The position numbers and the translations under genes are program-made. DNA of 32,000 nt from Gemmata obscuriglobus. Lineage in GTDB: Bacteria > Planctomycetota > Planctomycetia > Gemmatales > Gemmataceae. Positions 1 to 32,000 of this stretch are shown one piece after another (position 1 is the stretch's first letter; each line of letters begins with the position of its first letter). The notes under the pieces were generated by a model, which saw only the letters and a program-made list of their open reading frames with translations, ran no database searches and was not told the origin of the DNA. Where the stretch lies: contig NZ_CP042911.1 of the NCBI RefSeq assembly GCF_008065095.1, positions 7,500,001 to 7,532,000 on the forward strand, given 5' to 3'.

Positions 1-1869
1 GGCGTGGCTCACGTTGCCGTTGGTCTGCTTCATCGCCCGGCAAATGGCCCACGTCTCGATGTCGTTCATGTCGAGGCTCGGCGGCAGCTCCGGGATCACG
101 CCCGCGCCGCTCGCGCCGGGCGGCGGGACCATCTCCGTGGCGCCGCTCAGCGGGAGCGCGTCGGCGTCGATCGTGTCGCCCTCGCTCATCACCGCCGCGC
201 TCTCGATGGCGGCGCGCAACTGGCGCACGTTCCCGGGCCACTGGTACGCTTGCAGCTTCCGCATGGCCGCCGGGGTGAGCTTGAACCGCCGCCGGCACTC
301 GCTCGACACCTTCGCCAGGAAGAACGACGCCAGCTCCGGGATGTCCTCGGGGTGCTCGCGGAGCGAGGGCACGCGGATCGGGATCACCTTGAGCCGGAAC
401 ATGAGGTCCTGGCGGAACCGCCCCGCCTTCACTTCCTTTTCGAGGTCGCGGTGCGTCGCGGCGACCACGCGCACGTCCGCCTTGATGTCCCCGGTGCCGC
501 CCACCGGCCGGAACGCCTTGCCCTCGATCACCCGGAGCAGCTTCGCCTGGCACTCGAGCGACAGCTCGCCGACCTCGTCGAGGAACAGGGTGCCCTCGTC
601 GGCCTGCTGGAACAGCCCGGGGTGGTCGCGGTCCGCGCCGCTGAACGCGCCCTTCTTGTACCCGAACAGCTCCGCCTCCAGGAGCGTCGGCGCGATGGCC
701 GCGCAGTTGACCACCACCAGCGGGCCGTCGGCCCGGCGGCTGTTGCGGTGCAGCGCCAGCGCCACCAGCTCCTTGCCGGACCCGCTCTCGCCCTGGACCA
801 GCACCGTGAACTGCTGCGGCGCCGCCCGCAGGATCTGCTGGCGCAGGTGGATGACGGCGTTGCTCCCGCCGATGATGTCGTCGGCCGCGGGGGTGTGGGT
901 CCGCAGGCGCGAGTTCTCGGCCTCCAGCGTGCGCCGGGTGCGGCTGATCTCCAGCCCGTGCGCCAGGAACCCCGCGACCGCCTCAATGAACCGCACGTCG
1001 CGCTCCACGAACGCCCGCCCGCTGCGGTACACGTGGAGCGTCGCGAACGGCTCGCCGGACGCCTTCAGCGGGATACAGATCGCGTCGGTGAACGCGGACA
1101 GCGAGTCCGTGGGCGGGTGGGCGTCGCTGAGGTCCGGGAACAGCCAGATGGGCTTGCCTACCTTCTGCGCCTGGAGCGTGAGCCGCTTGCTGAGCGCGGT
1201 GTCGATCGGGGCCGACTCGGGCAGCACGATCTTGGGGCTCGGGTCGTCCTGGTCGAGGCTCAGGTAGCCGGCGATCTTCGCCGCGGTCTGGTTGAGGATC
1301 GCGCGGAGCGCGAGGCCGACCAGGTCGTGCGGGCTCTTGGCCTCGACCGCCCCGGTCATGAACTTGCACAGCGCGGTGAGTTCGTCCACCCGGAGCTGTT
1401 TGGCGGTCTGGTCGGCCGCCGGCTCCGTGGGGACGGGCCGCTCCTGCGGGTACTCGTGGAGCTTGGTCGCGTTCTGGGGGTTGGCGACCTGTCGGCTGTC
1501 GTTCAAGGCCTTGTTCGGCATCGTCACCGGCGCGGCCGGCAGCGGGGTCGCCCCCGAGCGCGGCAGGGCTTTCGGCTCCAGCACGAACCGCAGCACCACC
1601 TCGCCGATCTTGATCCGCTGCCCGTCGGTCAGCTCGGTGGCCCCGCTCACCCGCAGCCCGTCCACGCGGGTGCCGTTGAGCCCGAAGTCGCGGACGTGCC
1701 AGCGGCCGTCCTCGAAGTACACCTTGGCGTGGGTCCGGCTGGCCATCTCGTCCCGCAGGATGACCGTGTTGTCCCGACTCCGCCCCAGGGTGACCGGCTG
1801 GCCGGTCGGTGAGAGGTCGAGTGTCGGCGGCATGCACTCGCCGCCCTCCAACGTCAGTCGCGCGCGCAT
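1..1869 (-). CDS. sigma-54-dependent transcriptional activator (enhancer-binding protein) with N-terminal FHA domain and central GAF-like region; 3' end runs off the left edge
   Basis: Absent from the ORF track because it has no stop in the window. My translation from ATG 1869 gives MRARLTLEGGECMPPTLDLSPTGQPVTLGRSRDNTVILRDEMASRTHAKVYFEDGRWHVRDFGLNGTRVDG (FHA-like). Further on: VLVQGESGSGKELV (Walker A), ELFGYKKGAFSGA (GAFTGA-type loop), GTLFLDEVGEL (Walker B), WPGNVRQL, and the start of a Fis-type HTH (ICRAMKQTNGNVSHA). The frame is open to nt 1. Confidence 0.85.
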   Translation of the reverse strand, partial: MRARLTLEGGECMPPTLDLSPTGQPVTLGRSRDNTVILRDEMASRTHAKVYFEDGRWHVRDFGLNGTRVDGLRVSGATELTDGQRIKIGEVVLRFVLEPKALPRSGATPLPAAPVTMPNKALNDSRQVANPQNATKLHEYPQERPVPTEPAADQTAKQLRVDELTALCKFMTGAVEAKSPHDLVGLALRAILNQTAAKIAGYLSLDQDDPSPKIVLPESAPIDTALSKRLTLQAQKVGKPIWLFPDLSDAHPPTDSLSAFTDAICIPLKASGEPFATLHVYRSGRAFVERDVRFIEAVAGFLAHGLEISRTRRTLEAENSRLRTHTPAADDIIGGSNAVIHLRQQILRAAPQQFTVLVQGESGSGKELVALALHRNSRRADGPLVVVNCAAIAPTLLEAELFGYKKGAFSGADRDHPGLFQQADEGTLFLDEVGELSLECQAKLLRVIEGKAFRPVGGTGDIKADVRVVAATHRDLEKEVKAGRFRQDLMFRLKVIPIRVPSLREHPEDIPELASFFLAKVSSECRRRFKLTPAAMRKLQAYQWPGNVRQLRAAIESAAVMSEGDTIDADALPLSGATEMVPPPGASGAGVIPELPPSLDMNDIETWAICRAMKQTNGNVSHA

Positions 1870-2191
1870 CGCGTAACGCTCCAACAGGCCGGTTCGGTCA
1901 CACCTAGGAGGGGCGAGTACGGCCGGGCGGCCACCGGACGACCGTTCGATCCGGAAAACTTTAGCACGCGTTTTGCGGCGCGGCGGGCGGCGCGTCGGGT
2001 TCCCGAACGCCGCACGCGGGCCTAAGCTAATGGGGGCGAGCAAAGACGCGCGGCACTAGACACCCCGTGTAACGAACCGGGCGACGAGAACCGGACAGTG
2101 CGGGCGCGGCCGTGGGTGACCGGGAACGCCCGCCGTTCCTGTGTACGCGATTCTACGCGTCCGCGTTGCACTTGCCAAACCCGAGGCAGAC

Positions 2192-2761
2192 ATGCAGACC
2201 CGCATCGAAGGCGTCGCGTACGTTCTGGGCGACAACATCGACACCGACCAGATTATCCCCGCGCAGTACCTGACGTTCAACCCCTCGATTCCTGCCGAGT
2301 ACAAGATGTTCGGCAAGTACGCCCTGTGCGGCGTGCCGGAGGCCGCGGCGGGGCTCCCGAAGGGCAACGTCCCGTTCCACACGCCGGGCGGGGACGAGTT
2401 CGTCGCCCCGTACAAAATCGTGATCGGCGGAAAGAACTTCGGCTGCGGGTCGAGCCGCGAGCACGCCCCGATCGCGCTGGCCGCGGCCGGCGTGGTGGCC
2501 GTTGTTGCCGAGTTCTACGCCCGCATCTTTTACCGCAACAGCGTGAACGGCGGTTACCTGGTACCGCTGGAAGCGAAAGCGCGTCTGATCGACCGCGTCT
2601 GCACCGGCGACAAGCTGGTCATTGACATCGCCACCGGCACGCTCACGAACGAGACGAGCGGCGAGACGTTCGAGTTGCTCCCGCTGGGCGAAGTGGCCCC
2701 GATCCTCGAAGCCGGCGGGCTGTTCCCTTATGCCAAGAAGGTGGGGATGTTGGCGAAGTAG
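2192..2761 (+). CDS. leuD: 3-isopropylmalate dehydratase / aconitase-family small subunit (swivel domain)
   Basis: ORF 2141..2761. ATG at 2192 follows GAGG. Motifs: DNIDTDQIIPAQYL and GKNFGCGSSREHAPIAL, typical of the LeuD/HacB small subunit. No leuC is adjacent in the window. Confidence 0.8.
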   Translation: MQTRIEGVAYVLGDNIDTDQIIPAQYLTFNPSIPAEYKMFGKYALCGVPEAAAGLPKGNVPFHTPGGDEFVAPYKIVIGGKNFGCGSSREHAPIALAAAGVVAVVAEFYARIFYRNSVNGGYLVPLEAKARLIDRVCTGDKLVIDIATGTLTNETSGETFELLPLGEVAPILEAGGLFPYAKKVGMLAK

Positions 2762-2793
2762 CAGAGTTGGTGTTCAGGATTTTGGTGTTCTCT

Positions 2794-2841
2794 GTTCGGT
2801 TGAAAACCAGGCGCCGATAGCTCCTCGGCTTTCAACCGAAC
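2794..2841 (+). terminator. hairpin downstream of leuD (GTTCGGTTGAAA ... TTTCAACCGAAC); its right arm is the IS insertion target
   Basis: 12-bp arms at 2794-2805 and 2830-2841 with a 24-nt loop, 33 nt after the leuD stop. No U-tract. Confidence 0.35.
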
Positions 2842-4319
2842 TGTACTTTCCGCGAATTTGTAGGCCGGGCGGTGATGGTGGTACGTTCGGAGTAGACGAA
2901 TGCCGGCCCGTCCGGGAGGATGGCGTTACCACACGACCTCCCAACCCGAACGGACGCGGCGATGCCATCTTCGCACACTCCGGCCCCGCGGTGCCAGTGG
3001 TTTTCGATTCTGGCCGGTGCCTTGGATCGGCGCTCGGGCCGGCGGTTGGCGCTGTTGTTCCTGGGGGTGCTGTTGGCCCGCGGGCGACAGGCCCTGAGTT
3101 GCTGGATCCGAGCCGCCGGGTTGTCGTCCCAGTACCGCCGCTGCTACCCCACCGCGGCCGCCGTCGGGCGCCGGGCCGAGGCCATCGCCACCCGGTTGTT
3201 GGTCGAGGTGCTCCGGCCGTTGGTGACCGGGCCGCGGGTCGTGCTCGCGTTGGATGACACCCCGACGGCGCGGTACGGTTCCCAGGTGCAAGGGGCCGGG
3301 GTGCACCACAACCCGACCCCCGGGCCGGCCGGGAGCGGGTTCGTGTACGGGCACGTGTGGGTGGTCCTCGGGTTGCTGGTGGCGCACCCGCTGGGCGGGG
3401 TCGTGGCGTTACCCCTGTTGGCCCGGCGGTACATCCGGAAGGCGAACCTGGGGGCGGTTCGGGCGGCGGACCGGCCCCCGTTCGCAACCAAGCTGACCAT
3501 GGCCGTGGGCTTGGTGCGGTGGGCGCACGGGTGGCTGGCGTTGTGGGGGAAGGCGGTGTGGGTGGTGGCCGACGGGGCGTACGCCCAGGGGCCGGTGCTC
3601 AAGCCGCTGCGGAAGCTCGGGGTGACGGTGGTGAGCCGACTGCGCCGGGATGCGGCCCTGTGCTCGGTGCCACCGGCGCGAGTACCCGGGCGGCCCGGGC
3701 GGCCGCGGGTGTACGGGACCGAGCGGGTGTCGCTGGCCAAGCGGGCCGCCCACCCCGGCGGGTGGAGCACCGGCATGTTCACCGTGTACGGGAAGTCGGT
3801 CGAGAAGCGGTACAAGACGTTCGTGGCCACGTGGCGCCCGGCCGGTGGGGCGATCCGGGTGGTGTTGGTGGACGAGCCCCACGGATGGGTCGCGTTCTTC
3901 GGCACCGACACCACCGCGACCGTGGCCGACATCCTGGAGCGGGTGGCCGACCGGTTCACCCTGGAGACCTGTTTTCGGGATCTCAAACAAGTCGCCGGGG
4001 CGGGTCAGCAGCAGGTGCGCGGGGTGCCGTCGAACGTGGGGTGCTTCCACCTGTGCGCGTGGGCCCACACCCTGACCGAGGTGTGGGCCTGGAACCAGAA
4101 CGCCGAGGCCCTGGTGGGGCACCGATCCGCATCCCCGTGGGACGACCCGAACCGGCGCCCGAGCCACGCGGACAAGCGCCGGGCCTGGCAACACGAGCTG
4201 TTGGCCCAGGAGATTCAGGCCGTTGTGGGCGAGCACCACGACCACGCGAAAATCCGCGACCTCGCCCACCGGTGCTTGGATCTGGCCGCGTGAGCGCGGC
4301 CGATTCGCGGAAACTACAG
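2841..4319 (+). mobile_element. IS element 1 (DDE transposase, IS4/IS701-like), about 1.48 kb
   Basis: Terminal inverted repeats are 2841-2860 CTGTACTTTCCGCGAATTTG and 4300-4319 (reverse complement CTGTAGTTTCCGCGAATCGG), matching 17/20. A 7-bp direct repeat AACCGAA lies at 2834-2840 and again at 5393-5399, i.e. beyond IS 2. Confidence 0.75.
2920..4293 (+). CDS. DDE transposase of IS element 1
   Basis: 457-aa ORF; GGGAGG precedes the ATG. Candidate DDE triad contexts: VVLALDDTP, VWVVADGAYA, TLETCFRDLKQ. Confidence 0.8.
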   Translation: MALPHDLPTRTDAAMPSSHTPAPRCQWFSILAGALDRRSGRRLALLFLGVLLARGRQALSCWIRAAGLSSQYRRCYPTAAAVGRRAEAIATRLLVEVLRPLVTGPRVVLALDDTPTARYGSQVQGAGVHHNPTPGPAGSGFVYGHVWVVLGLLVAHPLGGVVALPLLARRYIRKANLGAVRAADRPPFATKLTMAVGLVRWAHGWLALWGKAVWVVADGAYAQGPVLKPLRKLGVTVVSRLRRDAALCSVPPARVPGRPGRPRVYGTERVSLAKRAAHPGGWSTGMFTVYGKSVEKRYKTFVATWRPAGGAIRVVLVDEPHGWVAFFGTDTTATVADILERVADRFTLETCFRDLKQVAGAGQQQVRGVPSNVGCFHLCAWAHTLTEVWAWNQNAEALVGHRSASPWDDPNRRPSHADKRRAWQHELLAQEIQAVVGEHHDHAKIRDLAHRCLDLAA

Positions 4320-5387
4320 TAGGACTTACGCAGTTGCGCTGGCGCAGGATTTGCGCATGGTGTGTTGTTGGTCTATGATCGGGCCATGAACGCACCACGT
4401 GCGAGCGCCGAGGACTACATCCAATTCCTGATCGCCACCCCCAAGGTGGCGTCGGCCGCGGAAGCCGCGCGAGCCCAACCGGACCATCCGACGGCGCCCG
4501 CGCATGATGCGTTCACCCGACTGCTGCACCGGCTGGAACCGGACCCAGCGGCGTTGTGGGACGAAGCCCGGTCGTCGGTCCGCCCGGGCGGTGCCGTGGT
4601 GCTCGACGACTCGGTGCTGGACAAGCCGTTCGCCCGGCACATGGGGCTGGTGCGCCGGTGCTGGTCCGGGCGGCACCGCCGGGTGGTGAGCGGGATCGGG
4701 CTGGTGACCCTGCTGTGGACCGACGGGGCCGCCCTGGTACCGTGTGATTACCGGCTCGCCGACCCGGCCCGAGCCGAGACCAAGAACGACCACTTCCGAG
4801 CCATGCTGGCGGTCGCCAAGGGACGGGACCTGTCGCCCCGGGTGGTACTGTTCGACACCTGGTACTCGGGCAAGGACAACCTGAAGGCGGTGCGGGCCCT
4901 GGGGTGGCACTTCCTGACCCGGGTGCGGAGCAACCGGCGGGTGAACCCGGATCGCACGGGCAATCGGGCCATCGAGGGGTGCCCGATCGGGGCCGCCGGT
5001 ACGGTGGTGCACCTGGAGGGGTTCGGATTGGTGAAGGCGTTCCGGATCGCCACCGGTGATGGGGGCACGGAGCATTGGATCACCAACGACCTCGACATGG
5101 ACGAGGCCACTCGTGCGGTTCTGGCCGGGCACGCGTGGGGCATCGAGGAGTATCACCGGGGCCTCAAGCAGCATTGCCACGTGGACCGGTGCCAGGTGCG
5201 CATGAGCCGGGCCCAAGCGGTCCACATCGGGCTCGCGATCCGCGCGTTCCTGCGGCTCGAGTGGCACCGGCTCAAGTCCGGCGTCAGTTGGTTCGCGGCC
5301 AAGACGGCCATCGTGCGCGAAGCGGTGCGAACCTACCTCGCCGCACCTACATACCTACTTACCCAAAAGTCAACTACGTAAGTCCTA
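4320..5387 (+). mobile_element. IS element 2 (DDE transposase, IS701/IS4-like), about 1.07 kb, inserted at the last 5 bp of IS 1
   Basis: Inverted repeats are 4320-4336 TAGGACTTACGCAGTTG and 5371-5387 (reverse complement TAGGACTTACGTAGTTG), matching 16/17. A 5-bp direct repeat TACAG lies at 4315-4319 and 5388-5392. Confidence 0.75.
4386..5381 (+). CDS. DDE transposase of IS element 2
   Basis: ORF 4362..5381 (GTG at 4362, ATG at 4386). DDE contexts: AVVLDDSVLDKP, VVLFDTWYSG, GIEEYHRGLKQ. The stop codon lies inside the right inverted repeat. Confidence 0.8.
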   Translation: MNAPRASAEDYIQFLIATPKVASAAEAARAQPDHPTAPAHDAFTRLLHRLEPDPAALWDEARSSVRPGGAVVLDDSVLDKPFARHMGLVRRCWSGRHRRVVSGIGLVTLLWTDGAALVPCDYRLADPARAETKNDHFRAMLAVAKGRDLSPRVVLFDTWYSGKDNLKAVRALGWHFLTRVRSNRRVNPDRTGNRAIEGCPIGAAGTVVHLEGFGLVKAFRIATGDGGTEHWITNDLDMDEATRAVLAGHAWGIEEYHRGLKQHCHVDRCQVRMSRAQAVHIGLAIRAFLRLEWHRLKSGVSWFAAKTAIVREAVRTYLAAPTYLLTQKSTT

Positions 5388-5410
5388 TACAGAACCGAAT
5401 GCAACTCGGG

Positions 5411-6364
5411 CTACTTCGCAGGTAGATCGAACCGAGCGTGAGCGAGGTCGATGGGTGTTACGCCGGCAATGGCCCGGCGGCGGAAATGGCGCTTAGCTTC
5501 CTCTGCTGTCAACGGCTGATTGATCTGTGGAGCGTTCGTTATCTCGAGCTTCAGCTCAAACTTCTGCGGCTCCTCCCAACGCAGCACCATCAATGTCGGG
5601 TACTGGAGCACACGCCCGTCTGCGCCCCGCTCTGTCCGCGCCTCTTTGATCTCCGCGTAGCAAAGTTCCTTTCCTCCCTTGGCGTCGCGCACGGCGTGCC
5701 GCTTGACCTGCGACTTTTTCCCGTCGGCGGGGTCAGCGTTAAACACGACCTCCTTGACCACCAACATCCCGTTCGGGGTCGTCGCGGGCCACGACAGCGT
5801 GTAGGTGCCGACCTTCGGATCGGGCTTAACCTCGTACCGGTTGTTCGGGGAAAAGGTCGCCATTCCTAACGCCTGCATCACCCATTCGGGTTCGAACGGG
5901 ACACCTCCGGGGAGTTTAGCTCTTCCGGCCTCGAAGTCCGCGTGCGACGCGTACATGTACATCGGGTCGCCCGTGTGGACCCTGGCGAACACCCAGAACT
6001 CCTGATCGTTCGAGCCCATAAACATCTTAACGTTGACGAGCCCACCGCTGCGAGTGTCGAGTTCGAAATTCCGCGGCTGAGCCGCGAACAACTCCCCGGT
6101 GAGCGAGACCGGCGGCGTGGGCATCAGCGTGCTACGGTCGGTCGCCAGCACCCGCACCTCGGCGTGGGTGATCGACTGGAGCCCGGCAGCCCGATCGTTC
6201 AGGTAGGCGACCAACTTTTCGGGCGCGACCGGGGGCAGTTCACGGTCGCGGCCGTACTTGCCCGGAAAGTTGTCCGGCTTACCGATCCCGTTCTGCTTCA
6301 TCCACTCGCACCCGACGCTCGGGCACAGCACAGCAGCGGCCAGGATCAGATGCAGGCGGTTCAT
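5411..6364 (-). CDS. probable lipoprotein, function unknown
   Basis: 317-aa ORF. N-terminus MNRLHLILAAAVLCPSVGCEW is a signal peptide with a Cys lipobox-like site. Composition is protein-like. No family recognised. Confidence 0.65.
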   Translation of the reverse strand: MNRLHLILAAAVLCPSVGCEWMKQNGIGKPDNFPGKYGRDRELPPVAPEKLVAYLNDRAAGLQSITHAEVRVLATDRSTLMPTPPVSLTGELFAAQPRNFELDTRSGGLVNVKMFMGSNDQEFWVFARVHTGDPMYMYASHADFEAGRAKLPGGVPFEPEWVMQALGMATFSPNNRYEVKPDPKVGTYTLSWPATTPNGMLVVKEVVFNADPADGKKSQVKRHAVRDAKGGKELCYAEIKEARTERGADGRVLQYPTLMVLRWEEPQKFELKLEITNAPQINQPLTAEEAKRHFRRRAIAGVTPIDLAHARFDLPAK

Positions 6365-6424
6365 GTAACGTACCTGTGGAAGCTGTTGGCCGTTCGTCGT
6401 TCGCTGCCGGTCGGAGCGCCCGCG

Positions 6425-6916
6425 CTACTCCCAACCCAGGACACGGAATACTTCGGTCTGCACGGCGGCGATCTGTTCGTCGTTCAGCCGCGGATCGACC
6501 ACGTGGTGGACCGCGCCGCCGCGCGCGTCCCGCACGATCATTACGTCGCGCCCGCTGGCGTCGCGGCTGGCGTCCTCGAACTTGAACCGCTTGCGCCGCA
6601 TGAGCAGCAGGGTCGCGACGTAGCGGAAGTTCAGCCCGTCGGCGTCGGCCGAGTCTTTCAGCCGGTCGAAGCAGTCGAGCAGCAGGTCGTCGTTCACCAC
6701 CGGCTTACGGGGCTTCACCCCGGCGGCCGGCACCTTGCCGCACCAGTACGCGACCGCGCCGGCGGGCGGCCCCGGCCAGGCGTCGGCGGCGTAGTCGGTG
6801 CGGACCAACTTCCCCGCACTCTCGGTGAGGGCGGCGAAGTACTTTTCGCCGGGCTTCAGTTCGCGGCCCGTAACCGCGCACACCCGCGTCGGCCCCTGAA
6901 TGTCGTATTCGGTCAT
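6425..6916 (-). CDS. hypothetical protein
   Basis: ORF 6425..6976. I prefer the ATG at 6916 (MTEYDIQGPTRVCAVTGREL). Composition is ordinary, unlike the Arg/Pro-rich overlapping frames. Confidence 0.55.
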   Translation of the reverse strand: MTEYDIQGPTRVCAVTGRELKPGEKYFAALTESAGKLVRTDYAADAWPGPPAGAVAYWCGKVPAAGVKPRKPVVNDDLLLDCFDRLKDSADADGLNFRYVATLLLMRRKRFKFEDASRDASGRDVMIVRDARGGAVHHVVDPRLNDEQIAAVQTEVFRVLGWE

Positions 6917-6976
6917 TGCGGGTGTCGCTCGCTTCTCGACCAACGCATCGTAGCGCCGTCGCGCTACCGAAAACAA

Positions 6977-8518
6977 TCACGGTCGCGGGACGGAACCGGC
7001 CGCCCCGGGGGCGGCCCCGCCGGTTGTGCCGGTCGCACCGACTGGCGAAGCTGGCTTGAGTAGGCGCTCGAGCTGCGCCAGTGCCTCCGCGCCGGTTTCG
7101 TCACCCACACCACAGAACGTCCACCGCACCACTCCGTGTGCGTCGACGAGCGCGAACCGCGGCACCGAGTCAACTCCGTAAGACGTGTCCGCCTGCTCGC
7201 CGTCGTACACCGGGACCGTGAGCTTCAACCGCGCCCGTTCCTTGGGGCCGTCGGCCGGGTCACCCCACACCGCGAGCGGCACGATTGCGGCCCGCGGCCC
7301 GTGCTTGCGGTGCAGCGCGTCCGCGATCGCCAGCGCGAGGTCCGTCGTTTCGCTCCCCGGCTTGAAGAACACCAGGAGGGCCGGCTGTCCGCGCCCCTCA
7401 GACAATCGAAAGCGGCCCGCCGTAAAGTCCGGAGCCGGCCGGTTGGGTTCGGGCCACGGGCTCCGCTTCACCGGAACCGCGAGCGGCCCTGCGGCGGACA
7501 CCGATTCGCCCCGGGCGGCGGCCGTCACCTGCCGGCGCACGGCCAGCACGGCCTCCCGGTACGGGCTCGATTCGTCGGCCGCGTCCAGGTACGCGTCGAG
7601 CTTCGCGCCCTTAGCCTCGAAGAACCGCGGCCCGTGCCGGACCGGGTCCGCGAGGAACGGGGCCAGTTCGGCGCCCGCGGCGAGCGCGGTCTCGATGTCG
7701 CGCCGGTAGCGGTCGCGCGTGCGCCCGGCCACCGGGGCCTGTTCCTTCAACTCGTACTTCACCTCCACCCACGCGGCGAGGGCGGTGTCGGTGCCGTCGC
7801 GGTGCCGGATGACGCGGTGGACCTGGCGGGCGGCGCCGTCGGGCGCCACGCACACCTCGTCGGCCCGGTGCCAGGCGGTGCGCCCGCCCACCGGTTTGTC
7901 CCAGTTCGGGTGCTGCTGGTTGGCCACCAGCACCGCGCACCGCTCGCCGGTAACAAACTTGGTGCCTTGAAGCTGCCACACCTCGGCGGGGCGGGACGGA
8001 TCGGCCGCGGCGCGGGTCCAGGCCTTCTCGGGGTCGGTGCGCGGCGGGCGCGGCGGGAACATTCCGAACTCGAACGGCGTGAACGCGTCGAGGCGGATCG
8101 CCGGGGGCGCCCGGGCCGGGGTCTTCGCGTCCAGCGTGAACGGGGGCGCGCCGGTGGGCTGGAGGTGGTGGACGGTGCCGTCCGCGTGGACCCGCACCAG
8201 GTCGAGCCGCACCGCCGGGGGGGCGGCCTTCTCGACGGTCCCACCGGTGACCGCGCCCACCGCCCCGGTCACGGCATCGTCGCCCCGGCGGAGCAGTGTG
8301 AGTATCGCCGCATCGGTCCAGGCGTCCTGCTTCTCGAGCACAAGTACGCGGACTTCGAGCGCCTGGGTCCGCAGGAACCGCGTGCCGGGCCGCTCGACGG
8401 CCTCTTCGACCTTGCCGACGAAGGTGAGTTCGGCGCCGGGCTGGAGGCCGAGGGCTTCGGGCGGGGCCGCCGGGCTCAGTGCGAGGGTTAGCAGGACAGC
8501 GGTCACGGGTCGCCTCAA
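6977..8518 (-). CDS. secreted protein with C-terminal thioredoxin-fold (TlpA/redoxin-like) domain lacking the CXXC motif
   Basis: This is the 3' part of the 833-aa track ORF. A TTG at 8518 gives the signal-like MRRPVTAVLLTLALSPAAPPEA. The C-terminus reads PAPDFTAGRFRLSEGRGQPALLVFFKPGSETTDLA ... VPRFALVDAHGVVRW, with GSETT where TlpA-type proteins have WCxxC. Confidence 0.6.
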   Translation of the reverse strand: MRRPVTAVLLTLALSPAAPPEALGLQPGAELTFVGKVEEAVERPGTRFLRTQALEVRVLVLEKQDAWTDAAILTLLRRGDDAVTGAVGAVTGGTVEKAAPPAVRLDLVRVHADGTVHHLQPTGAPPFTLDAKTPARAPPAIRLDAFTPFEFGMFPPRPPRTDPEKAWTRAAADPSRPAEVWQLQGTKFVTGERCAVLVANQQHPNWDKPVGGRTAWHRADEVCVAPDGAARQVHRVIRHRDGTDTALAAWVEVKYELKEQAPVAGRTRDRYRRDIETALAAGAELAPFLADPVRHGPRFFEAKGAKLDAYLDAADESSPYREAVLAVRRQVTAAARGESVSAAGPLAVPVKRSPWPEPNRPAPDFTAGRFRLSEGRGQPALLVFFKPGSETTDLALAIADALHRKHGPRAAIVPLAVWGDPADGPKERARLKLTVPVYDGEQADTSYGVDSVPRFALVDAHGVVRWTFCGVGDETGAEALAQLERLLKPASPVGATGTTGGAAPGAAGSVPRP

Positions 8519-8704
8519 ACCGCGGTGCGAGACGGACGGGCCACACGCGGACCGCTTATAGCGGCCCGGCGGGGCGTTGCAACGCCAACCGGAAGTTGGG
8601 GAAGGCAGCCGGATTGCGTGGCCCCCGCGCGGGTGGTAAGGTAACTGCACCCGAGTGTGCGGGTGCCCTTGAACTATGTCCCTCCTCCGGTCCCAACTGG
8701 CGCC

Positions 8705-10183
8705 ATGTCCGTCAACCTCGACGCGTCCGGAATCGGCCAGTTGGCCGTTCGCCTCGGCCTGATCACCCTCGACCAAGTGCGGGACGCCCTCGACGAGTTG
8801 GGCGATAAGTCCGCCCCCGCCGCGGACATGGTCCGGCTGCTCGAACGCAAGCGGCAGCTCACCCCGTGGCAGGGCAACAAGCTGCTCAAGGGCGACACCG
8901 ACGGGTACGTCCTGGGCGGGTACCGGCTGCTGTACAAGATCGCGTCCGGGAGCTTCGGCCGGGTGTACCGCGGGGACGACCCGCGCACCGGGCAGGTGGT
9001 CGCGGTGAAGGTGCTCCGTAACAAGTGGACCCAGGACAAGCAGAAGGTGGACCTGTTCCGCCGTGAGGGCCAGCTCGGGATGACCATCCGGCACGCGAAC
9101 ATCGTGTCGGTGCTGGCCGTGAACCAGGACTCCAAGACCGGCCAGTACTTCATCGTGATGGAGTTCGTCGAGGGCGGGAACCTGCGGGACCTGCTCCAGG
9201 CGCGGAAGAAGCTCACCCCGGACGAGTCGCTGCGCATCCTGGAAGAGTGCGCGCAGGGGCTGGCGTACTCCAACGCCCGCGGGCTCACGCACCGGGACAT
9301 CAAACCGACCAACATCCTGATCGCGGTGTCCACCGGGCAGGCGAAGCTGGTGGACTTCGGGCTCGCGGAGATCACCGAGAACTCCTCGGTCCACCTCCAG
9401 CGGCAGGACGACCGCGACGACGACGTGGCGGTGGACCGCACGGTCGACTACGCCGGCCTGGAGAAGGCCACGAACCAAAAAGCCGGGGACGTGCGGAGCG
9501 ACATCTACTTCCTCGGTACGGTGCTGTACGAGTGCCTGACCGGGGCGACGCTGATGCCGGTGACCAAGGACCGACAGGCGCGGATGCAGGCCCGGCGGTA
9601 CACGGACGTCGAGGACACGCTCCGCTCACAGGGGCCGGCTCTGGGACTGACGCCCCCGCTCCTGCGCCTGCTGGCCAAAATGGTCGCGTTCGAGCCGGCC
9701 GAGCGGTTCCAGAACCCGACGCAACTGGTCGAGGCGATCCAGGCGTGCCGGGCGGAACTGGCGGGCGGGGCCGTGGCGCGCGGGCCGAGCGGGCCGAAGA
9801 CGCTGTTCGTGGTGGAACAGAACCAGAAGCTCCAGGACGCGTTCCGCGACAAGTTCAAGGCCGCCGGCTACCGGGTGATCCTCACGATCGACCCCAACCA
9901 GGCGCTGCGGCGGTACCAGCAGCAGGCGTACCACGCCCTCATCATCGACGCCCGCACGGTGGGCCGCGAAGGCGTGACCGCGTTCAACGACGTGCTTCGC
10001 GCGGCCGACAACGCGAGCATGGAGGTCGCCGTGGTACTGATTCTGGGTGAGGACCAGACCGGGTGGCGGCGTGAGGCCCGAACCCACCAGCACGGGGCTG
10101 TGCTGGTCGATCCCGGCGTCACGATGAAGCAGCTCCTCCGCACGCTCGACGAACTGACGCCCGGCGATCCGCCCACGAAGTAA
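8705..10183 (+). CDS. Ser/Thr protein kinase with C-terminal receiver-like (pseudo-receiver) domain
   Basis: Kinase motifs: GSFGRVYRG, VAVKVL, HRDIKPTNILI, DFGLAE. The C-terminal ~120 aa (from about nt 9796: TLFVVEQNQ ... ALIIDARTVG ... VVLILGED) looks like a CheY-like fold with the acidic pair replaced. Confidence 0.85.
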   Translation: MSVNLDASGIGQLAVRLGLITLDQVRDALDELGDKSAPAADMVRLLERKRQLTPWQGNKLLKGDTDGYVLGGYRLLYKIASGSFGRVYRGDDPRTGQVVAVKVLRNKWTQDKQKVDLFRREGQLGMTIRHANIVSVLAVNQDSKTGQYFIVMEFVEGGNLRDLLQARKKLTPDESLRILEECAQGLAYSNARGLTHRDIKPTNILIAVSTGQAKLVDFGLAEITENSSVHLQRQDDRDDDVAVDRTVDYAGLEKATNQKAGDVRSDIYFLGTVLYECLTGATLMPVTKDRQARMQARRYTDVEDTLRSQGPALGLTPPLLRLLAKMVAFEPAERFQNPTQLVEAIQACRAELAGGAVARGPSGPKTLFVVEQNQKLQDAFRDKFKAAGYRVILTIDPNQALRRYQQQAYHALIIDARTVGREGVTAFNDVLRAADNASMEVAVVLILGEDQTGWRREARTHQHGAVLVDPGVTMKQLLRTLDELTPGDPPTK

Positions 10184-10331
10184 CGACCGTTCCCGCCGGT
10201 GCGAAAAGCCCGGCGCCGCTCGTCACACGTTCCCACACCTGCGCCAGTTGCGCCCGCTCGCGCCGCGGACCGAGTTCCGCTTCCGCCGGTCGGACGTTTG
10301 GGCTATGCTCCCGGCCCTGGAGGGAGCAGAC

Positions 10332-12089
10332 ATGCGGGAGCGGGTTCGCGATTATGTTGTTCTGGTGGCCGCGGCCGCGCTGCTCACGCTTCCGAATCTC
10401 GGTGCGCCCAGCCTGTGGGATGTCGATGAGGGTGTGAACGCCGAGGCCGCGCGCGAGATGCGCGAGAACGACACCTGGGTCATCCCCACCTTCAACTTCA
10501 AATTGCGCACCGCGAAGCCGGTGATGCTGTACTGGCTCCAGCGGGCCAGCTACGCCGCCTTCGGAGTCAACGAGTGGTCCGCGCGGCTCCCCTCCGTTTT
10601 GGCGTCGTGGGCGACGGCGCTGCTGGTCTATGAACTGGCCCGACGCATGTTCGACCGCGCCACCGGGTTGCTCGCAGGAATCGTGCTGGTGTCGGCCCTG
10701 GAGGTGTGTGTCCTCGCGCACGCGGCAACCCCGGACGCGGTGCTGCTGCTGTTCACCGTGCTGACCTTTTACCTGTTTTGGGCGCGACACGAGAACGGGT
10801 CGCGCCGGTGGTGGGTGCCGACCGCCGCGGCTTGCGGTCTGGCCGTGCTGACCAAGGGACCGGTCGGCGTCGCGCTCCCGGGACTGGTCCTCTTGCTCTA
10901 CTTCGCCTGGAACCGCGAACTGAGCCGGTTACTGGACCGCAAGATCTTCCGGGCGCTGCTGGTGTTTCTCCTGGTCATCGGTCCGTGGTACGGGCTGGTG
11001 ACGGCCGAAACCCGCGGCCAGTGGCTGCGTTCGTTCCTTGGAAACGAGAACCTGAACCGGTTCGTTTCTCCGATGCAGAACCACCGTGGGCCGATCTACT
11101 ACCACGCGGCGGCTCTGATGGTGCTGTTCGTGCCGTGGAGCGCGTTCCTGCTCGCGGCCGTGTGGTACGGAATACGGGGGGCGAATAACCTACTCCCCAG
11201 CCCCCTCCCTGAAGGGCACGGGAGAGAAGGCACCGCAGAATTGAGTTCGCAAGGCGCTTCGTTCGAACTCCCCCGCCCTTCAGGTAGCGAGCTGGGTGAT
11301 GGGTTTTCTCCTCGCCCCTTCCGCTTCCTTGTTTGCTGGTTCGGGTCGTACTTGGTGTTCTTCTCCGTTGCGGCCACGAAGCTGCCGAACTACATCCTGC
11401 CGCTGTACCCGGCGCTCGCGATCCTGACCGCGCGGTTCCTGATCCGGTGGCGCGACGGCGAGTTACAACTCCCGAAGTGGCTCATGCCGGCAGGGGTCGC
11501 GGGGCTGGCGTTTACGGCGATTGCCGTTGGCGTCGGGATGCTCATCGCGGGCAACACGGTGCCGGTGCTCCCGCCAACCGCACGGATGTTCCCGGGGTTG
11601 GGGCCGTGGGCCGTCATCGGGCTGGTGCCGCTGGCAACGGCCGTCGTGATGGCGTTCGCCCTCCGGGCGGGGAACCGTGATCGGTTCGTGCGCGCGGCCG
11701 GCATCGGAGCGGTCGTGTTCACGGGGCTGACGGCTGCGTTCCCGGCGCTTGTGATCGACCCGTACAAGGCGCCCAAAGAACTGGTGCGGGCGAGCGGCGT
11801 CGACGACCCGTCGCGTGACGTGCGACTCGCCCACTGCGACTGGTTCCAGCCGAGCGTTGTGTTTTACGCGCGGCGCGAGGTGGTCGAGACGATGAACGCG
11901 GAGAAGGTCGCCGAGTTCTTTTCGCTCCCAACTCCCGGATACCTGTTCATCCCCGAGAAAACGTGGACCGAGCGGGTCGAACCGAAGATGACCGTCCAAA
12001 CCCAAGTGGTCGCAAAGCACTACGACTTTTATCGCAACTGCGATGTGATCGTAGTAACCAACGACGTGACCGCAACCGCGGGCCGCTGA
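10332..12089 (+). CDS. GT39-family (ArnT/PMT-like) membrane glycosyltransferase
   Basis: ATG at 10332 follows GGAGGGAG. The N-terminus (PNLGAPSLWDVDEGVNAEAAREMRENDTWVIPTFNFKLRTAKPVMLYWLQ) and many TM segments are typical of the ArnT/PMT_2 family. It carries the repeat insert at 11170-11305. Confidence 0.8.
   Translation: MRERVRDYVVLVAAAALLTLPNLGAPSLWDVDEGVNAEAAREMRENDTWVIPTFNFKLRTAKPVMLYWLQRASYAAFGVNEWSARLPSVLASWATALLVYELARRMFDRATGLLAGIVLVSALEVCVLAHAATPDAVLLLFTVLTFYLFWARHENGSRRWWVPTAAACGLAVLTKGPVGVALPGLVLLLYFAWNRELSRLLDRKIFRALLVFLLVIGPWYGLVTAETRGQWLRSFLGNENLNRFVSPMQNHRGPIYYHAAALMVLFVPWSAFLLAAVWYGIRGANNLLPSPLPEGHGREGTAELSSQGASFELPRPSGSELGDGFSPRPFRFLVCWFGSYLVFFSVAATKLPNYILPLYPALAILTARFLIRWRDGELQLPKWLMPAGVAGLAFTAIAVGVGMLIAGNTVPVLPPTARMFPGLGPWAVIGLVPLATAVVMAFALRAGNRDRFVRAAGIGAVVFTGLTAAFPALVIDPYKAPKELVRASGVDDPSRDVRLAHCDWFQPSVVFYARREVVETMNAEKVAEFFSLPTPGYLFIPEKTWTERVEPKMTVQTQVVAKHYDFYRNCDVIVVTNDVTATAGR
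11170..11305 (+). repeat. GC-rich palindromic repeat element, in frame inside the GT39 gene
   Basis: One unit lies at 11188-11222 (CCTACTCCCCAGCCCCCTCCCTGAAGGGCACGGG). A degenerate inverted unit lies at 11268-11305 (CTCCCCCGCCCTTCAGGTAGCGAGCTGGGTGATGGGTT). The 14-mer GAATACGGGGGGCG at 11170-11183 recurs at 22390-22403. The segment encodes GANNLLPSPLPEGHGREGTAELSSQGASFELPRPSGSELGDGFSP. Confidence 0.7.
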
Positions 12090-12098
12090 GCGGCGAAA

Positions 12099-12115
12099 CT
12101 GGCACGGCCCTTGCT
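12099..12115 (+). promoter_or_regulatory. candidate sigma-54 (-24/-12) promoter upstream of the GlsB/YeaQ/YmgE gene
   Basis: CTGGCACGGCCCTTGCT matches TGGCAC-N5-TTGC exactly. It lies about 60 nt upstream of ATG 12176. Confidence 0.55.
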
Positions 12116-12175
12116 TTATCTCCGGGTGTTCCGGCCGCACTGAGCCGGTTGCGAAAACCACCTGGAGAGCGAGTC

Positions 12176-12463
12176 ATGTTGTCGTTGCTGAGCTGGATCG
12201 TGACGGGTTTGGTCGTGGGTCTGATCGCGCGGGCACTGGTGCCCGGGCGCCAGTCGATGGGGCTCATCCTGACGGTCGCGCTGGGCGTGATCGGGGCCGC
12301 GGTCGGCGGTCTGATCTCCACGGCCTTCTGGCCGACGTGGGCGAACGACCCGAACGTCGACCGCATGTGGCCGGGCTGGCTCATGTCCGTCATCGGCGGC
12401 GTGATCGTGCTGTGGGGCTACATCGCGCTGACCGCCGACCGGAGTGGTCGCACGACGGTTTAA
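12176..12463 (+). CDS. GlsB/YeaQ/YmgE-family (transglycosylase-associated) small membrane stress protein
   Basis: ATG at 12176 follows GGAGAG. The sequence MLSLLSWIVTGLVVGLIARALVPGRQSMGLILTVALGVIGAAVGGLI shows the Gly-zipper TM pattern typical of this family. Confidence 0.75.
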   Translation: MLSLLSWIVTGLVVGLIARALVPGRQSMGLILTVALGVIGAAVGGLISTAFWPTWANDPNVDRMWPGWLMSVIGGVIVLWGYIALTADRSGRTTV

Positions 12464-12482
12464 GAAGCCGAACGCTGCACGC

Positions 12483-12510
12483 GGGGCGCGGGTTCTCGGA
12501 CCCGTGCCCC
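12483..12510. terminator. hairpin between convergent genes
   Basis: GGGGCGCGGGT-TCTCGG-ACCCGTGCCCC: an 11-bp stem with one mismatch and a 6-nt loop, between the stops at 12463 and 12515. Confidence 0.45.
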
Positions 12511-12514
12511 GTCG

Positions 12515-13621
12515 TCATTTCTGTTTGCGAGCCGCATGGAGAGCTTCACGCGCGTTTCGGGTGGCCAGTACCCGGCGCACGATGGCGTCCGCAACCTCAC
12601 AATTCATCTCAAAGAAATCACCCAGAGCCAGCCCGACCTCAGCACGTATTATCCGTTCCACCTCAAGATTCACTATTTGGTCGCGAGTTTCGCCTGTGAA
12701 TAAAGGGTCGGCGAGGCACACGGACACAACCGCCGTTAGGCCGCCCAGCGCGTCATCGCGCTCGACTTTTTCGCCCGGAGCGATCTCACACAACAGCGTG
12801 CGCACCACGTCCTTGACCGCCGCACGGACGCCCGTCGTGTGGGTTCCACCCAGTCGCGTGCAATAACCGTTAGCGAACGACACCGGTAGCGCGTCCGCGT
12901 CTGCGCACCATTGCAACCCGACCTCGTAGCGGACGCCGCCCGCTTCGCCGTCGAAGGCGATCACTTCCGCATGAACTGGCGTGCGGTTCGTGTTTAACCA
13001 CTTCACATAATCCGCAATGCCGTCCGGATACTCGAACACGTCCTCCGTGCCGCTCGATTCGTCGGCAAATGCGATGCGCACGCCGCTGTTCAAGAACGCG
13101 CACTGCTGGAGACGGTTTCGGATGATGTCGGGATCAAACCGCGCCGCTCCGAAGATCGCAGGATCGGGCCGGAACCGCACGGTGAGGCCGCAGTCATCTG
13201 GCGGACCGCCGAATTGTGTTTCGGCGTGGAGTTGCCCGCGCCGGAAAGTGCATTGCGGGACCGCTCCGGAACGCCGGGCACGGGCCGTGAGTTCTTCGGA
13301 CAGAGCGCACGCGACCGACCGGCTGTCAGCGGCGTGAAGACCCGACATGCGGCTGAACACCGCCTCCACGTTCAGTGGCGGCGAGCAATCATCGCTGATT
13401 TCAACAAATCCGTCCGCATCGAGCGCAACCCGCACCACGCCTGCCGGATCGCCCGAGAGCGGCCCCAGGGCGTCGTTCACCAGCTCAAACAGTAGCTGGT
13501 GAAGCCCACGTGAACCGGTACCGCCGAGAAACATTCTGGGCCGGAGCCGGATGGCTTCCATCGGTGCCTCGACGGGAAGGTCCGCTTCGATCGGATCGGA
13601 GGTGTTGTAGCCGCACTTCAT
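12515..13621 (-). CDS. stand-alone GyrB N-terminal (GHKL ATPase + transducer) paralogue, degenerate motifs, no TOPRIM or tail
   Basis: ORF 12515..13723; ATG at 13621. IRLRPRMFLGG resembles GyrB VRKRPGMYIG. GLHQLLFELVNDAL resembles GLHHLVYEVVDNSIDE. Transducer-like stretches: AFLNSGVRIAFADE, FEYPDGIADYVKWLN, SFANGYCTRLGGTHTTG, LTAVVSVCLADPLFTGETRDQ. The protein ends at NAREALHAARKQK, where GyrB would continue into TOPRIM. Confidence 0.7.
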   Translation of the reverse strand: MKCGYNTSDPIEADLPVEAPMEAIRLRPRMFLGGTGSRGLHQLLFELVNDALGPLSGDPAGVVRVALDADGFVEISDDCSPPLNVEAVFSRMSGLHAADSRSVACALSEELTARARRSGAVPQCTFRRGQLHAETQFGGPPDDCGLTVRFRPDPAIFGAARFDPDIIRNRLQQCAFLNSGVRIAFADESSGTEDVFEYPDGIADYVKWLNTNRTPVHAEVIAFDGEAGGVRYEVGLQWCADADALPVSFANGYCTRLGGTHTTGVRAAVKDVVRTLLCEIAPGEKVERDDALGGLTAVVSVCLADPLFTGETRDQIVNLEVERIIRAEVGLALGDFFEMNCEVADAIVRRVLATRNAREALHAARKQK

Positions 13622-13745
13622 CGCGGGCGCCTCACTTGCCAAAATGCGTGCCAATTCTGCTGGACAACGGACACGATTTCGGCGAAAAGTAGTGTAGCTT
13701 CCTGCCAGGACGACTCCCACCACCCTGCCCCGCTAAGGCCCTTCC

Positions 13746-15119
13746 ATGCTTTCCATTTTTGGCAAGCCGCACGCGCGCGGCGGGTTCTGTGACGGCGCCA
13801 CCCGGCGCGATTTCCTCACGGTCGGCGGGACGTTGTTCGGCGGCTGCCTCGCACTCCCGCACCTACTCGCGGCAGAAGCCAAGAGCGGCGTCAAAACATC
13901 ACACAAGGCGGTCATCAACGTCTTCCTCCCCGGCGGCCCGCCCCACCTCGATATGTGGGATCTGAAGCCGGACGCGCCCGCCGAGGTGCGCGGCGAGTTC
14001 AAGCCGATCCAGACGAACGTCACCGGCATCCAAATCTGCGAGCTGTTCCCCAAGATCGCGAAGATGATGGATAAGTTTACCATCATCCGCTCGCTGGTCG
14101 GTAGCTCAGGTGACCACGACGCCTATCAGTGCATGACCGGGCGCCCGCGGACCCCGGCGAACCTGGGCCACTGGCCGTCGTTCGGGTCGTGGGTGTCGAA
14201 GTCGCAGGGGCAGGCCGACCCGGCGGTGCCCGCGCACGTGTCGCTGGCGTACCCGTGCGGCGAGAAGCGCTGGGGGTACCCCGGCGACGGCGGGTTCCTG
14301 GGCATCCAGCACGCCCCGTTCCAGATGGTCGGCGGGCGCGACACCGGGATGAAGTCGGACAACCTGACCCTCAAAGGCGTGACGCTGGAGCGGCTCAACG
14401 ACCGCGTCGGCCTGCTGAAGGGGTTCGACGACATCGACCGGAAGCTGGACACCAAGGGCGCGATGGACGGGATGGACGCCTTCAACCGTCAGGCGCTCGA
14501 CATCCTCACCTCGTCCCGGTTGAAGGACGCGATCGACCTGTCGAAGGAAGACCCGAAGGTGCTGGAGCGGTACGGGGTCGACGACCCGGCGTTCGAGCGC
14601 GACGGCGCGCCGCGGATGGTGCGGAACTTCTGCGTCGCCCGGCGGCTCGTGGAGGCCGGGGCGCGGGTGGTGACGATGAACTTCACGCGGTGGGACTGGC
14701 ACGGGCCGGACGGGAAGAACTTCGTGCAGGCCCGCAAGGACTTCCCGCTGCTCGACACCGCCATCACGGCGCTGGTCGAGGACCTGCACGACCGCGGGTT
14801 GGACAAGGACGTGTCGGTGATCGTGTGGGGCGAGTTCGGGCGCACGCCGAAGATCAACAACATGGCGAGCCGCGACCACTGGCCGCAACTGAGCTGCGCA
14901 CTGCTCGCCGGCGGCGGGATGAAGACGGGGCAGGTGATCGGCTCGTCCAACCGCCTTGCGGAGCGGGCGTCGTCGCGGCCGGTGACGCACCAGGAGATCT
15001 TCGCGACGCTGTACAAGAACCTCGGCTTGGACCCGAACGCGGTCCGCGAGTACGACGCGAACGGCCGCCCGCACTTCCCGATCGACGCCGACGCACAGGC
15101 GATCCGCGAACTGGCGTAA
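13746..15119 (+). CDS. DUF1501-family (sulfatase-fold) protein with Tat signal
   Basis: TRRDFLTVGGTLFG is a twin-arginine motif. INVFLPGGPPHLDMWDLKPDAP, RDHW and the overall layout are typical of planctomycete DUF1501 proteins. Confidence 0.8.
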   Translation: MLSIFGKPHARGGFCDGATRRDFLTVGGTLFGGCLALPHLLAAEAKSGVKTSHKAVINVFLPGGPPHLDMWDLKPDAPAEVRGEFKPIQTNVTGIQICELFPKIAKMMDKFTIIRSLVGSSGDHDAYQCMTGRPRTPANLGHWPSFGSWVSKSQGQADPAVPAHVSLAYPCGEKRWGYPGDGGFLGIQHAPFQMVGGRDTGMKSDNLTLKGVTLERLNDRVGLLKGFDDIDRKLDTKGAMDGMDAFNRQALDILTSSRLKDAIDLSKEDPKVLERYGVDDPAFERDGAPRMVRNFCVARRLVEAGARVVTMNFTRWDWHGPDGKNFVQARKDFPLLDTAITALVEDLHDRGLDKDVSVIVWGEFGRTPKINNMASRDHWPQLSCALLAGGGMKTGQVIGSSNRLAERASSRPVTHQEIFATLYKNLGLDPNAVREYDANGRPHFPIDADAQAIRELA

Positions 15120-15125
15120 AAGCCA

Positions 15126-15236
15126 AAAGGCGGGTTTCACCGCAGAGGGCACGAGAGGGCGCAGAGAAAGCCAAGAGATAGGAGTAATGTTCTTTCTCTG
15201 CGCCCTCTCGTGCCCTCTGCGGTGAAACCCGCCTTT
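15126..15236. repeat. 45-bp perfect inverted repeat with 21-nt loop between convergent genes (probable bidirectional terminator; member of a repeat family)
   Basis: Arms 15126-15170 and 15192-15236 pair at 45/45 positions, checked base by base. The loop is CCAAGAGATAGGAGTAATGTT. The right arm overlaps the stop codon of the carboxypeptidase gene. Confidence 0.85.
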
Positions 15237-16149
15237 ACTTCTTCGCGCGTTCGGCCCAGGCCCAGCGGTATAGGTTTCGCGAGTCCGTGTACCGGTTGTC
15301 GCTCGACGTGCTGCCCAGTGCCACCACGATCAGCCGGTCCCCGTTGAGGGTGCCGCAGGACACCAGGCACGCACCGGCCGCGGTCGTGGTGCCGGTCTTG
15401 ATGCCTTCGTAGCCCTCAATGTCGAGCAGCTTGTTCGTGTTGTTCCAGGTCACCTCGCGCGCGTTGCCGTCCTTGTCCGTGACCGTACACTTATGGCGCC
15501 GCGTCTGGACGTACTTCGCGAACGCCGGGTCTTTCATCGCGTGGAACGCGAGCGTGACCAAGTCGCGCGGGCTGGCGACGTTGCGGGTCAGCCCGTGCGG
15601 GTCCAGGTAGTTCGTCTCGCCCATCTTGAGCGCTTTCGCGGTGGCGTTCATCTGCGCGACGAAGCTCGCGACCGGGTCTTGTTCCTTGCCCACCGACTTG
15701 AACCGCGGGCCGAAGTGCTCGGCGAACGCGTGCGCCGCGTCGTTACCTGAGGGCAGCAGCAGCCCGTAAAGCAGCTCGCGAACGGCGACCTTGTCGCCGG
15801 CCTTCAGGTCGGACGAACTGCCCACGACCTTGTCCGCGGCCTCGGAGAACGTGAGGACTTCGTCGAGCACCTTCGCGTCCTCGGCCGCGAGCTTCAGCAC
15901 GATGTAAGCGGTCATGATTTTGGTGGTGCTGGCAATCGGGAGCGGGTCCTTCTCGTTCCCGCCCCACAGCACCTTTCCGGTTTTGCCGTCGGCCACCGCC
16001 CACCCTTTGGCACTGACCACCGGCGGCCCGCCCACCTTCTCGGCAGGCACCTTGGGCGGCAGGGGCTTCTCTTCGGGCGGCTGCGCGTGTGTGAGCCCGG
16101 CCGTCGCGGCCAGAGCCGCAAGCGCGATCGAACGAATGAGTGTGTTCAT
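15235..16149 (-). CDS. D-alanyl-D-alanine carboxypeptidase (serine-type, S11/PBP5-like)
   Basis: Signal peptide MNTLIRSIALAALAATAGLTHA. Motifs: SxxK (ASTTKIM), SxN (PSGND), KTG (IKTGTT). Confidence 0.85.
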   Translation of the reverse strand: MNTLIRSIALAALAATAGLTHAQPPEEKPLPPKVPAEKVGGPPVVSAKGWAVADGKTGKVLWGGNEKDPLPIASTTKIMTAYIVLKLAAEDAKVLDEVLTFSEAADKVVGSSSDLKAGDKVAVRELLYGLLLPSGNDAAHAFAEHFGPRFKSVGKEQDPVASFVAQMNATAKALKMGETNYLDPHGLTRNVASPRDLVTLAFHAMKDPAFAKYVQTRRHKCTVTDKDGNAREVTWNNTNKLLDIEGYEGIKTGTTTAAGACLVSCGTLNGDRLIVVALGSTSSDNRYTDSRNLYRWAWAERAKK

Positions 16150-16387
16150 AGCGATGTTCTACGCGCGAGCGGCGGGGCGGCGAAGGCTCACCCGCCGACG
16201 GTACCGAACACGACCGCAAGCCGTTCGGCCTTACGTGTCTCTTTCCAGTTAACGCCGTCGATTGAAGCGAACAGCCGGCCCTTCCACGCGGCACCAACGA
16301 ACACGCCGTTCCCGAACGTTACGTCCACGAGGGTTACGCCGGCACCGACGCTCGCGACAGCCCCTCAAACCGCGCAGACATTTTTGG

Positions 16388-16458
16388 CAGGATCAACAGG
16401 ATACACAGGATTTGAAAGACAATACGCCAACTCTTTTGCTTCAGTCCTGTTAATCCTG
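16388..16458. repeat. inverted repeat in a relatively AT-rich spacer downstream of the S9 peptidase gene
   Basis: CAGGATCAACAGGA (16388-16401) pairs with TCCTGTTAATCCTG (16445-16458) at 13/14 positions. There is no U-tract on the transcribed strand, so a terminator role is uncertain. Confidence 0.4.
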
Positions 16459-16484
16459 TCAAATACACACTCTGCCTGCTTGGG

Positions 16485-18524
16485 CTATTTCTTATTCAGG
16501 TACTTATCGAACCAGGCCAGATCCCATTCCATCTTCGCGGTGCGGAACGAAAGTGCGCCCAGCCCGTGCGGCTGGTTCGGGTACACGCACAGTTGCGTCG
16601 GCACGTTCTTGTACTCCTTCAGCGCTCGATACAGCATCCGGCTGTGACCCGGCGGGCACCGATCGTCGTTCCCGCCGACGTGGATCAGCGTCGGCGTGGT
16701 GACGTTCCCCAGGCCGTAGATCGGCGAGGTCTTCTTGTAGATCCCGGGTTGCTCCCACGGCGTCCCCTTCTTGAACACCACCGGGTACGCCGGCTCGTCG
16801 TTGAACCCCCACTCGGCCACGGTGTCGAGGATGCCCGCGCCGCTCGACGCGGCCTTGATCTTCACCGGCGGGTCTTTCAGGGTGATGAGGCAGTTCGTGA
16901 GGTACCCGCCGTTGCTCCAGCCCATCACCGCGACCCGCTCGGGGTCCGCGACCCCCTCTTTGATGAGGTGCTCAATGCCGGCGATGATGTCCTTCACGTC
17001 CACGTCGTTCTCGTTGCCGATCAGGTCGGTGACGAACTTGTCGCCGTACCCGGTAGACCCGCGGTAGTTCGGGCACAGCACGGCGTACCCCGCGGCGGCG
17101 AAGTAGAGCCGGCCGTTGTGCGGGTCGAACCGCAGGTCGTTCGGGCTGGAGGTCGTCGGCCCGCCGTGGATCGCAACGACGAGCGGCAAAGGCTTGTCGC
17201 CCTTCTTCCAGCCGTAGGGCAGTTCCAGCGGCCCGCCGACTTCGGTACCGTCGGGCGCCTTCCACGCGATGTGTTTGACGCTCGGGAACTTCCAGTTCGC
17301 GGTGTGCGGGTTCGGGTCCACGAGCGTTTCGAGTTCGCCGGTCGCTTTGGCCTGCACCTTGAGCACCGGGAGCCCGTTCTGGCTACCGGCGATGACGGCC
17401 CGGAGCGGCGCGGTGGCGAAATGCACCGCGTACTCGACCGTCGACTCTTGGTAATCCGGTGGCGGAACGTGCGTCGCCCCGTCTTTCAACACGTAAGTGC
17501 GCACGTTGACCTGCCCTGCCCGCTCCTGCAGGTACGAAAGCGCGTCGTTACCGGTCCACTGGAGCGGGCTTCCGTATCCGTGGACGTGAACCCACCCTTC
17601 CGACCGCTCCGGACCGACCAGCTTCGTGCGATTCATCCGACCGGTCGTCCACTTTCCCTCGCCCCACTCACCAATGATGATCTCGGCCGGGTACGCGTCG
17701 TGGATCGCGCAGAACGCGAACCGGGTGCCCGCGGGATTCCACGCCAGCCCTTCGAGCCATGCATAGGGGCTCGCGGCCTTGGCCCGATACACGTCCGTCG
17801 GTGGGGTGGTCACCTTTCCGTCCTCCCACACGTCCACCCGCGATTCGCCTTCCGAGCGGATGACGGTGTCGTCGAGCGCGCTAACCATCGCAACCCGCTT
17901 GCCGTCCGTGGTGACGGCGAACTCGCGAATGTACCGGCCGTTCGCGAGGACCTCGCGCGGTTCCTCTTTCGGATCGATGCGGAGCAACTTACTCACGGTG
18001 CGTTTGTTGTGCCCGTACTCGATCTTGGCGAACTTCTCGCGCAGCTCGAGGAAATCGCCCTTGTCCGTGACCGTGTCATCGACCGTGTAGAAAACTGCAT
18101 CGGCCTTCGGGGCGTAGTCGTAGCCGATCACGCCACCCTTCGCGCTGGTGACCGCTTCGGGCGCGCCGTCGAGCGGAACCTTCCACACCTGAGCCTTGCC
18201 CTTGCGGTTCGCGAGGGCGTAGACGGCCTTCCCGTCGGCGGACCACTTCGGGTGCCGGTCGTTGGCGCGGTCGGTGGTGAGTTGCTTCGGCTTTCCCTTG
18301 CCGTCGGTGTCAACGACCCACAACTCGGTGGACCGGCGGTCGCCCTTTTTGTCCCACGTCGCCAGCGTGTACGCGACCTGCTTGCCGTCGGGCGAGAGCG
18401 CGATTTCGGTGATGGTGTTCACGCCGGCGTAATCGGCGGGGGTGATGTCGTGGGTGCGCTCGGGCGCGGCCGATAGGTTGCCGACCGCCACAACGAACAA
18501 ACATAAAGCGAGCACGCGACGCAT
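16485..18524 (-). CDS. S9-family serine peptidase (prolyl oligopeptidase / acylaminoacyl peptidase type) with N-terminal beta-propeller
   Basis: The real start is ATG 18524 (GAGGAGA upstream; signal MRRVLALCLFVVAVGNLSAAP). GWSNGGY is the catalytic Ser motif, with C-terminal GGNDDRCP and HG. The longer track ORF start translates an upstream repeat. Confidence 0.85.
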   Translation of the reverse strand: MRRVLALCLFVVAVGNLSAAPERTHDITPADYAGVNTITEIALSPDGKQVAYTLATWDKKGDRRSTELWVVDTDGKGKPKQLTTDRANDRHPKWSADGKAVYALANRKGKAQVWKVPLDGAPEAVTSAKGGVIGYDYAPKADAVFYTVDDTVTDKGDFLELREKFAKIEYGHNKRTVSKLLRIDPKEEPREVLANGRYIREFAVTTDGKRVAMVSALDDTVIRSEGESRVDVWEDGKVTTPPTDVYRAKAASPYAWLEGLAWNPAGTRFAFCAIHDAYPAEIIIGEWGEGKWTTGRMNRTKLVGPERSEGWVHVHGYGSPLQWTGNDALSYLQERAGQVNVRTYVLKDGATHVPPPDYQESTVEYAVHFATAPLRAVIAGSQNGLPVLKVQAKATGELETLVDPNPHTANWKFPSVKHIAWKAPDGTEVGGPLELPYGWKKGDKPLPLVVAIHGGPTTSSPNDLRFDPHNGRLYFAAAGYAVLCPNYRGSTGYGDKFVTDLIGNENDVDVKDIIAGIEHLIKEGVADPERVAVMGWSNGGYLTNCLITLKDPPVKIKAASSGAGILDTVAEWGFNDEPAYPVVFKKGTPWEQPGIYKKTSPIYGLGNVTTPTLIHVGGNDDRCPPGHSRMLYRALKEYKNVPTQLCVYPNQPHGLGALSFRTAKMEWDLAWFDKYLNKK

Positions 18525-18585
18525 TGGCTCTCCTCGCGGATTGTGGGGATGAATTGGAACCGTGCGCGGGGAGGGAATCAAGACA

Positions 18586-18716
18586 AAGAGGATGGCCGCA
18601 AAAAAGCACAAAAAGCACAAAAAGCACAAAAGGAAGCAGAGAACGAAAGCACAGGAATAAGCCCAACCACTCCTCCGCCCTGCCTCTCTTTTGTGCTTCT
18701 TTGCGGCCATCCTCTT
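18586..18716 (-). terminator. long hairpin after the response-regulator gene, with a 9-bp tandem repeat in one arm
   Basis: Arms 18586-18614 and 18688-18716 pair at 28/29 positions (AAGAGGATGGCCGCAAA[A/G]AAGCACAAAAG). GCACAAAAA is repeated about 3 times at 18606-18631. Confidence 0.6.
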
Positions 18717-18722
18717 CGCCGG

Positions 18723-20150
<1,428 letters not shown>

Positions 20151-20229
20151 GTGTCCCGCGAGTGCCCGTGTCGCGCCGTGAATGGTTCCATCATACACGA
20201 CGGATGACACGGCCCACGACAACCGCGAT

Positions 20230-21054
20230 TTATGGGTCCGTGCACCAAACAACCTTTTCGAATCGCGCATCGAACCGGCGCCGCAATCGAGCGAGATAGA
20301 TGGCGGACGTGTCGATGTCTGCCGTCAAGCACCCGGCGGAGCCGATGCGCGGTCCGTTCGAATCGAACACGTTCAGCCGAACCTCTCGGAGGCGGGGGAA
20401 GCGATCAGGGGCAAGCAACTGTTCGGCGTACCGACTCGACAGGCCAAGGGCGCTGAGATCGAGCACTTCGAGGTTCGTCAGCCGCGGCGAAGCGATGAGC
20501 TGCCAACAGCCGAGCCTGCGGGGCCGGTCTCCCCCTACCACCCTCAGACGACGCAAGCGGAACAACCGGAGGATGTCCGGTTCTTCGCCTTCGTCATGAT
20601 CAGAATGCAGCGGCTCCTCACTATCGTTTTCGTCATCGTCGTACTCATCTTCTGGATCGGACGAGAGCGTTGTTTCGGGTAGCGGCAGCCACGGCCAACA
20701 AGAAATGCCGTAGCGTGCGAGTTGATCGCAGGTAAGGCCCAGGCGATTCCCGAGGAACCCACGGTGAAAATGCGTCGCATCGAGTCGGGCGCCATTGCGC
20801 AGGTCCCAATCGTCCCGGGTCGCTGGCCACCATTCTTCGTCCAAGCGCGTCCACACCCGGCCGATCTCCTCCCACAACCGGTTCGCCTCGTCGCTCCAAA
20901 GCGGGTGACGGGCCGCGGCGCACTGCAACCGAATGAACTGCGCATACGCCTCCTGGCCGTGCTCCTGGAGCCAGTCGGCGTAAACGAGGCGCGGCGTGTC
21001 GTCGTCCGGGGCGTCAAAGATCGCGTCCAGGAGCGCGTCGGCATCGGGATGCAT
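20230..21054 (-). CDS. TIGR02996-type (Gemmata repeat-companion domain) protein with acidic insert and leucine-rich C-terminal part
   Basis: The N-terminus LLDAIFDAPDDDTPRLVYADWLQEHG is the hallmark of TIGR02996. There is an acidic run DPEDEYDDDENDSEE. The C-terminus is LRR-like (LTNLEVLDLSALGL). Confidence 0.75.
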   Translation of the reverse strand: MHPDADALLDAIFDAPDDDTPRLVYADWLQEHGQEAYAQFIRLQCAAARHPLWSDEANRLWEEIGRVWTRLDEEWWPATRDDWDLRNGARLDATHFHRGFLGNRLGLTCDQLARYGISCWPWLPLPETTLSSDPEDEYDDDENDSEEPLHSDHDEGEEPDILRLFRLRRLRVVGGDRPRRLGCWQLIASPRLTNLEVLDLSALGLSSRYAEQLLAPDRFPRLREVRLNVFDSNGPRIGSAGCLTADIDTSAIYLARLRRRFDARFEKVVWCTDP

Positions 21055-21066
21055 GGCGAACTCCCG

Positions 21067-21852
21067 TTACACGCCTGCCGGGGCCGCGTAGGTGCGGTGC
21101 TGGCACACGTACTTGAAGCCGATGCGCTCGTACAGCTGCCGGCTCTTCGGGCCGGATCGCAGGGCCGCGTTATCGCATCCCTGCGAGGCGGCGTGTGCGA
21201 GCGCCGCCCGCGACACCGCCGCACCGTAACCGCGACCGCGATAGGGTTCGAGTGTCGCGACGCCCCAGAGCACCGCCGTCGAACCGGCCCGAGAGTACGC
21301 GGCAGCGGCCACGTCGATACCACCCGCAGAACCGATGAAGATCGCGATGTCGGGATCGAACATGAAGTTCACGGACGGCACCATCAGGTCGGCGAACTCC
21401 GGGGGAGCCTGGAACGCCGCCGCGGTGAGGGCCTTGTACACGTCCGCGCCCACCTGCCCTTCCGCTCTGCGAATCGTCAGGTCCGGTGGTACGGGGTGAG
21501 TGCCGATCGAATCGAGCGCCGGCAGCACGTAGGCCGGTTCGTCTTCATCGACCGCCCACCCGCGGGCGCGGAGTTCGGCCTCCATCGGGTGCCCCGCGTT
21601 GCCTTCCACCAGCACGCCCCATCCGGCAGCGCTGTCGGCGAAGAAATCCCGCGCCACCGGGAGCAGTTCGTTCAGGGACGGCGCGGAAGGGCGCAGCACC
21701 GCGGCGAAGTTGAAGCCCGGCCCCGGGAGTTCGCTCGCGACGAACGCGACGCCTTCCCACACACGAAACCGCCCACGCTTGTAATGCTTCAGGTACGGCG
21801 CTTCGGTCAGGCACAGCGCGGCGTGCGCGGTCTCTTTGAGGTCGGGCGTCAT
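21067..21852 (-). CDS. GNAT-family N-acetyltransferase
   Basis: VATLEPYRGRGYGAAVSRAALAHA is an acetyl-CoA-binding R/Q-x-x-G-x-G/A motif. Length is 261 aa. Confidence 0.7.
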   Translation of the reverse strand: MTPDLKETAHAALCLTEAPYLKHYKRGRFRVWEGVAFVASELPGPGFNFAAVLRPSAPSLNELLPVARDFFADSAAGWGVLVEGNAGHPMEAELRARGWAVDEDEPAYVLPALDSIGTHPVPPDLTIRRAEGQVGADVYKALTAAAFQAPPEFADLMVPSVNFMFDPDIAIFIGSAGGIDVAAAAYSRAGSTAVLWGVATLEPYRGRGYGAAVSRAALAHAASQGCDNAALRSGPKSRQLYERIGFKYVCQHRTYAAPAGV

Positions 21853-21998
21853 TCCGGCTCCTGTCGCTTCCCGCGAGTTGTTGCTTGGGATCTCGACCCC
21901 TCACTTGTCGCCAGGGCGCCAAGGCTTCACGCCCCAGGCTGCGCGTAACCCTCTCATACACGAACCGGCTGTTGGTGTCCGTTTTGGTTTTTGCCTTT

Positions 21999-22062
21999 GT
22001 GGCACAGACATTCCTGTCTGTACAGCGCGAGAAGGCCGCACAGACAGGAATGTCTGTGCCAC
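21999..22062. repeat. 23-bp perfect inverted repeat whose arms are themselves palindromic (CAGACA-N4-TGTCTG)
   Basis: Arms 21999-22021 and 22040-22062 pair at 23/23 positions; the loop is 18 nt. Each arm contains TGGCACAGACATTCCTG. Confidence 0.8.
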
Positions 22063-22205
22063 GAAAAACAGACACACCAGTCGGACCCTGAATCAGAAAC
22101 TCAACCCTACGATCGAAAACCCAGGTACTTCCGCGGCTTCTTTGGCCCGGCCGCGCGGTCCGCATGTGCGGATTGTGCGGGCGATTCGTCGGCATCAACC
22201 CGCCC

Positions 22206-22252
22206 GCGAGTGGGTAGCGAACAGGTAGCGAGTGGGTAGCGGGCGGGGTAGC
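22206..22252. repeat. four GGTAGC(G) motifs at 11-12 bp spacing, including a 14-mer direct repeat
   Basis: GCGAGTGGGTAGCG occurs at 22206-22219 and 22228-22241. GGTAGC starts at 22213, 22224, 22235 and 22247. Confidence 0.6.
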
Positions 22253-22324
22253 TCCAGTCCCGCTACTGTCCCGTCGGCGCCCCGTTAGCGGCGCTGTAAC
22301 ACCCGTTACACCCCATGCTCCCCG

Positions 22325-22450
22325 AGCCCCCCCCGGCCCTCTCCCTGAGGGGAGAGGGGAGAAGACACGCTGGCCGCGGCTCGCGAATCGAATACGGGGG
22401 GCGCGGCATCCTCTCCCCCTCCCTTCAGGGAGGGGGCCGGGGGGTGGGTC
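22325..22450. repeat. intergenic copy of the GC-rich palindromic repeat element
   Basis: Cores are 22337-22358 CCCTCTCCCTGAGGGGAGAGGG and 22415-22436 CCCCCTCCCTTCAGGGAGGGGG, followed by CCGGGGGGTGGGTC. It shares GAATACGGGGGGCG with the GT39 copy and GGGGGCYGGGGGGTGGGT with the helicase copies. Confidence 0.75.
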
Positions 22451-22515
22451 AACGCACCGCGCACCGAACACCCTCGCCTCGATAGTTGCAGATGGCTCGT
22501 GCGTCGGAGCCGGTA

Positions 22516-24816
22516 TCACTCGGTTTCCTCCCAGACGCTGTTCAACGCGCCGATCTGCTCGAAGTACGTGAGCATCCGCTGATAAAACGGGTCGCTCGCC
22601 AGTGTCGCGCTGTCGCCGATCACCAGCAGCTTGCGCCGGGCGCGGGTGAACGCCACGTTCGTGCGCCGGGTGTCGGACAGGAACCCGATCTCGCCCTCGT
22701 TGTTGGAGCGCACCAGCGAAACAACGATCGCCTCTTTCTCGCGCCCCTGGAAGCCGTCCACGCTGTCGATCTCCAGCCCCGGAACGTCGGCGAGCTTCTC
22801 GCGCAGCAGCCGCACTTGCGCCCGGTACGGCGTAATCAGTCCGATCTGCGAAGGCGCTATCCCCAGCGCGAGTAACGCACGGACCTTCTTCACCGCAAGT
22901 GTGGCCTCTTGCGCGTTGAAGCGGCTCCCGGTGTCTTCTTCCAGTTCCTCGTCGTAACTCGCGCCGGCCGTGTCGATGAACTGCACCGGCGTTTCGGTGA
23001 GCGGGTCACGCGCGACACCCGGCAGATGGCAGAGCAGGTGCGCGGCGACGCTCTCGTGCGCAACCAGTTGGCTGTCATAGAACTCGCCATTGGAGAACCC
23101 CATCACGGCCGCGTGCATCCGGTGCTGGACCGTGAGCAGCCGCGACGCGCCCGGCCCGAACTGTCGCACCAGCCGCTCCATCAGGCTGACCGAGAGCCCG
23201 CGCTCCGCGGCCTCGGGCGAAAGGACGGTCGGCGGGAGCTGGCAGTGGTCCCCGGCGAGTACGACCTTGTTCGCGCGCAACAGCGGGACCCACGCCGCAG
23301 GTTCGGTTGATTGACACGCCTCGTCGATCACCACCACGTCGAACCGGCGCTGACCGAGCAACTGGCTGTCGAGCCCGGTGAGCGTGGCGCACACGACCCT
23401 CGCCTCGTCGAGCACGCGCTCCGTGGCGCTGGCTTCGAGCCGCCGCACCTCGGTGAGCATCTCGCGGGCTTCTTTCCGGAGCGCGGCCTTTTCGCCGGGT
23501 TGCGGCTTTTCGCGGGTCCACTTGTCCGCCTGCCGGAACAGCGCGAACGCCTCGCGGGCCACCTTGCGCGCCTGGCGTGCGTCCGGGTGCTTCTCGGCGA
23601 GAATGTCGATGGCCCGGGCGCGAAGCTCCGGCATCACCCGCGCCGGGTGGCCGAGCCGCACCGGGAGTTCGCCCACACCGAGCAACTTTTCGAGGAGGTT
23701 ATCGACCGCGTGGTTGCTGGGCGCGCACGCCAGAACCTTATCGCCGCGGGCGACCAGTTTGCGGATGAACTCGACAACGGTCGTGGTTTTTCCGGTGCCG
23801 GGCGGCCCGTGGATGATGGCGAAGTCCGGCGCCGCCAGTGCGAACGCGACCGCGTCGCGCTGCGGCTCGTTGAGGGTGGAAGGCGACCTACCCCCAGCCC
23901 CTCCCTGAAGGGAGGGGGGAGAACTCGCTCCAGAAACGGATGGCGTATCGGACGTGGTTGGCGGTTCGTCTTCACTCCCCATCCCTTCAGGGAGGGGGCT
24001 GGGGGGTGGGTTGTCTTCACTCCCTTCAGGGAGGGGGCCGCCTTCCTCCCCCTTCCCTTTAGGGAGGGGGGCCGGGGGGGTAGGTCGTTCCCCCAGCAGC
24101 ACCTCGCGCAGTTGGGCGAGCCGGTCGCCGGTGGCGCTCGCGGCGCGGCGCAGCGCGTCCTGCTGGCGTAAACGTGACACCTCGTCGGGCGACAGGTCGA
24201 GCCGCCAGACCGCCTCGTCCGGCAGGTCGTCGTCCGGCGGGTCGATCGCCACGCCGATCGTGGCCGTGTCGCGGTCGTAGATCACGCCGCGGTACGACGG
24301 CACCCGGCGGTTCACGTTCGTCTGGCTGAGGAGCACCGGCGCCCCGGGGCCGAGGCGGGACGGCGGGAGCGGTTCGTTGAGCGTTTTGCGGCCGAAGGTG
24401 AGCAGCAACCGGCCGCCGAGCCCGAATTCCGAGTCGCGCAGGACGAGTTTTGTCAGCGTCGAGCCGTCGCCGACGGGCGAGCCCTCTTCGGCCTGCGCGC
24501 GGCGTCGGGCCTCTTCCTGTTCGGCCTTGGCTTCCAGGTCCAGCAGGTGCGACAGGTTGGAAAGGTGGTTCGCGTCGGTGAAGTCCGCTTTGCCCGCGAA
24601 CCGCACCCGCACCGGCTTGGCTTGAAGTGTCGCGCCGTCCAGCGCGTTCACGATCGCGGCGGCTTTGCCGTCGGGCACCTCGACCGTGGCCCCCCGGCCC
24701 ACGAACGCGATCTTCCCGACGTGCTTCGAGTCGATCTTCCCACCGCCGCAGACGAACGCGAGAACGACCCCGGGCGGGCACCGCGGCGGAACCGGGTCGA
24801 TGTGGATCAGGGCCAT
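22516..24816 (-). CDS. Upf1/IGHMBP2-like superfamily-1 helicase with N-terminal DbpA-like RNA-binding domain
   Basis: Start is ATG 24816 (or GTG 24828). Helicase motifs: IIHGPPGTGKTTT, VVIDEACQ, LAGDHCQLPPTV, TVQHRMH, VDGFQGREKEAIVVSLVRSN, RRTNVAFTRARRKL. The N-terminus GKIAFVGRGATVEVPDGKAAAIVNALDGATLQAKPVRV resembles a DbpA domain. Confidence 0.85.
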   Translation of the reverse strand: MALIHIDPVPPRCPPGVVLAFVCGGGKIDSKHVGKIAFVGRGATVEVPDGKAAAIVNALDGATLQAKPVRVRFAGKADFTDANHLSNLSHLLDLEAKAEQEEARRRAQAEEGSPVGDGSTLTKLVLRDSEFGLGGRLLLTFGRKTLNEPLPPSRLGPGAPVLLSQTNVNRRVPSYRGVIYDRDTATIGVAIDPPDDDLPDEAVWRLDLSPDEVSRLRQQDALRRAASATGDRLAQLREVLLGERPTPPAPLPKGKGEEGGPLPEGSEDNPPPSPLPEGMGSEDEPPTTSDTPSVSGASSPPSLQGGAGGRSPSTLNEPQRDAVAFALAAPDFAIIHGPPGTGKTTTVVEFIRKLVARGDKVLACAPSNHAVDNLLEKLLGVGELPVRLGHPARVMPELRARAIDILAEKHPDARQARKVAREAFALFRQADKWTREKPQPGEKAALRKEAREMLTEVRRLEASATERVLDEARVVCATLTGLDSQLLGQRRFDVVVIDEACQSTEPAAWVPLLRANKVVLAGDHCQLPPTVLSPEAAERGLSVSLMERLVRQFGPGASRLLTVQHRMHAAVMGFSNGEFYDSQLVAHESVAAHLLCHLPGVARDPLTETPVQFIDTAGASYDEELEEDTGSRFNAQEATLAVKKVRALLALGIAPSQIGLITPYRAQVRLLREKLADVPGLEIDSVDGFQGREKEAIVVSLVRSNNEGEIGFLSDTRRTNVAFTRARRKLLVIGDSATLASDPFYQRMLTYFEQIGALNSVWEETE
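23886..24085. repeat. cluster of four GC-rich palindromic repeat units, in frame inside the helicase gene
   Basis: Hairpin cores lie at 23898-23917 (CCCCTCCC TGAA GGGAGGGG), 23977-23998, 24020-24033 and 24048-24070. The segment encodes PLPKGKGEEGGPLPEGSEDNPPPSPLPEGMGSEDEPPTTSDTPSVSGASSPPSLQGGAGGRSP, just upstream of the Walker A region. Confidence 0.8.
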
Positions 24817-24879
24817 GTGCTGGGTCACGGGCGCGAAGGTTGGTGTTCGCGTCCATGATACCAGCCGCGGGCGGCGGGT

Positions 24880-25107
24880 TCAGTGCGAGTAGCTGTTCCC
24901 GACCGCCATGTACCGCCAGTGCCGAGGCTGGTTCGTGCGGTACCGGTTGGCCGCGTCGTCGCGGGTCTCCTCGTCGTATTCGGCTTCTTCCGAAGAAATC
25001 GGTTCGAACCCGTGCGCCGTTACCGGCTGGTCCCCGGACCGCGCGTACCCCCACACGCACAGCCCGCACGCCAGCGCCACCGCGATCAGCATGCGTCGCC
25101 CACTCAT
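24880..25107 (-). CDS. small exported or membrane-anchored protein, unknown function
   Basis: ATG at 25107 gives MSGRRMLIAVALACGLCVWGYA, then an acidic/polar tail. GGGGGGAG precedes the ATG. Third-position GC is high, as in neighbouring genes. Confidence 0.5.
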   Translation of the reverse strand: MSGRRMLIAVALACGLCVWGYARSGDQPVTAHGFEPISSEEAEYDEETRDDAANRYRTNQPRHWRYMAVGNSYSH

Positions 25108-25218
25108 TCCGCTCCCCCCAACGCTTCCTGCGTCACTTGGGGGGCTCATAGCGTTGGGGCGGGCGTGAGTCAACGGTCTAAATGCTCATACATGAACCCG
25201 CAATGGGTATCACGTTTG

Positions 25219-25285
25219 TTGACGAGCCGCGACCGCCAGGGAGCGGTGCCACGTACCCCGCTCCCTGGCGGTCGCGGCTCGTCAA
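25219..25285 (-). terminator. 28-bp perfect hairpin after the NIF3 gene
   Basis: Arms 25219-25246 and 25258-25285 pair at 28/28 positions; the loop is 11 nt. It starts 30 nt below the NIF3 stop. Confidence 0.65.
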
Positions 25286-25314
25286 GAACGCGGCACTACC
25301 GCCGGGCACGTGCA

Positions 25315-26415
25315 TCAGAGCGCCGCGAGTGGGTCGCGTTCGGCCCGGCTCGGCCACACCGTAACACCCGGAAAATCGCCCCCCAGCTTCGCGGCCAGAT
25401 CCTCAACCGCCGGGCGCTCTGTGGCGTAGTGCCCGGGGAGAATCAAGCCGACGTTCGCGCCACCGGCCGCGACCGCGTCGTGGAACCGCACTTCGCCGGT
25501 GAGGAACACGTCCGCCTTTCGTCTGATGGCATCGGACAGGAACTCGCCCGCGGCACCGCACGCCAGGGCCACCGTGCGCACAGGGCGCTCCATATCACCC
25601 ACGACCTGAACGGCGTTCGCGCGAAGCATCTCCTTCGCGCGCCGGGCCAGTTCGCCCAGGGTGGTCGGATTCTCCAGTTCGCCGATCCGCCCCTCGCCGC
25701 CACTGGCGGTCGGTTTGAGCGGGTACACGTCGAATGCGGGCTCCTCGTAGCTGTGCGCCTTCCGCATCGCGGCGATCGCCCCCGAGACGAGCGGTTCGGG
25801 GACCACGACCTCCAACCGCCATTCGGGCACCTCTTCGCGCCGGCCCTTTTGGCCGACCGCCGGGTTGGTGGCGTCGGTGCCGAAGAACGTGCCGGTGCCG
25901 GAGAGCCGGAAGCTGCACTCGCGGTACTGCCCGATCACCCCCGCCCCAGCCCCGAACAGCGCGTCGGACACCTTCGCAAGGTCGGCGTCGGGTACGAACA
26001 CGACGAGTTTGCACTGCCGCTTCGCTTCGCGCGGCCGCAGCGGAACCGCGTTCGTCACGCCGAGTTTCTGACACAGCCCGTCGTTGATCCCGCCGGAACA
26101 GTTGTCGAACGCCGTGTGCGGCGAGTAGACTGCGATGTTTGCACGCAGAAGCGGCAAGAGGGCCTCGCCGTCGGGGGTGTTCGCGGTCAGCTTCTTCGCG
26201 CCGCGGAACAGCACGGGGTGGTGCGAGACGATCAGATGTACGCCCTCGCGCACGGCCTCGGCGGCAACGTCGGGCGTGAGAGTCAGGCACGTGAGCACCC
26301 GGCCCACCTCTCCCTTCGGGTCGCCGAGCAGCAGCCCGACGTTGTCCCAATCCGCGGCGGTCGCACAGGGGGCGAACCGCTCCAGGTACGCGGCGAACTC
26401 GGCGACGGTGGGCAT
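25315..26415 (-). CDS. NIF3-family dinuclear-metal-centre protein (GTP cyclohydrolase I type 2 / YbgI-YqfO-like)
   Basis: ATG at 26415 (MPTVAEFAAYLERFAP). Motifs: WDNVGLLLGD, LIVSHHPVLF, C-terminal LPGHYATE, and a PII-like insert as in YqfO. Confidence 0.8.
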   Translation of the reverse strand: MPTVAEFAAYLERFAPCATAADWDNVGLLLGDPKGEVGRVLTCLTLTPDVAAEAVREGVHLIVSHHPVLFRGAKKLTANTPDGEALLPLLRANIAVYSPHTAFDNCSGGINDGLCQKLGVTNAVPLRPREAKRQCKLVVFVPDADLAKVSDALFGAGAGVIGQYRECSFRLSGTGTFFGTDATNPAVGQKGRREEVPEWRLEVVVPEPLVSGAIAAMRKAHSYEEPAFDVYPLKPTASGGEGRIGELENPTTLGELARRAKEMLRANAVQVVGDMERPVRTVALACGAAGEFLSDAIRRKADVFLTGEVRFHDAVAAGGANVGLILPGHYATERPAVEDLAAKLGGDFPGVTVWPSRAERDPLAAL

Positions 26416-26426
26416 AGGTAACCTCG

Positions 26427-26504
26427 TGTTCACCGCAAACAGTGCGATTGAGGGCGCAGAGAGAAGAATAGGGAGTAACGCCGCTCGTGCTCCTCTCCTC
26501 ACCC
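26427..26504. repeat. decayed second copy of the 15.1-kb hairpin element, in a divergent promoter region
   Basis: GTTCACCGCAAACAGTGCGATTGAGGGCGCAGAGAGAAGAATAGGGAGTAACG...CTCGTGCTCCTCT aligns with 15133-15220 (TTTCACCGCAGAGGGCACGAGAGGGCGCAGAGAAAGCCAAGAGATAGGAGTAATG...CTCGTGCCCTCT). The 13-mer GAGGGCGCAGAGA is identical. The right arm is partly deleted. Confidence 0.6.
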
Positions 26505-26597
26505 GTCGCGCCCCGCCGTGAATAAATTTTCAATTTCTCCGACGCGCGGGGCGGTTTCACCCCAGTACCAGTTGTGACGCGTTCAGCGGGAACACCG

Positions 26598-28232
26598 ATG
26601 CCCACCGAAGCCCGACCACTCACCCGGCAGTTGCTCCGGGTCGTTCTCGGCACGCCGGACGTGCCAGACCGCGACCTGCTCGCGCGGTTCGTGAACGCAC
26701 GCGACGAGGACGCGTTCGCGGAACTCGTGCGGCGGCACGGGGCGATGGTGCTCGCGGTGTGCCGCCGCGTCACCGGGCGCGCCCACGACGCCGAGGACGC
26801 GTTCCAGGCGGCCTTCCTCGTTCTGGCGAAGCGCGCAGGACACCTGAGCCGCCCGGAGTTGCTCGCGAACTGGCTGTACGGCGTCGCGTTCCGCACCGCC
26901 CTGGACGCCCGCGCCGCCCGGCGCCGTGCCGAGGACCGTGTCGTGCCCACCGCCGCCGAACCGGCCTGCCCGGAGCCGCCCGACGACAACGCCGAGCTGC
27001 GCCGGGTGATCGACGAGGAGTTGGCCCGGCTCCCGGACAAGTACCGGGCCGCGGTCGTCCTCTGCGACCTCGAAGGGCTGCCGCGGTCGGCCGCGGCGCG
27101 GGCGCTCGGCGTCCCCGAGGGCACGCTGTCGAGCCGGCTGGCCCACGCGCGGAAGCTCCTCGCCGGGCGGCTGACCCGGCGCGGGGTCACGGCGTCGGTC
27201 GCCGCAGCGGGCGCGGTCCTGACCCGCGACGCGGCGGCCACGGTCGTCCCCCACAACCTGACGCACACAACGGTTCAGTTGGCCGCGCGGTTCGCGCTGG
27301 CGCGGGGCACGGTCCCGCCCGGCGCGCCGCCGGAAGTTTCGTCCCTCACCGAAGGAGCCTTGAAGGCCATGCTCGTGACACGCTTGAAGCAGACGTTCGC
27401 CGCCGGGTTGTTCGCCTGCGGGCTGATCGGGGTGGGGGGCGCGCTGGCCCAGCAGCTCGGCGCGCCGGCCGTGAAGACCGCACCGGCCGCGCCCGAGCAG
27501 CCGCTCGTGGCTGAAGACGCCCCGTTCGTTGCCCAACCGACGAAAAAGCTCCCGGAGGCGAAGAAGATCGTGGCGAAGGGCATCGAAGACGACGACGTGC
27601 CCTACGGGACGTTCCCTTCGCAGGCGGTCGTGCGCATTGAGGACGGGAAGCTGGTCAGGCGCAACCGCGTCGGCGGCGCGGAACTGGTGAAACAGGTGGT
27701 CGGCGATCAGACCATTCTGGGCTACCAAATGACATCCTCAGTCCAGGCGACCGCTTACGACCCAGCGGACATTGCGGTGTTCGATATCAAGGGGAACCGG
27801 CTCTCCCCGAAGGCGTGGAAGGAGATGCTGAAGACCGATGTCGTTGCTCTCATCTCCTCGAACGGCTCGCTGCCGAACCCGCGCGAGCTGACGATGTTCA
27901 AGCCGGACACGCTGGTGATCGTGCTGCCGACCGGTTACGCACAACACTCGGCCGGCGGGGCCACGTCTTACTTCCCGACCTACGGCGGTCAGATGCTCCC
28001 CACCCCCCCGACACTGGCGGTCCCCAGCTCCCCCTTCGGGAACACGGTTCCAGCCGCGCCGGCGCCAAACACCCGCCCGGCCACGCCGGCGGCCCCGCGT
28101 GCCACGATGCCTCCCAAGGCACAACCCGCGCTCCCGCCCCCACCGTCCACAGGCAGCGACCCGTTTGCTGCTCCGCCGGTCACCCGAGGACAGGACGTGC
28201 CGCCCCTTGCACCGATCCCGGATTCGCAGTAA
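26598..28232 (+). CDS. ECF-type sigma-70 family sigma factor fused to a TM helix and Pro-rich extracytoplasmic extension
   Basis: Start is ATG 26598 (or GTG 26574). Region 2 reads DAEDAFQAAFLVLAKRA. Region 4 reads LPDKYRAAVVLCDLEGLPRSAAARALGVPEGTLSSRLAHARKLL. The TM segment FAAGLFACGLIGVGGALA lies at about nt 27396-27450 and is followed by about 260 further residues. Confidence 0.85.
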   Translation: MPTEARPLTRQLLRVVLGTPDVPDRDLLARFVNARDEDAFAELVRRHGAMVLAVCRRVTGRAHDAEDAFQAAFLVLAKRAGHLSRPELLANWLYGVAFRTALDARAARRRAEDRVVPTAAEPACPEPPDDNAELRRVIDEELARLPDKYRAAVVLCDLEGLPRSAAARALGVPEGTLSSRLAHARKLLAGRLTRRGVTASVAAAGAVLTRDAAATVVPHNLTHTTVQLAARFALARGTVPPGAPPEVSSLTEGALKAMLVTRLKQTFAAGLFACGLIGVGGALAQQLGAPAVKTAPAAPEQPLVAEDAPFVAQPTKKLPEAKKIVAKGIEDDDVPYGTFPSQAVVRIEDGKLVRRNRVGGAELVKQVVGDQTILGYQMTSSVQATAYDPADIAVFDIKGNRLSPKAWKEMLKTDVVALISSNGSLPNPRELTMFKPDTLVIVLPTGYAQHSAGGATSYFPTYGGQMLPTPPTLAVPSSPFGNTVPAAPAPNTRPATPAAPRATMPPKAQPALPPPPSTGSDPFAAPPVTRGQDVPPLAPIPDSQ

Positions 28233-28248
28233 GGCACCCGCCCTCTTT

Positions 28249-28363
28249 CCAGGGGCTTTCGCCCCTGGCTACGGACCCGGCGCCCCTTCAGGGCTCAAAG
28301 ACAACCTCTGCATTTCAGCCCTGAAGGGGCGCCGGGTCCGTAGCCAGGGGCGAAAGCCCCTGG
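28249..28363. repeat. 47-bp perfect inverted repeat with 21-nt loop; arms contain nested 8-bp hairpins
   Basis: Arms 28249-28295 and 28317-28363 pair at 47/47 positions, checked base by base. The loop is CAAAGACAACCTCTGCATTTC. Sub-hairpins are CCAGGGGC-TTTC-GCCCCTGG and CCAGGGGC-GAAA-GCCCCTGG. Confidence 0.85.
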
Positions 28364-28394
28364 TCCGAAAGCCCTGGCCTCCGACAAACCAAAT

Positions 28395-28448
28395 GGCCGC
28401 GGTCGGCGGGGCGGGAGGTCTGTGCCTCTCGCCCCGCCGACCGCGGCC
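28395..28448. repeat. 19-bp perfect GC-rich inverted repeat (extendable inward with one G-T)
   Basis: GGCCGCGGTCGGCGGGGCG (28395-28413) pairs with CGCCCCGCCGACCGCGGCC (28430-28448). Confidence 0.8.
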
Positions 28449-28480
28449 GTTACGTCACGTCCGAACGCGGTTGGTCCGTG

Positions 28481-28555
28481 TTCTGTAGCCGGCCTCTGTG
28501 AGGCCGGAGCGACATCATTCGTATACCACCGGCCTTACAGAGGCCGGCTACAGAA
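28481..28555. repeat. 27-bp inverted repeat (one G-T) with 21-nt loop, next to the M28 peptidase stop
   Basis: Arms are 28481-28507 and 28529-28555. The loop is AGCGACATCATTCGTATACCA. Confidence 0.8.
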
Positions 28556-28583
28556 TACATGTACTCTTCAACCGGATGTGCGG

Positions 28584-30239
28584 TCACTTCCGCGGCAGCA
28601 GTTCCGGCAGGTTCGCCACCCGCAGCGCCGTCACCGCCATCACCTGCGCCCCCTGGATCAGGTTCGGCTCCTTCGCCTTATCGAAGGTGTCGCTCTGGGT
28701 GTGGTGGGTGAGCCGGTACTCGTCCACGTCCTGGTTGCAGGCGAAGCCGGGGACGCCCGCCTGGTGGAACGGCCAGTGGTCGGTGCCGCCGCCGATCCCG
28801 CCGGTGGTCAGCCCCTTCCAGCCGTCCAGCCCCTTGAGCACGGCCAGTTCCTTGTCCAGCATGTCCTTCATGTAGGTGCGGCCCTGGAGCCCGAACCCGG
28901 TCACCTTCCCGGTGCCGGTGTCGTGGACGATCGCCAGCGAGTGCTTGGGCAGGTCGTCCTTGTACTTCTCCACGTACTTCTTCGAGCCGTACAGCCCCTG
29001 CTCTTCGCCGCTGAACAGGCAGAACCGGATGGTGCGCTTCGGCGGGCTCCCGGCCCGCGCCAGCTTCGCGACGGTGCGGGCCGTTTCCAGCACCACGCAG
29101 CTCCCGGTGCCGTTGTCCGTGGTGCCGCTGCCCAGGTCCCACGAGTCCAGGTGCGCGCCGACCACCACGATCTCGTCCGGCTTCTCGCTCCCGCGCACCT
29201 CGCCGATCGTGTTGTACACGACCACCGGGCCGGGGATGAACTTGTTCTCGATCTCCACCTCCACGCGGGTGGTCGCCTTCTCGCGGGACGCGAGCCGCCA
29301 CAGCAGGTCGTAGTGCTCGTGGGCCATGTACACGCGGGCGATGCCGCCCTCGGCGGCGGCCCGGTCGCCGCGGCCCCAGCCCCCGGTCGTGACGAGCAGC
29401 CCGTGCGGCTTGCCGGAGTCGGACACGAGGCACGCCGCGCCCTCGGCCTTGAGGAACTCGTTCAGCTCGTTCTGGAACTGCTGGAACCCGCCGCCGAACC
29501 CGCCGCCGTCCTTCTTCGGCTGCTCTTTCGGCTGCTCCTTCTTCCCGTCCTTGGCCGGCGGTTGGAGCTTGAACGAGACGCCGGAGTCGCCCGCGTCGTC
29601 CTTTTTGGGGTCGGCCTTCTTGGACTCCTCTTTCGGCGGGGCGTCCTTCTTCGGCTCGTCCTTCTTCGGCTCGTCCTTCTTTTCGGGCCGGGTGCCGAGG
29701 TAGGTGAGGTCCGAGATCGGGGCCACGCGGCTCGGGGGCTGGCGCAGGATCACGGCGTTCTTGAGCTTGCCCTTGTACGCCTCAAGGTCCTTCTTGGTGC
29801 GGACGTTGAGGATCACCACGTCGCCGGTCACCTTGCCCTTGGTGCCGGGCGACCAGCCGGCGGACGCGACCAGCAGGCTGCGCCCGGTGTCGGGCTCGAC
29901 GATCTTCATCTCGGCCTTGCCGCGCTGCCACCCGTAGGGGATCTCCCACGGCTCGAGGCGCACGTTCTCCAGGCCGTACTCCTTCATCTTCTCGGCGGTC
30001 CACTTGTTCGCCTTTTCGAGGCTCGGGGACCCGGTGAGGCGCCCGCCGATCTCGTCGGACAGGTACCGCAGGTTCTTCATGATCTCGGTGCGGGCCTTCA
30101 CCTCTTCGATGACCAGCCGGTCCAGGTCGTCCGAGCTGGCGCGCGCCTTGGGCGCGGTGTCGGCCGGCGTCGCCGGGGTGGGGGGCATTAAAAGGGCGCA
30201 CAGCACGCCGAGCGCGGCGGGCTTCAGAACGCGGGGCAT
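28584..30239 (-). CDS. M28-family aminopeptidase with PA domain and Lys/Asp/Pro-rich low-complexity insert
   Basis: ATG at 30239 (MPRVLKPAALGVLCALL is a signal peptide). Metal-site contexts: VVGAHLDSWD, TDNGTGS, FSGEEQGLYGS, DHWPFHQ. The insert reads KKDEPKKDEPKKDAPPKEESKKADPKKDD. Confidence 0.85.
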   Translation of the reverse strand: MPRVLKPAALGVLCALLMPPTPATPADTAPKARASSDDLDRLVIEEVKARTEIMKNLRYLSDEIGGRLTGSPSLEKANKWTAEKMKEYGLENVRLEPWEIPYGWQRGKAEMKIVEPDTGRSLLVASAGWSPGTKGKVTGDVVILNVRTKKDLEAYKGKLKNAVILRQPPSRVAPISDLTYLGTRPEKKDEPKKDEPKKDAPPKEESKKADPKKDDAGDSGVSFKLQPPAKDGKKEQPKEQPKKDGGGFGGGFQQFQNELNEFLKAEGAACLVSDSGKPHGLLVTTGGWGRGDRAAAEGGIARVYMAHEHYDLLWRLASREKATTRVEVEIENKFIPGPVVVYNTIGEVRGSEKPDEIVVVGAHLDSWDLGSGTTDNGTGSCVVLETARTVAKLARAGSPPKRTIRFCLFSGEEQGLYGSKKYVEKYKDDLPKHSLAIVHDTGTGKVTGFGLQGRTYMKDMLDKELAVLKGLDGWKGLTTGGIGGGTDHWPFHQAGVPGFACNQDVDEYRLTHHTQSDTFDKAKEPNLIQGAQVMAVTALRVANLPELLPRK

Positions 30240-30354
30240 GAGACGGACTCCGAGCGGGACGGTGCGAGAGCGAGCGTGATGAGAGAGTGAACGTATTGTG
30301 TGAGAGCCCGCGCGCGGAAACAATTAGGAAGTGCTTAAAAACTGGGGAGAGCTT

Positions 30355-30591
30355 TCACGGCTCACCCGTGCCTCGTGACGCCCACCTGCTGACACATGGA
30401 CAGCAGCGGGCACGTCGAGCACTTGGGCCGATCGCCGGTGCAGATGTGCTTACAGCCGCCGAGTCGAAAATCAGAAAAGGCAGGGTGGCTACGTCGTTGG
30501 AAAACGTGGCTGCGGGGTAAATATTGCTGCCGACCAGTGCGGTAAGAGTGGCGTCGTTCGAGAGACGGGAGTACAGCGTGTCGTTGAGCAT
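30355..30591 (-). pseudogene. truncated phage DUF3168-like (tail-completion / head-tail joining type) gene remnant
   Basis: From ATG 30591, MLNDTLYSRLSNDATLTALVGSNIYPAATFSNDVATLPFLIFD resembles the N-terminal pattern of DUF3168 proteins (ALVG-RIYP ... LP). Only 78 codons remain. It starts right after a terminator and sits in lower-GC DNA. Confidence 0.35.
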
Positions 30592-30610
30592 GCCCGTATT
30601 TAGTGACGGC

Positions 30611-30643
30611 ACGAACGAAAAGCCCCGGGTGGTTAGTCCGGGG
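30611..30643 (-). terminator. intrinsic-terminator-like hairpin after ORF 30656..30982
   Basis: The minus strand reads CCCCGG-ACTAACCAC-CCGGGG followed by CTTTTCGTTCGT. Confidence 0.55.
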
Positions 30644-30655
30644 CGGATTACCTCG

Positions 30656-30982
30656 CTACGTCGCCGGTCTCTCTCCCCGCTCTTGCAGCAGTCGATACAT
30701 GACGGCTTCGTCCAAGTCATTAACCCAGTACTGAGGTTCTGCTTTCGTCGTTTCCTGACCTAGTGCCCTGAGCGTAGAAGGTAGGTCGAGCCGTGTCAGA
30801 AAGTGCATCAGGCGATCCCTGCGTTCATCCCCGACCGGTTCCCCGTTGACGTACATCATCCATTGCGTTTGCGTGCCGGGGCGAGCTTCGTAGCTCCTCC
30901 CGGCACGCTCTTCCTCCCTCAAGTACTTAGCCGCCCAGCCCAGCACTGCTACCTCTGGGGGGTTGTCCGAAATAGTACACAT
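30656..30982 (-). CDS. hypothetical small protein in the lower-GC patch
   Basis: 108-aa ORF. GAGGTAGAGG precedes the ATG, with AT-rich DNA upstream and a terminator downstream. Codon usage is visibly less GC-biased than in neighbours. No family recognised. Confidence 0.5.
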   Translation of the reverse strand: MCTISDNPPEVAVLGWAAKYLREEERAGRSYEARPGTQTQWMMYVNGEPVGDERRDRLMHFLTRLDLPSTLRALGQETTKAEPQYWVNDLDEAVMYRLLQERGERPAT

Positions 30983-31135
30983 GCCTCTACCTCAGTTAGC
31001 TCATCTCGTCAACATGGTCATCGGCAAATCGTCTTGAGTGGCTTCGAAAAAGTGCTCCCGCTTCTCTATCGTTTTCCTGACGCAAGCCTTTTAATCGTCA
31101 CAATCTTTAAATTTTAACATTATTCAGGGTGGTTA

Positions 31136-31355
31136 GTTCGGTGCAGCTTGAGGGTGTGTCGTAACTGTTGCCCCCTGCGTGCGGATGCTCACGATGCACG
31201 CAATCAGGATCTCGAAAACGGAATCGTGCCCCGCCGCGGCAAGCTCGAAAAGAGCCGCCTTCGGGTACGGTGCGACGGCCTCCCGGAGAAGTGGCACCGC
31301 TTCCTCAATGTCGAAGGGCTTCTTGTTCGCTTCGGCACGCTTCGGGGGCGGCCAT
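31136..31355 (-). pseudogene. 5' fragment of an endonuclease III-like (HhH-GPD) gene, frameshifted at a C5 run and truncated
   Basis: My translation gives KKPFDIEEAVPLLREAVAPYPKAALFELAAAGHDSVFEILIACIVSIRTQ, then unrelated residues and a stop at 31133-31135. The only ATG (31355) is one nucleotide out of frame across the homopolymer at 31345-31349. Family assignment is from memory of Nth-like N-termini. Confidence 0.45.
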
Positions 31356-31360
31356 CGGAG

Positions 31361-31972
31361 CTACTCCTTCCCCAGCAGCAGATCGACCACCCAGCACCCA
31401 CGCACATGCTGTGCCTCGCTGCGGCAGTGGGTCAGGATGTCGGCGTTGTCGCACCCCGCGTCTTGGAGGGCGTCGGCCAAGATGGGCATGCGGTCGAAGG
31501 CGCGGTCGGCGTAGATGCCGGTGACGAGGGCAGTGATATTGGAGGTGAGCCAAGCCGGATCGGCGGCCACGGGGCGGAAGGGATTGCCGAAGATGTCCCG
31601 CACGACGGCCGCGAGGACGGCGTGCTCGGCTGCTATTTGGACTTCCCTCACGCTGTCGTCGGTGTAGCAGCAGCAGACGGCGCTATCGACGCCGTACCTA
31701 GCGTGGTAGTACGGGTCGGTATGGTGGAACGCCCCGTGAACGAACTGGCGGACCCCCTCCCATTCCTCGAACGTGGCCTCCCCGTCAACGTACCGCTCGG
31801 TCGTGGCAGCGTACTGAGAGCCGATCCCCTCGCTCATGTCCGGACGAAACCGTAGATACTCCCGCTCGCAGAAGACGGCGAATAGCCTTAACTTCCGGTC
31901 GCTTGTCTTATCCCGCAGGTACTCCAGCATGGGCTTCGGGTTCGTACAGTTCAGCCATTCTTGCTCGGTCAC
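31361..31972 (-). CDS. hypothetical protein of a planctomycete/myxobacterial expanded family (C-terminal ...RAFDRMPILADALQDAGCDN...HVRGCWVVDLLLGKE module)
   Basis: GTG start at 31972, with GGAG 8 nt upstream and an in-frame stop at 31997-31999. N-terminus is EWLNCTNPKPMLEYLRDKTSDRKLRLFAV. I recognise the C-terminal module as recurrent in Gemmata-like genomes, but it has no named function. Confidence 0.65.
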   Translation of the reverse strand: MTEQEWLNCTNPKPMLEYLRDKTSDRKLRLFAVFCEREYLRFRPDMSEGIGSQYAATTERYVDGEATFEEWEGVRQFVHGAFHHTDPYYHARYGVDSAVCCCYTDDSVREVQIAAEHAVLAAVVRDIFGNPFRPVAADPAWLTSNITALVTGIYADRAFDRMPILADALQDAGCDNADILTHCRSEAQHVRGCWVVDLLLGKE

Positions 31973-32000
31973 GGCGTTGGCTCCGGTCGGTCCTTGTCAG

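Follow-up and report, generated by a model that had tools for sequence, protein, structure and literature searches.

A GC-rich triplex-type repeat in frame within an SF1 helicase gene of Gemmata obscuriglobus

The helicase gene and the repeats of the window

The window, which is the whole 32,000-nt stretch of Gemmata obscuriglobus DNA analysed here, carries an SF1 helicase gene whose ORF (22516-24828, minus strand) stays open throughout a repeat segment of about 200 bp at 23886-24085. The helicase product matches AAA_11 (1.4e-62) and AAA_12 (5e-56) in a domain search and the TIGR00376 model 'IGHMBP2 family helicase' with 492.7 bits (cut-off 348.9), and is 100% identical to one G. obscuriglobus protein. 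The ATG at 24816 is probably where the annotated gene starts. The repeat array occupies nearly the whole of a hypervariable linker (Table 1), whose length varies from 20 to 108 aa across orthologues read at the DNA level, and lies just upstream of LNEPQRDAV/GPPGTGKT in the translation, where the preliminary description had placed it. That description also expected a linker tolerant of extra residues, and the structure prediction run for the helicase agrees, as residues 248-315 have AF2 pLDDT values of 30-42 and lack secondary structure, with the insert predicted to lie in a disordered inter-domain linker.

A unit of about 38 nt occurs four times in the segment, three times in full and once truncated. 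The unit had been described as about 35 bp long; the repeat is real, but the full unit measures 38 nt, to which a conserved flank on the inner side (AGGAAGGC / AGAAG) is added. Re-reading of the sequence again placed the hairpin core CCCCTCCC-TGAA-GGGAGGGG at 23898-23917, and the peptides PSPLPEG and PPSLQGG are the correct readings of the two orientations in the helicase frame. Two of the three opposite-orientation copies reported to carry a G-rich tail do so, while the middle one (24013-24039) is truncated to 27 nt. This copy, unit B, probably arose when part of unit C was duplicated in tandem, and it is absent from the Gemmata MAG SMAG_U3706, which has a degenerate counterpart of unit A; the orthologous unit of unit A is present in G. 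massiliana. Unit C has two mismatches to the 38-nt consensus and is of triplex type, with one duplex mismatch and no third-strand mismatches. Units D and C (23886-23922 and 23974-24012) together form one 127-bp inverted doublet.

Table 1. Repeat features and host genes in the window
Feature	Position	Strand	Remarks
IGHMBP2-family SF1 helicase gene, host gene	22516..24816	-	mechanical ORF extends to 24828
Hypervariable linker, aa 247-318, between stalk helices and RecA-like domain 1	23875..24090	-	from orthologue alignment; peptide contains GSEDNPPPSPLPEGMGSEDEPPTTSDTPSVSGASSPPSLQGGAGGR
Unit A, complete, ACCTACCCCCCCGGCCCCCCTCCCTAAAGGGAAGGGGG	24048..24085	-	reads PTPPAPLPKGKGEEG
Inner flank of unit A, AGGAAGGC	24040-24047		
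Unit B, truncated 27-nt copy without tail, GGCCCCCTCCCTGAAGGGAGTGAAGAC	24013..24039	-	
Unit C, left arm of 127-bp doublet	23974..24012	-	reads NPPPSPLPEGMGS
Doublet spacer, within helicase ORF	23923..23973	-	poorly conserved between species
Unit D, right arm of doublet, inverted relative to units A-C	23886..23922	+	helicase frame reads SSPPSLQGGAGGR
Non-coding 127-bp doublet, 3' of helicase stop	22324..22450	.	
Degenerate 119-bp doublet, in frame, loop of PMT_2/GT39 glycosyltransferase gene (ORF 10248-12089, +)	11187..11305	.	

Over the whole window, the 18-mer CCCTCCCTGAAGGGAGGG with up to three mismatches gives 13 strand-hits at eight sites (11203, 11272, 22339, 22417, 23899, 23979, 24018 and 24051), for a chance expectation of 0.03, and the 38-nt consensus recovers the same eight sites, with shuffles giving 0-1; these G. 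obscuriglobus copies are counted within 32,000 nt of a 9.03-Mb genome. The copies previously noticed in non-coding DNA and in the GT39 gene are present, with coordinates that are amended to 22324-22361 and 22412-22449 for the former and to 11188-11225 and 11267-11304 for the latter. In the non-coding doublet the left unit is degenerate and the right unit is intact, with runs of 5,5,5. Both GT39 units are degenerate. They lie in a hypervariable loop, in which other Gemmataceae also have doublets. The gap that holds the non-coding doublet is 663 bp long and is 0-39 bp in four related loci (L121, L122, L124 and L125). A placement of this doublet inside an N-terminal extension of the downstream acetyltransferase was rejected, as ORF 21545-22519 fails to align with orthologues; the real GNAT gene downstream is 21067-21852. 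Two of the three repeat sites of the window are thus in frame within genes (helicase and GT39). Rfam at gathering thresholds gave no match over the window, and scans for promoters and terminators gave no signal above chance.

Architecture of the unit and of the doublet

Read along its G-rich strand, the unit has first a C-stem of the form C5-6 T C3. A loop of 4 nt connects this to the complementary G-stem, G3 A G5-6, and a further loop of 2-3 nt leads to another G-block, G6-7 T G3, which is the mirror of the first. The class II ITxF definition comprises a pyrimidine stem, a complementary purine stem and a mirroring second purine block, with stems of at least 8 nt, at most one mismatch and loops of 1-6 nt. 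Four window units (22414-22448, 23977-24011, 24048-24084 and 23887-23917) conform to this intrastrand-triplex definition, against none in 100 Markov simulations, and units in other Gemmataceae loci do likewise. Computed hairpin folding of the repeat as a single strand is strong (z = -5.2).

The three runs of the unit vary together. All three are equal in 103 of 149 non-redundant units, which are distributed among the classes (4,4,4), (5,5,5), (6,6,6) and (7,7,7) with 23, 48, 29 and 3 units, respectively. The tail correlates with the stem (rho 0.81) and the two Watson-Crick arms correlate with each other (rho 0.88), with permutation p<=2e-4 over the 149 units, and the covariation of the third block across phyla has a rho of 0.72, statistics that overstate the number of independent events since copies within a genome share descent. 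Paired units in one doublet can differ (5,5,5 with 4,4,4), so the constraint acts within the unit. The matched interruptions of the three blocks vary by lineage and are T/A/T, TT/AA/TT or TCT/AGA/TGA. A G-quadruplex, or another constraint that favours similar sequences, could also produce such a pattern. Among the matches listed in a scan of genome contigs, the 18-mer core occurs in many phyla. The likeness of the flank CC(T/C)ACCCC across phyla was at first read as horizontal spread, a reading that was rejected because the mirror constraint, given the fixed stem in the search pattern, accounts for it.

Units in Gemmataceae pair as inverted doublets of about 127 bp, with tails pointing outward and a spacer of 51 or 60 nt. 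In the metagenomic relative BFBZ01, 14 doublets were aligned and the spacer is common to 12 of them; all six that were extracted precisely are 127 bp long with a 60-nt spacer. Their similarity starts sharply at (GAAGA)ACCCAC and ends sharply at GTGGGT(TCTTC). Direct repeats or a target duplication were not found at the ends of the 14 aligned doublets, and the flanks GAAGA and TCTTC, being inverted, prolong the arms. In BFBZ01 the repeated element is therefore the complete doublet with its spacer, and in some genomes at least the doublet is what multiplies; the BFBZ01 copies overturned an earlier view in which the spacers were unrelated and the doublets immobile as wholes. Among the three G. 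obscuriglobus doublets, spacer homology is weak after trimming of the ends (p 0.0015 to 0.18), so for this species the movement of whole doublets is inferred from a relative. As the three runs co-vary, a unit gains or loses length three nucleotides at a time and, with spacers that are multiples of three, complete doublets measure 3n+1 nt between their ACC and GGT ends. Of 34 doublets, 31 have a length of 1 mod 3, among them eight of the nine that are classed as intergenic.

Host genes and orthologous sites

The GC3-frame test, which made no false call among 14 known cases, places 22 of the 82 metagenome sites that could be assessed in frame within an ORF, and on this evidence at least 27% of the Gemmataceae copies lie in frame in ORFs. 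Genes that host units include those for the helicase, GT39 and UPF0261, and six further hosts were confirmed with Pfam, namely acyltransferase/AMP-ligase, Kdo kinase, ABC ATPase, NagB/PIG-L, MnmE and class-V aminotransferase. Several insertions lie between domains and others split them, as in the MnmE N-domain, the Kdo kinase and the aminotransferase. The UPF0261 gene call in G. massiliana is split by a frameshift in the C-run of a unit, unless this is a sequencing error. Five of the six frames of the doublet are free of stops and all five are used, in different genes, so the similarity resides in the DNA. The preliminary description had held that the copies resemble each other as nucleotides and not as proteins and that they are dispersed repetitive DNA lying in frame; both points are borne out, the former by units read in five frames and orientations across genes and the latter by the helicase, GT39 and non-coding copies.

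The alignment of orthologous helicases, proposed as a check in the same description, reveals orthologues without any unit among linkers of the length range given above. Unit-free orthologues likewise exist for GT39, and the same helicase and GT39 loops are occupied in several genera. The alternative there considered, a peptide conserved in amino acids with synonymous drift, is contradicted by SMAG_U3706, in which the orthologue of unit D (the right-hand unit) stands in a frame different from that of G. obscuriglobus and keeps its nucleotides. Between these two genomes, the flanks agree at a proportion of 0.70-0.73 of third codon positions, and the linker as a whole has 65% identity; in the same alignment the units show, by eye, an identity of about 88% and the spacer one of some 55-60%. 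The units are thus conserved beyond neutral sites while the spacer drifts, so something that acts on the DNA maintains them, which may be selection that depends on structure, gene conversion between copies or renewed insertion. The comparison indicates that the helicase doublet and unit A are older than the split of several Gemmata species and that the truncated unit B would be a later local duplication.

Relation to known repeats and possible origin

The studied example of a G/C-rich class II intrastrand-triplex motif is BoxC/PIT/TM_ECO of E. coli (Holder et al. 2015, PMC4666352; Kaplan et al. 2016, PMC5100583), whose triplex was seen in vitro only and went undetected in vivo (PMC4666352). 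The TM_ECO loci are hypervariable in E. coli and the copies are reported to be strictly intergenic, as in strain K-12. The Gemmataceae repeat shares with it the three blocks (C-stem, loop, G-stem, loop, mirror G-block), the purine interruptions paired with T or A in the third block, the multi-copy, dispersed distribution, often as inverted pairs less than 50-100 bp apart, the apparent lack of an adjoining transposase and the association with locally hypervariable DNA. A variant from Urbifossiella has the same TCT/AGA/TGA interruptions as TM_ECO and comes near its literal pattern, but with a 12-nt second loop. The window units, in which there is one T/A interruption and the runs are longer, miss the literal pattern CCCTCNCCC-N3-6-GGGNGAGGG-N3-GGGNGAGGG. 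Differences also lie in the fixed format of the Gemmataceae version, a doublet of about 127 bp with a conserved spacer, and in its location, given the share of copies in frame within ORFs stated above and the intergenic position of all E. coli copies. Literature searches of one searchable library for such repeats in Gemmata, Planctomycetes and Gemmataceae found nothing relevant.

The Rickettsia palindromic elements (RPEs), which the preliminary description cited as precedent, are a fair analogy for the phenomenon, as both are palindromic repeats of 100-150 bp found in frame in many unrelated genes, at surface or linker positions, and translated as an extra peptide, which for the Gemmataceae element is judged from the intact ORF. 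A relationship to RPE families, by contrast, is not supported, since the insert peptides match no NCBIfam family at E<=1 and the unit, which has no sequence kinship with RPEs, is GC-rich and without a single peptide frame; each RPE family encodes one conserved peptide, whereas the Gemmataceae element uses five frames. To our knowledge, RPEs have no triplex-type mirror block. REPs and REPINs, whose conserved GTAG or CGTC tag stands at the 5' foot of the stem-loop, are also short palindromes that are paired head-to-head 20-100 bp apart, replicate as doublets and leave no target duplication. They are mostly extragenic, with intragenic copies that encode 20-80 aa (PMC3733652; Bertels and Rainey 2011, PMC3116915), and the in-frame REP palindromes that have been described, including those of one PVC bacterium, often lie in DNA repair and helicase genes (Di Nocera et al. 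2013, PMC3733652). The Gemmataceae element differs from them in tag polarity, in the mirror G-block and in an apparently much higher intragenic share.

The segment at 23886-24085 is very probably an array of a non-autonomous, GC-rich, triplex-type repeat that forms doublets, is tolerated in frame and is maintained at the DNA level. A unit exposed as a single strand could adopt a hairpin, triplex or G-quadruplex form. A gene that receives a copy in a permissive loop would stay readable, given doublets of 3n+1 nt and five stop-free frames, selection on the host gene would retain only readable copies, and the helicase array would be translated as a filler rich in Pro, Gly, Ser and Glu. That the segment is instead an ordinary low-complexity Pro/Gly-rich linker, evolved at the protein level and with incidental DNA palindromes, is scarcely conceivable. 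It is open, in frame and predicted to be disordered, as such a linker would be, but the same DNA also occurs in non-coding sequence, five frames are used, and the orthologous unit shifts frame yet keeps its nucleotides. Searches with the 72-aa linker, useful solely as evidence against a protein family, point the same way: an exhaustive phmmer search against 1.84 billion representative proteins gave no match at E<=0.001, and neither of the two candidates of a word-index protein search scored.

As to how the repeat spreads, and for that question only, a route like that of REPs/REPINs, with a single-copy HuH Y1 transposase copying the folded single strand as RAYTs do, is a rather unlikely option. 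Inverted doublets with outward tails, 20-100 bp apart and with sharp ends but no target duplication, are in line with it, as are intragenic REPs, already known. The outer end GT(A/G)GGT resembles the GTAG tag, of which Opitutus terrae, a member of the PVC group, has the mutated form GTGG (PMC3733652), yet the polarity of this GTAG-like end is opposite to that of classical REPs, as it lies 3' of the stem-loop on the GTAG strand, and a G-run stands between tag and hairpin. Planctomycetes are the main hosts of class 3 TnpA-Y1 proteins, which have high-copy hairpins at their flanks (PMC6006769); a motif scan of 1.75 Mb of loci, however, gave two Y1 candidates, of which the RAYT-like one (L210) lies between perfect inverted repeats of 30 nt that have no relation to the unit and the second (L241) resembles an IS200-type TnpA. 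Holder et al. (2015) saw no transposase near the E. coli motifs either (PMC4666352). An IS-derived MITE or RPE relative, moved by a cut-and-paste transposase that acts on terminal inverted repeats and leaves a target-site duplication, is quite improbable. The length of about 127 bp, the arms as terminal inverted repeats, the dispersal in frame in many genes and the frequent in-frame insertion of RPEs (PMC10969869) fit it, but the 14 aligned doublets have no flanking direct repeats, the GAAGA/TCTTC flanks are inverted, the insert peptides show no similarity to RPE peptide families, five reading frames are used in place of one conserved peptide, and a 22-mer was unmatched in 2.9 million viral contigs. 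Hardly more probable is that the host keeps the units for a local structural role, such as slowing ribosomes at domain boundaries, marking recombination or replication pauses, or varying linkers. The conservation of units above neutral level in an otherwise unconstrained linker, the same loops filled in several genera, the insertions between domains and the hypervariability that the helicase and GT39 linkers share with the TM_ECO loci would suit such a role. Against it stand the unit-free orthologues of both genes, the decaying GT39 copies of G. obscuriglobus, the domains split by insertions, the frameshifted UPF0261 gene call, if genuine, and promoter and terminator signals that are not above chance.

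For the triplex-type repeat maintained at the DNA level, a further-reaching interpretation is possible, though doubtful: the exact three-way covariation of the runs may reflect a three-stranded, H-DNA-like fold selected in living cells, and the steps of three would provide codon compatibility and hence the colonisation of ORFs throughout the family. We know of no function, route of spread or evidence of in-cell triplex relevance for BoxC/triplex motifs, which have been known for some thirty years. If the interpretation holds, the repeats would reveal in-cell selection for a triplex, which biophysical work on the E. coli motif has as yet been unable to demonstrate, and a non-B-DNA repeat that resides in ORFs at no less than a quarter of its sites and persists or re-homes at the same protein loops across genera. 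Gemmataceae, with many variant copies, clean covariation, a defined doublet and presence or absence at orthologous sites, make structure and mobility testable. For annotation, these repeats would largely explain the variation in protein length and the Pro/Gly-rich 'linkers' of Gemmataceae. They can also break short-read assemblies, and the long C and G runs of the units are likely frameshift hot spots within genes.

Repeat array in the helicase linker

The ORF 22516-24828 (-), which is open along its whole length, repeat segment included, contains AAA_11 and AAA_12 domains, an SMUBP-2/HCS1 1B barrel and a DbpA-like domain at the N-terminus, and scores above the NCBIfam cut-off as an 'IGHMBP2 family helicase'; its product matches a G. 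obscuriglobus protein at 100% identity. Residues 247-318 are the read-through of 23886-24085, a segment built from one repeated unit. The core 18-mer of this unit, with up to 3 mismatches, is found at 8 sites in 3 places of the window (13 strand-hits against 0.03 expected), and the 38-nt consensus finds the same sites, with shuffles giving 0-1. The preliminary description had reported in-frame repetitive DNA here; its coordinates and readings are correct, some details aside, the repeat is real and the interpretation is right in substance. As a single strand, the array segment folds strongly (-65 kcal/mol, z = -5.2).

Repeat features of the window (array layout on the helicase coding strand; a doublet is two inverted units with tails outward and a spacer)
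Feature	Position	Context
Unit A	24085-24048	helicase, coding strand; then AGGAAGGC
Unit B, truncated, 27 nt	24039-24013	helicase, coding strand
Inverted doublet, 127 bp	unit C 24012-23974, spacer, inverted unit D 23922-23886	helicase
Second doublet, 127 bp	22324-22450	non-coding DNA, 663-bp gap
Degenerate doublet, 119 bp	11187-11305	in frame, PMT_2/GT39 gene
11-bp tandem repeat GCGAGTGGGTA	22206-22241	663-bp gap
Palindrome, 31-nt arms	21996-22065	663-bp gap
Six long near-perfect palindromes	15126-15236, 28249-28363, 25216-25288, 28478-28558, 28392-28451, 18586-18716	
12-, 15- and 30-nt tandem repeats	29484-29681	ORF 28584-30323 (-), upstream of Peptidase_M28 domain

The gene order sigma-70 factor, NIF3, helicase, GNAT acetyltransferase, hypothetical protein, sigma-54 activator and S9 peptidase is common to G. 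obscuriglobus, G. palustris and G. massiliana. Between helicase stop and GNAT start lies a gap of 663 bp in G. obscuriglobus (21853-22515), versus 0-39 bp in the four related loci examined, L121, L122, L124 and L125. Elsewhere in the window, the six long palindromes have arms of 27-51 nt that are 93-100% complementary, share no sequence relationship with the triplex-type unit and could represent further repeat families or bidirectional terminators, and the tandem repeats at the Peptidase_M28 gene suggest a repetitive low-complexity N-terminal region.

Structure prediction and orthologue comparison, both proposed in the preliminary description, agree with a permissive linker. In an AlphaFold2 model of the helicase (from 20 orthologues, mean pLDDT 68), residues 248-315 have pLDDT blocks of 30-42 and no secondary structure; the stalk helices (214-244) precede this stretch, and the ATPase core, with its first helix at 321-332, follows it. 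Orthologous linkers read at DNA level range from 20 aa in a Gemmata-like contig (L123), which has no unit, to 108 aa in the orthologue P0011 (L125, 8001-10409), which has a tandem 24-nt repeat (EVPGLSV/A x5) and no triplex-type unit. The insertion site is variable and predicted to be disordered, it tolerates several kinds of expansion, and the insert is presumably translated.

The Gemmata MAG SMAG_U3706 has the same doublet at this helicase position, and its right unit reads LPLPSERGPGGG, versus SPPSLQGGAGG in G. obscuriglobus; the nucleotides of this unit are kept despite the frame change. Between these genomes third-codon identity is 0.70-0.73 in the flanks and the entire linker is 65% identical; in a by-eye reading of the alignment the units are ~88% identical and the spacer ~55-60%. 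An orthologue of unit A is present in G. massiliana, and an exhaustive search with the linker peptide found no protein homologues. Conservation lies at DNA level and not at protein level.

Unit architecture and kinship with triplex motifs

On its G-rich strand the intact unit reads C5-6 T C3, TTCA/TGAA, G3 A G5-6, 2-3 bases and G6-7 T G3 (T), and is therefore a hairpin plus a further G-block, the mirror image of the one in the stem. BoxC/PIT of E. coli is described as a class II intrastrand-triplex motif, CCCTCNCCC-N3-6-GGGNGAGGG-N3-GGGNGAGGG (Holder et al. 2015, PMC4666352; Kaplan et al. 2016, PMC5100583). Motifs of this type, with 3610 copies in 262 proteobacterial genomes, are frequently found in inverted pairs, have no transposase linkage and go with locally unstable DNA; 0 of those in E. 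coli K-12 lie within ORFs, and the E. coli motif forms a triplex in vitro, with none detectable in vivo (PMC4666352; PMC5100583). Under the general Holder/Kaplan definition, the window has 4 intact triplex-type units, against 0 in 100 Markov simulations. The Gemmataceae repeat is a variant of the BoxC/intrastrand-triplex repeats, arranged as ~127-bp doublets; the preliminary description, which likened it to the Rickettsia palindromic elements, misassigned the family. Unlike the described members, this variant sits in frame within many genes.

G-richness does not account for the mirror relation between the G-blocks. In 90 units from many phyla, the G-run that follows the A of block 1 correlates in length with the G-run preceding the T/A of block 2 (rho 0.72), and tail run (taken with a constant offset of one), C-stem run and G-stem run are equal in 103 of 149 non-redundant Gemmataceae-type units, in the four classes 4,4,4; 5,5,5; 6,6,6 and 7,7,7; in these 149 units tail and stem correlate with rho 0.81 and the two Watson-Crick arms with rho 0.88, and 0 of 5000 permutations reach the observed number of equalities, all statistics that overstate independence because the copies share descent. 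Units of the same doublet may fall in different run-length classes, and therefore the constraint lies within the unit and not in inter-arm pairing. The interruptions of the three blocks are also matched, being T/A/T in G. obscuriglobus, TT/AA/TT(A) in G. palustris, G. massiliana and Frigoriglobus, and TCT/AGA/TGA in Urbifossiella, as in E. coli. A three-stranded fold predicts such covariation and matched interruptions, other G-rich folds being also possible, and triplex formation in cells is plausible.

Among the matches listed when one genome of each species was scanned for exact matches, the hairpin core is present in many phyla, and the tail CC(T/C)ACCCC adjoins it in Gemmataceae, Armatimonadota, Bacteroidales, Sphingomonadaceae, Chloroflexi and others. 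In actinomycetes (Streptomyces, Nocardiopsis) the core has a different conserved context, TTGA(a/c)nnCCTC-core-GATTCCT, then often ACGGCTCGCGCCGTGAG (loci L005, L012, L024, L029, L034, L039, L047, L053, L059, L068, L071, L076 and others). The TTGA(a/c)nnCCTC context recurs in several actinomycete genera and a few other taxa, and represents a conserved element of its own. A low-GC Bacteroidales genome (L040, Prevotellaceae) has near-identical GC-rich units AGCCTACCCCCAACCCCTCCCTGAAGGGAGGGGAGATTGG right after stop codons (2540-2660 and 3560-3620), with two tandem copies at one site.

Host genes and reading frames

The GT39 loop has lineage-specific doublets in Gemmata, Frigoriglobus tundricola, Urbifossiella limnaea and the organism of the metagenomic BFBZ01 contigs, and no doublet in 3 other Gemmataceae-like orthologues. 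The UPF0261 gene of G. palustris carries a unit in frame. In G. massiliana (L122, 21170-21400) the call of this gene is split exactly at the unit: the N-terminal frame meets a TAA in the tail ACCTAACCCCTAACC and the remainder lies in another frame, which implies a 1-nt change in the C-run of the unit, whether through a real frameshift or an error in homopolymer sequencing.

Of 14 Gemmataceae loci that came solely from the 18-mer and were checked with Pfam, 6 have in-frame units within Pfam-supported genes and 3 more have units just upstream of a start codon. Confirmed hosts are the linker between PlsC-type acyltransferase and AMP-binding domains in G. algarum, a Kdo/WaaP kinase, an ABC ATPase, a NagB/PIG-L linker, an MnmE N-domain and a class-V aminotransferase. 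When metagenomes were scanned with a 22-mer, 82 sites lay at a sufficient distance from contig ends for a GC3-frame test, which made 0 false genic calls on 14 known cases. The test classed 22 of them as in frame, flanked by coding signal to left and right, 34 as intergenic and 26 as one-sided, several of the one-sided sites being within ORFs near a terminus. These cases show the intragenic habit of the repeat. All five stop-free frames are used (PLPEGRGE, PSLKGGG, PLPSGRGAGGVG, PPFREGGPGGVG and SLQGGGWGVG), and the sixth has a TGA within the loop. This use of frames, with the right unit kept across a frame change in the helicase, bears out the earlier view that the copies are similar as nucleotides and not as protein.

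The doublet and its spread

In the BFBZ01 relative, whose GC content and GT39 loop motif are Gemmataceae-like, units and spacer are common to 12 of 14 aligned copies from different genes. These doublets begin sharply at (GAAGA)ACCCAC and end at GTGGGT(TCTTC), and the precisely extractable ones (6/6) have 127 bp with a 60-nt spacer. No direct repeats flank the 14 aligned copies, and this absence of target duplication speaks against a MITE of the classical kind. The outer GT(A/G)GGT of the doublet recalls the GTAG tag of REP sequences, but with opposite polarity. The 22-mer has no match in viral contigs.

In 34 doublets spacer lengths are mostly 51 or 60 nt, unit lengths are 32, 35, 38 or 41 nt, and total length is 3n+1 in 31, a rule followed by 12/12 genic copies and by 8/9 intergenic copies of the strict test. 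One extra base per side makes the putative inserted length a multiple of three, and codon compatibility would account for the tolerance of doublets in ORFs. The three G. obscuriglobus spacers have weak likeness after end trimming; the whole doublet is probably mobile in this species itself.

Class 3 TnpA-Y1 proteins of Planctomycetes are a possible lead for the mechanism of spread. Scanning the 1.75 Mb of retrieved loci for motifs gave 2 Y1 candidates. One, at locus L210 (191-907), is a RAYT-like Y1 transposase gene between perfect 30-nt inverted repeats CCCGGGACCGCGGCCGTCTCGGCCGCACGA, which are unrelated to the unit, with putative DUF1553-type and DUF1501-type genes as neighbours, one on each side; it is not flanked by triplex-type units, and a gene 3.8 kb away contains a triplex-type doublet. 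The other, at locus L241, is IS200-type TnpA-like.
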